Source: Acidobacteriota bacterium (GTDB lineage Bacteria > Acidobacteriota > UBA890 > WLXD01). From it: a stretch of DNA of 64,000 nucleotides. The notes beneath the pieces are model-generated. The model did no database searches. It saw nothing but the letters and a program-made list of their open reading frames with translations, and was not told the DNA's origin. The stretch spans positions 704,001 to 768,000 of the forward strand of contig CBDBHB010000008.1 of NCBI GenBank assembly GCA_965205505.1. Reading direction: 5' to 3'. Below, in pieces: positions 1 to 64,000 of this stretch. Position 1 is the first letter of the stretch. The number at the start of each line of letters is the position of its first letter. The position numbers were made by a program, and so were the translations under genes.

Positions 1-95
1 ACGACTTCGTAGCCGTCGTTGCCGCGAAAATAGGTGTTGAAGTTGTGGAAATCGCGGCCGGCGGCGCCCAGAATGATGACGCGCTTGCGGAGCAT
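1..95 (-). CDS. N-terminus of predicted GTPase / cyclic 2,3-diphosphoglycerate synthase-like protein (runs off the window edge)
   Basis: Manual translation from ATG at 95: MLRKRVIILGAAGRDFHNFNTYFRGNDGYEV; GAAGRDFHNFN is the characteristic N-terminus of this family; GAGGAG RBS just upstream. Not in the ORF track. Confidence 0.8.
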   Translation of the reverse strand, partial: MLRKRVIILGAAGRDFHNFNTYFRGNDGYEV

Positions 96-221
96 ACGCT
101 CTCCTCAGATGTCGTGCTCGAAAGACGGAAAGACGAGGAGCGGCAAGGCTATCCGGGCGACGTCCGGGAGGCAAATCTAGCGAGCCAGGCCGGCTCGTCC
201 CGGCCCGAACCCGAGGCGGTG

Positions 222-1373
222 TTATCCAGTCACCAGACCCATCGAGAGGCGGCCGAGACGCTCGTTGCCAGCCTCGGTTATCAGGAAGGTCTCGCCCAGG
301 GTCATCGCCTGCGCGCTATCGCTGTCCATCAGGATCATATGCATGAAGTACACCTGCCCCGGAGCCAGCACCACCGGATTCCCGCGATACAACATCGGCC
401 AGTCCATCCAGTTCGGCGCGAAAGTCGTACCCAACGAATAGCCGCAGGCGTTGAGTCGTGCGTGCGTGTAGCCGCGCTCGTCCATGACGCGCGCATGGGC
501 ATCGAACACTTCGCCGAGGGTCCCGCCCGGCACCAACGCGTCGACACAGGCCGATAGCGCCTCCGTGCACACGCCATGCATCGTCATATGCTGCGGCAGC
601 ACCCTTCCGATGGGGATCGTGCGCATCAACGCCGAGTGGTAGTGGCGGTACACGCCAGCGAACTCCAAGGTGAGCTGATCCGCGGAATCGAGCTTCCGCC
701 GGCCTGAGAAATACCGACAGAGCAATGCATCCGGACCCGAGCCGATGATGAACTCGTTGGCGGGATAGTCGCCGTCGCCGCGGAACACCGCCCCCTGCAT
801 GGCGGCGAGAATCTCCGCCTCATCGGCCCCCGGATGTGCCAGCTCCCAAGCCGCCTCTAATGCGTCGTCGGCTAGCTTGGCCGCCTTCCGCACGTACTCG
901 ATCTCCGCCGGCGACTTGACGAGCCGCAGCTCCGACACGATCTCGGAGCGGTCGTCCAGCGAGGCGAAGCCCTGCAGCGCCGAGTTAAGCCGCAGCGCAT
1001 TGCGCCCGGTGAGCCCGTAGGCGTCGTACTCCACCCCGAGAAGAGTCCCCGCGAGCCCGAGCTCGTCTAGCAGGTCGCGCAGCGCATCCGCCGGGCTGGC
1101 GTCGCCACGATCCACCCAGATCCTGATGTCCTCGATGTTCGAGGTGTTCTGCGCCTGGCGAAGATCGGGCGCTCGGGTGATCAGCGCCAAACGGCCGTCG
1201 GCAGTGAGCACGAGACATTGAAAGAACACGTACCCGAACGTGTCGTAACCGGTGAGCCAGAACATCGACTCCTGGCGGAACATCAGCAGCCCGTCGAGGC
1301 CGATGTCGTGCATCCGCCCGGTCAACGCCGCGCGGCGGGCCTCGAGCTCCGCGGTCGTGAAGTGTAGTGCCAT
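222..1373 (-). CDS. Xaa-Pro peptidase family (M24) protein
   Basis: Creatinase-like N-domain (LDGLLMF..WLTGYD), 'LRLVKSPAEIEYVRKAA', pita-bread fold C-domain. Canonical metal ligands look altered (EFAG, SALMRT, ACGYSLG), as in ectoine-hydrolase/creatinase-like members. Confidence 0.85.
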   Translation of the reverse strand: MALHFTTAELEARRAALTGRMHDIGLDGLLMFRQESMFWLTGYDTFGYVFFQCLVLTADGRLALITRAPDLRQAQNTSNIEDIRIWVDRGDASPADALRDLLDELGLAGTLLGVEYDAYGLTGRNALRLNSALQGFASLDDRSEIVSELRLVKSPAEIEYVRKAAKLADDALEAAWELAHPGADEAEILAAMQGAVFRGDGDYPANEFIIGSGPDALLCRYFSGRRKLDSADQLTLEFAGVYRHYHSALMRTIPIGRVLPQHMTMHGVCTEALSACVDALVPGGTLGEVFDAHARVMDERGYTHARLNACGYSLGTTFAPNWMDWPMLYRGNPVVLAPGQVYFMHMILMDSDSAQAMTLGETFLITEAGNERLGRLSMGLVTG

Positions 1374-1420
1374 GATCAGTCAGTCGACAGCTTCGCGGCG
1401 TATCACCAACAAGGCAACCA

Positions 1421-3844
1421 CTACGACTGCGGCCGCCGGATCTCGAAGCCCCCCGGCGGCTCCTGGCCCAGCAGGTGCTCGACGAAATAATCCCAGGTGC
1501 GCCGAATGACGTAGGGCTCGCTGGCATAGCCGTGATTGCGGTTCGGCATCACCAGCATGTCGAAGTCCTTGTTGTGCTTGATGAGCTCATCCACCAGCAG
1601 CAACGTCGCGTTGGGGTGCACGTTGTCGTCGAGAGAGCCGTATGTCAGCAGCAGCTTGCCTTCCAGCTTCTCGGCCATCAGGTGGTTGGCTTGCGCGTCA
1701 AAATTGTCGCCGCCGCCGGGAAGCTCCTCCAGCAGGCCGTGGTACTTCTCTCCCCAACCCCAGGAGTAGCTTCGCTGGTCGTGGTTGCCCGCACCCGAAA
1801 CCGCCACTTTGTAGAAGTCGGGGAATCTCAGGATGGCGTCGGTAGAGGAGAACCCGCCGCCGGAGTGACCATAGATGCCCACCCGGTCGAGGCCGATCTG
1901 TGGGTACCGCACGGCGAGCTGCTTGATCGCTTGTATGTGGTCGGGCAGCCCATTGTCGCGCATGTCGCCGTAGTAGGCGTCGTGGAACGACTTGGAGCGG
2001 AACGGTGTGCCCGTGGCGTCGATCTGAAAGACGATGAAACCGACTTCGGCGAGCGCTTGCGCGAAGCCGCGCGGATTGGCGGTGAAGCCACGCTCTCCGA
2101 CAGCGCCGATCTGCGGGCCCGGATAGATGTAATCGATGAGCGGGTAGCTCGCCTCGGCGTCGAAGTTGGAAGGAAAGTAGAGAAAGCCGTACAGGTCGGT
2201 CACGTTGTCGCGTGCCTTCACCTGGAAGGGCACCGCCGGGTGCCAGCCGGTTGCTTCGAGCGCCGTTATGTCTGCCTCTTCCAGGATACGCAGGACCTGC
2301 CCGTCGGCACGTCGCAGCACGGTTACCGGTGCGGTGTCGCGCATCGAGTAGGTGTCGACCACGAAGTTGCCCGACTTTGACATGCCGATGGCGTGGTGCG
2401 CGTCCTCGGCGGTGACGCGCTGTAGCTGCGACCCGTCGATCTGGGCTCGGTACAGCTGCGCCGCGTACGGGTAGAGATCTGGTTCCTTGCCGTAGGTCTC
2501 GAAGTACAGCCACCCATCGTCGGCCAGGTGGTGGATTCGCGCCGTTACCCAAGCGCCGCTGGTGACCTGGTTGATCAGCCCCTCGCCGGAGCCATCGAAC
2601 CGGTACATATGGCCCCAACCGCTTCGCTGCGACCACCACACCACCTGTTCGCCGTTGCCCACGACGCGCCAATCGCCACCGTCGGGACTGAACGAGACAT
2701 TGAGGTCGACGAACGTATTGGCGGTCTCCTCGAGCACCACGTGGCTGGCCCCAGTTGCCGGATCGGCGCCATACAGCGTGATTCGCTGGTGGCCGCGGTG
2801 CTCGCGCGGAAAGAAGACCTTGCTGCCGTCGGCAGCCCAACGCATCCCCACCTCACGGGGCCAGTGCTCCTCGATGGCTGGGCTCTGCAACTCCACGCCA
2901 GTACGCGAGACGACATCGAATACCCACGCTCGATATGTTGGAACGATCTCGTCGCCAGGAAGCGCGTAGCGATAGCTGTGCAGGATGGGTCGTCCCAGAT
3001 GCGTCTCGATCAGGTGCATCTGACCGACATCACGCTCGTCGAGTCGCGTGGTGGCGATCTTGGTGGAGTCAGGCGACCAAAACACCACCGGAGGTAGCTT
3101 CGTCTCGCGTCGACGGGAGGTGATCTCCGAGCAACAGCCCTCGGCAATTTGACCGTAGCCGTAGTGCTGTTCGCCGTCCTCGCTGAGCTGGGTCTCCGCG
3201 CCCGACTCCAGGTCGCGCACCCACAGGTTCTCGTCTCGCGTGAAGGCGGCCCAGCGCTTGTCGGGCGAACGAACCTCGTCTTCCGGGTCGGCGGCAAAGT
3301 CCTCCGGTCCCGAGCACTCGTAGCTCGTCAGGTCACAGGTCCACCGGCGCTCCGGCGGACTCGCCTCGGCACCCTCCGCGGTCGCCTCGTCGTCGGTCCC
3401 GCGATCGGACGTTTCTTCCCCCTCCGGTCGCTCGAGCACCTCCCAGAAGCGCAGCGTCTGGGCGTCGTCGAGCAGCTCGATGCTTTCGAACGGCAGCTGA
3501 TAGGGATCGTACGCATGACCGGAGTTCGCCGAGAGGGTGGCGGCCAACCGCACATGGTCGAAGGCGGCGCGTTGTTGGTTGGCCTCCGGATCGACGTAGA
3601 CAAACTCGTCGCCGCTCGGTATTTGTTTGCGGTACCAGAAGCGATCGGTGTCGTCGATCCACTGGGGCGACACCGGGTAGTTGTGGACGAGCTTCGTGGC
3701 GTTCCAGCCCAGCAGGCGCTCGGCGCGCGCATAGTCCTCACGGGTGACCGAGTCGGCTGCTCGCTGTCCGGCGCCCAGAAGCAGGGTCAGCATGACCAGC
3801 GCGATTGCCTTCCGACCTGCGCCGCCCGCGTATCGTGGGGTCAT
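1421..3844 (-). CDS. Exported S9/DPP IV family dipeptidyl peptidase
   Basis: GHSGGG nucleophile motif, DDNVHP, NRNHG catalytic His, DPPIV N-terminal propeller. Start placed at ATG 3844 (GGAGG RBS) ahead of a signal peptide. Confidence 0.9.
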   Translation of the reverse strand: MTPRYAGGAGRKAIALVMLTLLLGAGQRAADSVTREDYARAERLLGWNATKLVHNYPVSPQWIDDTDRFWYRKQIPSGDEFVYVDPEANQQRAAFDHVRLAATLSANSGHAYDPYQLPFESIELLDDAQTLRFWEVLERPEGEETSDRGTDDEATAEGAEASPPERRWTCDLTSYECSGPEDFAADPEDEVRSPDKRWAAFTRDENLWVRDLESGAETQLSEDGEQHYGYGQIAEGCCSEITSRRRETKLPPVVFWSPDSTKIATTRLDERDVGQMHLIETHLGRPILHSYRYALPGDEIVPTYRAWVFDVVSRTGVELQSPAIEEHWPREVGMRWAADGSKVFFPREHRGHQRITLYGADPATGASHVVLEETANTFVDLNVSFSPDGGDWRVVGNGEQVVWWSQRSGWGHMYRFDGSGEGLINQVTSGAWVTARIHHLADDGWLYFETYGKEPDLYPYAAQLYRAQIDGSQLQRVTAEDAHHAIGMSKSGNFVVDTYSMRDTAPVTVLRRADGQVLRILEEADITALEATGWHPAVPFQVKARDNVTDLYGFLYFPSNFDAEASYPLIDYIYPGPQIGAVGERGFTANPRGFAQALAEVGFIVFQIDATGTPFRSKSFHDAYYGDMRDNGLPDHIQAIKQLAVRYPQIGLDRVGIYGHSGGGFSSTDAILRFPDFYKVAVSGAGNHDQRSYSWGWGEKYHGLLEELPGGGDNFDAQANHLMAEKLEGKLLLTYGSLDDNVHPNATLLLVDELIKHNKDFDMLVMPNRNHGYASEPYVIRRTWDYFVEHLLGQEPPGGFEIRRPQS

Positions 3845-4040
3845 CGCCGCCTCCAGGTTGTTTGCCAGACCGATCTGGGTGATCGGGGCGCTCGCCGCGG
3901 CAGCGGTAGGAGCGTCCGGGTGCGTGGGGCCGTACTTTATGTGAACGGCATCATGCGCGCCATGTCCTATTCTGCCGGCGCTGACCGTCATCCAAGTATG
4001 AGATCAGATTCCACCGGATCCACACCGAAGGAGGTCAGAA

Positions 4041-4407
4041 ATGGCGGACTACTTGTTGCTCTACCAGGGCGGCGACCCCAACTGGCGAGACAAGCGAACA
4101 CCGGAGCAGATGCAGGCGGTAATGCAGGAATGGGGCGCCTGGTTCAAGGAGCTGGAGGCCTCTGGGCAGCTGCGCAGTCCGGGGGCGCCGCTGCTGCCGG
4201 AAGGCGTCGCCCTGAGGCGCGATGGTGATGGGTTCGCCACCGACACGACGAATGGCCGAGGTGAAGGAACTGATCGGCGGCTACTCGGTCATCGCCGCCA
4301 GCTCGCTCGAGGAGGCCGCCTCGGCAGCCGAGGGCTGCCCGTTCCTCAACCACCACCCCGACGGTGCGGTGCTGGTCAGGCCGGTGATGTCGATGCCCGA
4401 GGGCTAA
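4041..4407 (+). pseudogene. YciI/DGPF family protein with a +1 frameshift near 4250
   Basis: MADYLLLYQGG...MQEWGAWFKELEASGQL in one frame continues as MAEVKELIGGYSVIAASSLEEA..GCPFL in the +1 frame; AAGGAGG RBS. Confidence 0.8.
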
Positions 4408-4453
4408 CCGGCCGTGGCGGAAGTGTGGCGGGCCACTAGTGCTCCTGCACTAG
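4405..4453 (+). repeat. Degenerate solo terminal repeat of the 45380 element plus a CTAG palindrome
   Basis: taaccggccgtggcggaagtgtggcgggcc resembles tagcaggccgtggtgaaagtgtggtgggtc; followed by ctagtgc-tcct-gcactag. Lies between two convergent stop codons. Confidence 0.6.
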
Positions 4454-5734
4454 TCTCGGCTGCCGGCGCGTCGCACCTGCTGCGCGATGAACTCGCGCTC
4501 GTGCTCGGTGCGCACCTGCGATAGCGCCTGGTCCAGGAACGTGCGGGCCGGCTCCTCGTAGCCGGCTCGCGCGTACAGGTTGGCGAGAACGGCGGCGACT
4601 GCATGGCTATGCGTCAACCTGCCTTCCTCGTGAATGGAGTCGACCAACGGAATCGCTGCCTCTGGCCCGTCTCGGTACGAGATCGCCACCGCCCGATTGA
4701 GCTCCACCAACGGCGCTGGCGCAACCTCCCGCAACCGGTCGTACAGACGGCAGATCGACTCCCAGTCGGTCTCTGCGAACGTTGGCGCCGAGCAATGGCG
4801 CGCAGCGATCGCCGCTTCGAGGTGAAAGCGGCTGGCGGCGACCGCTCCCATGGCCGAGGCTCGGGCGAGATCGCCATATCCGAGGCCGATCAACTCCTGG
4901 TCCCACAGCGATCGATCCTGCTGATCCAGCGGAACGAGACGCCCGGCATCGTCGAGCCGCGATCGCAGCCGAGCCGTGTTGAACCGCATGATCGCAAGAA
5001 GAGCGACGGTGTCGCTGCTGGCGAGCGCAGGGGTCTCCGCTAGAAGGATCGTCAGCCCCAGCGCGTCGCGACAGAGGTGCGTGAGAATCGGCTGATCGCT
5101 GGTCGACAGGTACCCCTCGTTGAACAGCAGGTACAGCGAGGTGTGAACGGTGGCCAGCGCCCCTGCCCGCTCTTCCTCTGGGGGTATGACGAACTCCAGG
5201 CTTCGTACCTGACGACGCGTTCGGTACAGACGTTTATTGATGGGTCGATTCGGTGGTGAGCAGGGCGCGCGCGACTGCCGGGACGCTGAGCCCGCACAGA
5301 GTCTTGAGGATGAGTGTGGTGCGGTTCTCAGGGGTTAGCGATTGATGACAGCACATGAAGATCATGCGCAGCTGGTCATCGCGAATGCCGTCCTCTTGGA
5401 AAGCCTCGTCGACCGTCGGCGACAGCGTCCACTCGCTGTCGAGGTAGACGGCCAGGTCGCTGGCGAAGGTGGGCCGCGTGCGCTCGCGTCGGATCACGTC
5501 GATGGCGCGATTGCGAGCGGTGGTCAACAACCAGGCACTCGGGTTGTCCGGAATCCCCTTGCGCGCCCAGCTGTCCATGGCGCGCACGAACGACTCCTGA
5601 ACGACATCCTCTGCCAGAGCAAGGTTGTGCGGGCCCAGGATGCGCGTCAAGACCGAAATCAGACGGCGCGACTCGTGCCGGAACAGCAGCTCGATCTCGT
5701 CATTCGTTGCCGCGCTAGTATCCGGTGCTTCCAT
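4450..5734 (-). pseudogene. ECF sigma-70 factor with long C-terminal extension (ECF42/DUF6596-TPR type), one +1 frameshift near 5241
   Basis: Region 2 (LAEDVVQE..W..GIPDNPSAWLLTTARNRAID), 'DDQLRMIFMCCH'; after an extra C in 'acccatc' reads INKRLYR...LYLLFNEGY...PLDQQDRSLWD...TDWESI..LYDRL..VELNRAVA. Confidence 0.85.
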
Positions 5735-5741
5735 AACGTCT

Positions 5742-5900
5742 TAGTAGGGTGTTGAGTCAGGAATCCGTTGCATATCATGGCGCGCGCGACTGAGTCGAAT
5801 CCAAGGAGGCTCGACGAGGGCGAATGCTGAGCGTATCGCACAGGAGAACCGACGCCGGAGGTGGGGTGGCCAGTCCCGCGGCCACCCGGTGGGCTGGGTC
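5742..5900 (+). repeat. Diverged member of the structured intergenic repeat family
   Basis: Shares cgttgcatatc with 9959-9969 and a degenerate internal module (atccaaggaggctcgacgagggcg...atcgcacaggagaaccgacgccgga); boundaries approximate. Confidence 0.45.
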
Positions 5901-5958
5901 GATATGGAGTTGATGCTGTGAACCGTAGCCGACCGGGCTCGTCAGGGCATTGGCTGCG

Positions 5959-6597
5959 ATGACGGGTGCCCTTCCGCTGCACGAGTCGCTGTGGCGGCAG
6001 AACCTTGACCTTGCTCAGGCCTGTCTCGAGCACCCGTTCGTTGGCGGCCTCGCCGATGGAACTCTCGACAAGCAGGCTTTCCGCCGGTACGTCGCTCAGG
6101 ATGCGTTTTTTCTTCGCGCCTTCATGGGTGCCTACGCGCTCGGCGCCGCCAAATGCTCAGACCGGCTCGAGCTCGTACGCCGCTTTCATCGCCTCATGGG
6201 CGGGGTCCTCGACGAGCTGGAGTTACACGCCAGTTTCGCCAAGACACTCAGCATCGACCTCGACGCCGTGGAGCCATCGCCCGCGGCCTCCGCATACACG
6301 GATTTCCTGACACGCACTGCATGGACCGGCACAGTGGACGAGATCGTCGCCGCGATGACGCCCTGCATGCGCCTCTACCGCTACCTGGGTCAGGAGATCG
6401 CAAGCGCCGATCACGCCAACAACCCGTATCGAGATTGGGTGGAGACATACTCGGGCACCGCGTTCGGCGAGCTGGTCAACGATCTGCAGGCGATCGTCGA
6501 CGAGCTCGGCGTCGACAACGACGCGGTCCGGCGCAACTATCGGTACGCGATGAGGTGCGAGCTGGATTTCTTCTCCGACCCGCTCCGGGCCTGCTGG
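5959..6597 (+). CDS. tenA: TenA family protein (thiaminase II / aminopyrimidine aminohydrolase)
   Basis: HPFVGGLADGTL, YVAQDAFFL, AMTPCMRLY (catalytic Cys), YRDWVETY, MRCELDFF. The domain ends near 6590; the printed ORF runs on to 6948, probably because a TAG at 6595-6597 reads TGG. Confidence 0.85.
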
Positions 6598-6601
6598 CAC
6601 A

Positions 6602-6685
6602 TTACTGACGTCGATAGCGAATCTCGCCGTCGATCATCGTGGCGTCCACACGACGATGTTGATGAGATCGTCGGTGGCGACGGCA
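6602..6685 (-). pseudogene. C-terminal remnant of an amidohydrolase_3 gene
   Basis: Reads VATDDLINIVV/(2-nt slip)DATMIDGEIRYRRQ*, resembling the C-terminus of 23019..24665 (VSPDQLMSIKADITIVDGKVVYERR*). Confidence 0.5.
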
Positions 6686-6717
6686 GGCGCAATTCCCAAA
6701 GCCCACAGTTGTGGGAC

Positions 6718-6966
6718 TCACGGGATGTAGAGGATGCTCGCTCGATTGTCGGTTTCCTCGTCCCAACCGTCGAACTTGAGATGCTCGAACGCCTTCAATT
6801 CATCTGCTTTCTTGAGCAATCTGTACAGATCGAATATCCAGCCGCCGTCGTCAGCGAAGAAACCGTCCTCGGCGTCCTCGAGAAGCCCGGCGATTCTGCC
6901 CTCCAGGATCTCCACCATGAACTTCTTGTTCTTCCGAAGTTTTACTAGTTGCTCTTTCACCGACAC
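6718..6966 (-). CDS. Small acidic hypothetical protein (82 aa)
   Basis: Protein-like composition and gene-like codon use; no family recognised. Confidence 0.55.
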   Translation of the reverse strand: MSVKEQLVKLRKNKKFMVEILEGRIAGLLEDAEDGFFADDGGWIFDLYRLLKKADELKAFEHLKFDGWDEETDNRASILYIP

Positions 6967-6999
6967 CCCTCTGGTAGCGCTACGGAACCCGGTACTCGG

Positions 7000-7030
7000 C
7001 TAGCAGGCCATGGTGAAAATGTGGTGGGTC
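7000..7030 (+). repeat. Solo terminal repeat of the 45380 element
   Basis: ctagcaggccatggtgaaaatgtggtgggtc matches 45380-45410 at 29 of 31 positions. Confidence 0.85.
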
Positions 7031-7343
7031 AATAGGCGGCTCGCTTGAAGATGGCGACCTTCTCCTGTCCGAGCGCACGTAGGTAGTCCTCGATGCCGTC
7101 ATCGTCCTCCTCGGCAAAACCGAGCCAGTCCGCCAGGTCTTCCAGTGCCCGGAGGGCGATGCTGCAGTCAGTCCGCGAACGGGGTTCTAGCCAACCACCG
7201 TGTCCGGGCGTCAAGGTCGCGCCGCGCAACTGCGCAACTGACGCGGCCGGTCACAGGCTATCGCCTCGCCCCCACGAGTCGTCCCTGCTACTGAAGAAGG
7301 TCGAACTTTTCGCAGCTTCGATTTCCGCCGCTGTCAACTTCAT
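7029..7343 (-). pseudogene. Hypothetical ~104-codon gene with an in-frame TGA at 7251-7253
   Basis: AGGAGG upstream of ATG 7343; MKLTAAEIEAAKSSTFFSSRDDSWGRGDSL*PAASVAQLRGATL... is in frame with listed ORF 7029..7229. Confidence 0.5.
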
Positions 7344-7476
7344 CTCACCTACACCTCCTCGCCGAGGGGGCCACGGTGCGTCTGTCTTGCCGCGGCCTCC
7401 AGGAGCGACCGGAGCTGCTGCTCTTGCAACTCGTACGGAGTAGTGGCGAGCTTGAGCAGCCCGAGGCGTGCGAGAG

Positions 7477-8658
7477 CTATTCCTCGACGGGCTCCAACCG
7501 GTACACCGGGGTCAGATCAGCTCTTTCCTCGCCATCGATGGCGATGTAAATGTAGCCATCCGGTCCCTGGCGAACGTCGCGGACGCGACCCATCCCGAAC
7601 AGCAGCGTCTCCTCGAGATCGATGCTCTGGCCGTCTAGTGTCAGCCGTGCCAGTTGCTCTCCCGACAGACCGCCAGCGAACATGCTGCCGCGCCAGCCCG
7701 GAAACCGGTCACCGGTGTAGATCATCTGGCCTGACGCCCCGATCGACGGCACCCAGACATGCGCCGGGGGTTGTACCCCTTCCCGCATCGTCCCCTCGTG
7801 AATCGCCAGACCGGTCCCGTAGTTCACGCCGTAGCCGACCACCGGCCATCCGTAGTTCTTTCCGGCAAGCACGAGATTGACCTCGTCGCCGCCCTGCGGC
7901 CCGTGCTCAGTGATCCACACGTCGTCGGTGTCGGGGTGGATCACCAGACCCTGGGCGTTGCGATGCCCGTAGCTCCAGATCTCCGGCCTCGCCCCCTCCT
8001 GGCCGGCGAACGGGTTGTCGTCGGGCACGCGGCCATCGTCGTAGAGCCGGTTCGTCGTGCCGTGGTTGTTGGAGACGTCCTGGGCGGGGTGAGCCTCGAG
8101 ATCGCCGGTCGATGGAACCTGACGATCGCCGACCGTGATGAAGAGGTAGCCCTCGGCATCGAACGCCAGGCGGCAACCGTAGTGGCCCCGTCCTCTGCTG
8201 TCGGCCTCGAAAATCTCCTCGACGTCGGTGAGGCGGTCGTTCTCGAAGCGCCCGCGAACCACGGCGCTAGTGGCTTCGGAGCCGTCGCCGACTGGCTTGG
8301 AATAACTCAGATACAGCAGCCGGTTCGCGGCAAAGTCAGGATGCGGCACCACATCCATGAGCCCGCCCTGTCCCTGATAGAGGACCTGGGGCACCCCCTC
8401 TACCGGGTCGGCGACCAGCGCTCCGTCGCGCACGATCCGCAGCCGGCCGGCCTGCTCGGTGACCAGCATGTCGCCACCGGGGAGGAAGGCAATCGACCAG
8501 GGGTGCTCGAGAGCCTCGACAACGGTCACCACTCGGTAATCGTGGTAGGCAGACCGCATTACCGGCGACTGACCGGCTGCCTGCGGTGGATTGGCGTTAA
8601 GCGGTCCCCAAGCCGAAAGCACCAGCGCGGCGGCTACCGCGACGCGAATACGGACCAT
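7477..8658 (-). CDS. PQQ-dependent sugar dehydrogenase (GSDH / YliI-like)
   Basis: LEHPWSIAFLP, GQGGLMDV, HYGCRLAF, EIWSYGHRNAQG, EHGPQGGDEVN, NYGWP; signal peptide. Confidence 0.93.
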   Translation of the reverse strand: MVRIRVAVAAALVLSAWGPLNANPPQAAGQSPVMRSAYHDYRVVTVVEALEHPWSIAFLPGGDMLVTEQAGRLRIVRDGALVADPVEGVPQVLYQGQGGLMDVVPHPDFAANRLLYLSYSKPVGDGSEATSAVVRGRFENDRLTDVEEIFEADSRGRGHYGCRLAFDAEGYLFITVGDRQVPSTGDLEAHPAQDVSNNHGTTNRLYDDGRVPDDNPFAGQEGARPEIWSYGHRNAQGLVIHPDTDDVWITEHGPQGGDEVNLVLAGKNYGWPVVGYGVNYGTGLAIHEGTMREGVQPPAHVWVPSIGASGQMIYTGDRFPGWRGSMFAGGLSGEQLARLTLDGQSIDLEETLLFGMGRVRDVRQGPDGYIYIAIDGEERADLTPVYRLEPVEE

Positions 8659-8800
8659 CTCAGTTCTCCTCGATCGAGAGTGTCATGCTGCGGTATCGGA
8701 AGAAGGACCGCCGCCGCGAGTCGGTTGGACTCGCCCAGAGGGTTCCACAGCAACTTGCTGCCTTGCGTGGAAGATTCTCATAATCGCATCGGAAAGTCGC

Positions 8801-9883
8801 TCAGACCTTGGCCGCTGGCGGCCAGTAGGTGCGAAACTCGGCGCCGTGGCCCGGCCCCGCGGAACGTCCCTGTATGCGTCCCCCGGACGACAGCATCAGA
8901 GCCCGCACGATGTGGAGTCCGAGACCGGCCCCGCGTCCGGAGCGGCGCAGCTCGTCGCCCGGCCGGTAGAACTTGTCGAACAGACTCTCGGTAGCGCTCG
9001 GTTCGAATCCGCGACCGTTGTCGACGACCTCCACGACAACTTCGCCGGCTGCCGAGGTCGCCGACAGGCCCACGCTCGGGTCGACCGGTGTATCGCGAAC
9101 CGCCTCGAAGGCGTTCTCGAGCAGGTTACGAACTACTGTCCGCAGCGCCGTCTCATCCGCCAAGATGGCGAGCGATTCCGGGATCTGCACCTCGAACGCG
9201 ATGCCGCGGGCGGCAGCTCTCTCGACGAACCCTGGCAGGAGCGGATCGAGAGCAAGCCCGACCGATAGCTGGGTCCGATAGAGCGTCAGTGCCCCCTCTT
9301 CGATTCGGGCACTCTCGAGCAGGTTGTCGACCATCGCCTGCAGTCGCTCCAATCCCCGTAGGACCCGCTCGACATGTCGCTGGCGGCCTTCGCGGTCCAG
9401 GTCACGAAGCGCCAGAGTGTCGGCCGCCACTCGCGCGGCCGCGAGCGGGCTCTTGAACTCGTGGCTGACTGCTGCCAGAAAATTGTCCTGTCGGCGGCGC
9501 AGCCGGGCTTCCTGGCGCAGCACCCGCGCGATCATCGACAGCGCCGCCAGGAGAACCGCGAGGAAGAACGCTCCCTCCCAGAGGTAACGATTCAAGCGGC
9601 CTCGACGCTGCGTCTCCAGGCGTGGCAGGACGGTCCGGTCGAGCTCCGCAACGCCATCACGAACGTGGACGTCATCGATCAGGCTCTCGACCTCGGCGTC
9701 GGGAACGCCGGCCCCGAGCAGGGCCTCGGCGATCGCCAGGCGCTCCTCATGCAGCCTGGCGAGCTGGGAGCGCACTTCGTCGGTAAACCACACCTGGTCC
9801 AGCATCCACCAGCCCAGCTGCGCGACGCTGATCACCAACAGCGCGGCGAATCCCCAGCGCACGAACAGCAGTCGCCGATCCAC
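8801..9883 (-). CDS. Two-TM sensor histidine kinase
   Basis: H-box AVSHEFKSPL, N-box NLLENA, DNGRG, LFDKFYR, GAGLGL; GTG start chosen after GGGGAGG. Confidence 0.92.
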   Translation of the reverse strand: MDRRLLFVRWGFAALLVISVAQLGWWMLDQVWFTDEVRSQLARLHEERLAIAEALLGAGVPDAEVESLIDDVHVRDGVAELDRTVLPRLETQRRGRLNRYLWEGAFFLAVLLAALSMIARVLRQEARLRRRQDNFLAAVSHEFKSPLAAARVAADTLALRDLDREGRQRHVERVLRGLERLQAMVDNLLESARIEEGALTLYRTQLSVGLALDPLLPGFVERAAARGIAFEVQIPESLAILADETALRTVVRNLLENAFEAVRDTPVDPSVGLSATSAAGEVVVEVVDNGRGFEPSATESLFDKFYRPGDELRRSGRGAGLGLHIVRALMLSSGGRIQGRSAGPGHGAEFRTYWPPAAKV

Positions 9884-9936
9884 CTCGCCTCCCCGATTCA
9901 CGGGCCCGCGCGGAGGCACGGCCCGAAACGGCCATT

Positions 9937-10066
9937 CTAGTGTCCTGTAACAGATGATCGTTGCATATCGTGGTGGCGAAATGGGTCCGGATGCCAGGCG
10001 CGACGACGAGACGATGTTTGCCCATCTTCGAGGAGGAGCAACGCCGCAGACGGGCCGATTCCGCCG
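9937..10066 (+). repeat. Structured repeat (single module) whose terminus equals the IS110 target
   Basis: ctagtgtcctgtaacagatgatcg matches the rejoined IS flanks at 23 of 24 positions; internal gatgccaggcg...cgatg..catcttcgaggaggagcaacgccgcaga matches the module at 45433-45495. Confidence 0.8.
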
Positions 10067-10102
10067 GCCGTCTCCGGCGCCGGCCAGTGGAAGTAGCGAG
10101 AA

Positions 10103-10864
10103 TCAGGCGGCCGGAAACGTCCGTCGGTGCCGGAGAGAGGCGTAGGTCAACCAGGCTAGTGGCATGGCCACCAGCATGTAAGTGATGTACCGACCGTAGC
10201 GTCCGTCAGGGCCGTAGGGCTCGGTCGCCCAGTGCAATGGCTCGCTGTAGGGCAGGACGTTAGCTTCGGTGAGCTCATGGAACCCGTAGATCAGCAGCTG
10301 CGCGACGAAGACCAGCAGGAAGACGGCAGTGACCTGGAAGAACAAAGCCAGGTTGACCCGATGGCCGTAGCGCGACCACAGCCAGGCGACGCTCGCAGCG
10401 GTCAGGAGCCCGGCCATGGCTCCAACGATGAGCGGGATCGATTGAATCTGACGGAACAGCACGTTCATCAAGAGCGCCGTCTCCATGCCCTCGCGCGTGA
10501 TCATGAACAGCGTGAAGACAAACACACCGAGGAGGGCTCCGCGCCCGTCGTTGCGCGCCGCATCGTTCAAGTGCTGCTCGATGTTGCCCTTCAGATGCTT
10601 CGCCGTGCGCCACATGTGGACCGTCAACGAGGCCACCATGATGGCCGCCACCAGCGCCAGGATTCCTTCCCATAGTGCCTGGTTCGCGGCCCGAGCGAAC
10701 AACACACCGGCAATGATGCTTACCGCCACCGAGGCAGCGACGCCCCAGTAGATCGCCGGCACCAACTTCGCGCGCCCGCTCTTGCGGAGGTACGCGAGGC
10801 TAATGGCGATGATCAGAAAAGCCTCTAGGCCCTCCCTCAGTGTGATGATGTAGGAACTCAGCAT
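10103..10864 (-). CDS. FTR1/EfeU family iron permease
   Basis: Two REGxE motifs (REGLEA, REGMET); multiple TM helices. Confidence 0.93.
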   Translation of the reverse strand: MLSSYIITLREGLEAFLIIAISLAYLRKSGRAKLVPAIYWGVAASVAVSIIAGVLFARAANQALWEGILALVAAIMVASLTVHMWRTAKHLKGNIEQHLNDAARNDGRGALLGVFVFTLFMITREGMETALLMNVLFRQIQSIPLIVGAMAGLLTAASVAWLWSRYGHRVNLALFFQVTAVFLLVFVAQLLIYGFHELTEANVLPYSEPLHWATEPYGPDGRYGRYITYMLVAMPLAWLTYASLRHRRTFPAA

Positions 10865-11131
10865 CCGATTGCCGCCCCGAGCCGCCGGTGCGCGGCCGGT
10901 AGAACCTGCCGCAGCATGGTTGATGAAGAAAATTGCCAGCGAGATCGACTCGCTGTTGAGATCGCGTCTCAGTAGCAGAGTACGGCCGACAATCCCTGTC
11001 CGTCAAGACCGCCGCCAGCGGCGACTCCCCCGTCGGTCTTGTATATGGTCAATTGCGGCGTTCGTCGGGCTTCCGAGCGGCCTTGTAGGCGCCGGCAAAG
11101 CGATCACCGATCGGCGACACGGAGGACGAAC

Positions 11132-12028
11132 ATGCATACACCGGATTCGGCCTCGATCATCGGCGCCGGGACGATGGGACGGCGCATCGCCTTCGGATGC
11201 GTCATACGCGGCGTAGGGGTGCGCATCTTCGACACCGACCCGGTGGCACTTGAAGACGCGGTTGACGCCGTGTAGCAGCTCGTTCGCGAGCGTGTCGCGG
11301 ACGGTCGGCTATCGTCAGAGGCACTTGACCAGTCGGCGCAACTGCTCGCGCCCAGCGACTCGCTCGCTAGTTGCGTCGCCGATAGCCCGCTGGTGATCGA
11401 GACGGTTGACGAGCGGCTCGAGTTGAAGCGTGAGGTATTCGCCAAGATCGACCGTTATGCTCCGGCCGACGCGCTGATCGTGTCCAACACGTCCTCGCTG
11501 CCGGCGTCGACGCTCGCACCGGCAACCGGGCGCCCGGCCAATTTCCTCAACTTCAACTTCGGCCCACCCGATGACCTCAAGGTCGAGATCATGGGTCACT
11601 CAGGAACGGATCCGGCGAGGGTCAAACAGCTCGTCGCCTTCGTAGCGCGTCTCGGTCTGGTGCCGATTGTTGCCAGCCGAGAGATCTAGGGCTACGTCAG
11701 CAATCGTGTTTGGCGGGCGGTCAAGAAGGAGGTGCTGTTCCTGCTCGACCAGGGATACTCCACGCCGGAGGATATCGATCGCGGCTGGATGCTGGATTGG
11801 AACACGCCGATCGGGCCCTGTGGCGCGATGGATCAGATCGGCCTCGACGTGGTGCGCGACATCGAGCAGGTGTATTACGAGACCAGCGGCGATCCGTCCG
11901 ACCGTCCGCCGCAGTTGCTCCACGACATGATCGCAAACGGCAAACTCGGTGAGAAATCCGGCGAGGGCTTCTACCGCTACCCCGATCCTGCTTATATGCG
12001 CCCGGGATGGAGAACGAGAGTCGAATGA
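11132..12028 (+). pseudogene. 3-hydroxyacyl-CoA dehydrogenase family protein interrupted by two in-frame TAG codons (11273-11275, 11687-11689)
   Basis: GAGTMG Rossmann motif, VIETVDERLELKREVF, SNTSSL, REI*GYVSNRVW, PIGPCGAMDQIGLD, GKLGEKSGEGFY, all in one frame; GGAGG RBS; stop overlaps the next ATG. Confidence 0.88.
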
Positions 12029-12981
12029 CCGATACCTGGAACTACGGTGACGCGCACGCCTACATGCGCCAGCTGGCGGCTGGCATGCCACCGGTGATCA
12101 TCTGCCTGGCAGCGAACGGCGGAATCCAGGGAAAGGAGTACTGCGCCGCGCTCCCGGAGACCGCCGAAGAGGTCGCCGATTCGGTCGGAGAAGCCTATGA
12201 CGTCGGCGCATCGATGGTGCACATCCACGCCCGAGATCCCGAGACCCTCTGGAAGGGCGCCACGACGACCGACGTGTGGCTCGACTACAACAGCAAGATC
12301 CGCGCGCGGTGCCCGGACATCATCATCAACAACACCACCGGCGGCGACCTATGGATGGACAACGAGCAGCGTCTTTCCTGCCTCGACGCCAATCCGGAGA
12401 TTGCCTCATTGAATCTGGCGCCCGATATGGGGAAGTTCAGGCTCAAGCCGCGTACCGAGCCGCTCCCCCACCCGCGCCCGGAGATCGTTTACGACGGCTG
12501 CGCCCCGTTCACCTATGAGCAGATCTCGCACTTTGCCCGACAGATGAAGCAGCGCGGCATCAAGCCGGAGCTGGAGACCTATCATCCCGGGTGCGGCTGG
12601 GTGATTCGCGACCTGATCGACCAGGATCTGATCGAGCCTCCCTACTGGGTGCAGACCGTGATGGGCTACCAGACCTCGAGCTTCCCGACGGTCGACAACG
12701 TCGTGCAGATCGTACGTGAGTTTCCCGAGCGATCTGTGTGGCTGTGCTCGGGAATCGGCGCACACCAGCCGCCCATGACGACGCTGTCGCTCATCATGGG
12801 CGGGCACGTGCGCGTCGGGCTCGAGGACAACGTCTACTACCGGCGAGGCGAGAAGGCCACCAGCAATCGGCAGCTGGTGGAGCGGGCCGGGCGCATGGCG
12901 CACGAGCTCAATCGTGAGATCGCCACCCCGGCGCAAGCACGCGAGATGCTGGGGCTGTCGGCCACGCCGACGCAGTATTGA
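12025..12981 (+). CDS. BKACE / 3-keto-5-aminohexanoate cleavage enzyme family (DUF849)
   Basis: GASMVHIHAR, NNTTGG, PEIASLN, IKPELE, GGHVRVGLEDN, REIATPAQAREMLGL. Confidence 0.93.
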   Translation: MTDTWNYGDAHAYMRQLAAGMPPVIICLAANGGIQGKEYCAALPETAEEVADSVGEAYDVGASMVHIHARDPETLWKGATTTDVWLDYNSKIRARCPDIIINNTTGGDLWMDNEQRLSCLDANPEIASLNLAPDMGKFRLKPRTEPLPHPRPEIVYDGCAPFTYEQISHFARQMKQRGIKPELETYHPGCGWVIRDLIDQDLIEPPYWVQTVMGYQTSSFPTVDNVVQIVREFPERSVWLCSGIGAHQPPMTTLSLIMGGHVRVGLEDNVYYRRGEKATSNRQLVERAGRMAHELNREIATPAQAREMLGLSATPTQY

Positions 12982-13024
12982 TGTCGGCCCGCAATCGCCA
13001 GCGGGCGTGTCTCCCCGGCCGGCG

Positions 13025-14503
13025 ATGGTGGCGGCCGAGCGGCGTCGCCCGGTGAGCGTCGAACGCGCCACGCTGAAGAAGGACATCGAGCTCTGGTCGC
13101 TGTTCAGCCTTTCGTTCGGCACCATCGTCGGCGTCGGTTGGATCACGGTCATGGGCTCTTGGCTGGGCGCCGCCGGCTCGATCGGCTCGATCCTGGCGTT
13201 TGCCGGCGGCGGCGCCGTGATCTTGCTGATCGGGCTCTGCTACGCGGAGATCGCCGGCATGTACCCGGTCTCCGGTGGAGAGGTAGCCTACGTCTACGAA
13301 ACCTACGGAACACGCCTCAGCTTCGCGACTGGATGGCTGCTCGCCTACAGCTACATCTCGACGACGAGCTTCGAGGCAGTTTCGATCGGGTGGCTCCTAT
13401 CGGCGATCATGCCGGGCTTCGGTGGGCCCGTGGTCTATTCAGTTCTGGGTGCCGATGTACGTCTGTGGGACCTTGTCCTGGGCCTATCGTTGATGGGCAT
13501 GATCACGATCATCAACTACCGCGGCGGCAAGACCACCACACGCTTCCAGGACATCATGACGGTGACGCTGCTGGCCGCCACCGCGGTCTTCGTGAGCGTG
13601 GCGCTGATCGGCGGCGACTTCGGGAATCTGGAGCCCACGTTCGTCGGAGCCACCTCGGGCGGAGTGGTGTTCGGAATCCTGACCGTCATGGCCGCGACCC
13701 CCTTCTTTTTGGCCGGCTTCGACACCATTCCGCAGGCGATGGGAGAGCTGGCGGAGGGCGTCCACCTGCGCCTGCTGCCAAAGATAATGGCCCTTTCGAT
13801 CGGCCTGTCGATCGTCTTCTATTGCCTGGTGATCCTCGCGGCGGCGGTGAGCTTGCCACGGGCGGAGCTCCTGGCCTTCGACCTGCCCGTAGCCGGAGCT
13901 CTAGAAGCCGCGTTTGAATCTGCCTTCATGGGCCGGCTTGTTCTGTTCGCGGGCCTATGCGGCCTGATCACCACGTGGAACGCGATCTTCTTCGCCTCTA
14001 CACGCGTCATCTTCTCGTTGGGTCGGGCGTACATGATCCCTCCGGTGTTCGGGCGCGTGCACCCGAGGTACGGATCTCCCACAGTCGCGGTGGTCTTCGT
14101 AGGGATCGTGGGCGCCATCGGTGCCCTCTTCGGTCGCAACGCCATCGGCGTGATCGTCAGCACATCGGGGGCATCGTTCGCGCTGGTGTTCGCGGTCGTG
14201 GTGCTCGGCATCGCCAAGCTGCGAAGCACACATCCGCAACACGAGCGACCCTATCGACTCCCCGTTGGCCGCCCACTAATGGTGATCGGCGCCATCTTCG
14301 GCGTCGCACTGTTCTTGATGGCGATGTACGAGCCCTACATCGCCGCGGGCAACCGAGTACCTCCTGAGTGGACTGCACTGATCGTGTGGGTGGTGCTCGG
14401 CGCTCTGTTCTACTGGTCCGCGACCGGATTGCGCTGCCAGATCAGTGAAAAAGACCGTCGTTGGCTGGTGCTCAACGAGGGTGCAGCAACGCCACGAGAC
14501 TGA
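13025..14503 (+). CDS. APC family amino acid permease
   Basis: GTIVGVG, YAEIAGMYPVSGG, AGFD, RVIFSLGR, FGRVHPRYGSP; about 12 TM segments. Confidence 0.92.
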   Translation: MVAAERRRPVSVERATLKKDIELWSLFSLSFGTIVGVGWITVMGSWLGAAGSIGSILAFAGGGAVILLIGLCYAEIAGMYPVSGGEVAYVYETYGTRLSFATGWLLAYSYISTTSFEAVSIGWLLSAIMPGFGGPVVYSVLGADVRLWDLVLGLSLMGMITIINYRGGKTTTRFQDIMTVTLLAATAVFVSVALIGGDFGNLEPTFVGATSGGVVFGILTVMAATPFFLAGFDTIPQAMGELAEGVHLRLLPKIMALSIGLSIVFYCLVILAAAVSLPRAELLAFDLPVAGALEAAFESAFMGRLVLFAGLCGLITTWNAIFFASTRVIFSLGRAYMIPPVFGRVHPRYGSPTVAVVFVGIVGAIGALFGRNAIGVIVSTSGASFALVFAVVVLGIAKLRSTHPQHERPYRLPVGRPLMVIGAIFGVALFLMAMYEPYIAAGNRVPPEWTALIVWVVLGALFYWSATGLRCQISEKDRRWLVLNEGAATPRD

Positions 14504-14515
14504 AGGAGCGGTCGC

Positions 14516-16851
14516 ATGACAAGCGAGCAGGCACCGATGACCTTGCCAAACCAGCCCCGAGCCAGGCACAGTGGCGCCCGCTACACGGTGGCGGCGCTGG
14601 TGGCCGCAAGCGCGCTCGCAGGCGCCCTCACAAGCAGCGCGCGCCGGCGGCACCGACACGCCTTTCTTCGACGTCTACGACGCCGGCGTGCAGGTGGCCG
14701 AGCTGGCCATCGGGCCGGATCGCGTCAGCATTCGCAAGAAGGACGTTGCCGACAACTCGTGGGCCGGCGACGGAGGCCGGGCTAGGCGATATCGGCCACA
14801 ACGAGGTGTTCGAGCTGACCGGCTCGATCCGCCACCTGCCCGCCAAGCTCGCCGGCCTTGCGGCCATCGACTGGTGGTCGTTAGTGGCCGTCGGCTGGCC
14901 CGATGCCGACACCATCTACACACGCCATCGCGAGCTCGAGGGCGATGTGGGCAGCAAAACCACCACTGGCGTCTACTGGGCCGAAAAGGACGCCAGCCAA
15001 CCGCTGGATCTGGTGTTCGACCGCGAAAACCGCTTGATCGCCGGAGTCGATGTCAGCCGCGATCGAGTCATGGTGCGTCGCGGGTATGAGGCGTTCACCA
15101 CCGTCGAGCGTTGGCGCGACGCCGGCGTGGCGCAACCCGAATACGGCTTTCGTGCGCTGCAGAAGGCCCTGGTCGCGATGTCCGACGGTGTTCGGCTCGA
15201 CACCCTCGTGTACCTACCGGTCGGACCGAGCGCCGGCCCGTTTCCGACCATCTTCGTGCGTTCCCCCTACGGCATCGGAAACCTGATCAACAACTACTGG
15301 TACCACGCCGTCAGAGGCTATGCGCTCGTATTCCAGGCGGCTCGCGGCACCTCGTTTCTCGATCCGGAGAACCGCTCCGAGGGCGTCTGGGAAGAAATGG
15401 TGCGCGAGCCACAGGACGGCGGCGAAGCGCTCCAGTGGATCGTCGAGCAACCCTGGTCGAACGGCGATGTCTGCATGCAGGGCGGCTCCTACGTCGGCTA
15501 CACGCAGTGGTCGGTATCGATGGCCGACAACCCGGCGCTGAAATGCATCGTGCCCGAGGTCTCGATGGGCACCGCGTTCGCCGACCAGCCGTTCATGGGC
15601 GGTACCTTCGTGACCGGCTCTGCCTACTACATGTTCTAGATGCTCGAGCACGAGCTGCTTCCGGAGCGCCGCTGGAGCGAGGTGCTACGCCACCGGCCGC
15701 TGATCGACATGGACAACTTTGCCATCGGCAGCAACGTGCCGGGGTGGGACACGTCGCTATCGCACTGGGGTAACGACGAGTACTGGAAGCAGCAGGATTG
15801 GCACGACCGCGATCTCGAGCGCGACTTCGCCACGCTTCAGATCAGCGGTTGGTTCGACGACGACTTCCCCGGCACGCGTAGCAACTGGGCGTTGATGCAA
15901 AGCGTCGGGCGGCAGCCGCAACGGTTGATCATCGGTCCATGGCGACACGGCTACAACAACGACCGGCGGCTCAACGGCTACTCGTATGGTCCCGATTCGC
16001 TACGCGACGATATCCGGCTCCTCAAGCAGAAGTGGTATGACCGGTTTCTCGGGGGCATGGAAAACGATGTGACCGAGCCCGTCGTCGAGTACTTCATGCT
16101 CGGAGAGAATCGCTGGCGCCAAAGCACCGCGTGGCCACCGCCGGAAGCCAGCGATCAGCGCTGGTACCTGCACGGCGGCGGCCTGGCGAATCGATCGTTC
16201 GCCGACGGCGCGTTGAGCCTCGAGCCCCCGGCAGCGGCACAGCCCCCCGAGCGCTACCTCTACGACCCCGACGACCCGACGCCGAACTGGTACAACTTCG
16301 ACCTCATGGAGAGCTGGTCGGACGTGCAGTCCTTTCCCTACGACTTCAAGGACATCGAGGCCCGTCACGACGTCGTCGTCTACACCTCGCCGCCGCTCCA
16401 GGAGGACCTCACGATCGCCGGCAACATCATGCTCGAGCTGTACGCCTCGACCGACGTGCGCGATACCGATTGGTGGGTGCATGTGTCCGACGTCGACGCC
16501 GAGCTGCGGTCGCATCGGCTGACCGTGGGCGTGCTCCGGGCGCGCTTCCGCAACCTCGACGACCCCGAATACCACGTGTTTGGCTCGAACTTCGAGCGCG
16601 AGGACCTGCTGTCGGGGAACCTCGACGAGGTCGTTCGCTACCGCGTCAGCGCTCCGGCGATCGCCAACACGTTCAAGGCGGGCCACCGTGTCCGCGTGGC
16701 GGTGATGAACGCCCTCGACAACTACTCGTTCCCCAACTCGAACACCGGCGGCGACGAGGCGCGCGTCACGGAAACCGTCACCGGGACGATGGTGATCCAC
16801 CACACGCCCGAGCACCCGAGCCATATCGTGCTGCCGGTGATGCCGCGCTAA
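14516..16851 (+). pseudogene. CocE/NonD (S15-like) hydrolase with two frameshifts (~14640, ~14770) and an in-frame TAG at 15637-15639
   Basis: MSDGVRLDT, RSPYG, GGSYVG nucleophile, GWFDD, IGPWRH, YTSPPL; 14461..15639 and 15640..16851 abut in frame (YYMF*MLEH). Confidence 0.85.
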
Positions 16852-16895
16852 CAGGCTGTCGGGCGATCTCCGATGGATTGGTTACGGCCTGCTAG
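16848..16895. repeat. 48-bp minimal inverted-end element between convergent genes
   Basis: ctaacaggctgt ... acggcctgctag (10/12 inverted); both ends resemble the ctagcaggccgt terminus and each contains a flanking gene's stop codon. Confidence 0.65.
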
Positions 16896-19492
16896 AAGGC
16901 GCTGTCGGCCAGCGTGATGACGCGGCCTGGAAGCGCCCCGGTAAGGCGTCCTTCCTCGACCACAGCCTGGCCTCCGACCAGCACCCACTCGACGCCCTCG
17001 GCAAACTGGTGCGGCTCGCTGAACGTCGCCCGGTCGCAAATCGTCTCGAGATCGAAGACCACGAGATCCGCCACCAGGCCCTCGCGTACGAGACCCCGGT
17101 CATTGAGCCGTAGGACCTGCGCCGGTAGCGATGTCGACGTGCGCACCGCCTGTGCAACGCTGAGCGCGCCCAACTCGATCGCGTAACGCCGGATCTTGCG
17201 TGGAAAAGTCCCGTAGTAGCGAGCGTGAACCGGAAGCTCATCCTCGACTACCGCAACGCCCGCGTCGGAGGCGGTCAGCGTGTAGGGCTCGGCCGCCAGC
17301 GCCTCGACGTCGACTTCGGCGAGCGAGAATCCACGCAAGCGAGCGCCACCCGGGCGCGTCGCGAACCCCTCGAGCTGAAGTAGGATCGCCGCCTCGATGC
17401 TATCGACCCCACGATCGCGGGCGAGCTGAGCGAGCGACTTGCCGACTTGTGTCGGGTCCGAGTACTCGAAGACGAAGATCTGCTCGGCCCCACCGCGACG
17501 GGCGATCTCACGGCGGACATCGCGCCCTAGGTCGGCACGGAGGGCGTCGTCGTCGAGGACCTCGCGTAACCTGGCCGCGTAGTCGGGGTCGGCGGTTTCC
17601 TCGTCGCCGCCCTCGCCCCAACGATCGTAACGCAGCGCCCACGGTGGGATCAGTACCGTGCTGCCATCGCTTCCCGTAGTCGTGTACGGGTACTGGTCTA
17701 ACCAGATCTCGACTCCGCGGGCGCGCGCCGTCCGCATCAGGTTGATGATCGCGCCGCTGGAACCCCAGTAGTCGGCACCTTTCACCTTGATGTGGGTGGC
17801 CACCGTGGGGACACGCGTGGACTCGGCGATATGAATCGTCTCGACAATGTTGTCGAGCATCGTCGGCGGCCCGGGGTCATGCTGGCTCGGCAGATACCAC
17901 ATGGGGTCGGCGCCCGAGGCACGCTCGTGCACGATGTACACGCCACCGGTATCCGTGAGCGTCGATACCAAACTGAGCACCTCGGCGGTATCGCTCCATC
18001 GCCCCGGTACGTACTCCAGCCCCGCGGACAGGCCGTAGGCGCCCTCGGCGATGCCCTGGCGCACCATGGCGGCCATGCGCTGCACCTCGTCGTCGGTAGC
18101 CAGACGTCGAAAGTCGGGCCCGAGCACCTCGCGGCGAATGCTGTTGTGGCCCACCAGCAGGATGGTGTTGGGACCGCTACCGAGATTTTCCAGGGTGGCC
18201 CGCTGCCGCGCGATCGACAGCGGGCTGCCGCCGTCCTGATTGACCACCACAGTGGTGATGCCCTGGCTGACCAGGTTCGGCGCGCTGCGCCTGTGTGGAT
18301 CTGCTGCGCGCAGCCCGCTACGTTCTCCGCCGGGACCATCGGCATGCGAGTGCATGTCGATGAAGCCGGGCGCAACGATCTTGCCAACAACGTCGATCAC
18401 GCGGTCGGCGGCTGCCCCGCTCAACCGCCCGACGGCAGCGATACGCCCGTCCTTGATGCCGACATCAGCGTAACGCCACGGATTGCCCGTGCCGTCGAGT
18501 ACCCGACCGCCGACGAGCAACAGGTCGTAGCCGTCTGCCGCAAGGGTCGAGCCGCCGTCGGCCACGAACGGCGCGAAGTGCTCCTGCAGCAACTCGTTGA
18601 GCGCCTCGGCCGCTTGCTCCGGTACCCAGTGGCCCACCCCCTCGAGGATCTCGAATCGATACGGCCCCTCCACGAAGTTCGCGGTGAGCTCGGCGCCCTC
18701 GCGCCCGAGAAAAAGGTCGTCGGTGCTCCAGACGAACATCGTCGGCATGGCGATGGGTGTGACCTGCCCGGCGCCGGTCTGAAGATTCATGGCGCGATAC
18801 CAGTTCAACGCCGCACCAATCGCCTCGCGGGTGCCGAGCAGGTCCACGTACTCCTGCACCTCCGCAGGAGTCAGTCCGGCGCCGCCGTATACTCCCCGCA
18901 ACATCGCGGCATCGTCGGCCAGGAAGAGGTCCTCCGCCCCCTCGGAGCGGAACACCTCCATGTACCCGGACATTCGTGCCTGCTGCCCCTCCGGGTCGGC
19001 AAGCGCCTGCCCGAAAGCGAACGGGTGCGGCACCGAGATCGGCACCAGCGAGAGCACGCGATCGGGGTGCATGAGGGCCACGTACCACGCCACCGCCGCA
19101 CCCCAGTCATGACCGACGACGTGGAAGGTCTCTGCACCCACGGCATCGGCCATTCCGACGACGTCCGCTACCAGGTTGGGAATCCCGTACGCCTCGACGC
19201 CTTGCGGCCTCGCCCCAGGGGAGTAACCACGCTGGTTGGGTGCGATGACCCGGAAGCCCATCGAAGCGAGTGTGGGTATCTGATGCCGCCACTCGATGGC
19301 CCCCTGCGGGAAGCCGTGCAGCATGAACAGGACCGGGCCGTCCTCCGGCCCGGCTACCAAGACATCGAAGACGAGCTCGCCAACTTCGATTGTCGCTTCG
19401 TCGGCCATCGAAAAGCCGGCAGTTGGAGACACCACGGCCAGCAGCGACGCCACGATCGGCAACGCCGCAGCACGACAAGCAACTCTGTTCAT
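16892..19492 (-). CDS. Exported fusion: alpha/beta hydrolase (epoxide hydrolase-like) + N-acyl-D-amino-acid deacylase
   Basis: N-half: LHGFP, RGYS, GHDWGA, GVGHWVPE. C-half: APGFIDMHSH, SQGITT, GLEYVPG, DQYPY, HARYYGTFPR, ADLVVFD. GAGGA RBS before ATG 19492. Confidence 0.88.
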   Translation of the reverse strand: MNRVACRAAALPIVASLLAVVSPTAGFSMADEATIEVGELVFDVLVAGPEDGPVLFMLHGFPQGAIEWRHQIPTLASMGFRVIAPNQRGYSPGARPQGVEAYGIPNLVADVVGMADAVGAETFHVVGHDWGAAVAWYVALMHPDRVLSLVPISVPHPFAFGQALADPEGQQARMSGYMEVFRSEGAEDLFLADDAAMLRGVYGGAGLTPAEVQEYVDLLGTREAIGAALNWYRAMNLQTGAGQVTPIAMPTMFVWSTDDLFLGREGAELTANFVEGPYRFEILEGVGHWVPEQAAEALNELLQEHFAPFVADGGSTLAADGYDLLLVGGRVLDGTGNPWRYADVGIKDGRIAAVGRLSGAAADRVIDVVGKIVAPGFIDMHSHADGPGGERSGLRAADPHRRSAPNLVSQGITTVVVNQDGGSPLSIARQRATLENLGSGPNTILLVGHNSIRREVLGPDFRRLATDDEVQRMAAMVRQGIAEGAYGLSAGLEYVPGRWSDTAEVLSLVSTLTDTGGVYIVHERASGADPMWYLPSQHDPGPPTMLDNIVETIHIAESTRVPTVATHIKVKGADYWGSSGAIINLMRTARARGVEIWLDQYPYTTTGSDGSTVLIPPWALRYDRWGEGGDEETADPDYAARLREVLDDDALRADLGRDVRREIARRGGAEQIFVFEYSDPTQVGKSLAQLARDRGVDSIEAAILLQLEGFATRPGGARLRGFSLAEVDVEALAAEPYTLTASDAGVAVVEDELPVHARYYGTFPRKIRRYAIELGALSVAQAVRTSTSLPAQVLRLNDRGLVREGLVADLVVFDLETICDRATFSEPHQFAEGVEWVLVGGQAVVEEGRLTGALPGRVITLADSAF

Positions 19493-19696
19493 GAGTTCTT
19501 CCTCGAGTAGCGTAGCGGAGCGCACCGCCGAGTCTGCCAGAATTCGGCGCGGCTGGCGAAGGCGGTCGCTGAGCGCGACGCGGGCGGACGTCTGATTCTC
19601 GGGCCGGTGACTTTCTTGCTCTGTGCCGGTAGCCTCTCGTCGCGAAACGGGTTGCAGGCATGGACCCTCCGACAGGGCAACCGATGAGGGAACCTG

Positions 19697-21037
19697 ATGA
19701 CAGCAGCGATCAGCCGAGTTCGGCGTTCCTCGGCGTTGCGCCTTGGCTTGGCGTGCGGCGTGTCCATGCTGGGGCTCGTGTCCGCTTCCGCGCAGTGGAC
19801 GCCGCTAGCTCGAGGTAGCGACAACATCCGGGTCGTATCGCACCTGCCGCTCGGGCCGCGCATCAGCGTCGCCGACATCGAGCTCGAGCAGGAGCTGTCG
19901 CGCCCGTACGTTTATGTGGCCCGCATGGTCTACGGCGACGTCGGCGAGAAGGGCACCGACATCATCAGCATCGAGGACCCCGAGCACCCGAAGGTCGTCT
20001 ACCGGTGGCGCATCGAGGACCAGGACCTACACCTGGATACCGGCGGCATGGACGTGAAGTACTTCAAATGGGGCGACCGCTATTACGTGGTGCAGTCGTT
20101 GCAGTTCGGTCAGGGCGGCCCCAACACGGACCTCGGTGCCGTTGTCCTCGACGTTACCGACCTTCCCGATCCCGATGCAGTTAGCGAGGTGGCGCGTATT
20201 CGGGCACCGGACCAGCCGCGCGGCTTCCACAACATCTTCATCTACAAGCACTCCAACGGTCGGGTGTTGCTGTTCGCCACCACCGAGGGCTCGTCGGTGC
20301 ATGTGTACGACCTCGGCCACGTGGTCGAGGGCAAGATGAACGACGCGTTGGTGGCAAAGGTGCAGGCTGGGCCATCGCCGGGGCCCTTTTCCAGCTATCA
20401 CGACATGTACGTCGGCTACCACGTCGACAGCCAGCAGGATCGCTTCTACGGCGCCGGTACCGGTGGCTACTACGTGTACGACGTCACCGATCTGGAGAAC
20501 CCCGCACTCCTGGTATCGCTCTCTGGAATCGAAGGGGTAACCGCCGGCCACACCTTCACGCCCACCCCTGACGGTCGCTATGTGGTCGCCGAGAGCGAGT
20601 ACCGCTACGCGCCCTTACGTATTTTCGACCTCAAGCCGGGGCTGGACGGCGACGTTGCCAACATCTCGGTGCCGATCTCGGCATGGACCGCCAACTGGCA
20701 GTACCTGGTGCACAACCACGAAATTCGCTGGCCGTTCGTCTTCGTCTCTGGCTACATGGACGGGCTGCAAGTGTTCAGCATCATGGATCCGTCCAACCCG
20801 GTCACCGTCGGTTACTACGCCACCTATGTCGGGCCGGAAAACCCCGATGTGTATCCGACCGACAATGGTGCGTTCGGGGTCGATGTTCGCAACGCCGACG
20901 GGCTGATCGTGATCAGCGACATGACCACCGGATTCTGGGCCTTCCGTATGGAGGGTTTCCAAGGTTGGAACGGCGCCGACTGGGGCATGCCCAACATCTC
21001 GAGCGTGCAGGACTGGAGCGCCGGTCCGCAGCCATAG
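19697..21037 (+). CDS. Exported LVIVD-repeat beta-propeller protein
   Basis: Repeats such as AVVLDVTDLP, YYVYDVTDLENP, LRIFDLKP, LQVFSIMDPSNP, with recurring His (HNIF, HDMY, HTF, HNHE). Confidence 0.8.
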   Translation: MTAAISRVRRSSALRLGLACGVSMLGLVSASAQWTPLARGSDNIRVVSHLPLGPRISVADIELEQELSRPYVYVARMVYGDVGEKGTDIISIEDPEHPKVVYRWRIEDQDLHLDTGGMDVKYFKWGDRYYVVQSLQFGQGGPNTDLGAVVLDVTDLPDPDAVSEVARIRAPDQPRGFHNIFIYKHSNGRVLLFATTEGSSVHVYDLGHVVEGKMNDALVAKVQAGPSPGPFSSYHDMYVGYHVDSQQDRFYGAGTGGYYVYDVTDLENPALLVSLSGIEGVTAGHTFTPTPDGRYVVAESEYRYAPLRIFDLKPGLDGDVANISVPISAWTANWQYLVHNHEIRWPFVFVSGYMDGLQVFSIMDPSNPVTVGYYATYVGPENPDVYPTDNGAFGVDVRNADGLIVISDMTTGFWAFRMEGFQGWNGADWGMPNISSVQDWSAGPQP

Positions 21038-21045
21038 GCTCCCTC

Positions 21046-21429
21046 ATGCAAAATACACGGCTCTACCGTCTAGGCTTCGGGGTGATGGCCACAGTGTTCG
21101 TGTTATCAGCGGCAGTGCAATACAACGATCCGGATCCTTTCGCCTGGGTGGCCATCTATCTGGCGGCAGCGGCCGTGTCGATGGCCGCGCTCGGCGCCAT
21201 CCCGGTCGCTCGTGTGGCGATAGCCGTGGGCGCCGCGGCGATGATTTGGGCCGCCACATTGCTGCCGGTCGTCGCACGCTCTTCGCTTCCCGCCTTGTTC
21301 GAGTCGTGGGAAATGATGAGCGCCGACGTTGAAGAGGGACGAGAGATCGGTGGCCTCCTGTTGGTTGGCGGGTGGATGGCGTTCGTTGCCTACTGTGGCT
21401 ACGGGCGACCCGGGAGCGCCAAATCGTGA
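21046..21429 (+). CDS. TMEM220 family membrane protein
   Basis: AVQYNDPDP..W..IY and VEEGREIGGLL motifs; the true start is inside listed ORF 20683..21429. Confidence 0.85.
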   Translation: MQNTRLYRLGFGVMATVFVLSAAVQYNDPDPFAWVAIYLAAAAVSMAALGAIPVARVAIAVGAAAMIWAATLLPVVARSSLPALFESWEMMSADVEEGREIGGLLLVGGWMAFVAYCGYGRPGSAKS

Positions 21430-22865
21430 GCTTGGGAGTCGTCGATCTGGTGATCCTATTGCTGTACTTCGTGGTCGTTATCGCCCTGGGCTACACGGCG
21501 ATGCGCAAGACGAAACGGTTCGACGACTACGCCGTTGCCGGCCGACGCCTGCCGGTAGTGTTCCTGTTCGCCACCATGGCAGCGACCGCCACCGGCGGCG
21601 CGGCGACCGTGGGTCGAGCCTCTCAGGCGTATCAGGCCGGCATCGTGATCTTTGCCGCCACCATGGGATTCGTCCTGAATCAGCTGTTGTCGGGCCTGTT
21701 TCTGGCGCCGCGCATCCGCGCAATCGGCAAGCTCTATACGGTCGGCGACGTCATGGGCTTCTATTACGGTCGCGCCGCGCGGGCGCTTACCGGCCTCCTA
21801 TCGTTCCTCTACAGCGTCACCCTGTTCGGCGTTCAACTGCTGGCGATGGGACGGATCCTGCAAACCATCACCGGTCTCCCGCTGGTGCCGTTGACGATTG
21901 CGGGGTCGATCGTCACCGTGATCTACACCGGACTCGGCGGCATCTGGGCGGTGATCTATACCGATCTGCTGCAGTTTCTCGTCCTCGCCTTCGGCATCAC
22001 GACGGCAGCCGTGGTCGCGGTTCACGCGGCGGGCGGCATCGATGCGCTGGTGGGTGGACTCGACCCGGTGTTGTTGAGCCCAGCGGGCACCTGGCCGATG
22101 TCGCAGATCGTAGCGATCTTCGTGGCATTTCTGCTCGGCGAAGCGCTCGCCCCGTACTTCGTGCAGCGCTACGCGGCTACCAAGAGCCCGTCGGACACAC
22201 GCTGGGGGGTTACGCTCTTCGGCGCCTACTACGGCTTCTACACCATCGTCGTGATCGCCCTGGGCTTGGCCGGCGCGATGCTTCTGAGCGACACCGAGCC
22301 CGATCTGGTGCTGACCACCATCGTGCGCGACTTCCTGCCGCTCGGTCTCAAGGGCCTGGTGTTCGCGGCGCTGCTTGCGGCCGTGATGTCGACCGGGGAC
22401 TCGATCCTCAACAACGCCTCGGTGATCTTCACGCGCGACATCTACCAGATGTTTCTCCGCCACGAGGCCAGCGACGCACGCATGCTCCTTTGGGCTCGTA
22501 TCAGCACCTTGGCCATTGGCGCCGCCGGGGTGGTCGCTGCGCTGAGCCTGCCGGACGTGTTTCAGCTACTCATCTACACGTACACATTGTGGGCACCGTC
22601 GATTGTTCCACCTCTCGTGGTGGCACTGCTCTGGGGTGGGCCCCGGCAGCGACGCGTGGCGCCGCGCGCGGCGGTACCGGCGATCGTCGCGGGGATGACG
22701 ACGACGTTTCTCTGGGGAACGCTTCTACTCGGCCAGCCACTGGGGATCCCACCCGTCGTCGCAGGAGTGTTCGCCAACCTGCTGGTGCTCTATATCGCCC
22801 ACACGGCGACGCAGAACATGGCGCCGACCGGAGTCTTCCGCGCCGAGGAGGTCGAGGCAGGATGA
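21426..22865 (+). CDS. Sodium:solute symporter (SSS)
   Basis: DYAVAGRRL, YTGLGGIWAVIYTDLLQ, VQRY, AAVMSTGDS, TRDIY; GTGA overlap with the upstream stop. Confidence 0.93.
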   Translation: MSLGVVDLVILLLYFVVVIALGYTAMRKTKRFDDYAVAGRRLPVVFLFATMAATATGGAATVGRASQAYQAGIVIFAATMGFVLNQLLSGLFLAPRIRAIGKLYTVGDVMGFYYGRAARALTGLLSFLYSVTLFGVQLLAMGRILQTITGLPLVPLTIAGSIVTVIYTGLGGIWAVIYTDLLQFLVLAFGITTAAVVAVHAAGGIDALVGGLDPVLLSPAGTWPMSQIVAIFVAFLLGEALAPYFVQRYAATKSPSDTRWGVTLFGAYYGFYTIVVIALGLAGAMLLSDTEPDLVLTTIVRDFLPLGLKGLVFAALLAAVMSTGDSILNNASVIFTRDIYQMFLRHEASDARMLLWARISTLAIGAAGVVAALSLPDVFQLLIYTYTLWAPSIVPPLVVALLWGGPRQRRVAPRAAVPAIVAGMTTTFLWGTLLLGQPLGIPPVVAGVFANLLVLYIAHTATQNMAPTGVFRAEEVEAG

Positions 22866-22975
22866 GCGCCTGGGGACTCCTCTTCTACGTCTCGACGGCG
22901 GTCGTCTACATTGCGGTCGGAGCGACGGTCGTAGGTTGGCTGCGCTCGCTACGCTCTGATCCACCGCATCGATAA
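22862..22975 (+). CDS. 37-aa single-TM protein coupled to the SSS gene
   Basis: ATGA overlap and GAGG RBS; MSAWGLLFYVSTAVVYIAVGATVVGWLRSLRSDPPHR. Confidence 0.65.
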   Translation: MSAWGLLFYVSTAVVYIAVGATVVGWLRSLRSDPPHR

Positions 22976-23018
22976 CCCGCCGTGGTGGAAACGTCGCGGG
23001 CCGCGTAACCCTCCGGGC

Positions 23019-24665
23019 TCAACGGCGCTCGTAGACCACCTTGCCATCAACGATCGTGATGTCGGCCTTGATCGACATGAGCTGATCCGGTGACACGCTC
23101 AGCGGATCGCCGCTGAGCACCACCATGTCGGCGAGCTTGCCAACCTCGAGGCTGCCCTTGATGTCTTCCTCGAACCCCGAGTACGCCGCCCAGATGGTGT
23201 GCATCTTGATGGCATCCATTACCGAGACCGCCTCGTCCGGATCGACCTCGGTACCAAACTTGCTGGTGCGTAACACCGCGCGGGTGAACGAGAACATCGG
23301 GTTGATCGAAAACGGCTGGGTGCCGACGGAATCGGCGTTGCCCGGCGGGCGGAATCCCCGGTCGATGAGCGTCTTCAGGATGTAGAGACGCGGCCGGCCG
23401 GGCTGTTGCAGCAGCTCGTTGGTCGTGCGCCAGATGAACGACGCCTGCGGAACCGGGATGACGTTCAGCTCCTCCATGCGGTCGAGAATCTTGTCGTCGA
23501 CCATGAAGTTGGCGAAATGCTCGATCCGATGCCGGTGGTCATCGCGCGGGTGTTTCTCGAGGGCCTCCTCGAAAGCGTCGAGGGCCAGATCCTGGGCGCG
23601 GTCGCCATTGCAGTGGATCCAGACCTGCCAACCGGCGGCGTGGGCCTTCTCCACCTCCTCGCGCAGCTGCTCGGGCGAGCGGCTCAGGTTGCCGAAGTTG
23701 TCGGTAGTGCCGTACGCCGGAGCGTGGGTGGCCGCGGTCGTTCCCCAAACGCCGTCGAAGAGGATCTTGATGGCACCGATCTTCAGCCAGTTGTCGCCGA
23801 AGCCAGTGCGCAGCCCGGTGCTGATCAGCGAGTCGAGGTCGAAGCTGCGCAGCATGAACGAGATCGACAGCCTGACGGGTGGAAGCTCGCCTGCGTCGCG
23901 GAGCTCCTGGTAGGCACGCACCCCATCCAAGGTGTCCATCGTGTAGACGCTGGTAACCCCCTGCTCGAGCCAGAGCTTCCTGAGGGTCGGCGGGATCACC
24001 CTTACGGTGTCGTCGTAGGTCGGCAGCGGCGTGTCCAGCAGGTGGCGCGCATCGCGAAAGATGCCGGTCGGCGCACCGTCGGGTCCCCGCTCGATCACCC
24101 CACCCGGGGGATCCGGCGTGTCGCGCGTGATACCGGATACTTCCATCGCCTTGCGGTTGGCGATGACGTCGTGGGCGCTCCAACGAATCACCACGGGGTG
24201 ATCGGGAAGGGCCTCGTCGAGCTGCTCGCGGGTGGGCATCGGCTGGTAGTAGGTACCCTGTCCCTCGATCCAGGTGCCCGGCGGCAGCTCGGCGGCCCGC
24301 GCTTTCACCGTCTCGAGCACGTCTTCTTCCGTCTCCAATGGCGGGATCGCCACCGGCAAGCGGAACGCGTCGCCCTGTGAGCTGCCCTCGACATGGTTGT
24401 GGGCGTCGATGAATCCGGGCAGCAAAACACGGCCGTCGAGCTCGACAACCTGTGTCTGCGCCCCTACTAGCGCGTCGATTGCCGTATTGGATCCGACCGC
24501 AACGATGCGGTTTCCCGCGACCGCCACCGCCTCGGCGATCGTTCCCGCTTCATCGACGGCGACGACCTTGCCGCCACGCAGAATCAGGTCAACCGAACTT
24601 TGAGAGGCAGGCTGGATGAATCCCGAGCCGGCGACGAGGATCAACAGAAGCGCGACGTTCCGCAC
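23019..24665 (-). CDS. Exported amidohydrolase_3 (YtcJ-like)
   Basis: LPGFIDAHNH, DPPGGVIER, KILFDG, IHCNGDRA, HRIEH, KGSLEVGKLADMVVL. Confidence 0.92.
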   Translation of the reverse strand: MRNVALLLILVAGSGFIQPASQSSVDLILRGGKVVAVDEAGTIAEAVAVAGNRIVAVGSNTAIDALVGAQTQVVELDGRVLLPGFIDAHNHVEGSSQGDAFRLPVAIPPLETEEDVLETVKARAAELPPGTWIEGQGTYYQPMPTREQLDEALPDHPVVIRWSAHDVIANRKAMEVSGITRDTPDPPGGVIERGPDGAPTGIFRDARHLLDTPLPTYDDTVRVIPPTLRKLWLEQGVTSVYTMDTLDGVRAYQELRDAGELPPVRLSISFMLRSFDLDSLISTGLRTGFGDNWLKIGAIKILFDGVWGTTAATHAPAYGTTDNFGNLSRSPEQLREEVEKAHAAGWQVWIHCNGDRAQDLALDAFEEALEKHPRDDHRHRIEHFANFMVDDKILDRMEELNVIPVPQASFIWRTTNELLQQPGRPRLYILKTLIDRGFRPPGNADSVGTQPFSINPMFSFTRAVLRTSKFGTEVDPDEAVSVMDAIKMHTIWAAYSGFEEDIKGSLEVGKLADMVVLSGDPLSVSPDQLMSIKADITIVDGKVVYERR

Positions 24666-24812
24666 GTGGTTCGCACCCGGTCAAAGGGCGGCAAGTATGC
24701 TGCCGATCCGCCCGTAATGGAGGTAGGTCCCGGGATCGGCCACGACGGGTGTCACGGCAACCCCGCAGTGGGTTGTACCCCTGGCCCATCGGCCAACGCA
24801 ACCGCCGCGGCG

Positions 24813-24940
24813 CTAGTCGGCGCGCAGGCTGCGGACGGGATCCTGTGCCGTGGCGCGGCGAGCGGGGACCAGGCAGGCGACCAGGGCGACGCTGGCCAGC
24901 AGGCCCGCTACAGCCATGTAGGTCAGCGGGTCCGTTGTCC
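24813..24940 (-). pseudogene. C-terminal remnant of a MacB/FtsX-type (ADOP) permease
   Basis: Manual translation TTDPLTYMAVAGLLASVALVACLVPARRATAQDPVRSLRAD*; the PARRA..DP...LR tail is diagnostic. Confidence 0.85.
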
Positions 24941-25027
24941 GGCGACACGCGCCTCCTCGATGTTGGATGCGTAGGGCCCGGCTCTTCAGCGCCCTGCTAG
25001 CTCGGCGCTCGGCCGAGACCGGCCAGT

Positions 25028-26767
25028 CTAACGAGGGCGCTGTCGATCCAGCACAACGCCGGGGAGCTCCATGGTCGGCTCTCCCCCGTCGACCACAAAC
25101 CTACCGTTCGTCAGCACCCAGGTCATTCCTTCCTGGTAGACGTAGGGGTTCAGGTAGGTGGCATCGCTGCGCACCGTCTCGGGGTTGAACACTACGAGGT
25201 CGGCCTTCTGGCCCACCGCAACCCGGCCGCGATCGGCGAGGCCCAGGATCTGCGCCGACAGGCCGGTCATCGAGCGGATCGCGTGCGGCAACGTGATCGT
25301 GCCACGATTGAACACGAACTCACGCAACAGCCGCCCCGAGGTGCCGTACTCCCCGGGATGGGTGGACTTGCTGGTGCGACTGCCATCGTCGGACCCACGG
25401 TCGAGCGACACCGCGGTGTAGTCCTGTCGCATCCACTCCTCGATGTCGATCATGCCGACGGCCTTCGCCATCCACAGCACACCGCCGGGCTGATCGAGAC
25501 CGTTCATCTGCAGCCAGATGACCGTCTCGAAGAAATCGCCGCCGCGCTCCTCCACCACCTCGGCCAGCGTCCTGCCAACGAAGGTCGGATCGGGGAAGTC
25601 AACGATAATGAGGTTGTCGGCGCCGCCCTGGCGGATGGCCTCGTACTCGGCATCGGCGCGAATCATCTCCCGCAGCTCGGGATCGAGCAGTCGTTCCTCG
25701 AGGTTGCCCAGCATGTCGGTGTAGTCGGCCGGAGGAAAATCGTCGGAGGCGCTCTGACCCGGCACTTCCTCACGCACCAGCGCCCAGCGAGGCACCAGCG
25801 TGACGTAAGCGGAGTAGCCCTCGTAGGAATGCATGTTTATGTAAACCTGGTGACCGTCCCGCCAGGCGCCGTCGATCAGCTGCGTGGTCGCCCGGCTGAG
25901 CCCCCACTCACGCGGTCCCTTGGGGTGGATGTGGTCGAGCATGACGGGTAGTCCCGCCACCCTCCCGACGTTGATCACCTCCATGATGGCGTCGAGCCAG
26001 TCGACGTGGCGCTGGGTGGGGTGGTCCATGTGGCTAGGGAGCAGCCACTTCGAGTAACGCCCCTGGCTGCGCATGTGAGCCTGGAAGTGGCCACCGTACT
26101 CGGCAACCACCTTGGCGAGCTCCTGCAGCTCCTCCTCGGCGCTGTAGCGCATGGGGTTGTACTCCAGCCCGGTGCTCAGTCCGAAGGCACCGTCCTCCAT
26201 GCCCTCGCGAACCAACGCTCGCATGCGCTCGAGCTCGTCGTCGGTGGCGTGGCGCATGACTTCGTGAGGCTCCTCACCCATCACCAACCGGCGCACCACC
26301 CCGTGTCCCACCAGCGGCACCAGGTTGGGGGCGTGCCCGATCTTCTCGAACGCCTGGCGCTGCTCACGCAGCGGCCAGATACCGCCGAAAAGGCCATCCG
26401 CGTTGATCACCAGGGTGGTGAAGCCTTGTGTCGTGTAGTTGGTCACCCGGTTGGCGCCGGCCAGGATGTCGCGATCGACGTGCTCGTGGAGGCCGATGAA
26501 TCCCGGCGTGACGTAGTGGCCCGCAGCGTCGACCACACGCGTGGCAGTCGCCCCCTCGAGATCACCCAGCGCGACGATCTCGTCGCCGCGAATGCCGACG
26601 TCGGCATAGAAGAACGGGTTACCGGAACCATCGAGAACGCGACCGTTGCGGATGATGGTGTCGAGCTGCTGCGCCGGTGCCGCTCCCCAGACCACGACAA
26701 CAAGCACCATGAGCATCGAGATCCGGGCAAGGCCCGGCAGCCTGGCCCTCTTCATCATCTTCGTCAC
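25028..26767 (-). CDS. N-acyl-D-amino-acid deacylase family amidohydrolase
   Basis: VLDGSGNP, TPGFIGLHEH, QGFTT, GLSTGLEYNP, AHMRS, HPGEYGT, ADLVVF; signal peptide. Confidence 0.88.
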   Translation of the reverse strand: MTKMMKRARLPGLARISMLMVLVVVVWGAAPAQQLDTIIRNGRVLDGSGNPFFYADVGIRGDEIVALGDLEGATATRVVDAAGHYVTPGFIGLHEHVDRDILAGANRVTNYTTQGFTTLVINADGLFGGIWPLREQRQAFEKIGHAPNLVPLVGHGVVRRLVMGEEPHEVMRHATDDELERMRALVREGMEDGAFGLSTGLEYNPMRYSAEEELQELAKVVAEYGGHFQAHMRSQGRYSKWLLPSHMDHPTQRHVDWLDAIMEVINVGRVAGLPVMLDHIHPKGPREWGLSRATTQLIDGAWRDGHQVYINMHSYEGYSAYVTLVPRWALVREEVPGQSASDDFPPADYTDMLGNLEERLLDPELREMIRADAEYEAIRQGGADNLIIVDFPDPTFVGRTLAEVVEERGGDFFETVIWLQMNGLDQPGGVLWMAKAVGMIDIEEWMRQDYTAVSLDRGSDDGSRTSKSTHPGEYGTSGRLLREFVFNRGTITLPHAIRSMTGLSAQILGLADRGRVAVGQKADLVVFNPETVRSDATYLNPYVYQEGMTWVLTNGRFVVDGGEPTMELPGVVLDRQRPR

Positions 26768-28581
26768 TCCGGCGTTGTTCGGGTGGCTAGCACGACCGGC
26801 AAGAGTAGGTAGGAGGCTCGCCGCGAATCATGAAACACGCTCTGCTCCGCCGTTCGAAGGTCCGCATCGGTACCGAACGCGGCGCCGGTGTTGGGATTGC
26901 GGTCAAATCGCGGGAAATTGCTGCTGGAGATCTCCAGCCGGATCCGGTGGCCGCTCAGGAACACGTTGCTAGTGGCGAGTAGATCGAGGCGCAGCTCCAC
27001 CGGAACGCCTGGCGTCAGCAGCTCGGGGGTGGTCTTCCCGTTGCGGTAGCGGGCGCGCAGGATCCCGTCGGTGAGTGTCCGGGCAACGCCGTCTGGCGCC
27101 ACGTCGACAAGCTTGGCGGTGAAGTCCGTGTCGGGAGCCGTGGAGGTCGCCCACAGCACGAGCTCGATGTAGCCGGTCACCTCGAGATCCTCGGGTAACG
27201 CGTCGCTCGTGTACACCAGCACGTCGGGGCGCGCCTCGAGCTCGGTGGGATCCGACGGGGCGCGCGAGTAGCCGCTCATCACGCCGGTGGATGCGGGATC
27301 CGAGGGATCGTAAACGAACTGATCCGGCGGCTCGTCTACCGGCACCTCGATGCCGAGCGCGCCGTTCCCCTCGATCGTGTTCGCCTGCCCACCGCTATGC
27401 AGGTAATAGCGGACGGGCCGGGCGCTTGACAACGGCCATTCCTGCTCGTCGCGCCAACGGTTTGTGCCCATTACGAAGATGCGTAGCGGCGCCATTTCCA
27501 TCACCGTCGCGTCGCCGTCGCGAAGCCAATAGTCGTACCAAGCCAGGAGCAGCTCCGCGTAATCAAGGCCGGCATCGGGGCCGAAATCGACATCCCCGAT
27601 GCTTGTGCTATCCCGCGTCGGGCCTGAGTGAGTCCATGGCCCGACGACCAAGCGCTGGCCCTGGCGGGCCCATTCCGTGCTTGCATTGGCCCGTAGACCG
27701 CTGAAGTTCTCGAGCGTTCCCCGCAGCAACGTGTCGTACCAACCGGTCACGTGCAGCGCCGGGGTTTCGAATCTGCCATGGCGGCTGGCGATATCGAACG
27801 TCTCCCAGAAGTCGTCGTAGCTAGGATGGGCAAGCATCCGGAAGTAGCCGGGCGCGAGTCGTCGGACGTCCAGCGCCTCCATCGACGACAACGGCAGCTG
27901 CCAGAGCAGCTTCTCGCGCACGAGCCGGCGCTGCGCGTCGGTCAACCCGATGGGTCCATCCCGATCCGCGAAGCGTGCCCCGGCTTGTCTGCGACGGACG
28001 TCCGCCGCCTGCCCGAGGTTCCAAAACAGGCCGTCCGACAGGTAGAAAGCACCACCTTGAAAGACCATGTCGTAGCGGCTCGAGTACGATGAGCTCGGCG
28101 CGATCGCCACCAGATGTGGTGGCGCAGTCGACGCCGCCAGTAGCTGCGTTGTCGCTAGATAGCTGCCGCCGTACATGCCGATCTTGCCGTCGACCCAAGG
28201 CAGCGTGGCAACCCACTCGACGGTATCGAAGCCGTCGGCCGCCTCGTCGTGCGGTACCGCGACGCCATCCGAGGTGTATCGACCGCGGGTGTCCTGCACA
28301 ACCACCACATACCCTTGTGCGCTCACACGCCGGAGGCGGTCCGAAGACCCCTCGCTGTTCTTGGAGTACGGCGTGCGACGCAGCAGGGCCGGAAAGCGGC
28401 CCGGTGCGTCAGGACGGTACACGTCGGCGCGGAGGACAACCCCATCCCGCATGACCGCCTCGACGTTCTTCTCGACCACGACCGAGCGCTGTCGCGGCGT
28501 CGCCGGCCACGATGCGAGGCCCGGCAAGCTCAATAGCATCAGTCCGGCAACCAGCGCGCCCACCCTTCTGGATCGCCGCAT
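26764..28581 (-). CDS. CocE/NonD family hydrolase
   Basis: MRDGVVLRADVY, RTPY, QDTRGRYTSDG, GGSYLA, GWYD, GPWTH, SSSNFPRFDRNPNTG. Confidence 0.93.
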   Translation of the reverse strand: MRRSRRVGALVAGLMLLSLPGLASWPATPRQRSVVVEKNVEAVMRDGVVLRADVYRPDAPGRFPALLRRTPYSKNSEGSSDRLRRVSAQGYVVVVQDTRGRYTSDGVAVPHDEAADGFDTVEWVATLPWVDGKIGMYGGSYLATTQLLAASTAPPHLVAIAPSSSYSSRYDMVFQGGAFYLSDGLFWNLGQAADVRRRQAGARFADRDGPIGLTDAQRRLVREKLLWQLPLSSMEALDVRRLAPGYFRMLAHPSYDDFWETFDIASRHGRFETPALHVTGWYDTLLRGTLENFSGLRANASTEWARQGQRLVVGPWTHSGPTRDSTSIGDVDFGPDAGLDYAELLLAWYDYWLRDGDATVMEMAPLRIFVMGTNRWRDEQEWPLSSARPVRYYLHSGGQANTIEGNGALGIEVPVDEPPDQFVYDPSDPASTGVMSGYSRAPSDPTELEARPDVLVYTSDALPEDLEVTGYIELVLWATSTAPDTDFTAKLVDVAPDGVARTLTDGILRARYRNGKTTPELLTPGVPVELRLDLLATSNVFLSGHRIRLEISSSNFPRFDRNPNTGAAFGTDADLRTAEQSVFHDSRRASYLLLPVVLATRTTPE

Positions 28582-28669
28582 GCGATAGGCTCGCTGTACG
28601 AAGGGTCGATCCTGACAGTGGAGATTGGAAGCCACGTGACGATTGATGCCTCGACCTGGAGGTGCGCGG

Positions 28670-29575
28670 GTGAGTGAGCCGATCGAGTACATTACACGCA
28701 TCGGAGAAAAATACGCGGCGCTCGGCTACGGCATCTACCAATGGGCCCATGTCGAGGAGCCTCCACCCTGGACGCCGCTGGACAAGCCGCTGTCGGAGTG
28801 CCGTCTGGGTTTGCTTGCCTCCGGAGGCGTCTACGTCGCCGGCCAGCGCGCCTTCCACTACAAGGACGACGTCTCCTGTCGCACCATCCCGACCGATGTC
28901 GACACGGCGGATCTCCGCGCCACACATTTCGCCTACGACCTCGAGCCTGCGCGCCGTGATCCGAACGTCGTCTTTCCGATCGATACGCTGAGGGGTCTGG
29001 TGGAGGACGGCGTGATCGGCGCCCTCGCGGACAACGCATACACGTTCATGGGAGGGATCTACTCATCACGACTGGCGCGCGATGAGGTGGCCCCTGAGTT
29101 GACCCGACTCCTGCTCGAGGACCAGGTCGACGTGGCGCTACTGGTACCGGTGTGACCGGTTTGCCATCAGTCGGTCGGACTGATCGCGAGGGAAATCGAA
29201 GGCGCCGGAATCTCCACTTTGTGCATGGCAAGCGCGCTGGACATCATGCAGGCGGCCAACCCGCCACGCATCGCGTTCGTCGACTATCCGCTCGGGCACA
29301 CGGCGGGAAAGCCGAACGAGCCGGAGCTGCAGCGCGACATCCTCAGCCAGACCCTGGCAGGCCTGACGTCGTTGACATCACCCGGGACGGTGTCGCTGCC
29401 GTTCAAGTGGAGCGAGGACGAGGCCTGGAAGGAAACGGCCGAACGTGGCCCGGACGAACGCCGGCCGCGCCACGATACGCCGCAGTATCAGAGCGATGCA
29501 GATCGCCTGCTCGCCGAGGCCGGCGCCCCGTCCTGCGCCGTGTGCGCTGACGACGCGCGGGCATCCCCGGCCTAG
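28670..29575 (+). CDS. GrdB/PrdB-like selenoprotein (Sec codon TGA at 29153-29155)
   Basis: PWTPLDKPLSECRLGLLASGG, RDPNVVFPIDTL, DVALLVPV-U-PVCHQSVGLIAREIEGAGISTL, PPR...YPLG; ORFs 28643..29155 and 29219..29575 share a frame; GGAGG RBS before GTG 28670. Confidence 0.9.
29166..29184 (+). promoter_or_regulatory. Bacterial SECIS-like hairpin
   Basis: atcagtc-ggtcg-gactgat: perfect 7-bp stem, G-led loop starting 18 nt after the UGA. Confidence 0.75.
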
Positions 29576-29587
29576 ACCGACCCGCTC

Positions 29588-31090
29588 GTGCGCGCCGAGG
29601 GAACCCGACTGTTCGGACACCCGCGAGCCGTGTTCAGCCTGTCGCTCATCGGTCTTTGGTACATCGCCGCCTACGCTGGCATCGTCGGGCATCTGGTGCT
29701 CTTCCTCACGGCGGCGCCAGAAGACTACGGCTTCGGCTGGACGGACGACGAGGCGATCCGTCTTTACGGATACTTTGGCGGCACCGTGCACCTGGCCACG
29801 TTGTTCGGCGGATGGATATCCGACGCATTCACCGGCAAGCGCAGGGCGGCGATCCTGGGTCTCGCGTGCGCCACGGTCGCCATCCTGCTCTTCAGCGCCG
29901 TGACCTCGATTCCCGCCCTCGTGGGGTCGATCTACGACGCTCCGGTGCGCGACGTGACGCTCGACGCCGAGATCTCGATGGGTCGGATCAGCATGGGCGC
30001 GGAGTAAACTGCGCGCCTGGACCAGACGCTGGCCGCCTCCGGAGCAGACGAGGCCCTGCGCAGGACGGTCTGGCGCGCCTACGGACTGACGACCCTCGCG
30101 TTCTACCTGAGCATCGCGCTCTTCGCCTGGAGCTACGGCCTCCTGATGCCCAGCCTGACGGCGCTCATCGGCGTGTCGTACGCCGACGAGCCCGGGCATC
30201 GTGAAACCGGCTACACGCTGTTTTTCATGATGCTGAACCTCGGGTTCATCGTCGGTGCGCTCATTGCCGGTTCACTGCTGACGCGCTTCGGCTGGCGAGC
30301 GGCGCTGCTGTCCACGGGCATCCTGGCCGTCGTCGCCTTGCTCGACTTGCTGCGCGTGGGAAAACAGCTGGAGCCGGGCGCCGACGGATCAGCCAAGACG
30401 CGCACCGAGAGTGAGCCGTTCTCCTGGACGCTGACGCGGCCGGAGCGCAATCGAGTGGTAGTGATCGCCGTGCTGTCCACCTGCTATCTGCTGTTCGTCG
30501 CCGCGTTCGAGCAGTGGGGCGGCTCGTTCAGCCTTTACGTGCAGAACAACATCCACCGCGTCGTAGGTGGTTTCGATGTCCCTACCCTGTGGATTCACTC
30601 GTCACAATCGCTCTTCGTGATCCTGCTGGGGCCGGCGATGATCTGGATGTGGGCGCGCGCGTCGACACGCTACGGAGCCATCTCGGCGCCGAACAAGATG
30701 GCCATCGGCATGCTCGCCACAGCGGTCGCGTTCATCTGAATCGCATTCTCGGCAGCTCAAAACGCCGCCGATCCGGGCACCAAGGCGAGCCTGTTCTGGC
30801 CGCTGACCTACTACTGGATCGTCACCATCGGCCAGCTTGCGGTGATTCCGGTGGGTAACGCGTTCATCAGCAAGGAAGCGCCAGAGCGGCTAGTCGGCAC
30901 GCTGATGGGCCTGTGGATGCTGTTCGGCGGGATCGGCATCTGGCTCTCCGGTCAGATCGGAGCGCTCACCCAGTCGCTCGGTGCGTTCGCAGTGTTCGGC
31001 GGCATCGCGGTCGGCGCGGCAGCCACGGCCCTGGCGATGTTCGCCACCAGGAACTGGCTGAGCGGACTGCTGGACGAGACGTCTATCTGA
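29588..31090 (+). pseudogene. POT/PTR2 family peptide MFS transporter with in-frame TAA (30005-30007) and TGA (30737-30739)
   Basis: LFGHPRA, GGWISDAFTGKRRA, GYTLFFM..NLG, FEQWGGS, KEAPERL; three listed ORFs in one frame, colinear with intact paralog 34995..36494. Confidence 0.85.
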
Positions 31091-32267
31091 CGCTCGGAAT
31101 GCTCCGATCGATCCCGCGCGGGATCTGCTTGTCAGCGTCGTAGAAAGGCAGCATGACGATCTCCCCGATATGGGACGCGCCATCCGGGTCCTGCACCTCG
31201 ACCTGCTTGCCGAGCCAATCACCGCACTCGGCGAAGAGGGCGAAGCCAATGCCATACTGCAGGAACGGCGACCAGCAGCCGGCGGTTACGCGACCGACTG
31301 CCCGACCCTCGACCATGACCTGCCCATAGGGCGCCGCCGCGAGGCTCTTGACCCCGTATAGCCGGAGGCTTCGATCAGCCGTCTCCAGTGCCTGCTTGCC
31401 GATGAAGTCGGCCTTGTCCATGTCGACGAACTTCCCCAGGCCGGCTTGGAACGGGTTTTGCGCCAGGGTCATGTCGTTGCCGTTGCTCAGGATGCCAGCC
31501 TCGATGCGGCGGCTCTCCATCGAGTCCATCGCGGTGCCGACCATGTCGAACGACTTGCCGGCCTCCAAGATGTGGTTCCACAACGCCGGCCCGTCGATGT
31601 CGCTTTCGATCGTATACACCTCCCAGCCAAGCTCACCGGTCCAGCCGGTGCGTGACAACCAGAGCGGCTCGCCTCCCATGGTGCACTCGGTGACGGCGAA
31701 GAACTTGAACGGGTCGGGGGCCGCGCCGTCGCAGGCCGCATCGAGCACTTCCATCGATCGCGGGCCTTGCACCTGCAGCACCCACGAATCCGGGTCGCTG
31801 ACGGTCACGTCCATCTCCAGACCGAGCGCCATCACCCAGCTGAAGAACTCACCGTTCGCCAGCACGTACCAGAATCGGTCCTCGGCGAGCCGCATGAGCA
31901 CGCCGTCCATCATGATGCCGCCGTCGGGATAGCAGGCAATGGCGTAGTTGGCCCGACCTGGTCTGAGCTTCGAAATGTCGCGCGCGAACACGCGGTTCAG
32001 CAGGCGCTCGGCGTCCGGCCCGCCAATCTCGATCGGGTGCTCCGGGACGTCGTAGAGCACCGCCTCACGCCGTAGCTTCCAGTAGTTGACCACCGGATCG
32101 TCGCCGATCGCCTCGATCGCGAGGCGGCCGCTGTAGACGCTGTACACAGTGTCCGGCGTCCGCGTGCAGGGGAAGAACGGAGTCCGCGCGAACCCCCACT
32201 CCATCAGCTTGATATCGGGCTCGAGGTTCTGCGGGTCAGCGTGGGTTGCCCGATCTTGGTCGCTCAT
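31083..32267 (-). CDS. GcvT/DmdA-like aminomethyltransferase family protein
   Basis: LYDVPE, IGGPDA, DGGIMMDG, LQVQGPRS, SRTGWTGELGWE, RRIEAG, DFIGKQAL, PFYD. Confidence 0.9.
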   Translation of the reverse strand: MSDQDRATHADPQNLEPDIKLMEWGFARTPFFPCTRTPDTVYSVYSGRLAIEAIGDDPVVNYWKLRREAVLYDVPEHPIEIGGPDAERLLNRVFARDISKLRPGRANYAIACYPDGGIMMDGVLMRLAEDRFWYVLANGEFFSWVMALGLEMDVTVSDPDSWVLQVQGPRSMEVLDAACDGAAPDPFKFFAVTECTMGGEPLWLSRTGWTGELGWEVYTIESDIDGPALWNHILEAGKSFDMVGTAMDSMESRRIEAGILSNGNDMTLAQNPFQAGLGKFVDMDKADFIGKQALETADRSLRLYGVKSLAAAPYGQVMVEGRAVGRVTAGCWSPFLQYGIGFALFAECGDWLGKQVEVQDPDGASHIGEIVMLPFYDADKQIPRGIDRSIPSVR

Positions 32268-33448
32268 CCTTCCGCCCTCGGCCTTTCGGGAATGTTCGTG
32301 TCGAGGGCCCGGGAAATCTTCTTCTCGGGGTCGTAGAACGGTAACGAAACCACCTCGGCGTCGTGCAGCTGCCCGTCACTGTCGGACACCGACACGGTGG
32401 CGCCGAGCCAATCACCAGGTTCCTTGAACCGAACGTAGCCCGTGCCATGACCCAGGTACGGCGACCAGGCGCTCGTCGTGATCGTGCCGACCGAGTTGCC
32501 ACCCTGGAGCACCGCCGAAGCCTGGCTGGGCGCAGCGGTGAGGCACTTGATGCCGAATATCAGCGGCCGCCGATCCGCCGCTGCCAGCGCTTCCTTGCCG
32601 ATGAAATCGTCCTTGCTCAGGTCAACGAACTTGCCTATGCCTGCCTGGTAGGGCGTCATTGACTCGTCGAAGTCGCTCTTGTTGTCGAGAATACCTGCCT
32701 CGATACGACGGATGTTCATCGAGTCCAGGCCGGTGGCTATGATCTCCTGCCCCTCGCCGGCCTTCAGGATGTGATCCCACAGCGCCGGCCCGTCGACGCC
32801 GGGGTCCCGAGTGTAGATCTCCCAACCCATCTCGCTGGTCCAACCGGTGCGCGACAGGTACAGGGGTTGCCCGCCCATGGTGCACTCGGTGACCGCAAAG
32901 TAGGCGAAGGGATCGGGGGCACCATCGTCGCAGGCGGCATCGAGCACCTGCATCGCGCGCGGTCCCCCCACCTGCAGCACCCAGGAGCTCGGATCGCTCA
33001 CGTGCACGTCCATGTCCATGCCGTGGGCGATGAGCCAGGTGACAAACTCGCCGTTGGCGAGCACATACCAGAAGCGATCGGGCGCCAATCGCATCAGGAT
33101 GCCGTCCATCAGGGTGCCGCCATCGGGCAGGCAGGCGATCCCGTACCCGCAGCGTCCCGGCATCAACTTCGAAATATCGCGGACAAAGACTTTGTTGAGC
33201 AGGCGCTCGGCGTCGGGTCCGGCGATCTCGATGGGATGTTCCGGAACGTTGTATAAGACCACCTTCTGCCGCAGATTCCAGTACCTCTCCTGCGGATCGT
33301 CGCCGACCGAGACGACGGCCATTCTGCCGCTGTACGGTCCTCCGTAGCGCGTATCAGGACCGTGCGTGCACTCGAAGAAGGGCGTCGGAGCGGCGCCGTG
33401 GAAGTGAAGCGGAGCGATCGATTCAGGGACAGGCCGTTCGTCCGACAT
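32264..33448 (-). CDS. GcvT/DmdA-like aminomethyltransferase family protein (tandem paralog)
   Basis: Same motif set (SRTGWTSEMGWE, RRIEAG, PFYDPEK); ATGA overlap with the downstream paralog. Confidence 0.9.
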   Translation of the reverse strand: MSDERPVPESIAPLHFHGAAPTPFFECTHGPDTRYGGPYSGRMAVVSVGDDPQERYWNLRQKVVLYNVPEHPIEIAGPDAERLLNKVFVRDISKLMPGRCGYGIACLPDGGTLMDGILMRLAPDRFWYVLANGEFVTWLIAHGMDMDVHVSDPSSWVLQVGGPRAMQVLDAACDDGAPDPFAYFAVTECTMGGQPLYLSRTGWTSEMGWEIYTRDPGVDGPALWDHILKAGEGQEIIATGLDSMNIRRIEAGILDNKSDFDESMTPYQAGIGKFVDLSKDDFIGKEALAAADRRPLIFGIKCLTAAPSQASAVLQGGNSVGTITTSAWSPYLGHGTGYVRFKEPGDWLGATVSVSDSDGQLHDAEVVSLPFYDPEKKISRALDTNIPERPRAEG

Positions 33449-33549
33449 GGCTTTCTCTCGACATGGGGTAGCAGTGGCAGCAGACTTTATACGGGCCACG
33501 CGCTACGAGACAGCCAGCCGCGCTAGGACTTTTCGGCTGCCGATCGCGG

Positions 33550-34890
33550 TCAGTCGCCGATCGCGATCAAGTGCCGGTCGGCGCGAATGAAGATCTGACC
33601 GTTGGAGATCGCCGGCGACGCGATGACGCGCGCGTCGAGCGGATTGCGGCTCAGCACGCGCGGCGCTTCGCCGGCGGCCACCACGACCGTCTCGCCGGCC
33701 TCGCTGACGAAATACACCTTGCCGTCGCCGGCTACCGGCGAGGCGGAGAAAACCCCGCCGACCCGCTCTTGCCAGATGCGCTCTCCGGTGGCCGCCGCGA
33801 CGGCGCTGACGATGCCGCTACCATTCGACATGTAGACGCGTCCGCGATACAGCAGTACCGACGACACGTACGGCGCCCCGGTGGCAACGCGCCAGAGCAC
33901 GTGGCTGTTGGTGATGTCGCCGCGACCGCCCGTCCGAATCGCCATATAGGGACCGCTTCGGTGGCCGCGACTGGTGTACAGCACCCCGTCGGCGTATGTC
34001 GGCACGCCGATCGGAAAACTGTTGTTCGCACCCGTGTGCCAAAGCAGCTCGCCGCTCGTCGGATCGTAGGCTTCCAGTCGCTGGCTGGCGTTGACGATGA
34101 GCTCGTCGCCATCGGGCCCCGGGACAACGGAGGGCGTGCTGTACGACGTGGTCGATGAGGAACGCCGCACCCGACGCTGCTCCTCGCCCGTGTGCGCATC
34201 GAGCCACAGCAGGTAGACGCTCGGACCGTGGTCGCACTGCAGGATGAGCGAGTCGCCGTAGAGCGTCGGCGAGCTGGCGTGGCCCCAGCCGATGTTGAAG
34301 CTATCGCCACCTTCGTCGAGGGCTCGCTGCCAGACCTGCTCGCCGTTCATGCTCAAGGCAACGATCTGTCCGGTCCCGAACCAGGCGTACACGCGCTCAC
34401 CGTCGGTCACGGGGCTCGGGCTCGCCAGGTTGTGCTTGTCGTGCACCGGAAACAGGCGCCCCTCGGCCTCGATCTGGTGCTCCCATAGCAGCCGCCCGTC
34501 GTGCCGATGAAAAGACGCCACCACGAAGGAAACACGGTTGCCGACTTCCCCCGAGGCTTCTCCCATCAAGAGGTCGCCGCTACCGTCGTCGCCCCGCGAC
34601 AGCGTCGGATGCGAGCCACCCCGACGCGGTACACGCCCGATCTGATAGGTAACGAACACCTGATCGCCCCAGACGATCGGCGAGGAGACCCCCAAGCCGT
34701 GCAGCAGCACCTTCCAGGCGACGTTCTCGTCATCACTCCAGGACGTCGGTAGCGCGATTCCGTCGGCGACCCGCGTACCCGCGGGGCCGCGCCACTGCGG
34801 CCAGTCGGTCGGTGCCACGGTCGCGGGATGGCCGACATGCGCACCCATGAACGCGAACCCGGCTATCAGGATCGCGGCTCGAACCCCCAT
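33550..34890 (-). CDS. PQQ-binding-like beta-propeller (BamB-like) exported protein
   Basis: DWPQWRGP, SSPIVWGD, SPSPVTDG, SSPTL, YSTP, ASPVAGDG, ASPAISNG. Confidence 0.88.
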   Translation of the reverse strand: MGVRAAILIAGFAFMGAHVGHPATVAPTDWPQWRGPAGTRVADGIALPTSWSDDENVAWKVLLHGLGVSSPIVWGDQVFVTYQIGRVPRRGGSHPTLSRGDDGSGDLLMGEASGEVGNRVSFVVASFHRHDGRLLWEHQIEAEGRLFPVHDKHNLASPSPVTDGERVYAWFGTGQIVALSMNGEQVWQRALDEGGDSFNIGWGHASSPTLYGDSLILQCDHGPSVYLLWLDAHTGEEQRRVRRSSSTTSYSTPSVVPGPDGDELIVNASQRLEAYDPTSGELLWHTGANNSFPIGVPTYADGVLYTSRGHRSGPYMAIRTGGRGDITNSHVLWRVATGAPYVSSVLLYRGRVYMSNGSGIVSAVAAATGERIWQERVGGVFSASPVAGDGKVYFVSEAGETVVVAAGEAPRVLSRNPLDARVIASPAISNGQIFIRADRHLIAIGD

Positions 34891-34994
34891 TGCCCGTTCT
34901 CTGCTCAACGCTGTACCTCGTCGTCTTCGCCAACTCGGAAACTGTTCCATGGCAGAGTATCGCGGCTCTGAAGGCCTGTCCGCTAGCTTGAGCA

Positions 34995-36494
34995 ATGATG
35001 TCGCGTACCGACGGTTTCTTCGATCACCCGCGCCAGATCTACACGTTGGCGCACGTATCGCTGTGGCATGTCGCCGCCTACGCGGGATTGATCGGCCATC
35101 TGGTGCTATTCATCACCGCGACACCGCGAGACTACGGATATGGGTGGACCGGCGCCGAGGCCGTACGCCTGTACGGGCTGTTCACCGGCCTGGTCCAGTC
35201 CTCGCCGTTGATCGGCGGCTGGATCGCCGACGCGTTCATCGGCAAGCGTCGGGCAGCGATCCTGGGGTTGTGGCTACAAACCGTACCCATCTTCGTGCTT
35301 GCCGGCGTCGGCACGATCCCGGCGCTCGTCGGCTCCTACTACGACGCGCCGGTCCGGCAAGTGCTGCTGAACGCCGAGGTGCCAATCGCACAACTGACTC
35401 TCGACGAGGCACAGTCCGGGCGCATCGCAGAGGCAGTCGCCAACCTGGCCACGGGCGGCGGCGGCGGTGCCGCGCTGCAATCGGCGGTCGAGGCTGCGTA
35501 CGGAGCAATGACGCTGGCATTCTACGGCTCCCTGTTGGTGTTCATCATCGGGTACGGCCTCCAGGTCCCGACGCTGGCTGCGATGGTCGGACCTCTGTAC
35601 GAGGGATCGAGCGCCAAGCGCGAGGGTGGATACACGCTGTTGTTCATGGCCGCCATGCTCGGCTTCATCATCGGTGCGCTGATTTCCGGCACCATCGCCA
35701 GCCGCATGGGTTGGGTCGAGGGCCTGGCCTCGACAGGCGTGATGATGGCCCTGTCGGCGATTGTGCTGACCCGCATCCAGCTGCCGATCTCGAAGGTTCC
35801 GGAGGCATCGGGAAAGACCGGCGGCGGCCGACCCCTATTCTCGCTCACGCATGGCGAACGCCGTCGAATCGCAGCGATCTGCGCATTGTGTCTTGCCTAC
35901 TTCGTGTTCATCGCCGCCTTCGAGCAGTGGGGCGGCTCGTTCAGCCTGTACGTGCAGAACACAAGCGACCGGGTCGTTGCAGGTTTCGAGGTGCCGACGC
36001 TCTGGATCCACTCGGCGCAAGCGCTATTCGTGATCATCGTCGGCCCCATCATGCTCGCCGTCTGGGCTAGCCTGGAGGGCAGAGGTTTGCACCTGACGCC
36101 ACCGACGAAGATGGCAATCGGGCTGCTGTTCACCGCGTGCGCCTTCCTGATCATGTCGGGGACCCTGCCCTCACGGGGTGGCGACCTGATCACCAAGACT
36201 AGCCTGCTCTGGCCCTTGGCCTACTACTGGGTTGTCACGTTCGGTCAAATGGCGGTGCTACCGATCGGCCAGGCATTCGTGAGCCGGGAAGCCCCCGAGC
36301 GACTGGCGAGCACGATGATGGGGGCGTGGCTTCTATTTGGCGGTGTCGGGATCTGGGTATCCGGACAAATCGGAGCGCTCACCGAACCGTTCGGCATCCG
36401 AGCCGTATACCTCGGCATCGCTGCGGGCACGGCTCTAGCCGCCGTCGTGGCCTTGTCGTTCAGGAAGCGGCTAATGCGTCTGCTCGCGGAGTGA
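34995..36494 (+). CDS. POT/PTR2 family peptide MFS transporter
   Basis: FFDHPR, GGWIADAFIGKRRA, VGPLYE....REGGYTL, FEQWGGS, KMAIG, APERLASTMMG. Confidence 0.88.
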   Translation: MMSRTDGFFDHPRQIYTLAHVSLWHVAAYAGLIGHLVLFITATPRDYGYGWTGAEAVRLYGLFTGLVQSSPLIGGWIADAFIGKRRAAILGLWLQTVPIFVLAGVGTIPALVGSYYDAPVRQVLLNAEVPIAQLTLDEAQSGRIAEAVANLATGGGGGAALQSAVEAAYGAMTLAFYGSLLVFIIGYGLQVPTLAAMVGPLYEGSSAKREGGYTLLFMAAMLGFIIGALISGTIASRMGWVEGLASTGVMMALSAIVLTRIQLPISKVPEASGKTGGGRPLFSLTHGERRRIAAICALCLAYFVFIAAFEQWGGSFSLYVQNTSDRVVAGFEVPTLWIHSAQALFVIIVGPIMLAVWASLEGRGLHLTPPTKMAIGLLFTACAFLIMSGTLPSRGGDLITKTSLLWPLAYYWVVTFGQMAVLPIGQAFVSREAPERLASTMMGAWLLFGGVGIWVSGQIGALTEPFGIRAVYLGIAAGTALAAVVALSFRKRLMRLLAE

Positions 36495-36539
36495 CGCCGG
36501 CTCCCCAGTCGCCGCCGATCCAGAATCGGAGCGCGCCGT

Positions 36540-37910
36540 TCAGTGCGCCTGCGGCGCCGACAACAGCCCGGCCAGCGACGCCGGGTGATCCGGACTCTTC
36601 ACCACGCCGCCGCCGAGCATCACGAACGACACGCGCTCGAGCACGCTCATGTCCTCGAGCGGGTTGCCGGGCACGGCGATGATGTCGGCGAGCTTGCCGG
36701 GCTCGATGGTGCCGAGCCTGTCCTCCCAGCCCAGCACCTCGGCGCCAACTCGCGTGCCGGCCTGGATCGCCTCCATCGGCGACAGTCCGGCCTCCACGAG
36801 CACCGCGAACTCGCGGGCGAAGACCTCCGCCGGAACAGAGATGCCGCCCAGGTCGATGCCGACGGCGACCTTCACTCCCGCCTCGTGTGCCCGGTCGAGG
36901 GCGGCTAGAAACGCCGGACGATCGTTCTCGACGTAGTCGTTGTTCTTCTCCTGTACGAGCAGCAGGTCGGTGCCGTCGTAGTAGTCGCCGATGTAGATCG
37001 TCGGCACCAGGAACGTGCCGTGCTCGACCATGAGCGCGATCGCCTCGTCGTCGAGGAACGTACCGTGTTCGATCGAGCGGACGCCGGCGCGCACCGCTTG
37101 CTTGATGCCCTCGGCGGCGTGCGCGTGGGCGGCGACGGGAACGCCCAATCGGGCCGCCTCCTCGACCGCAGCGCGCAGCTCTTCGGGACTGAAGGCGACA
37201 TTGCGCGGGTCGTCGCCGACCGACTGGTAGGCACCCGTGACGAGCAGCTTGATCCAGTCGGAGCCGTACTTCACCTCCTGGCGAACGGCCTTGCGAACCT
37301 CCTCGGGCCCGTCGACCACCAGGCCGTCAGCAATCACCGGCTGCTCGGGCGACAGGAAGTTGACGTCGCCGCCACCGCCGGTGATCGAGATGTAGTGCCC
37401 CGCGCCGGCCATTCGCGGGCCGATGAAGATTCCGTCTTCGATCGCCCGGCGGATGTCCTGATTGGCGTAGAAGACGTCCGCATCGCCCATGACCCGAACG
37501 CCGGTCCAGCCGGCCAGCAGATACCGCTGCAGCGCCGCCAGCCCCATGAGGGCCTTGTACGCCGACGAGCCTTGCAGGTGGGCGTTCTGGTAGTCGTCGC
37601 CGTACATCAGCGGGTGCTCGTGGCTGTTGATCATCCCCGGCATGAGCGTGGCCCCGGGAAGCTCGATGATGCGAGCGCCGGGAGGAATCACCTCGCGGCC
37701 ACCGATCGTCGTGATCCGTTCGCCCTCCACCACCACCACGATGTCGGTGCGCGCTTCGGACGCGGTCCCGTCGATCAGCCGGTCGGCGATCAGCGCCGTC
37801 GGCTGTCCCTGCGAGCTCAGCGTGCCGGGCGCAAGTAACAACGCCATCACGGCCACGGCGGCGACAATGGCAGCGGGGCGACGCAACGCAGGCAGGTTGA
37901 CGGTGCTCAT
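36540..37910 (-). CDS. Metal-dependent amidohydrolase (Xaa-Pro dipeptidase-like), exported
   Basis: LMPGMINSHEH, DWIKL, VAAHAH, SIEHG, LVPT, GTIEPGKLADIIAV.GNPL. Confidence 0.9.
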   Translation of the reverse strand: MSTVNLPALRRPAAIVAAVAVMALLLAPGTLSSQGQPTALIADRLIDGTASEARTDIVVVVEGERITTIGGREVIPPGARIIELPGATLMPGMINSHEHPLMYGDDYQNAHLQGSSAYKALMGLAALQRYLLAGWTGVRVMGDADVFYANQDIRRAIEDGIFIGPRMAGAGHYISITGGGGDVNFLSPEQPVIADGLVVDGPEEVRKAVRQEVKYGSDWIKLLVTGAYQSVGDDPRNVAFSPEELRAAVEEAARLGVPVAAHAHAAEGIKQAVRAGVRSIEHGTFLDDEAIALMVEHGTFLVPTIYIGDYYDGTDLLLVQEKNNDYVENDRPAFLAALDRAHEAGVKVAVGIDLGGISVPAEVFAREFAVLVEAGLSPMEAIQAGTRVGAEVLGWEDRLGTIEPGKLADIIAVPGNPLEDMSVLERVSFVMLGGGVVKSPDHPASLAGLLSAPQAH

Positions 37911-37983
37911 CGGCTTACTCCAGGCAGTACAGAAGGGTCCCGCAAGAAAACAGCAGGTCCCCGGGGCGAGCAACCCACCGACA

Positions 37984-40302
37984 CTAGAAGAAGCCGAACG
38001 AGAAGGTCATCTTGCCCACCACGGACTGGTCCATGGGGCCCACGAAGCCACCGTCGTACCGACGCGCCTGGCGGTACACGAGGTAGAAGTTGTCGCCGAT
38101 GCGGTAGATGTACCGCAGCCGGGCGAACATCTCGAACTCCTCGGTGACGCTGTTGTACTGCGCCAGCGCGTCGGTCAGCACCCGCTCCGAGAACGACACC
38201 TCGGCTCGGACGCGAGCGATATTGCTGGTGAAGGAGCCCGCCGGGAGATCCACTTTGTTGTAGCTGAACTCGGGACGCAGCGTGAAGTTCTCGCTGAACC
38301 GGATCGTCATCTGCGGCGTCGCCGAGAAACGGTCGCCGTCGTAGAACTCCCCGACCTCGACGAAGGTGCTCAGGCTGACCTTGCGGGCAGCATTGGTGAA
38401 GATCCCCAGGAAGAGCTGGCGGAACCTGTACTCACCCGGGGGAATCGCCACGTCGGGGTGAAGGCGAAGCGGAACGTCGAGGCGCTCGAACTTGCGCTCG
38501 TAGCTGAAGATGAAGCTGTCCCCTGACTCCAGCTCTGGCCGTAGGTCGAAGAAGTTCCGCTGGGAGATCAAGCGGCCATCGAGGTCGTGGAACGTCTGGT
38601 GGTGGCCGACGAATCGAACCTGCCGCAACCAGGGGAGGCTGGCCGGGCGCGGTTTGAACTGCCCGTCGTAGCGCTGATACAAGACATCGCGCCGCAGGAT
38701 GAAACCGAGATCGTTGCGGAAGTCGGGCTCGATACGAGTCACGTCGGCGGTCAGCTCCACCAGGTCGCTGTTGTAATCGCCGCGCGCCTGCCCCGCCCAG
38801 GAGCGCCCCTCGGACCGGCCGTCCTCCGACTGCACCGCAAAGCCGGAGAGGTTGAGGTTGCCGAACTGAAAGCTCGCATCAGCCCCGTACACGCGGTTAA
38901 AGTCGTCGCCCTGGCCCTCGACGTTGATGCCGATCACGCCGATGCTCGAGCGCGACAACACGTCCTGACGCCAGCGCAACACCGAGTAGTTGCTCCCCTC
39001 CCCGAACGCCGAGTCAGCCGTCTTGACGTTCAAGAGCCCTACATTGCCACCGCCGATCCGGCCGGTGATCTTGGTGCCGTAGTCGATCGGCAGCGGCCGC
39101 CCGGCATCGTCCAGGCCGATGTTGCGCGAGTGGTACATGCGGATGACCGGCGGTCCGAAGGCTCCGCGACGCTGGGGACCGAAGGCGAAGTTGTTCGCCG
39201 CCTCCAGAAAGAACTCGCGCTTCTCCGGAAAGAACAGCGTATCGCGTGTGAGGTTGACGCGCTGGTCGTCTACCTCCACCTGAGCGAAATCGGTGTTGTA
39301 GGTAAGCTGCGCCGTCAGGTTCGAGGTCAGCTTGATCTTGAAGTCCTCGATTCCCCAGTCAGCGCGAGTGTCGGAGAACGGATCGGCGCGACGCTCGAAC
39401 GAATCCCAAGTACCGGTGACGTAGGGCTTGAGGCGAAAGCGTTCCTTGAGGTGCAGGTTTTCGAGGCCTATAAGCTGACCGGCGCGAGAGACGGCGATGA
39501 ACTCGTAGTCGCGTGAGATGTTCGACCACAGCACCTCCTCGTTCTTGCGGCGGATATCACGCCGTAGGTCCATGCCCCAGACTGAGCTGTCGGTGCTGTA
39601 GCGCAAGATCGCCCAGGGAATAGCCAGCTCCGCCTCCCAGCCGCGCTCGGTAATCTGCGCCGCGGCGTCCCAGCGCTCGTCCCAGTTGGTGTTCACCAAG
39701 CTCTCGCCTCGAACCGTGGCATCGAACTTGGTGCCCAGCGCGTTGACCGCGAACAGGAAGGCATTGCGACCGTCGTGGTAGGTGTCTAGCACCACGGCGA
39801 TGGTGTCGTCCGACTGCTGGTTGTCGATCAAGCTAGCGCCGAAGGTGCCGATGTTGAGGCTGTCCCGGCGGAGCTGGGTGGCCCGGATGCCGCCGGGATC
39901 AGTGTCGTAGAGCACGAAGCTCAAATACAGATTGTCGTCGTCGTAGAGCACCCGGGCTTCGGTTCTCTCGGATGGCTCACCGCCCTCGCGCGGCTCGCGC
40001 TGGCGGAAGTCGCTGATGACGGTGGCAGTCTCCCAGATGGGCTCGTCTACGCGTCCATCGAGGATCGGGGCCTCGTCGGTCCAGGTGGCGGTCGCCGTCT
40101 TGTCGCCAGGCGCGTGTTCAGTCGGCCCCTGCGGGCCGATCATTCGTACCGGGATCTGGCGTTGCTGCTGCGTCCCGCTCGCCGGCCGGCCAGGCTTCTC
40201 GCCGGGCAACGCGATGGCGTCGCCCGCCACCGACACCGCCGACCAACCGACCACAAGAATCGACGCCAAGGCAAAGTGCCCACGGGGCGTGAATTGGCTC
40301 AC
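37984..40302 (-). CDS. CBM9-like + DUF5916 outer-membrane protein
   Basis: P.LDGRVDEP.W, DFRQREP, LDTYHD, WEAELAIP, NTDFAQVEVD, FFPEKREFFLE, SRNIG; aromatic C-terminus. Confidence 0.85.
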   Translation of the reverse strand: MSQFTPRGHFALASILVVGWSAVSVAGDAIALPGEKPGRPASGTQQQRQIPVRMIGPQGPTEHAPGDKTATATWTDEAPILDGRVDEPIWETATVISDFRQREPREGGEPSERTEARVLYDDDNLYLSFVLYDTDPGGIRATQLRRDSLNIGTFGASLIDNQQSDDTIAVVLDTYHDGRNAFLFAVNALGTKFDATVRGESLVNTNWDERWDAAAQITERGWEAELAIPWAILRYSTDSSVWGMDLRRDIRRKNEEVLWSNISRDYEFIAVSRAGQLIGLENLHLKERFRLKPYVTGTWDSFERRADPFSDTRADWGIEDFKIKLTSNLTAQLTYNTDFAQVEVDDQRVNLTRDTLFFPEKREFFLEAANNFAFGPQRRGAFGPPVIRMYHSRNIGLDDAGRPLPIDYGTKITGRIGGGNVGLLNVKTADSAFGEGSNYSVLRWRQDVLSRSSIGVIGINVEGQGDDFNRVYGADASFQFGNLNLSGFAVQSEDGRSEGRSWAGQARGDYNSDLVELTADVTRIEPDFRNDLGFILRRDVLYQRYDGQFKPRPASLPWLRQVRFVGHHQTFHDLDGRLISQRNFFDLRPELESGDSFIFSYERKFERLDVPLRLHPDVAIPPGEYRFRQLFLGIFTNAARKVSLSTFVEVGEFYDGDRFSATPQMTIRFSENFTLRPEFSYNKVDLPAGSFTSNIARVRAEVSFSERVLTDALAQYNSVTEEFEMFARLRYIYRIGDNFYLVYRQARRYDGGFVGPMDQSVVGKMTFSFGFF

Positions 40303-40460
40303 AGCTCGCTTCCGCTGAAGGGAACATCGTCCGCACCTCCGGTGCGCTCCCAGCCCACCAGGCAGGCCAACGAATTGAATCACGCAGGCCTACGCGCCGT
40401 GCCGGGGACGGGCCGCAGATGACCGCTCGTTGCTGGTAGTCTCACCCCCGGAGGATCGAG

Positions 40461-41279
40461 ATGACCGAAACGACCAACGAACGCCGAATTGCTGTCATCG
40501 GGCTCGGCAAGCTCGGTGGGATCCTGCTGCGCAGTTTCCTGGACAAGGGTCTGGTGGCAGCGCAGAACGTGCACGCGACCGTGCACCACGAGAACAACGC
40601 CGAGCTGCGTACCGCGCGCTTCGGTGTGCGGGTATCGACCGACAACCTGAGCGCTGCAGAAGATGCCGATATTGTCTTGTTATGCGTCAAGCCGGCAGCG
40701 GTGCGTGCGGTATGCGAGCAAATCGCCCCAGTCATCGACCGCAAGCTGCTGATCTCGGTGGCGGCATCGGTGCCGACGAGCCTCATCGAAGAGGTCTTCG
40801 ACGATGTCCCGGTGGTACGCGCGATGTCCGGGACGCCAGCGGCTATCGGTGCGGCGATGACCGGCCTCTGCGCTGGCAGCCACGCCACCGACGAGCACAT
40901 GGCGTTGGCGCGAACCCTTTTTGACTCCGTTGGCCGCACCGCCGTCCTCGACGAGAAGCACATGGACGCGGTTACCGGCTTGTCCGCCAGCGGTCCGGCG
41001 TTCATCTACGTCATCATCGAGTCGCTCGCCGAGGCCGGCGTCAAGGTCGGGCTGCCGCGAGACGTCGCTACCACGCTGGCCGCCCAGGCCACGCTAGGCG
41101 CCGCCGGAATGGTGCTGGAGACGGGTAACCACCCGGCGCTGCTGAAAGACGAGGTCACCACGCCGGCGGGTTGTACCATCGACGGGTTACTGGAGCTTGA
41201 GAACGGCGGTCTGCGCGTGACCCTCATCAAGGCGGTGGTCAAGGCGACCGAGCGCGCCGGCGAACTCAAGGACCAATAG
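40461..41279 (+). CDS. proC: Pyrroline-5-carboxylate reductase
   Basis: IGLGKLG, LCVKP, ISVAA, VVRAM, TGLSASGPAF, HPALLKDEVTTPAGCTI. Confidence 0.95.
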   Translation: MTETTNERRIAVIGLGKLGGILLRSFLDKGLVAAQNVHATVHHENNAELRTARFGVRVSTDNLSAAEDADIVLLCVKPAAVRAVCEQIAPVIDRKLLISVAASVPTSLIEEVFDDVPVVRAMSGTPAAIGAAMTGLCAGSHATDEHMALARTLFDSVGRTAVLDEKHMDAVTGLSASGPAFIYVIIESLAEAGVKVGLPRDVATTLAAQATLGAAGMVLETGNHPALLKDEVTTPAGCTIDGLLELENGGLRVTLIKAVVKATERAGELKDQ

Positions 41280-41281
41280 CC

Positions 41282-44266
41282 ATGACGTCGAAACGATCGC
41301 TACTCACAGCTCGCGGCATGGGCGGCGCCGGGATTATCGTCGCCGCGCTCGCCTCGATGGGCAGCGCCGCGTGGGCACCAGCGGCCACGCCAAACGCCGC
41401 TGTCCAGTCTGCTGCGGCTCAGCACTCCTCGGACCTTGCGAATCTGCGCTGGCGCCCGATCGGGCCGGCGACCATGGGTGGCCGCATCGCCGATCTTGCC
41501 GCCGTGAGCGCCGACACCTTCTACGTCGGCGTCGCTTCCGGAAACCTGTGGAAAACGACCAACCGCGGCACCACCTGGGAATCGCTGTTCGATGACGAGG
41601 AGGTCAACTCCATTGGCGACGTGACGGTGGCGCCCTCCGACCCCGACGTCGTGTGGATCGGCACCGGCGAGGCGAACAACCGTCAGAGCTCTCCGTGGGG
41701 TGCCGGGGTATACAGGTCGACCGACGCCGGCCAGACGTGGACCCACCTCGGGCTTACCAACACGAGGCACATCGGGCGCATCCTTGTTCATCCTACCGAT
41801 CCCGATACTGCCTTCGTGGCGGCGGCGGGCAGCCTCTGGGGTCCGAGCGCCGACCGCGGCGTGTTCCGCACGCACGATGGCGGTGCATCGTGGGACAAGG
41901 TTCTGTTCATCGACGAGGACACCGGCGCCATCGACCTGGCGATGGATCCAGACGACCCCGACACAGTACTTGCGGCCACCTACCAGCGCCGCCGTGCCGC
42001 CTGCTGCTTCGTCGGCGGCGGTCCCGGCAGCGGCATCTACAGAACCCACGACGGCGGCGACTCCTGGACGGAGCTGACGGAAGGCTTGCCGGCCGGTAAC
42101 AAGGGCCGCATCGGGCTGGATATCTATCGCCGCGACGGCAACCTGATCATCGCTACGGTCGAGGCGGCCGCCCCCGACAGCGGCATCTATCGCTCATCGG
42201 ACGGTGGTGATTCGTGGGACATGGTCAGCGACAGCAACCCGCGGCCGATGTACTTCAGCCAGATCCGCATCGACCCCAACGACGCGCAGCGCATCTACGT
42301 GCTGGCCGGCGGCCTGCTCATCTCGGACGATGGAGGTGCCAACTTCCGGCGCTCCGAAGCGGTCGGCATTCACCCCGACCTGCACGCGCTGTGGATCGAC
42401 CCGGACAACTCCGCCAACGTTTTGCTCGGCCACGACGGCGGCGTATTGATGAGCGCCGATCGCGCCGAGACCTGGCGGTTCCTCGACAACTTGCCGATCG
42501 GCCAGTTCTATGAGATCGGCGTCGACATGCGCGACCCTTACTGGGTGTACGGCGGGCTGCAGGACAACGGCGTTTGGGGCGGTCCCAGTGCCAGCCGCGA
42601 CCCGCGCGGCATCCGCAACAGCGACTGGGTCAAGCTGGTGAGCGGCGATGGCATGTACGCTCGCATCGACCCGCGCGACCACAACGTGATCATCACCGAG
42701 ACGCAGAACGGGGCGCTGATGCGCTTCAACTTGGCAACGATGGAGCGTCAGTCGATTCGCCTCGAGACGCCCGGGTCCGACGGTGACGAACCCTATCGCT
42801 GGAACTGGGACAGCCCGCTGATCATCTCCGAGCACGACCCCGACACGCTATACGCCGCCGGCAATGTGCTGTTCCGCTCGCGCAATCAGGGCGATGGCTG
42901 GGAGGCGATCAGTCCCGACCTCAGCAAGGCAATCGACCGTGAGACCGAGACCATCATGGGAGTGCATCCGGTCGACGGGGTGCTGTCGCTCAACGACGGC
43001 GTGTCGACATACGGCAACATGACCACGGTGTCCGAATCGCCGCTGAACCCGAACCTCATCTACGCCGGCACCGACGACGGCAACGTGCAACGCACCATCG
43101 ACGGAGGGGTCAGCTGGACCGATCTCACTGAGACCTTCCCGGGAGTACCAGAGCTCACGAGCAGCAGCCGCCTGCTCGCCTCCAGGCACGACGAGCGCCG
43201 CGCGTACGCGACCTTCGACGGCCACCAGCAGGACGATATGGCGCCGTACGTCTACATCAGCGATGACGCGGGCGACAGCTGGCGAGCGATCACGGCCGGG
43301 TTACCGGATTGGTCGATCAACGTGATCGCCGAGCACCACCGCAACTCTGATCTGCTGTTCGTCGGCAACGAGCTCGGTCTGTACTTCTCACTCGATCGCG
43401 GCCTCTCCTGGCGGCAGCTGAAGAACAACCTTCCGACGGTGCCGGTCGACGACATCATCGTGCATCCGCGTGACAACGACTTGATCGTCGGCACCCACGG
43501 CCGCAGCGTCTGGATTCTCGACGACATCACGGCGCTGGAGAAGCTGACCGAGGCGCGCGCCACCCGTGGTCCGTACTTGTTTCCGGTGAAGCAAGCGAAG
43601 CTGTTCAACAGCCTGCCGCGCAACACTTACGCCGGCGCCGACGAGTTCTGGGCCCCCAACCCGCCGGCCGGCGCCACGATCCGTTATCGGCTGCCCGAGG
43701 ATGCGCCCGCCGGAGATGATGAGCCGGTCGCTCACCTGTCGATCGTCGGTGCCGACGGAGCGACGATCCGAGAGCTCACGGGCTCGGGGACGCAGGGACT
43801 TCAACGGGTGCAGTGGGATCTGCGCATGGCACCACCGTTCTCAACCGAGACCGCCGAAAAGCTGGGCCTCCCAGCGCCGCCGCCGGGGCCACGAGTTCTA
43901 CCCGGTGCCTACGAGGTACGCCTGCAGGTCGGCACCGCCCCGGCGACCGCTACCGTATCGGTCGCGCTGGCATCAGGGCTCGACGCGCCCAGGGCCGACC
44001 TCGAAGCGCGCCAGGAGGCGCTCGTTCGCGCCCACGAGCTCACTCGTCAGCTTTACGGAGTGCGCCGATCTCTCCGAGAGCGCGCCGAGCAGACGCCCGA
44101 GCTGCAGGCTCTCGACGAGCGCGTGGCGCAAGCGCAGCGCGAGCTGTCGTCGCTGGTCTCCAGAATCGACGGCTCGACGACGCGCCCGACCGCAGATCAG
44201 CTGCGCGCCATCGAGCGCGCCGAAGCGGAAGGGCGGACGTTGCTCTCGGGCATCGACGCCCTGTAG
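41282..44266 (+). CDS. VPS10/BNR-repeat (Asp-box) exported glycosyl-hydrolase-like protein
   Basis: WRPIGPATMGGRI; many S/TxDxGxTW repeats; GGLQDNG, RWNWDSP, GTHGRS. Confidence 0.9.
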   Translation: MTSKRSLLTARGMGGAGIIVAALASMGSAAWAPAATPNAAVQSAAAQHSSDLANLRWRPIGPATMGGRIADLAAVSADTFYVGVASGNLWKTTNRGTTWESLFDDEEVNSIGDVTVAPSDPDVVWIGTGEANNRQSSPWGAGVYRSTDAGQTWTHLGLTNTRHIGRILVHPTDPDTAFVAAAGSLWGPSADRGVFRTHDGGASWDKVLFIDEDTGAIDLAMDPDDPDTVLAATYQRRRAACCFVGGGPGSGIYRTHDGGDSWTELTEGLPAGNKGRIGLDIYRRDGNLIIATVEAAAPDSGIYRSSDGGDSWDMVSDSNPRPMYFSQIRIDPNDAQRIYVLAGGLLISDDGGANFRRSEAVGIHPDLHALWIDPDNSANVLLGHDGGVLMSADRAETWRFLDNLPIGQFYEIGVDMRDPYWVYGGLQDNGVWGGPSASRDPRGIRNSDWVKLVSGDGMYARIDPRDHNVIITETQNGALMRFNLATMERQSIRLETPGSDGDEPYRWNWDSPLIISEHDPDTLYAAGNVLFRSRNQGDGWEAISPDLSKAIDRETETIMGVHPVDGVLSLNDGVSTYGNMTTVSESPLNPNLIYAGTDDGNVQRTIDGGVSWTDLTETFPGVPELTSSSRLLASRHDERRAYATFDGHQQDDMAPYVYISDDAGDSWRAITAGLPDWSINVIAEHHRNSDLLFVGNELGLYFSLDRGLSWRQLKNNLPTVPVDDIIVHPRDNDLIVGTHGRSVWILDDITALEKLTEARATRGPYLFPVKQAKLFNSLPRNTYAGADEFWAPNPPAGATIRYRLPEDAPAGDDEPVAHLSIVGADGATIRELTGSGTQGLQRVQWDLRMAPPFSTETAEKLGLPAPPPGPRVLPGAYEVRLQVGTAPATATVSVALASGLDAPRADLEARQEALVRAHELTRQLYGVRRSLRERAEQTPELQALDERVAQAQRELSSLVSRIDGSTTRPTADQLRAIERAEAEGRTLLSGIDAL

Positions 44267-44374
44267 CGAAGACTCGACGGCACCGGGGGTCGACCTGTGT
44301 CGAGCCTCACGGTGCCGACCTCGTTGCCGACGGCGCCTCAGAAGGTTAGCTTGGGCGCTCGACGGAGGCCCGAC

Positions 44375-45379
44375 ATGCGAACTCGACGGGAATTCTGCTT
44401 TGAAGCGGGAGCAAGCCTGATGGCAATGAGCACAACCCCCGGCGGCCCAGCACCGATAGCCCGCGCCGCAGGCACGGGTCTGGTCTACGATGCCCGCTAC
44501 CTGGACCATGTACTGGATACCCGAGGAGGCGGCACTCATCCCGAGCGCCCACTGCGGCTCGAGAAGGTCATGGCGATGCTGGAGTCGCGCGGACTGCGCG
44601 AACGGCTCGTGGACGTGGCGCTACACGACGCTCCGTTGCCGCATATCCGCGACCACCATACCGCCGAGCACGTTGACTCCGTCCGCCGGATCGACGTCAC
44701 CGGCCCGGTCGCGGAGCTGGCGGTGGCGGGAGCCCTGGCCTCGGTAGACGCCGTGGCCACCGGCAAGCTCCGTAACGTCTTCTGCGCCGCACGCCCTCCC
44801 GGGCACCATGCCAACAACACCGGCATGGAGGAGGGGTTCTGCTTCTACAGCAATGCTGCCATCGCGGCGAAGCACGCCCAACAGGCGTATGGGTTCGAAA
44901 ACATCCTCATCGTCGACTGGGACTACCACCACGGCAACGGCACCCAGAACGCGTTCTATGGCGACCCCAGCGTGCTGTTCTTCTCCACCCACGACTGGTA
45001 CGCGTACCCCGGGACCGGTGACCCATCGCTGGTCGGCGAGGGCGACGGCGGCGAGCTCAACATCAACGTGCACCTGGATTGCGGCTGCACCGACCGCGAC
45101 ATGCTCAGCAGCTGGGACCGGAAGCTGATGCCCAAGGTCGAGACCTTCAAGCCCGACTTCATCATTATCTCGGCAGGGTTCGACAGCCGCATGGACGACC
45201 TGCTGGGCTGCTTCGACGTCACCGATGACGCATTCGTGCGCATGACACGCACGGTGATGGACATGGCCGAACACTACTGTGACGGGCGCGTTGTGTCGCT
45301 GCTCGAGGGCGGCTACAACGTCGATGGGCTAGCGCTGGCTGCCGCCGCGCACGTGGAGACGCTGCTCGATCACGGCTAG
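44375..45379 (+). CDS. Histone deacetylase family protein with a Tat-like leader
   Basis: HPERP.RL, RPPGHHA, GFCFYSN, DWDYHHGNGTQ, SAGFD, LEGGY; starts MRTRREF after GGAGG. Confidence 0.92.
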   Translation: MRTRREFCFEAGASLMAMSTTPGGPAPIARAAGTGLVYDARYLDHVLDTRGGGTHPERPLRLEKVMAMLESRGLRERLVDVALHDAPLPHIRDHHTAEHVDSVRRIDVTGPVAELAVAGALASVDAVATGKLRNVFCAARPPGHHANNTGMEEGFCFYSNAAIAAKHAQQAYGFENILIVDWDYHHGNGTQNAFYGDPSVLFFSTHDWYAYPGTGDPSLVGEGDGGELNINVHLDCGCTDRDMLSSWDRKLMPKVETFKPDFIIISAGFDSRMDDLLGCFDVTDDAFVRMTRTVMDMAEHYCDGRVVSLLEGGYNVDGLALAAAAHVETLLDHG

Positions 45380-45660
45380 CTAGCAGGCCGTGGTGAAAGT
45401 GTGGTGGGTCTGGTTACGGCGAGTTGGGGCCAGATGCAAGGCGGCCTGACGCTGGCGATGCCCTAGCCATCGTCGAGGAAGGCCAACGCCGCAGATGGCC
45501 TCAAATCACCGTAACCCTTCGGGCGATAGGGGGTTGCGCGCGTATGCTACGTCGTTCGTCGTCAACGATGGGGTAACCATCGCCTCCTCCTCTCTCCTGG
45601 CCTCCTCCTCGCAAGACCCTGTCGCCAGGCCCGCCACACTTGCACCACGGCCTGCTCTAG
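45380..45660. mobile_element. ~280-bp non-coding MITE/REPIN-like element with 32-bp terminal inverted repeats, CTAG at both ends
   Basis: 45382-45413 vs reverse complement of 45625-45656: 29/32 identical; two inverted internal stem-loop modules; lies between convergent stop codons. Confidence 0.85.
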
Positions 45661-46628
45661 GGCTCTGCGACGATCTTCCCGACAGCCCTACGATCGAGGA
45701 TATCGCGCAGCGCCTGCGGCACTTCTTCAAGCGAGCAGCGCCGCGAGATAAACGGTCGCAGCTCACCCGCCACAGCGTAGTCGTCGAGCTCACGCGACAT
45801 CGTCTGGAAGATCTCGGGCTCCTTGGTGCGCGCGGCGCCCCAGAAGACACCGATGATGGAGCTGCCCTTGAGAAGGGCGAGGTTGAGAGGAATACGCGGG
45901 ATGCCCGCCGTAAACCCGATGACCAGGAATCGGCCCCGCCATTTCGTAACCCGAAACGCAGCCTCGGCATAGTCACCGCCGACCGCGTCGAAGACCACGT
46001 CCACGCCCTCGCCGCCGGTGAGCTCCTTGACGCAGTTCTTCAGATCCTCCTGGTCATAGTTGATCGTCTCGTCGGCGCCGCGCTGACGACACAAAGCCAG
46101 CTTCTCGGGCGTGGAAGCGGCGGCGAGGACCCGGGCACCGAGCAACTTCCCCAGCTCGATCGTTGCAAGCCCCAGGCTCCCGGCGGCTCCGAGCACGAGC
46201 AGGGTCTCGCCCGGTCGCAGATCACCGCGAAACTTCAGACCATAGTAGCTGGTGCCGTACGCGTATCCGAACCCCGTCGCTTCAGCGTATTCCAGGCCTC
46301 CAGGCAAGGGCCGCAGGTCGGCCACGGGAACCGCGACGCGCTCGGCGAACCCGCCGGTGAAACCCCAACCGACGACATCATCGCCCACCGCAACCTCGTT
46401 CACGTCGGCGCCAACGGCGCTCACCACACCCGCAACCTCGGTACCTGGAATGAAGGGCGGCGCCCCCTTGAACTGGTAGCGGTTCTCGATAATCAGGGTG
46501 TAGGGGAAAGTGACCGCCACGGCACGAACGTCCACCATCACCTCGCGGGCGCCCGGGATCGGATCTTCGACGGTCTCGACCACCAGATCCTCGGGTGGAC
46601 CGAAGGCCTTGCAGACGACGGCTTTCAC
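45657..46628 (-). CDS. NADPH:quinone oxidoreductase (MDR family)
   Basis: YQFK..PPFIPGTEVAG, LVLGAAGSLG, GVDVVFDAVGG, GRFLVIGF.AG, GKIV. Confidence 0.93.
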   Translation of the reverse strand: MKAVVCKAFGPPEDLVVETVEDPIPGAREVMVDVRAVAVTFPYTLIIENRYQFKGAPPFIPGTEVAGVVSAVGADVNEVAVGDDVVGWGFTGGFAERVAVPVADLRPLPGGLEYAEATGFGYAYGTSYYGLKFRGDLRPGETLLVLGAAGSLGLATIELGKLLGARVLAAASTPEKLALCRQRGADETINYDQEDLKNCVKELTGGEGVDVVFDAVGGDYAEAAFRVTKWRGRFLVIGFTAGIPRIPLNLALLKGSSIIGVFWGAARTKEPEIFQTMSRELDDYAVAGELRPFISRRCSLEEVPQALRDILDRRAVGKIVAEP

Positions 46629-46739
46629 ATGTGTACCCTAGATGAGATGAGAAGGCCAACCTCCTGAACGCAGTAGCCTGACGGCTCTGCAAACGTTTAT
46701 GCAACGTTAACGGGGCTCGAAGCCCAAGGAGGTTGGCCG

Positions 46740-47782
46740 ATGACAAGTGTAACGATTGGACTGAACGTAAGCGACCGGTACAGCCGTATGTGCGTGCTCG
46801 ACAGTAAGGGCAGGGTGATGGAGGAAGGGCGGGTGAGGACGAGCCCGGAGGGGCTGGCGAGGCGGTTCGGGTGCGAGGAGCCCGCTCGAGTTAGTGCTGG
46901 AGTTGGAACGCACTCGCCGTGGATGAGTGAGCAGTTGAAGCAACTGGGTCATGAGGTGCTGGTGGCTAACCCGAGGCGGCTGAAGCTGATCTATGGCGAG
47001 CACGGACCGACCGGTTGGATGCCGAGCACCTGGCACGAGTGGGCAGAATGGACCCAAAGCTGCTTAAGACGGTGCAGCATCGAGGCAGACAAGCGCGAGC
47101 GGATCTAGCCGTGATTCGGAGCCGAGATGCTCTGGTAAAGAGCCGCACGCAGTTGGTGAGCCATGTGCGTGGTGCGGTCAAGTCGGCCGGTTGTCGTATT
47201 CCCAGGTGCTCGACGCCGGCGTTCGCGCGCACCGCGCCAGAGCACATACCGGAGCGGCTCAAGGGAGCGCTCGAGCCGGTGCTTGAAACGATCGCCATGC
47301 TGACGGGCAACATCCAGCAATACGAGCGTCAGATCGTGCAGCTGTGCCAGGGGCGATACCCGGAGACACAGCAGCTCCAGCAAGTGGCCGGGGTCGGAGC
47401 TCTGACCGCACTGGCGTATGTGCTGACGCTCGAGGAGCCGGAACGGTTCAATACCTCCAGAGCCGTGGGCCCGTACCTGGGACTGAGACCGAAGAAACGG
47501 CAGTCGGGGGACAAGGACCCTGCGCTACGAATAACCAAGGCGGGCGACAAAATGCTCCGACGCCTGTTGGTGGGCTCGGCGCATTACATCCTGGGCCCCT
47601 TCGGGCCCGATACTGAGCTCAGACGCTGGGGGCTCAAGCTGGCCGGACGCGGTGGTCCTCATGGCAACAAAAAGGCAGCAGTTGCTGTCGCCCGTAAGCT
47701 CGCCGTTGTGCTGCACCGACTGTGGCTGAGTGGAGACGAGTACGAACCGTTGCGCGCACCTGTAGAGGTTTCAGCAGCATGA
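46740..47782 (+). pseudogene. IS110 transposase/recombinase (DEDD RuvC-like + Transposase_20), disrupted
   Basis: TIGLNVS (expected GLD), scrambled V.LE.GTHS, VLVANP, frameshift near 47005 before TDRLDAE, GVGALTA, YLGLRP...SG, ITKAGDKMLRRLL, AVAVARKL; AAGGAGG RBS. Confidence 0.92.
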
Positions 47783-47839
47783 ACTAACCCGCAACCAGGA
47801 GGTCGGTAGGGCGACGCGACCCAACGGTTATCGATCTGA

Positions 47840-48005
47840 CCGCCCGGTCCGGGCGACTGCGAAGGTCACTACGAGCTTCGAGCTCGGCAGCTAGATTGCA
47901 GCGCCTCGAATCGGGACGGACCCCAGAATGCACCGGACGACCTGAATCCTCGTCCACCAGAGTGCGAATAGGAGCATGGCGTGCAGATCGATTCTTCGCT
48001 GGGCA
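47840..48005 (+). ncRNA. Putative bridge/seek RNA with target-binding loop at 47857-47901
   Basis: Stem ctgcga/ttgcag, 9x9 internal loop aggtcacta / gcagctaga, stem cgagct/agctcg; further hairpins cgcccg/cgggcg and ggacga/tcgtcc. Transcript ends are not known. Confidence 0.72.
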
Positions 48006-48099
48006 CCACATTGCCCTTGACCGAACTAGGCCTTCTCTTAGAAGTGGCCTGTAACAGATGATCGAGTCCGGCGAGCGGTCTGGAACCCAGTAGGCTCCG

Positions 48100-48132
48100 C
48101 CAGACCCACCACACTTTCACCACAGCCTGCTA
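48100..48132 (-). repeat. Solo terminal repeat of the 45380 element
   Basis: Reverse complement tagcaggctgtggtgaaagtgtggtgggtctgg matches 45381-45413 at 32 of 33 positions; its TAG is the stop codon of 48130..50208. Confidence 0.9.
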
Positions 48133-50208
48133 CACGAGATCCCTCGGAATCGTGTCGGCCCACTCCTTCTCGTACTGCAGCTCGCCGTTGACTCGAAGCT
48201 CACGGCGGACGCTGATCTCGAAGGCCTTGTCGTTGCTCGCGAGGGTCATCCAGGAGTTGCAGGTAATCGTCCTGCCCTCGTGCTCCACCTCGTCCCTGCC
48301 CTCGGCGACGATGGTGGCGTGGGCCGGATCCCGGTCGCTGGCGGTGGACCAGCGTCGCTCCATACTGCCGTATGCCGGCTGGATCGTCTCCCGAAACACC
48401 GTTACGGTCTGCTTCATCTCGTCGCGAGTGACCTCCCACTGGTCGATGGGTCCTGGCCCGGCTGAGCCCTGCGCTTCATCGATCTCAGGAGGCTCGTAGG
48501 GCCGCGACAGGGCGCCCGGCGGCATGACCGGCAGAACGATGCGGGAGGGGTGATCGGCGTCGACGTACAGCTTGGTCGTCATCCGATGGGGCGTGGGCCA
48601 CAGGTTGGGGAAATCGGCGTTGGCGATCGCCACGCGCACCCGATGTCCCTTGGGAAACACCCACGAGATGACCTTGAGGTTGAAGCTCAGCTCGTAGATC
48701 TCACCCGGGGTCAGCGGCTCGGGATCGACGTGCGAGTCACGATGGGCGCCGTTGATAATGCCCTTGGTCACCAAGGTAGAGGTTCCGTCGGGAGCAACAT
48801 CACACAGACGGACGATCCAGTTCGCTACTGGCGCACTGGCGGACACGTGCAGAACCGCCCGCGGAAAGCCGAGGATTTCGAAGTTGTCTTCCAATGGCGC
48901 GGTATCGAAGGTCATCGAGTAGGCGTCGTCGGCGCGCTGGTCGATCGGTAACTCGGCTGCGTTGTGCGGGCAGCGGTAGCGGTTGGTCATGCCGACGGTG
49001 GGCTTGTACTCGAGCTCCGACTCATGGTCGAGCGTCCGCTCACCTCCCAGGGCTCCCCCCGGCTGCGGATACCAGGTGACTGACTCGATGCCCTCCGGCG
49101 GCCAATCGGTTGAGCGCCACTCCCCCGGAATGCTCTCGATCTCCAGGCTGGGCTTGTACGAGTTGTTGACGTACATCGCCAGGCGCGGCTCTTCCATCAG
49201 CCCGGTATCGTTTTGCTTGAGCCAATGGTCCCACCAGCGCAGCATCTCGGGCTTGGGGTTGTACGGCGGCCCCGGCTTGCCGATGGCGTGCGTCCACTGA
49301 CCGATAATGGCGCGCGTCGGCACCGACATCCTCTCGAGCATGCGCGGGATGCTGTCGGTGTAGGCATCGATCCAGCCGCCTATCATCATCGTCGGGATCT
49401 TGATGGCGCCGTAGTCGGGGCGCAGTGACATGCGCTGCCAGAACTCGTCGTTGCGCTGATGGCGCAACATGTCGAAGACCCAGGGTTGGTGCTCTACCCG
49501 ATAGCGCGCCTCTTCGGTATCCGGGTCGTAGTCGGGCCAGGCTGGCAGTCCCATGTTGGAGATCATCGAGAACGGCCAACGGCCAAGCGACTCGAACTGT
49601 AGCGCCCCGTCGTAGTACACGATGTCGTCGGTGAACACATCGTCGGTAGCGTGCATGGGCACGATCGCCTTCAGCGCCGGCGGCTGCATCATCGCGACCT
49701 GCGTGGCGTTGAAGCCGCCGTAAGATGAGCCGAACATGCCGACGTTGCCGTTGCTCCATGCCTGGGTCGCCAACCACTCGATGACATCGAGGGCGTCTTC
49801 ACGCTCCTGAACCGAGTACTCGTTGGGCGTCGTCCAGCCGGTGCTCGTGCCAGTGCCGCGTACGTCCACCTGGGCAACCACGTAGCCGCGCTCGGCGTAG
49901 TAGCCAAAGCTGCCGAGTTGATCGGATTCGGTGCGTCGGTACGGGTCGTAGCTGAACAGAGCGGGGAAATTATCGTCCGGGCCGGCGCCATCGGGCATCA
50001 CCAGCCGAGCGGCCAGACGCACACCGTCGCGCATGGGGATGAAGGCGAGCACCGAGCGCGCCCCGAAGCGCGGTTGGCTGACCTGCTCGGTCCACCGAGC
50101 GGCGACGACTGCCTCGCCGAGAAGCTCCGAAGCGTTGGCTCGAACGCCCAGCAAGCTAGCCCCAGCGATCGAGCCAGCCTTACCGAGAAAATCCCGGCGC
50201 GTGTCCAT
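48130..50208 (-). CDS. CocE/NonD family hydrolase with Tat signal
   Basis: TRRDFL; IPMRDGVRLAA, DVRGTG, GSSYGG, GGWIDAY, GQWTH, GHRVRVAI. Confidence 0.93.
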   Translation of the reverse strand: MDTRRDFLGKAGSIAGASLLGVRANASELLGEAVVAARWTEQVSQPRFGARSVLAFIPMRDGVRLAARLVMPDGAGPDDNFPALFSYDPYRRTESDQLGSFGYYAERGYVVAQVDVRGTGTSTGWTTPNEYSVQEREDALDVIEWLATQAWSNGNVGMFGSSYGGFNATQVAMMQPPALKAIVPMHATDDVFTDDIVYYDGALQFESLGRWPFSMISNMGLPAWPDYDPDTEEARYRVEHQPWVFDMLRHQRNDEFWQRMSLRPDYGAIKIPTMMIGGWIDAYTDSIPRMLERMSVPTRAIIGQWTHAIGKPGPPYNPKPEMLRWWDHWLKQNDTGLMEEPRLAMYVNNSYKPSLEIESIPGEWRSTDWPPEGIESVTWYPQPGGALGGERTLDHESELEYKPTVGMTNRYRCPHNAAELPIDQRADDAYSMTFDTAPLEDNFEILGFPRAVLHVSASAPVANWIVRLCDVAPDGTSTLVTKGIINGAHRDSHVDPEPLTPGEIYELSFNLKVISWVFPKGHRVRVAIANADFPNLWPTPHRMTTKLYVDADHPSRIVLPVMPPGALSRPYEPPEIDEAQGSAGPGPIDQWEVTRDEMKQTVTVFRETIQPAYGSMERRWSTASDRDPAHATIVAEGRDEVEHEGRTITCNSWMTLASNDKAFEISVRRELRVNGELQYEKEWADTIPRDLV

Positions 50209-50363
50209 GGTGCGCTCTCCTCCGCTACCGGCAGAGCGGATTTAGAAATCCCTGGGAGCCTTCGGCTGGCATTCTTCAAGACCTCCCGGCTGCGGTCAAC
50301 CGCCAGCACGTCGCGCCCGGCAGCACGGAATCTACGCGTCGCGCAGCGTGTCCGCTGTCATCG

Positions 50364-50708
50364 TCATCGTGCTTGCCGCGGCTTCATCAGCCGTACTTCC
50401 GCGAAAGCCATGACATCGCGTAGCCGCTCGGCCTCTTGCTCGGCAACAAACCGGCCGCGCTCGGTCAAGCTGTAGTATTTGCGCGGTGGTCCGCCCGAAG
50501 GCTCGGCCAGCCGTTTGCTCGACTCCTCGATCAGGCCGCGTTGCTGCAGGCGTTCGATACCTCGATACAGCGTGCTGGTGGCAAGCACCACCCGATCCTG
50601 GGTGCGCTGGCGGATATCACGGACAATGCCGTAGCCATGCGCCGGTCCCTTGGCCAACACCAGCAGGATCTCGAACAGATGTGGGCCCAATGGTGACTGC
50701 GCAGACAT
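50364..50708 (-). CDS. PadR family transcriptional regulator
   Basis: ILLVL..GPAHGYGI, TLY..IERL...GLIE, RKYYSLTERGR. Confidence 0.92.
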   Translation of the reverse strand: MSAQSPLGPHLFEILLVLAKGPAHGYGIVRDIRQRTQDRVVLATSTLYRGIERLQQRGLIEESSKRLAEPSGGPPRKYYSLTERGRFVAEQEAERLRDVMAFAEVRLMKPRQAR

Positions 50709-50744
50709 GAATGCCATCTCAGCGGACGTGGGGGACTCGAACCG

Positions 50745-50761
50745 ACTAATCTCATTTTAGT
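50745..50761. promoter_or_regulatory. Possible PadR autoregulatory operator
   Basis: ACTAA-N7-TTAGT inverted repeat in an AT-rich patch about 40 nt upstream of padR. Confidence 0.35.
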
Positions 50762-50806
50762 AATAGTACGAATGGGAATAGTCGCGCAAGGCCATCCTCG
50801 CGTCCG

Positions 50807-52159
50807 TTACCGCCGCGCCAGTCGGCGGCCGAAGATCACCACTACCCAGAACAACATCGCCGCCGCGCAGATCCCCAGTACCGGCAACCCGCCGAGCACC
50901 GCAATGAGCGGGATCGCGGCGCCGGTCCATAGTCCGCCTCCCATGATCGGCTCATGCAGCAGCTGTTTGCCGGCAAACGCCTTCACCGCCGACGACTCGT
51001 AGTCGGGATCGACCACCCGCAGCAACAGCAGGCCGGTGGCGGTCACACCCATCGACTGACCCATCTCGGCGATGCTGCGCTCGAACCAGGCATCGCTGAA
51101 GACGCGTCGGGCGAGGAACATGACGCAGAACACGTTCCACAGGATGCCGGCAACGATGAGGATCATCAGCGGCGCCAGCCCGGTGGCGACCACCTCGAGA
51201 CGAATGGTGGCAATCGCCGCGATGACCAGAAAATCGAGCGCCGCGTTCTGGATTCTCCGCATCAGCCCGAGATCGATGATGTCGTGGCGGTCGTAGTTGT
51301 CCTCCCACCACTGGATGAGCACCCCGCCGAGCATGCATAGCGGAAACAACGGGAAGCTCGCCAGCAGCCGATATTGCGCCAGACCGGGAATGACTGCCTC
51401 GACTATCAGCAAACCTTCCTTGAAGAGGATGCCGATCAAGATCGCCAGGCCGACGATCACCAGATGAAGGCTCAGCGACTCGACGGCGTCGGTGTTGACC
51501 GTCAGGTGTCCGGCGACCGGCCGCCCGGTAACTGGCAGGAACCCGGCGGATTCGTCGGCGGTCAGATCGCTGGATGGTCGTTTGACTTCCGTGTAGCCGC
51601 GCCGCACCGCCCAGTTGACCAGCGCCATGCCAACGAGGATCGCACCGAGGATGCCGCCAGTTGCCGCTGCTAGCGCAAAGTCCCTACCCTCATCCCAGCC
51701 CAGCTCGGTAAACACCGGAGCCAGGCCGGCGGCGGTGCCGTGCCCGCCCTCGAAGCCAACCGGCAGGATGCCGCCGAACAAGTCGGGCAGGCCGAACATG
51801 GGGCCGAGAAACGCCAAGACGAGCCCGATGCCGACCACGTATTGGCCCCAGGCAACTAGCTGGCCGTAGGCGAACTGCAGGCCGGCGATTCGCCACAGCT
51901 CCGACAGCTTGGGCAGAGTCACGCCGAGGAACAGGCAGGCGAAGACCACGTTGATCAACAGCCCCGGCAGCGCGCTCCATCCGGCCGTCCAAGCGGCAGG
52001 CAGCGGGTACCCGGCAACGCGGCCTACTTGCAGAACGACCAGCCCCAACAGCCCACCGATCACGCACGAGGGCAGATAGAGCATCTGTAGGGTCCGCAGC
52101 TTGGTACGCACCCAGTGGCCGAGACCAAGCAGAATGCACAAACCAACGAACGACTGCAT
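50807..52159 (-). CDS. Sodium:glutamate symporter (GltS/ESS family)
   Basis: LPSCVIGG, GFEGGHGTAAG, AATGG, MGQSMGVTATGLLLLRVVDP. Confidence 0.9.
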   Translation of the reverse strand: MQSFVGLCILLGLGHWVRTKLRTLQMLYLPSCVIGGLLGLVVLQVGRVAGYPLPAAWTAGWSALPGLLINVVFACLFLGVTLPKLSELWRIAGLQFAYGQLVAWGQYVVGIGLVLAFLGPMFGLPDLFGGILPVGFEGGHGTAAGLAPVFTELGWDEGRDFALAAATGGILGAILVGMALVNWAVRRGYTEVKRPSSDLTADESAGFLPVTGRPVAGHLTVNTDAVESLSLHLVIVGLAILIGILFKEGLLIVEAVIPGLAQYRLLASFPLFPLCMLGGVLIQWWEDNYDRHDIIDLGLMRRIQNAALDFLVIAAIATIRLEVVATGLAPLMILIVAGILWNVFCVMFLARRVFSDAWFERSIAEMGQSMGVTATGLLLLRVVDPDYESSAVKAFAGKQLLHEPIMGGGLWTGAAIPLIAVLGGLPVLGICAAAMLFWVVVIFGRRLARR

Positions 52160-52189
52160 GCGGGGCGTTGACTCCAGTTGGGACGGCGC

Positions 52190-54195
52190 TTAGTCCGGCT
52201 TCAGGCGTACCGCCCACAGGCCGGAGTAAAAGTCCGAGAAGAAAATGGTGCCCTTGTGGTGCTGCGGGCCCCAGCTGAAGACGGCGTTCGGGAAGTAACC
52301 GTCCGGATCAAACGGCAGGAAGTAGGCGATCTCTCGACCCTGCCGATACAGATCACCCATGAGCTCGCCGGATATGTCGACAACCCGAAGACCGCCCTGG
52401 ATGTATGCGATATAGAGAATCTCGTCGTGCACCCACAGGTTGTGGCTGCCACCTTCCGGGACCTTGTAGCGCGCCACTTCATGAGGCGTATCCCACTCGT
52501 CCCACTCGACGAAATGGACCCAACCGGCCTGACGTTCGGGCTCGTCCGGGCTTCCTGGCTGGCCACCGCGCAGCACGGCTTCGTCGCCGGCGATCATGTA
52601 GAAGCGATTCGCCGACTTGCTGTGGAACGGCAGCGCCGCATGGCTCCGCCGCTCGGGTTCGTGTAGCTGCCGAGCATCACCGGGTTGCGCGGTGAGCCTC
52701 CTTGACCCCCTCCACCAACATCGACCGCCACCACCCCGTCGGACCAATTGGACGAGTAGGCAATGCCATCCTCGACCCAGACATCGTGAATTGCGTGGCC
52801 TGGAGTTTCGAGCTCGAAGCGCGCCACGCGATACGGGTTGCGCGGATCCTCGATGTTGATGATCTCGTAGTATTGGCCCGCGCCTACAGCGTAAACGTGG
52901 TTGTCATAGACGAACGCGTTGTGAACGCCGCCGGTGAGATGCTGGTCGTAGCTCGACAGGATGCGCATGCCGTCCTGCGGGCTGGAGACGTCGAGAATGA
53001 CGATGCCGTTACGCCGGCTGGAAGCGCCTTCGCGGGTCAGCACGGCGATGCGACCGTCTTCGGAGATCTTGACGTCGTTGACCGTGCGCGCATCGATGCG
53101 GACTGAGTCGATCATCGCGATGGCGCTCGGGTCGGTGACGTCCCACATGAAGGCCTGACCGTCGGCGCCCCAGGTACCGGTGATGGCTTAGTCGCGGCCG
53201 TCGGTTCCCTCCCAGACCCATAGGTCCGAGGTACCGCGATCGCTGACCCGACCCTGCCCGACGAGCTCGATCTCGCGCTTGGCATCGCGCGGGCGGATGC
53301 TGACCTGCAGCTGCGTGTGGTGCGTCCCCGAGATCGCCATGACGGTGTACTCGCCAGGCAGGTCGGCAACAAAGCGACCGTCAGGCGCGACGAGTCCGGA
53401 CCCGGGCTCGCCGCGCTCGTGCTCGGTCGTTCGAGCGCTGAACGCATACTCGACAGGAGCCCCCTCCACTGCATCGCCGGAAGCATCAAGCGGCCTAGCC
53501 TCGAAGTGGATCACGTCGCCCGTACGAGCCTCGGTGGTCGACGCGGTGAGGCGCAGCGATGTAGTTGGATTGGGGGCCACTTCAATCGAAAGGCGGGGCG
53601 TGGCTGCGGCGCCGACGGCGCCTTCAACCCGGGCCGTTATCGTTGCACTACCGGCCGCCAGCAGCTTCAGGCGTCCGAAGCGACCCACCTCGGCGATTGC
53701 CGGATCGCTGCTGCTCAGCTGCACGTCATCTTCGCGGCTTGCTTCGGTAGCATCGGTTACCGCGAGTTCCAGACGCACGGTGGTCCCTTCGTAGAAGCGC
53801 TCCGGTGGATCGACGAAGACAACTGTGGCGATGGCGGGCTTCGGCACGACGACGCGGACCCGTGCCTCCAGCGGCGGCGTTTCCTCTCCGCCGCCCTCGG
53901 CCGGCCCCCTCGGCACTCGAACCAGGATCGTGTGGCTCCCAGAGCGAATCGCGCTCACCACTCCGTCGCTACTAACGCTGACGCTGCGGGCCGCCAACGA
54001 CAGAAACACCGCCCGGGCATCGTCCACCGGGTCACCGGCCGCATCGGTGATGTTGGCGTGAAGGGAGCCGCTCTCGCCGACCTCCAACCGCAGCTCGGCG
54101 GGCTCTACGATGAGGCTATGGGCGACGCTTCGTACGGCGTCCTGCTGTGCCCCTATCGCTAGAGTCGCCGCGGCGATCACGGCATATCGCAACAT
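52190..54195 (-). pseudogene. Ig-like (Big_2) + LVIVD-repeat exported protein with in-frame TAA at 53188-53190 and a frameshift near 52650
   Basis: Ig repeats (LSSSDPAIAEV), then TSDLWVWEGTDGRD*AITGTWG, ARTVNDVK, TREGASSR, GGVHN, HDVWV, SHNLW, GGLRVVDISGEL. Confidence 0.82.
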
Positions 54196-54197
54196 GA

Positions 54198-56204
54198 TCA
54201 GGTGCGTTCCGCCCACGGATACTGGAACTCCGGGCGCAGCACGTCGCCGAGCAGCTCCTGCACCGCACGGTGCCCCTGATCGAACGCCGCGTGCGTGAGG
54301 CAGGTCGCCGCGGCATCCGAGTTGGCGACAGTAATCCGACCAAAGCGTTGTCGACCGACGACCCAGGGCACCTCGTCGTATCCCCACTCCGGGTCGTAAA
54401 GGTCGTTCGCACCACCAGCGTAGCCGTGCGGCCAGCGGTTGACGGTGATCGCTTCGATATCGCGCGCCGCGTCGAAGCCACCATCAGCCAGCGCTCTGCC
54501 GAGATCATCGCGGATGCGACGCTCGAAGATCTCGAACGGCGTGGACTGGAGATCCTCGCGACCAGCGCGGAACTGGTCACGGGCCGGCAGACCCGGCTGG
54601 ATCGGCACTCGCTTCAGGTGCAGCACCATCGGCTCCGACGGGGTGCGCGAGCACACGTAGTCGCCAAGGCTGATGGCGTAGTCAAGGCTGGTGGTGCTGT
54701 GGTAGCCACCCGGAGCGTAGAAGCTCTGCATGCCGAGCTCCGCCCACGCCTCCCAGTTGCGCAGCAGCACATTCGTGTAGACGAGCGGCTGGCGCACCGC
54801 CATCTTGAGCGCCGCCTTCTGCGTCTCCGGGAACTCCGGGCACAGGTACGGGATCACGGCGTTGTAGCAGGCCATGACGCAGGTTGCCCCACGCACGCTA
54901 TGGGCCTTACCGTCGCGGACGTAGGTAACCTCTACCTCCTTGGCGGTGCGTCGCTCGCCGACGTGCCTGGCGTTCACCACTGTGCTGTTGAGACGGATGC
55001 GCACCGCGCTACCTGATTCGTCGATTCGGTCGTAGCGGATCGGCTGGGTAACCGAGTCCTCCATTGTCGTCCCCGGCAGCGCCTCGGGGTTGAGCCAGCG
55101 GACGATCAGGCGGGCGACGCTGGCATTGCCATCCGGGAAGTGGATGCTCTCGCCGAAATCATCGTCGGGCAGCCAGCTTCGGAGCGGTCGCTCCAGCCCG
55201 AGTCCGTCGAGCGCCGGGTAACGACCATCGCGCAGCGCGCCCCAGGCGCTATATGAGTCGATGCCGGCGGCGCCGTTGGATCCACCGAGTGAGAGGCTCA
55301 GGAAGTACGGAATGACACCCGGGTCCGCCTTCACGACCTGCAGCAAGTAATCCTGATAGCTGATCTTGCGCAGCCGCTGCTTCTTCTCCTCGAGCGACAA
55401 CCCCGGCAGGTAGTCGCGCTTGTCTTCGTAGAGCCTCAGCATGTCCTTCTTTACGCTGTCGGACATCGGCGTCTTGGCGAGGAACTCCTCCCAGGTGAGT
55501 GTTCCGGCGCGCGCCGGCTCGGAGCTCCGCCGCGGCCGCCCCACCACCAGGCGATCCTCGCCGAACGTCTCGCGGTCGAAGAACGTGCCCGCGCCCAGCC
55601 CCATGCGCCCGTAGAGGCTGCGGTCGGACTCGGTCTTGCGCAGAAAGCGCGGGCCATCGATGCCGATGTCCTCGAGCAGCGCCTTACCTTCGTACGTATA
55701 GCTGTTCTTGCCGTGGATCATCATCGTGCCGCCGTATCCGATGATCCGTCGGTCGCCGATGGTGAACTCGTTGCGCTTGGCGTGGCCGCCGAAGTCGTCG
55801 TGATTGTCGAGAATGAGAATCTTCGCCTCCGGCAACGCCTTGCGGAAGAAGTAGGCCGACGCCAATCCACTGAGGCCTCCACCAACGACGATCAGGTCGT
55901 AGCTCTCGCCGGTGCTCTCGACGTTGTCCCAGGTCTTGCCATCACGCATCTCATGCGCCACCTCGAAGGAGCCGTCGTGACTGCCTCGCATTCCGGTGAG
56001 GCGGGGCGGGTAGTAGTCGCCGGGCTCTTCTGCACGCCGCTTGCGCGGCGGTGCTACGGATGGCTCGGAAGCAGTCGCACTCGATGGGGAGAGACCGCTG
56101 ACGCCAATCGCGCTGGCGCCACCGATCGCCACGCTCGTGCCATTGAGGAAATCGCGCCGAGTGATTTCCCGGTCCATCCCGAGCTCACGATCCGTCTTTG
56201 CCAT
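54198..56204 (-). CDS. FAD-dependent oxidoreductase, spermidine dehydrogenase (SpdH)-like, Tat signal
   Basis: ITRRDFLNG, YYPP.LTGMRGSH.GSFE.AH, VGGGLSGL, DNHDDFGGHAKRNEF, HFPDGNA, ITVNRWPHGY, ANSDA. Confidence 0.85.
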   Translation of the reverse strand: MAKTDRELGMDREITRRDFLNGTSVAIGGASAIGVSGLSPSSATASEPSVAPPRKRRAEEPGDYYPPRLTGMRGSHDGSFEVAHEMRDGKTWDNVESTGESYDLIVVGGGLSGLASAYFFRKALPEAKILILDNHDDFGGHAKRNEFTIGDRRIIGYGGTMMIHGKNSYTYEGKALLEDIGIDGPRFLRKTESDRSLYGRMGLGAGTFFDRETFGEDRLVVGRPRRSSEPARAGTLTWEEFLAKTPMSDSVKKDMLRLYEDKRDYLPGLSLEEKKQRLRKISYQDYLLQVVKADPGVIPYFLSLSLGGSNGAAGIDSYSAWGALRDGRYPALDGLGLERPLRSWLPDDDFGESIHFPDGNASVARLIVRWLNPEALPGTTMEDSVTQPIRYDRIDESGSAVRIRLNSTVVNARHVGERRTAKEVEVTYVRDGKAHSVRGATCVMACYNAVIPYLCPEFPETQKAALKMAVRQPLVYTNVLLRNWEAWAELGMQSFYAPGGYHSTTSLDYAISLGDYVCSRTPSEPMVLHLKRVPIQPGLPARDQFRAGREDLQSTPFEIFERRIRDDLGRALADGGFDAARDIEAITVNRWPHGYAGGANDLYDPEWGYDEVPWVVGRQRFGRITVANSDAAATCLTHAAFDQGHRAVQELLGDVLRPEFQYPWAERT

Positions 56205-56216
56205 AGGGTCTCCCGT

Positions 56217-57173
56217 TTACTCTTCGGTCAGGCTCTCGAAAATGCTCTGGCCACGACCATAGACCATCTGAATGCCGCGGTAGTAGTTGAGCGGAATCAC
56301 CGTCACATGGGTTTCGTCAGCAAATACGCGGGTCGACAGCTCGAAGCCCTCGAGATTCGCCTCCCGTAGCATCCTCTCCAGTCGCCCGACGTTGGTCACC
56401 ATACGGAACGGGAGGCCCTCCGGATCTACCTCCTCGAGCCCCCCGACGGCCATGAACATGCGCGCGTCGAGCTTGTCGTGATGAGCGATGAACTCCTCTG
56501 CCTGCTGCAGAATGTTCTCGTCTTCCCACCAGATGGACGGGCTGCCGATGAGGTAGCGGTTGAACGCGTCCGGCTCGTTGAACAGCACGTACAGCCCGAA
56601 CAGGCCACCGAGCGAATCGCCCCAATAGCCGCGGTCTCCCGGGATCGTGGGATAGAGCTCGTCGATGAACGGAACCAGCTGATCGCGGATGAAGCGCAGG
56701 AACTCTGCGGCGCCACCCGATGGCTTTTCCGTCGACGCCAGAACACCAGGGACCAACGCGTCCCAGACGTCGGGGACAGGGAACTCGCCCGAATCCTCTA
56801 CCGGCGTTAGGTCGCGAGTGCGCAGACGCATGCCGCTGAGGACGTTTTCGCCCGGGTAGCCGATGCCCACCATGATGAACCGCTGGACGTCGCCGAACGC
56901 CTGCATCATGCGCGTGAGATCGGCGAAGGTCAGGCCACCCTGTGAGTCGGTCATGTAGAGAACGGGGAAACGCTCCGAGCCGTCGCGCCGGCTCACCGGC
57001 ACGCCGACGTGGATCTCGAACTCCTGATCGATGAGCTCGGACCGCAACCGATGCACCTCGATCTCCGGGAACACGAACAGTGACTCCTGGACGGCGGTAC
57101 CCGGACTCGCGATCGGCACACCCGTCACGACACCAGCCAACAACACCCCGAGCCAAGCCTGCCGACCTCGCAT
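56217..57173 (-). CDS. Alpha/beta hydrolase, IroE/putative esterase family
   Basis: FPVLYMTD, VGIGY, RTRDLTP, GGAAEFL.FI, GDSLGG, GSPSIWW, ETH. Confidence 0.85.
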   Translation of the reverse strand: MRGRQAWLGVLLAGVVTGVPIASPGTAVQESLFVFPEIEVHRLRSELIDQEFEIHVGVPVSRRDGSERFPVLYMTDSQGGLTFADLTRMMQAFGDVQRFIMVGIGYPGENVLSGMRLRTRDLTPVEDSGEFPVPDVWDALVPGVLASTEKPSGGAAEFLRFIRDQLVPFIDELYPTIPGDRGYWGDSLGGLFGLYVLFNEPDAFNRYLIGSPSIWWEDENILQQAEEFIAHHDKLDARMFMAVGGLEEVDPEGLPFRMVTNVGRLERMLREANLEGFELSTRVFADETHVTVIPLNYYRGIQMVYGRGQSIFESLTEE

Positions 57174-57253
57174 CACGCTCTCCGTATTGACGTCATCGCC
57201 GTCGATCTCAGCGGCTCGCAGCCTCCCTGCAGTAGCCCGTCCACCCCTCCACG

Positions 57254-58651
57254 TCAGCTACTGAAACGCTTGAGTAAGCGGTACCAGAATTCGATCGAAT
57301 CGTGGAACGCGTCGATACCAACGCGCTCGTCGAGCCCGTGGGCGCGACTGTCGCCGAAGTCACCGAACAGACCTGAGACGCCGTACACCGGAATACCGGC
57401 GTTCCGAACGAACAGGCCGTCAGTTGCGTAGGTGGCCTGCTCGGGCGCCACCGCCGCACCCGGCCAGATTTCGTCGACGAGCTCGCGAATCGGTTGCACG
57501 ACGTCGTCTCGCAACGGTGACGGTGGACTGGCCACCGTACCACCGCTCTGCAACGGGCGAATCTGGATCGAGTCGTTGGCGACCACCTCGCGCAGCGTCG
57601 CCATGATGTGGCTCGGCTCCACGCCGGGCAGGATGCGGCAGTTCACCGTCGCCTTGGCTACACGCGGCAGGGCATTCTCGGCCACCCCCGACTCCAGCAT
57701 GGTCGCCACGCAGGTCGTGCGCATGGTCGAGTTGGCCCATGGATCGGCTGCCGCGAGCCGACGCAGCGCGTCTGGGTTAGGGTCGTCCTCGCCGGCGGCG
57801 CGCAGTAGCTCGCCCTCCTCGCCGGCGATGCGTTCGCCACCGATGCGGAAGCCCTCACGGGCGATCGCAGTGACGTCAATCGGAAACTGATATTGCTGCA
57901 GCTTCACAAGCGCGTGGGCAAGATCGTAGATGGCGTTGTCGGGGCGCGGCAGCGAGCTGTGACCGCCGGGGTTCTCGGCCACCAGCTCGTACGTCTGATA
58001 GCGCTTCTCGGCCATCTGGATCATGAAGGTCGAGGGCTCGCCGTTGGGGTCGAACACGCCGCCACCGGAGTCTGTGTTGAGTGCCAGCTCCGCGTCGATG
58101 AGCTCGCGGCGCTCTTGCGCCAGGTGGGAGATCCCGCCCATCGTGGTCTCTTCGTTCCCGGTCAGCACCATGATGATGTCGCGGTCGGGCTCGTAGCCCT
58201 CAGAACGCAGCCGAATGAAGTTGGCCACCAACGCCACAACGCCGGCCTTGTTGTCGGTCGTCCCGCGGCCGTAGTAGTAGCCGTCGATCTCGGCGAGGGT
58301 GAACGGATCGGCCTGCCATGACTCCGGATCGGCGTCGACCACGTCCACGTGGGCCATCGTCAATAGGGGCTGGCGAACGCCGGATCCGGGGTATCGAACT
58401 ACCAGGTTCGATCGACCGGCGTCGACAAAGACGATCTCGTCGTCGGAGAATCCGGCAGCAGCGAGGCGCTTTGCCAGCCCCTCCAGAATCCGCCGCGTGT
58501 TGTCTGGGAACGCCTCGCTCGACCGTATCTCGACGAGCTCGCGCAGCAGCTCCAGTGCGAGCGGCTCTTGACCGGTATGCGACCAGGCGATCGAGCCAGC
58601 GGTCAGCAGGCCAGCCAGAGCGGCGGCGAGGACGACGCGCGGTCGAGCCAT
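57254..58651 (-). CDS. M20/M25/M40 family metallopeptidase, exported
   Basis: MAHVDVV, YGRGTTDNK, GNEE, GGHSS, ENALP, ATDG, AHGLDER. Confidence 0.92.
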   Translation of the reverse strand: MARPRVVLAAALAGLLTAGSIAWSHTGQEPLALELLRELVEIRSSEAFPDNTRRILEGLAKRLAAAGFSDDEIVFVDAGRSNLVVRYPGSGVRQPLLTMAHVDVVDADPESWQADPFTLAEIDGYYYGRGTTDNKAGVVALVANFIRLRSEGYEPDRDIIMVLTGNEETTMGGISHLAQERRELIDAELALNTDSGGGVFDPNGEPSTFMIQMAEKRYQTYELVAENPGGHSSLPRPDNAIYDLAHALVKLQQYQFPIDVTAIAREGFRIGGERIAGEEGELLRAAGEDDPNPDALRRLAAADPWANSTMRTTCVATMLESGVAENALPRVAKATVNCRILPGVEPSHIMATLREVVANDSIQIRPLQSGGTVASPPSPLRDDVVQPIRELVDEIWPGAAVAPEQATYATDGLFVRNAGIPVYGVSGLFGDFGDSRAHGLDERVGIDAFHDSIEFWYRLLKRFSS

Positions 58652-59811
58652 CAGGAGATCACCACGGTACGTGCGAATTGGGCGTTGTTCTCCCAGCTCG
58701 TTCGTTTTTCGGCCAGGTCCTCCAGCACTGGTTGCATCGTGCCGTTGGCGTCGGTGGCTCGCGAAATGATGGTGTGCTCACCAGGCGCTGCCCCTTCCCA
58801 ACGATGAGAGAAGAGCTTCCACGAATACTTCGTGTTTCGCGGATCGAGCGTCGCCCGCTCCCACGGACCGTCGTCGATCCGCACCTCGACGGAGCGTAGT
58901 GGCGTGCCGTCGTTCAGCGCGAACCCGTGAACGGTGTGATGGTCGCTAGCACGGGTCACCCGGGCGATGGCCGACTTGAGCCGGATGCGCGTGATCGAAG
59001 TTTCCGTGTGCTTGAGGCTGCCACCTACCTGCTCGGCCGTCAGTGTGACGTACTCGCGGGCCATGAACTTGCCCATGAAACGGCTCTCTTGCACGTGGAT
59101 CTGATTCAGCCACTTGACCTGCGCGACCCCGTACCAGCCTGGGACAATCAGTCGTAGGGGCGCCCCTTGGTTCAGGCTCAGTGGCTCGCCATTGAGCTCG
59201 TACGCCAGCATGGTGTCGTCGCGCATGGCGTCTTCGAGCGACAGGCTGCGGGCGAACTGTTGGTCGACCAGCCACGAGTTGCCGCGACTCTCGATGGTCT
59301 CGGTACCCTCGTCGGCGCCGAAGAACACCACCTCTTTGCCTAGGGGCTCCACGCCGATTTCCTGCAGCAGCGCCCGCAGGCTGGTGCCACCCCAGAGGCC
59401 GTTGCTCACCAGCCCGTTGAAGCGACGACGGCTATTGCCGGAGCACTCGAACGCGCAGGCCAGCTCGGTGCGCGGCCGCCGGCGAATTTCCGCCACGGAG
59501 AGTAGCTGCGGCCGTGATACCAGACCGCTGACCTCCAGCGCGTGCGTCGCCGGGTCGATGTGCGGCTGGCCGTAGTGCTGGATGGTGAAGAATTCATCGG
59601 CGGGAGTGAAAAAATCGTTGATCTCGCGGATGTCGACAAAGCGAACGATCGGCGTCGGGTCCGTCTCGAACCCGTCGGGCATGTCGGTGAACGCGACCAG
59701 CTCCTCTTGCGATATCGCCGCGAGCGCCCAATCAGGCACACCGACTACGATCGAGCCCGCCACCAGCGCCCCCGCCTTCGCCGCCACACGGCGCGTTATG
59801 TCCCTGGACAT
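58651..59811 (-). CDS. Sulfite-oxidase-family molybdopterin oxidoreductase with Tat-like leader
   Basis: ITRR leader; FECSGN (Mo-ligating Cys), FARSL, LAYELNGEPL...GAPLRLIVPGWYG...KWL; Ig-like dimerisation domain (SRATD). Confidence 0.9.
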   Translation of the reverse strand: MSRDITRRVAAKAGALVAGSIVVGVPDWALAAISQEELVAFTDMPDGFETDPTPIVRFVDIREINDFFTPADEFFTIQHYGQPHIDPATHALEVSGLVSRPQLLSVAEIRRRPRTELACAFECSGNSRRRFNGLVSNGLWGGTSLRALLQEIGVEPLGKEVVFFGADEGTETIESRGNSWLVDQQFARSLSLEDAMRDDTMLAYELNGEPLSLNQGAPLRLIVPGWYGVAQVKWLNQIHVQESRFMGKFMAREYVTLTAEQVGGSLKHTETSITRIRLKSAIARVTRASDHHTVHGFALNDGTPLRSVEVRIDDGPWERATLDPRNTKYSWKLFSHRWEGAAPGEHTIISRATDANGTMQPVLEDLAEKRTSWENNAQFARTVVIS

Positions 59812-61367
59812 CACTGTCCTCCCTGAGTTATTCGACGAATCGGCATTCCCGGCCGACTTTCCGTGGTCTCTCCGTTCTCGTAGACGATCTCGCCGTTTAC
59901 CCACACCGTGTGGATTCCAACCGACGCCAGATGCGGCTCCAGAACCGTCGAGCGATCGATGACGGTCTCCGAGTCGAACAACACCAGATCGGCGTAGGCG
60001 CCCGGCTCGATCGTGCCGCGTTCGAAGATCCCCACGTGAGCAGCCGGCAGAGCCGTGATCCTGTGGACGCCCTCCTCGAGGCTCATGACCCCACGGTCGC
60101 GCACGTAGTGACCCAGAAACCTGGTGAACGTTCCGTAGCCCCGCGGATGAGCGCCTGCCAGCCCCCCATCGCTGGAGATCACGGTCAGTGGCCACGCCAT
60201 GATCGACTCGATGTCGGGCTCGTTCATGGCGAACCCGAGCATCGACGAGCGCGCCGAGTCGCCGCCCTGCTCGGCGAACTCGACATCGGCCTTGAGCAGG
60301 CTCATCAGGGTGGCTGTCGCGTCGACGCCACGCTGCTCGGCAACCTCGGCCACCGTCAACCCGTTGTATTCCGGCTGCGCCGGGTAGTTCGCCAGCAGCA
60401 CGCCCTCCGGCGACAGCATCTCCTGGAGCACGTACTCGGCTCCGTCACGACGATCGGGATCGCGGTCTGGAAACAGCGTCAGCAGCCAGCGGAAACCGGT
60501 TTGCCAGGCGGCGTAGGGATAGATGTCCACGGTGATGTCGACGCCCGAGGCACGCGCCTCGTCGAGGACGCCGATCAGCCGGTCCGACTGTCCCCACCAG
60601 CGCGGCATGGCCAGCTTGATATGCGACACCTGCACCGGCACACCGGCCTCGCGCCCGATGTTGATGATCTCGTCGAGCGCCTCCCAGAAATACTGGTCCT
60701 CGCTGCGGAAGTGGCTGATGTAGCGCCCACCGTATTCGGCCGCCACCTTCGCCAGCGCCACCATCTCCTCGGGTGTCGAGAAGCTGCCGGGGTCGTACTC
60801 GAGTCCGGACCCGAGCCCCAGCGCCCCGGCTTCCATCTCGGTGCGCAGCAGCGCCTCCATCTGCTGCAGCTCGACATCCGTCGAGGGGCGCTGGTAGTCC
60901 TCGCCCATGACCATGCGCCGAATCGTACCGTGGCCTGCATACGAGGCCACGTTGATCGCCGCTGGCGTCTCCTCGAGCCGGTCGAAGAACTCGGCCAGCG
61001 GGTGCCGCTGCCCGCCATCCTGCCCAGCGACGATCGTCGTCGCACCCTGGCTGACGACAGCGCGCGCGTCGGGCATCTCTCCGAGCAGCCCACGGTCGTG
61101 GTGGCTATGCGTGTCGATGAAGCCGGGAGCTAGAATCAGACCGGCGGCGTCGACAACAGTGTCCTCGGGGCGCGGCCTCAAACTCCCTGTCGCCGTGATC
61201 CTCTGGCCCTCGATGCGCACGTCGATCTGCTGCGATGGGCCACCGGTGCCGTCGATGACCCGGGCGTTGACGATGAAGGTTCGACCGCTGGCTGGCGGGG
61301 CTGAGTCACATCCGATCCCCAGAGCCATCAAGGCAACGGGTACGATCGCTGGCAAATAGCACCTCAT
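59811..61367 (-). CDS. N-acyl-D-amino-acid deacylase family, probable lipoprotein
   Basis: LGIGC lipobox-like; APGFIDTHSH, SQGATT, GLEYDPG, SHFRSE, DIYPY, HPRGYGTF. Confidence 0.9.
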   Translation of the reverse strand: MRCYLPAIVPVALMALGIGCDSAPPASGRTFIVNARVIDGTGGPSQQIDVRIEGQRITATGSLRPRPEDTVVDAAGLILAPGFIDTHSHHDRGLLGEMPDARAVVSQGATTIVAGQDGGQRHPLAEFFDRLEETPAAINVASYAGHGTIRRMVMGEDYQRPSTDVELQQMEALLRTEMEAGALGLGSGLEYDPGSFSTPEEMVALAKVAAEYGGRYISHFRSEDQYFWEALDEIINIGREAGVPVQVSHIKLAMPRWWGQSDRLIGVLDEARASGVDITVDIYPYAAWQTGFRWLLTLFPDRDPDRRDGAEYVLQEMLSPEGVLLANYPAQPEYNGLTVAEVAEQRGVDATATLMSLLKADVEFAEQGGDSARSSMLGFAMNEPDIESIMAWPLTVISSDGGLAGAHPRGYGTFTRFLGHYVRDRGVMSLEEGVHRITALPAAHVGIFERGTIEPGAYADLVLFDSETVIDRSTVLEPHLASVGIHTVWVNGEIVYENGETTESRPGMPIRRITQGGQ

Positions 61368-61444
61368 CTGATCTCCTTTCACGTGTGGCGCACGCGTCGC
61401 CCGCGCGCGGAGAGCGCAACACGACGCCGTAGCCTCGACGGTGT

Positions 61445-63292
61445 TCATTTCTCGATCGCGCCGATGTCGCATTCCGCGCCGTTGATGCCGTCGCCATCCC
61501 GGGGCCGCTCGGTTCCGTTCTGGTCGTAGTCCGTGCAGACTTCGTCGTCGCCCCCATCGATGACGGGAGAGCCGGCCGTAGGCTGCAGCGCCAACGGCAC
61601 GACAGTCGCCTCTCCAGGTTCCCCAGGCGCCGACCCTCCGGATCCTGATCCCTCGAATGTCGAAGCGTCGCCTGGGGACCCGTCGACGTCCATCGCCTCG
61701 CCGAGTCCCAGCGCTTCGAGGCGGGGGTCAAGGGAGATGTCCGAGCTGCAGGAACCGTCGCTGTCCAAGTTGTGGCCGCCCACGGTCAAGATGCCTCGAA
61801 CCTCGCAGTCGCCGACCGTTGTTCCGGAGTCGTAGATGATCGTGTTCGACAGCTCGACCACAGTTCCGGAGTCTACGAACAGGCCGCTGGCCAGCATCCC
61901 GGCTTTGTTGCCGTACAGGGTGGTGTTGCGAACGAACACATCACCAGAGCGGCGCATGGAGACGCCGCCACCCGTCTGATCGGCGCCGTTCAAGGCAAAC
62001 GTGGAGTTCTCGATTGCCACCAAGGCATCGCTAATCAGCATCGCGCCGCCCTCTCCATTGGCGTAGTTGCCCGAGAAAGCACTGCGCTTGACGGTGCTAC
62101 TACCGCGGCTGAGATACGCTCCGCCGCCCTGCAAGGCGGTGTTGAGAATCACCGTTGACTTGTGAACCTGAACGAGCGCGGCCCCGATGACACGCATCCC
62201 ACCTCCGGCCATCCGAGCGTGGTTGTCCTTCACCGTCGTGTCTTCGAGAGTGAGGTTAGCGGGCTGAACGTTCGCAAACAGCGCTCCTCCCGAGTGTCCC
62301 GCCTGGTTGCCCTCGAACCATCCAGCGGTCGCGAGCAGCGATCCTCCCTGCATCATGAGCGCTCCGCCATTGCCATTGGTGGTCTCGCCGGCGACGTTCC
62401 CGAGCAAGCTAGACCCGGCGAGCGTCAAGTCGCATCGATCGGCATACATGCCGCCGCCGCCCGCCGCTCGATTGGCCCTCAACTCGCCATCGCTGATCGT
62501 TAGCTCTCGGCCAAAACAGGCGATCGCGCCGCCGTAATCGTCCGCCCGATTCGATTCGAATGTCGCGCCGTCAACGAGCACCGGGGCACCGCCGCTGACG
62601 AAGGCAAGCGCTCCACCGTGCCCCCCTGCCCGGTTGGCGACGAAGCTGCCTCCTGTGATGCCGTCCGCGATCCCGGACGTACTAACGGCCCCACCGGAGC
62701 CCTGCGCGGTGTTCCCGGTGAAGTCTGTGTCCTGCAACGTCAAGCTCCCCTCGTTGCCGCTGGCGATCGCGCCACCGGAGCCGGCGGCAGCACGGTTGGA
62801 GTCGAAGATCGACGAGATCGCGGAGAAGCGCGCTGCTCCAGCGTTGTAGATAGCACCACCGCTTTGCACAGCGAAGCAGTGAACGACCAAGACATTGTCC
62901 AGGCTCGTACGGCCGGAGTTGTGAATGCAACCACCGCGCGGATTCGGGGTGTCGCCGGTCTCACCGCCGCTACCCCGCAGCGTCACGCGCGACAGGTGCA
63001 AGTCACCCTCGGAGTCCACCGTGATCACCGGGCCGCCGTTCGCCGTGATCACGGCGGCGAGCGGACTGGCACTCTCCGACGCCCCGGTGATGCGGACTGC
63101 GCCGTCGACGGTGAGCCGCTCACTGTAGGTGCCCGCACCCAAGGCGATCCGGGTGCAGCCACGTCCAATCGCCTCAGCAATGCTGTCGCCGTCGGCCAAG
63201 ACACACGACTGTGAAGCTGCCTCGCCTGGCACAACGCCGGCCAGCCCGCCGAAGAGGCACGCCGACATCGTCAAACGGAAGAATCCGCGCAT
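61445..63292 (-). CDS. Exported beta-helix protein with Pmp-like GGA(I/L/V)/FxxN repeats and a choice-of-anchor Q-like C-terminus
   Basis: FDSN..GGAI, FTGN..GGAV, FVAN..GGAL, FESN..GGAI, FEGN..GGAL; C-terminal GSPVIDGG..DQNG..RP.DGDG....CDIGAIE; AGGAG RBS before ATG 63292. Confidence 0.82.
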   Translation of the reverse strand: MRGFFRLTMSACLFGGLAGVVPGEAASQSCVLADGDSIAEAIGRGCTRIALGAGTYSERLTVDGAVRITGASESASPLAAVITANGGPVITVDSEGDLHLSRVTLRGSGGETGDTPNPRGGCIHNSGRTSLDNVLVVHCFAVQSGGAIYNAGAARFSAISSIFDSNRAAAGSGGAIASGNEGSLTLQDTDFTGNTAQGSGGAVSTSGIADGITGGSFVANRAGGHGGALAFVSGGAPVLVDGATFESNRADDYGGAIACFGRELTISDGELRANRAAGGGGMYADRCDLTLAGSSLLGNVAGETTNGNGGALMMQGGSLLATAGWFEGNQAGHSGGALFANVQPANLTLEDTTVKDNHARMAGGGMRVIGAALVQVHKSTVILNTALQGGGAYLSRGSSTVKRSAFSGNYANGEGGAMLISDALVAIENSTFALNGADQTGGGVSMRRSGDVFVRNTTLYGNKAGMLASGLFVDSGTVVELSNTIIYDSGTTVGDCEVRGILTVGGHNLDSDGSCSSDISLDPRLEALGLGEAMDVDGSPGDASTFEGSGSGGSAPGEPGEATVVPLALQPTAGSPVIDGGDDEVCTDYDQNGTERPRDGDGINGAECDIGAIEK

Positions 63293-63486
63293 CGTCTCCT
63301 CTTGAATCACCGGCGCTTCGTCGGAGGGCGCCGGTAGCGCGAGAAACCACAGCGCCCCCGGCGCCGTGTCGGAATATACAGCGATCATGGAACCAGTCAA
63401 CGAATTCTCCTCCGCAAGGCGCTCCCGTCGGCTCGAATCGATAGAATCCAGGCTTCCGACCGCAACCCGATATGAGGAGAGCTCCA

Positions 63487-64000
63487 ATGAAAGCGCCATC
63501 GCTGATCCTGGCTACGGCTCTGTTGTCATCGCCCGTTGGGATCGCGGTCGAGGCACAGCAAGCGAGCCCCGCCGAGCTGCGAGTGCAGCCTACGGAGCTG
63601 GCTCTCGACGTGGGCGACACAGCACAGATCGAGGCAATCGTCGTCGACGCGGCCGGCAATGCGTTGAACGTGCCCGTGCTCTATCTATCGATGTCTCGCC
63701 GCGACGTTGCGGTCAGCCAAGACGGTCGTATCGCGGCTCAGAGACCAGGCGAGTTCACCATCGTGGTGCGAGTCCCCATGGAGGGGAGGGCCGGGCCGGG
63801 AGCGGAAGCGCTACTCGAGAGGCGTGTACGCGTCACGATCGCGCCTCCCGCGGTCACTGCGGTGGCCTTTGTGGGGCCCCCTAACCGCTATTACGCCGGC
63901 TCGGCGGTACAGCTGGAGGTACGGGCAACGAGCACCGACGGGAACGTCCGCCGGGATCCGGCGGTGCGGTACTCCACCGACGACGCCACTGTGGCCAGCG
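63487..64000 (+). CDS. Ig-like domain exported protein, paralog of 52190..54195 (runs off the window edge)
   Basis: GAGGAG RBS; MKAPSLILATALL..AQQ..LRVQPTELALDVGDTAQIEAIVVDAAG..LSMSRRDVAVSQDG..VAFVGPPNRYYAG, colinear with the 54195 protein. Not in the ORF track. Confidence 0.85.
   Translation, partial: MKAPSLILATALLSSPVGIAVEAQQASPAELRVQPTELALDVGDTAQIEAIVVDAAGNALNVPVLYLSMSRRDVAVSQDGRIAAQRPGEFTIVVRVPMEGRAGPGAEALLERRVRVTIAPPAVTAVAFVGPPNRYYAGSAVQLEVRATSTDGNVRRDPAVRYSTDDATVAS

Follow-up and report, generated by a model that had tools for sequence, protein, structure and literature searches.

A predicted PrdB-like selenoprotein of an Acidobacteriota bacterium and its partnerless subfamily

Described relatives and the marine PrdB pool

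In D-proline reductase, PrdB uses its selenocysteine (Sec) to attack proline, bound to the pyruvoyl group of PrdA, at the alpha carbon; PrdB is regenerated by PrdC, and its U151C variant is inactive (PMC11229817). For a homolog of GrdB, an attack on fluoroacetate that needs no Schiff base, yet still involves an alpha subunit, has been proposed (PMC10838667). Genes assigned to PrdB are numerous in the sea: the Sargasso Sea selenoproteome comprises 42 PrdB selenoprotein genes (PMC1088965) and the GOS dataset 235 (PMC2398784), and PrdB was counted among the most abundant selenoproteins of the sea, whereas the Sargasso set held only one GrdA (PMC1088965). This abundance sits poorly with a clostridial Stickland enzyme. 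The accessible parts of two reviews (PMC9312934, PMC13188914) deal with PrdB (TIGR04483) only, and those of bioRxiv 2022.07.06.499078 do not treat the subfamily described here.

The gene analysed here lies in a 64,000-nucleotide stretch of an Acidobacteriota genome (hereafter, the window). The initial annotation had presented it as a hidden selenoprotein; however, members of its subfamily were already included, as 'PrdB' or 'proline reductase', in the supplements of marine surveys of 2005 and 2008. A motif search revealed one entry labelled PrdB in the Sargasso supplement with UPVCHQSVGL, PQYQ and a tail CxxC (PMC1088965), and the GOS supplement contains 30 occurrences of GGIYS and 17 of CHQSVGL, of which the three of each that were viewed stand under the heading 'Proline reductase' (PMC2398784). 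The subfamily is therefore not new as a selenoprotein, and the gene is one more member of a catalogued, uncharacterised group. No characterisation of a partnerless PrdB-like protein was found in the literature covered, to which subscription journals largely do not belong.

The gene, its in-frame TGA codon and the SECIS hairpin

The gene occupies positions 28670..29575 (+) and encodes a protein of 301 aa if read through one in-frame TGA at 29153..29155 (+), the predicted Sec162 codon, which falls in a TGA/TGC column across relatives; in this translation, residue 162 sits in VPV-U-PVCHQSVGLIAREIE (PVCHQ after U). Reading with table 11 divides the gene into ORFs 28643-29155 and 29219-29575, the split that the initial annotation had predicted for standard annotation, and its joining of two ORFs across a single TGA into a product of ~301 aa was reproduced by the read-through. 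A Shine-Dalgarno-like GGAGG, read from the sequence, is located at 28658..28662 (+), 7 nt upstream of the GTG start; a promoter scan found none, and an Rfam search gave 0 matches. The same GTG start is present in the nearest of the best 80 of at least 560 relatives, a locus of an Acidobacteriota MAG (L001) that is 83% identical to and syntenic with the window. The U162-P-V-C165-H166 motif (29153..29167, +) lies at the start of helix 163-178, and C165 and H166 do not vary among 69 aligned rows, H86 and D67 being likewise invariant in the alignment.

A protein search found 879 matches, 120 of which were listed; among these 120, 90 stop exactly before the TGA codon, 29 are full-length with Cys (26) or Thr (3) at column 162, and one is partial. 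A scan of GTDB confirmed at least 560 relatives, the best 80 loci of which were used for comparison. These 80 include 10 named phyla, with 17 loci lacking an assignment, and carry TGA (78 loci) or TGC (2 loci) at the Sec column, which coincides in the alignment with the U column of two annotated PrdB proteins. The initial expectation that homologs would have U or C here thus holds for these loci and for 26 of the 29 full-length proteins, and fails for the three with Thr. Cys is used at position 162 by whole clades. The Thr forms (TxxC) are P0002, P0003 and P0010, the first of which is placed away from the other two in the trees and also has no tail CxxC; Thr in 3 of 29 full-length matches (among the 120 listed of 879) means that position 162 is not always a nucleophile. 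Relative to L001, dN/dS was 0.169 before and 0.166 after the TGA, indicating equal purifying selection on both halves, and eight intact neighbours in the window gave values of 0.07-0.19, enclosing those of both halves, a comparison that would miss a very recent loss of function.

A predicted bacterial SECIS hairpin is located at 29166..29184 (+), spanning 11-29 nt after the UGA; its 7-bp stem (29166-29172 with 29178-29184) encloses a 5-nt G-led loop, the first G of which is 18 nt past the TGA. Taken alone, the folding energy of the hairpin does not exceed chance (z = -1.48; 15 of 200 shuffles of 60 nt fold equally well). In the 78 TGA loci (among the best 80 of at least 560), the relatives' form has an 8-bp stem and a GUN triloop, and pairing in the 8-pair stem reaches 99.1% over 67 distinct rows, against 1-45% for slid controls. 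Doubly changed stem cells number 16 in these 67 rows versus 3.6 in shuffles, with 0 of 500 shuffles as high, counts that are inflated by related rows; further pair types in the stem showed no excess over shuffles. The four stem codons are nearly frozen over 79 rows, i.e., the 78 TGA loci and the window (CAG 78/79, TCC 78/79, GGA 72/79, CTG 78/79), and occupy ranks 1-4 for the lowest synonymous variation among 111 conserved columns, while the stem is not kept in the two TGC loci of the best 80 (of at least 560). The 7-bp hairpin of the initial annotation was confirmed, and covariation across relatives supports its assignment as a SECIS. The window copy alone of the 79 rows has a G-G mismatch at the closing pair, so that a 5-nt loop replaces the GUN triloop; 7 pairs remain. 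In bacterial SECIS elements the loop begins with G, a rule that the G-led loop of the window fits.

Sec recoding is supported by the TGA/TGC column, the hairpin covariation and the dN/dS of both halves. On this comparative evidence, there is hardly any doubt that TGA encodes Sec in the family, and it is very probably still decoded in this genome.

Two other explanations of the codon were considered and rejected. A nonsense mutation or sequencing error is ruled out, since TGA is common to 78 of the best 80 relatives (of at least 560). A changed genetic code in which TGA specifies Trp or Gly is ruled out by Cys or Thr in the column of the homologs; normal genes in the window end in TGA, and the remaining in-frame breaks there are TAG (three), TAA (one) and TGA (one), both of which argue against an altered code.

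Placement in the family, extensions and predicted structure

The best NCBIfam model for the protein is PrdB (TIGR04483), with 171.5 bits (E 2e-50), below the curated cut-off of 300; real PrdBs, used as controls, scored 310-453 bits against this model. The Pfam family GRDB (PF07355) gave 39.4 bits over aa 75-159, above its gathering score of 22. The GrdB, GrdF and GrdH models yielded 58-62 bits over profile positions of about 261-426 only (the C-terminal half), with cut-offs of 602-800, and the broad subfamily model yielded 58 bits versus a cut-off of 65. Sequence identity was 33% to L. salivarius PrdB and 27% to a GrdB. Of the initial description as GrdB/PrdB-like, the PrdB-like part stands, resting on the best NCBIfam model, and the GrdB-like part does not, the protein falling below both curated cut-offs.

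A phylogenetic tree was built for 53 chosen rows from 214 core columns, leaving out the extensions (LG+G4). In it, the subfamily forms one side of a branch with 100/98 support, the sister subfamily and PrdB being supported by 100/100 each, and it is not nested inside the PrdB clade. An AU test did not reject the subfamily and PrdB as a single clade (p = 0.075). Monophyly of the Sec clade received 95 in a full-length quick tree and was unresolved on the core columns. Judged from these sequence comparisons, the gene product is neither PrdB nor GrdB proper, being distinct by score, tree position, gene context and architecture, and a PrdB-type ancestry is supported.

Three members of the sister subfamily (P0136, P0137 and P0141) carry C-terminal AMP-binding (acyl-CoA ligase) domains, two recognised by Pfam and the third by eye; these joined forms could be real fusions or merged ORFs. 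A weak search for forms of 609-2000 aa (fusions) found none. P0188, P0200, P0202, P0207, P0213, P0180 and P0247 form a further PrdB-like group; its proteins have about 390-420 aa, the C-terminal part being unannotated, and sequences like them occur with Sec in the marine supplements.

The protein has two extensions that PrdB lacks. The N-terminal one (about aa 1-37 with a helix at 7-17; 28670..28780, +) contains conserved Y7, Y15, G19, Y23 and W25, and the C-terminal one (29408..29530, +) contains W247, W253, D262, R264, R267, P271, Y273, Q274 and D278. The tail C289-x-x-C292 (29534..29545, +), at the start of a low-confidence helix, is a candidate resolving pair or metal site. The C-terminal CxxC mentioned in the initial annotation was confirmed at these residues and is conserved in 64 of the best 80 loci (of at least 560), all 64 of them among the 78 TGA loci; on this alignment it carries greater weight than could be seen from the window. 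The other 14 of the 78 Sec loci lack it, including L001, where one of the two Cys is kept. It is found in none of the 29 full-length Cys/Thr matches (120 listed of 879) and in none of 31 Cys/Thr rows (2 loci and 29 proteins, some redundant), the sampling being biased toward non-Sec full-length entries because databases truncate Sec forms. On the tree, there are 1-2 independent Sec/tail pairs, which is not significant, and co-evolution of the two is therefore not demonstrated.

AlphaFold (AF2) predicted a confident alpha/beta domain (pLDDT 90.9 with 30 rows and 93.7 with 69 rows), in which U162 follows strand 155-159 and precedes helix 163-178; the tail falls in a low-confidence helix (pLDDT 64 for aa 291-300). 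A sequence search of solved structures found no relative, Foldseek with the model returned nothing at E <= 0.001, and the best VIA-align matches (Z 8.5, rmsd 3.3, 135 aligned) were generic alpha/beta domains.

Gene neighbourhood, proposed function and known systems

PrdA, C, D, E and F from an annotated prd cluster and GrdA, C, D and G from a grd cluster were used as tblastn queries against the 64-kb window and the best 80 loci (of at least 560; 1.32 Mb), with flanks of up to 10 kb, some contigs being shorter. Neither the Prd nor the Grd queries found anything, so the lack of partner genes in the window, as initially stated, extends to these loci; the positive control, a PrdA remnant next to prdB in L081, was detected. 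It is highly probable that the subfamily protein is PrdA-independent.

Two unannotated features came to light in the reference loci. At L081:10717-11979, on a P. acidaminophilum megaplasmid, a PrdA-like stretch without the N-terminal ~180 aa lies upstream of prdB, and L086:1354-8666, in the Photobacterium sp. DA100 record of a gammaproteobacterium, contains a glycine/sarcosine reductase cluster that includes selD.

For the neighbourhood analysis, 1196 heuristically called genes were clustered and 146 were scanned with Pfam (69 cluster representatives and 77 immediate neighbours). No conserved neighbour emerged, the top cluster besides the gene itself being a generic SDR present in 20 of 81 stretches, and no pathway signal was seen, the scanned genes coming from generic families of catabolism or housekeeping. 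The window shares its GcvT-like, CocE and amidohydrolase neighbours with L001 only (best 80 of at least 560). At 31083-33499 (-), the window has two tandem GcvT-like folate-dependent methyltransferases, of which L001 has one copy; their best matches are the C-terminal part of TMAO demethylase and DmdA, both below cut-off.

We propose, with a probability of about 0.6, that the gene encodes a true selenoprotein from a widespread subfamily, which has PrdB's fold and UxxC site and works without the pyruvoyl subunit PrdA. Its likeliest role would be that of a selenol reductase that is self-contained, acts on a small molecule already in activated form and uses the tail CxxC as its recycling relay; Sec decoding is the sole well-supported element of this scheme, and the substrate and relay are what we infer. 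The hairpin would recruit SelB and Sec-tRNA, giving the 301-aa protein with Sec162, a step with strong comparative support that follows the known SelB/SECIS pathway. As in PrdB and GrdB chemistry, the Sec162 selenolate would then attack an electrophile. Since there is no pyruvoyl partner for amine activation, the substrate would have to bring its own leaving group or oxidised centre; candidates are onium compounds (betaine, sulfonium), alkyl halides, and molecules with an S-S, S=O or N-O bond, and an alkyl-onium or halide substrate, as opposed to a general thiol-redox one, is less likely than not. The pocket, which in Prd is supplied by PrdA, may here be made up of the two terminal extensions. 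Cys165 would free the product, leaving a selenenylsulfide, and in the weakest step the mobile C289/C292 tail might reduce it and be re-reduced by thioredoxin or a cellular thiol, replacing PrdC. The C-terminal cysteines of MsrA-type enzymes provide an analogy for such a relay to thioredoxin, and we give even odds to this function of the tail CxxC. Among the points against the proposal, the known pyruvoyl-free reductases retain an alpha subunit (FarE, GrdI; PMC10838667), and Cys stands at position 162 in whole clades, in spite of the inactivity of PrdB U151C; the Thr forms and the Sec loci without the tail, L001 included, count against it as well.

The natural Cys and Thr forms suggest a chemistry easier than proline ring opening and make a general thiol-redox function the main rival. 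The protein would then be a thiol-disulfide or peroxide oxidoreductase on the PrdB scaffold (thioredoxin- or peroxiredoxin-like), without carbon-cleaving chemistry. This could explain why U, C and T are all seen at position 162 beside the invariant C165, why Cys forms are common, why the clade occurs in 10 named phyla (best 80 of at least 560) without pathway context, and why marine 'PrdB' is abundant alongside Prx/Trx-like selenoproteins (PMC2398784). However, the predicted fold is not that of thioredoxin, judging from the helix/strand order and the best structural matches to generic alpha/beta domains, and the many invariant aromatic and charged residues of the extensions suggest a specific pocket; we regard this alternative as unlikely.

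The state of the window raises the question of whether its copy of a family selenoprotein is an undecoded relic in an eroding genome. Five other broken genes were seen in a survey that was not exhaustive, three with five in-frame stops in total and two frameshifted. They are a POT-family peptide transporter directly downstream of the gene (29588-31090, +; TAA 30005, TGA 30737), a 3-hydroxyacyl-CoA dehydrogenase (11135-12028; TAG 11273, TAG 11687), a CocE hydrolase (14461-16851; TAG 15637), an ECF sigma factor (4450-5734; frameshift) and an unassigned gene (about 52190-53148; frameshift); a piece of an IS110-type transposase is located at 47015-47782, and the genome looks to be decaying. The G-G mismatch peculiar to this copy points the same way, as does the lack of selA, selB, selC, selD and tRNA-Sec within the 64-kb window. 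Nevertheless, sel genes are also missing from the best 80 loci (of at least 560), and their local absence is therefore uninformative; the 301 codons contain no lesion besides the TGA, dN/dS is normal in both halves (a very recent loss would escape), and the hairpin retains 7 pairs and a G-led loop, all of which makes a relic improbable. An intact POT paralog, 51% identical to the broken one, lies at 34995-36494, and L001 has no POT gene at the corresponding place.

A true B subunit of D-proline, glycine or betaine reductase, with its PrdA or GrdE partner elsewhere in the genome, is very improbable: PrdB is the top NCBIfam match, the identity to L. salivarius PrdB reaches 33% and a sister relationship with PrdB is not rejected, but the score of 171 bits lies below the cut-off and below all the real PrdBs, GrdB's N-terminal ~210-260 aa and UxxCxxC are missing, and partners are adjacent in the fetched prd and grd loci and in 0 of the best 80 loci here (of at least 560). 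A metal- or metalloid-binding protein with U/C162, C165, H166, H86 and the tail CxxC as ligands would account for the invariant H86, D67, C165 and H166 and the two CxxC-type pairs, but it is scarcely credible, as the same core residues are found in PrdB, a reductase, the tail is frequently lost, and no metal-resistance context was seen in the neighbourhood.

On a speculative and rather unlikely reading, the selenoproteins called 'PrdB' that abound in sea and soil would make up a distinct single-chain class of enzyme cleaving C-N+, C-S+ or C-halogen bonds outside Stickland fermenters, with small pre-activated molecules such as betaines, sulfonium osmolytes and haloalkanoates as substrates and recycling through a built-in CxxC arm. 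In that case, a selenoprotein that is among the most frequent in the ocean would have carried the wrong label for some twenty years and would catalyse an unrecognised catabolic reaction. Within the marine PrdB pool, at least one part forms a clade of its own that lacks partners and has a conserved SECIS and a C-terminal CxxC; 'D-proline reductase' names given to these genes in metagenomes (many from JGI) are then probably wrong. As Sec, Cys and Thr forms all occur in nature, the function can be assayed directly, with no need to express a Sec protein.

With PrdB (TIGR04483; PF07355), the subfamily shares the core (aa 28-247), the Sec column, the UxxC-H motif and a SECIS directly after the UGA. 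It differs in being about 60 aa longer, with conserved extensions and the CxxC tail, in having an MGGIYS loop where PrdB has MGGGG, in its natural Cys and Thr forms, and in forming a separate clade below the equivalog cut-off; prdA/C/D/E/F are not near its genes (window and best 80 of at least 560 loci). GrdB, GrdF and GrdH (TIGR01917, NF040794, NF040795) and FarB share a distant homology in the C-terminal half and the Sec nucleophile, whereas the subfamily is without the N-terminal ~210-260 aa of GrdB (about 435 aa), has UxxCHQS rather than UxxCxxC, and lacks the grdA/C/D/E neighbours of these systems (window and best 80 of at least 560 loci). The marine UxxC entries named 'Proline reductase (PrdB)' share MGGIYS, PxUPVCHQSVGL, PQYQ and the tail CxxC (PMC1088965, PMC2398784); the available parts of these sources pool the subfamily with other clades as PrdB and make no remark on the missing partners or the tail. 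Roseomonas and Haematobacter have proteins named 'glycine/sarcosine/betaine reductase selenoprotein B family protein' in RefSeq, which belong to the PTNRS sister subfamily; they are also about 300 aa long, with the same N-terminal extension and no prd/grd partners in about 17 kb. They fall in a sister clade with different active-site loops and a different C-terminus, and both have Cys.

Follow-up and report, generated by a model that had tools for sequence, protein, structure and literature searches.

The locus studied here raises the question of how a mobile element chooses the site at which it inserts. The element in question is an insertion sequence of the IS110 family, IS1111 group, which occupies 1403 bp at 46642–48044 of the window, the 64,000-nucleotide stretch of Acidobacteriota DNA that was analysed as a whole (all positions given are on its plus strand unless stated otherwise). 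It sits between two minus-strand genes, upstream of the ORF at 45657–46628 and 11 nt from its start. A first-pass annotation had proposed that the non-coding end of this element carries an RNA loop complementary to its own insertion site. The best explanation of our data, which we hold with high confidence, is that this is an IS1111-group element, one of 27 copies, with a 3' seekRNA bearing both target and donor guides.

A BLAST search of the element against its own genome (5.98 Mb, 9 contigs) returned 33 matching pieces, 27 of them full length with 97.9–99.3% identity. The 348-aa transposase frame was intact in 10 of the 27 full copies. The window copy is frameshifted, and its transposase is a pseudogene (46740–47782) split into two open pieces, 46740–47108 and 47015–47782, because four bases are missing after 47004; a local indel pair is also present at 46890–46901. 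The 4-nt deletion was common to 12 of the 27 copies, the window copy included, and five other copies lacked one base at 47145. Only fragments of the split transposase matched Pfam. An intact transposase (P0001, 348 aa) matched the DEDD (RuvC-like) N-terminal domain PF01548 with 64.3 bits, the C-terminal domain PF02371 with 62.4 bits and the NCBIfam model NF033542, "IS110 family RNA-guided transposase", with 202.8 bits (cut-off 140), in agreement with the family to which the element had been assigned at first reading. Residues 249–258 of P0001, GLRPKKRQSG, fit the GLxPxxxxSG motif, and in 60 aligned relatives G249 and L250 were invariant and P252 and G258 nearly so. In the available text of Siddiquee et al. 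(2024, PMC11187229), the IS1111 group has transposases of 330–350 aa with the motif GL-P----S(T)G. The closest solved structures found in a PDB sequence search were the ISCro4 and IS621 transposases, both distant (the likeness to the IS621 protein had an E-value of 9e-8), and the same search found no solved structure of an IS1111-type recombinase. The window copy, with a broken transposase and with intact ends and guide loop, is unable to move alone and would depend on transposase supplied by one of the 10 intact copies.

Elements of the IS1111 group have subterminal inverted repeats of 7–17 bp and short terminal extensions. The left end of the window element (46642–46657) comprised the extension ATGAG (46642–46646) followed by the subterminal inverted repeat ATGAGAAGGCC (46647–46657), and the right end (48029–48044) comprised the subterminal inverted repeat GGCCTTCTCTT (48029–48039) followed by the terminal AGAAG (48040–48044), in which the core AG comes last. 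The extension outside the repeat was 5 nt at either end; the repeat itself, 9 bp long in the window copy, reached 11 bp in the 21 copies that have A at 48038. The same subterminal repeat adjoined both ends in 40 metagenome relatives and in G011, a genome of the same order, and one full copy in the home genome had an additional ATGAG at its left end. Members of the IS110 family form a circular intermediate, in which a promoter is formed at the joined ends. The sequence TTGAC(C) at 48017–48022, kept 20–22 nt from the end in 40 of the 42 elements compared below, is tentatively the -35 box of a promoter completed only on end joining. No convincing -10 box for such a junction promoter was found, the best candidates matching at 3/6 positions only. 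The circle junction, or back-joint, was not seen in the contigs of runs X1, X3, X16 and X17, a type of data that seldom shows circle junctions.

At the window locus the element was flanked on the left by the target half CTAG (46638–46641), the final AG of which is the core shared with the right end, and on the right by the target half TGGCCT plus 14 more bases (48045–48064), an IS630-type inverted-repeat remnant of 20 nt only. Because the AG before the element equals its last two bases, the crossover can be placed only to within two bases, and the target is not duplicated. A contig from run X1 joins 46639 to 48043, skipping exactly 1403 bases, with 2 ambiguous letters, and is the empty form of exactly the window locus. 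The boundaries of 46642 and 48044 with a shared AG that had been drawn from the sequence were upheld by these findings, as the CTAG flank ends at 46641, TGGCCT starts at 48045 and the X1 empty site agrees. The joined flanks were, as had also been noted, 23/24 identical to a free end of the same repeat family at 9937–9960, the one mismatch being a T for G at the third base after CTAG. This free end carries TGTCCT, whose T would face a U in the guide described below and cannot pair with it.

The flanks of the other copies told the same story. After one copy had been moved by 5 nt owing to its extra ATGAG, the left flanks had T, A and G at positions -3 to -1 in 27/27 copies and C at -4 in 26/27, and the right flanks had T, G, C, C and T at +1, +2, +4, +5 and +6 in 27/27. 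The base at +3 was G at 26 of the occupied sites and A at 1. The pattern that had been expected for the flanks of all copies, ctAG^tgNcct, was thus recovered as TAG + TG(G/A)CCT in all 27 copies, with C in 26. The orientation of the element relative to CTAG/TG(G/A)CCT was identical in every copy (27/27), and the sequences to the left of CTAG looked unrelated between copies.

The repeat family to which the right flanks belong numbers about a hundred copies. There were 309 ends of the TAGTG.CCT type in the genome, which included 36 inverted pairs, and 11 of these pairs were spaced 276–277 bp apart, which indicated a MITE. A pair spanning 1183 bp (G000 C9:2198454-2199636) had TAGTGTCCTGAGTCAG-type ends around a 381-aa ORF that scored 272.9 bits against the IS630 model NF033545 (cut-off 100). 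Transposons of the IS630 type duplicate a TA target, which here would lie within CTAG. The insertions lay at IS630-type or MITE ends in 23 of 27 cases, the other four sharing the 10-bp site only, and at least three repeat variants were represented among the right flanks. The CTAG-bounded, MITE- or REP-like target family of the first-pass annotation can be given a more precise identity from these data, that of IS630-type inverted-repeat ends and their MITEs. The outermost bases of IS630-type transposons and their MITEs form the programmed 10-bp site, CTAG + TG(G/A)CCT, which gives the element over a hundred landing sites in this genome.

The non-coding DNA of the element is unequally divided, with 262 nt 3' of the gene (47783–48044) versus 98 nt 5' of it (46642–46739), consistent with the placement of the RNA downstream of the transposase at first reading. 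The seekRNAs of IS1111-type elements are processed to 70–100 nt and bind the transposase. As part of the explanation favored above, the 3' non-coding region very probably encodes such a seekRNA (bridge RNA), with a predicted target-binding loop at 47855–47905 that was the only match in the window (65.4 bits) to the covariance model R1 described below. In the predicted fold, the outer stem P1 is formed by CTGCGA (47857–47862) and TTGCAG (47896–47901), and the hairpin P2 (47872–47886) lies between the two guide strands. The minimum free energy fold of the 262-nt region (-99.3 kcal/mol, z -2.28, 5/200 shuffles as good) retained both helices, and the earlier coordinates for a stem, 9x9 internal loop and stem-loop were right.

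The 5' loop strand AGGTCACTA (47863–47871), which is the putative right target guide AGGUCACUA, formed 8 Watson-Crick pairs and 1 G-U pair with TAG + TGGCCT, with 0 mismatches, reproducing the complementarity noted at first reading. The 9-nt 3' loop strand GCAGCTAGA (47887–47895) contains CTAG, as had been pointed out for its match to the left flank. Within it, the putative left target guide CAGCUAG (47888–47894) reads in the sense of the left flank and core and would therefore pair with the bottom strand. The AU after CAGCUAG equals the first two bases of the left end, and the matches of the two guide strands overlap by TAG. The guide loop was identical in 27/27 copies because no variable column occurred between 47789 and 47909. 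Contigs of runs X16 and X17, which are RNA libraries, covered the element, with the provisos that DNA carry-over is possible and that RNA ends are not visible in contigs. A search of 46000–48600 against Rfam with E-values up to 1 gave no family matches.

The genome also contained many look-alike sites that had remained free, which allowed the pairing rules to be read from occupancy. There were 204 free CTAGTGNCCT sites, with N being G at 109, T at 87, C at 6 and A at 2. Opposite the guide U, the base was G at 26 occupied sites and A at the remaining one, with T and C absent: none of the 93 CTAGTG(T/C)CCT sites was occupied, and 111 ends with CTAGTG(G/A)CCT were free of an element. This restriction to purines is the one predicted for a guide U, which pairs with A (Watson-Crick) and with G (wobble). 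On the left side, the guide matched the window flank at 4/7 positions, in keeping with the earlier remark that the match there is limited to 4 nt; that limit did not hold across the genome, as AG at -6 and -5, as in the left guide, was found at 5/27 occupied versus 0/111 free sites, and matches at -7 to -5 were more numerous at occupied sites. The p-values for these comparisons (Fisher 3.3e-7 for the base opposite the guide U, 2e-4 for AG at -6 and -5 and Mann-Whitney 7.6e-4 for -7 to -5) are too optimistic, because many of the free and occupied sites share one repeat family and are not independent.

If the loop strands are guides, they should change together with the flanks in relatives, a covariation that the first-pass annotation had named as a check. 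The element was found in 0/4 genomes of the same genus, and 5 of 40 other genomes had a match at E <= 1e-30. A search of genome contigs yielded a single relative of 43% identity. A 62–68% identical copy was present in G011, itself interrupted by about 2.7 kb. Its ends aligned base for base with those of the window element, its flanks and both loop strands differed, and the G011 loop strands fit their own flanks at 9/9 and 7 positions. At the protein level there were thousands of relatives, with E <= 1e-40 for 7996 of the 8000 candidates scored; the proteins P0003–P0005 were 92% identical. One relative protein, 65% identical, was labelled Gemmatimonadales by its source.

An alignment of 60 relative proteins was used to retrieve 80 metagenome loci, and 40 of these, in which the conserved subterminal repeat allowed both ends to be located, were kept. 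The remaining 40 had too little flank or no ATGAG-type inverted repeat that could be found and were left out, so that the family counts represent half of the loci. Together with the window element and G011, the family set comprised 42 elements. All 42 ended in ..CAT-NNN-AG or a close variant, and AG directly preceded the left end in 37 of 42; the core is therefore constant. The relatives finished at the same GAAG terminus beside unrelated flanks. A test at fixed positions was made with the 38 elements that had recognisable frame motifs, 4 being left out, which represented 27 target clusters. The five variable bases of the left guide matched the element's own flank at 4.26/5 positions versus 1.18 for the flanks of other elements, and the longest Watson-Crick run of the right guide was 5.76 with its own right flank versus 3.19 with others. 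For either guide, 0/5000 permutations over the 27 target clusters reached the observed value, and across these 27 differing targets the transposases were 50–70% identical. The loop and target thus covary in homologs, both in G011 and in the 27 clusters.

The structure of the loop was also conserved. A strict regular expression for the loop matched only 4/80 loci and was dropped, and a MAFFT alignment of whole non-coding regions was too gappy for use. RNAalifold on a 40-sequence alignment (A4) returned only stem P3, described below, because the hairpin lengths differ, and the covariance model R1 was therefore built, from six sequences. In a search of 87 sources, R1 had exactly one match in 59 (the window and 58 others), in all cases downstream of the transposase. 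Four pairs of the outer stem never varied in the R1 alignment, and the base of the inner hairpin covaried (e.g., one pair was GC in 37, AU in 16, GU in 2 and CG in 1). The covariation score was 0.173 versus 0.079 +/- 0.007 for shuffled alignments (0/500), far above every slid control, in an alignment that is model-fitted and favors structure somewhat.

These data bear on three other readings of the locus. One is that the transposase protein alone reads CTAG/TGGCCT, the complementary loop being a coincidence or having another role. The exact matches are indeed short, the 9-mer is interrupted by a G-U pair, the left guide has 4 of 7 bases at the window site and the RNA of the element is a prediction from sequence. 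However, the loop strands follow the flanks over 27 targets with transposases that are 50–70% identical, and in G011 the strands have changed at 9/9 and 7 positions in step with the flanks. The purine-only rule opposite the guide U fits RNA pairing, and for other IS1111 members the available text of PMC11187229 describes experiments in which the RNA was essential and reprogrammable. We consider recognition by protein alone very unlikely. The loop strands might instead be passive copies of old flanks, acquired via imprecise excision, rather than working guides. The 3' strand does have the same sense as the left flank followed by the first two bases of the left end, like a copied junction. The other strand, in contrast, is the reverse complement of the right flank, and in 59 sources the two strands occupy one position, an internal loop bounded by a stem that never varies and a hairpin that covaries. 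Such an arrangement would be lost in captured flanks, as would the match of the donor 7-mer in 41/42 elements reported below, and we regard their passive capture as highly improbable.

A third reading holds that the element and its adjoining repeat move as one composite unit, in which case the right flank would not be a chosen target. This could account for the similar right flank of 23/27 copies and for the many BLAST matches that extend 20 nt beyond the element. It would not account for the right flanks including at least three repeat variants, with four sites that share TG(G/A)CCT only, nor for the 111 free ends that have the same 10-mer and no element. In addition, the empty-site contig lacked exactly 1403 bases and kept the repeat remnant, and relatives have the same GAAG terminus next to unrelated flanks. 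Joint movement with the repeat seems to us extremely remote. Together, these comparisons favored the IS1111-group element with a guide-bearing 3' seekRNA.

At first reading no donor-binding loop had been identified. Our comparisons provided candidates for both donor guides. The stem P3 pairs 47929–47933 with 47962–47966 and bears the hairpin P4 (47936–47955); its 5 pairs were kept in 39–40 of 40 sequences, with compensatory changes in two of the five. One base after P3 starts a putative left donor guide, AUAGGAG (47968–47974), which is read in the same sense as the final 7 nt of the right end. This 7-mer was identical to the element's own right-end 7-mer in 41/42 elements, the exception being the window element, where ATAGGAG stands against a right end of ATAGAAG (21 copies) or TTAGAAG (6 copies, including that in the window), a mismatch at 1 position, or at 2 in the window copy. 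The right terminus had six variants, of which ATAGAAG alone needs at least 4 changes on the transposase tree, and the singletons L063, L111 and L126 each had their own variant at both the 7-mer and the terminus. A candidate right donor guide is the 5-mer two bases before P3 (47922–47926), which is complementary to the left end over its first 5 nt. This weaker signal amounted to 151/190 matching positions in 38 elements versus 127.2 +/- 3.7 when permuted (0/10000), L088 and L096 having been left out for a 2-nt insertion and L120 and L126 being absent from the alignment. In the window element the 5-mer pairs at 3/5 positions only, so that its guides fit worse than those of relatives in the left guide (4/7), the 7-mer and the 5-mer. 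A further helix, GCGCC with GGCGU, that would close the donor region from outside was rejected, as the changes on its two sides disagreed in most rows.

Based on these observations, we propose that the invariant outer stem and the covarying inner hairpin would hold two RNA single strands open for the target, and that two further single strands flanking P3 would serve the ends, the 7-mer the right end and the weaker 5-mer the left end. By analogy with published work on the family, the RNA-bound DEDD/serine recombinase would excise the element as a circle and, on the same grounds, insert it at the core AG without target duplication. We also offer, as a tentative and rather doubtful speculation, that this lineage may run on a looser, more lopsided guide code than IS621 with its four guides. 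Most of the specificity would come from the right target guide, with an rU-dG wobble accepted at nearly all natural sites, and the left target guide would need only CT plus the core, further matches merely shifting which sites are chosen. Of the donor guides, only the 7-nt left one would be strictly kept, the right donor arm being read weakly by the RNA and probably mainly by the protein via the long subterminal repeat. If this speculation is correct, it would explain the spread to the termini of several IS630/MITE variants and the 27 copies.

The locus is of interest because one transposon preys on the termini of another family, and because a single genome offers a natural experiment in which 27 occupied sites can be set against 204 free look-alikes. 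This comparison shows single-base discrimination opposite the guide U, and also that the outer left-guide bases contribute in a graded way. The clade is large and environmentally abundant, with a constant AG core and constant ends and at least 27 natural target programmes, which makes it material with which to study or engineer IS1111-type recombinases. Its alignments also suggest, at the level of sequence, that IS1111-type RNAs have donor guides as well. An IS1111-type element is reported, in an earlier study, to home into the terminal inverted repeat of another transposon; the prey here is different, an IS630-type family together with its MITEs, which offers over a hundred sites on one chromosome. 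Our literature search found no report of IS630 ends or MITEs as the target of an IS1111-type element, which is weak evidence of absence. The mechanism itself was already published in 2024, and this element adds detail on wobble tolerance, guide asymmetry and donor guides.

The IS1111-type seekRNAs in the available text of Siddiquee et al. (PMC11187229) come from a long non-coding region downstream of the gene, with the top-strand match 5' of the bottom-strand match. The elements treated there, ISEc11, ISPa11, ISKpn4 and ISPst6, resemble ours in the DEDD transposase, the motif, the subterminal repeats and the 3' non-coding region, as well as in the order of the two matches and their overlap at the insertion point. 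In the same text ISPa11 targets a REP, and the window element likewise uses repeats; the natural retargeting described for ISXne4 is of the same kind as that between the window element and G011. The window element differs from those four in its lineage and in having an IS630-type transposon or MITE terminus as target, and also in the G-U pair at 26/27 insertions and in a left guide that seems to need only CT plus the core.

The bridge RNA of IS621 (Durrant et al. 2024, PMC11208160; structures 8wt6 and others) has guides for both strands of target and donor, and all four guide roles can be mapped here. By its sense, the donor 7-mer appears on sequence grounds to be the counterpart of what Durrant et al. 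define as the left donor guide. In the same paper, bridge RNAs are predicted in the right end of 93% of IS1111 elements, and the donor side of that group is described only as "potential donor-binding nucleotides", which sit in a multi-loop, a placement that guides flanking a stem fit. A 2026 review, in the part available (PMC13604230), still assigns end recognition in such elements to the transposase. Unlike that of IS621, the RNA of the window element lies at the other (right) end, the order of the left and right guides in the loop is reversed, with the right guide on the 5' side, and the donor guides flank a stem rather than forming the two strands of a simple internal loop. The window element would work like IS621 but lies outside that group.

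An apparently intact, 1183-bp IS630-family element lies at C9:2198454-2199636 (L142) in the genome that contains the window (G000), with TGTCCT in its inverted repeats. In G000 the IS1111-type element occupied none of the 93 free CTAGTG(T/C)CCT sites, and because of this the ends of the autonomous IS630-family element appear to escape it, unlike the TGGCCT-bearing MITE ends, many of which were occupied. G000 also contained tandem repeat ends and short perfect palindromes consisting of two repeat ends back to back (CAGGCCA-CTAG-TGGCCTG), examples of these arrangements being found at C9:129739, C9:1339279 and C8:620181. Such ends offer the target site on both strands simultaneously.

In the population sampled by the public sequencing run X1, the locus at window positions 46540-48140 was present both with and without the IS1111-type element, at rough, contig-derived depths of 137.6 and 8.3, respectively.

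Two recurrent transposase frameshifts, at separate sites, were observed among the 27 full copies in G000: one at window position 47004, common to 12 copies, and the other at 47145, found in five. The haplotype table indicated that the polymorphic sites of the 27 copies combine as mosaics. Together, the shared frameshifts and mosaic combinations suggest that broken copies spread via transposase from other copies, by gene conversion among copies, or by both. Two pairs of copies on C6 had only one flank in common: those at 11749 and 189959 had identical right flanks and different left flanks, and those at 423092 and 512430 had the reverse. This one-sided identity hints that copies rearranged with one another or that the repeats flanking them were duplicated.

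The closest relative of the element occurred as a single copy in G011, a genome of the same order (C1:3908161-3911885; L039, L033), where an insertion of ~2.7 kb interrupted the transposase gene. Eleven related elements from different metagenome samples (L064, L066, L069, L070, L073, L078, L079, L081, L083, L088 and L096) were located at nearly one common site, TTCTCSGA-AG-TTCGC, which probably lies within another conserved repeat or gene motif.
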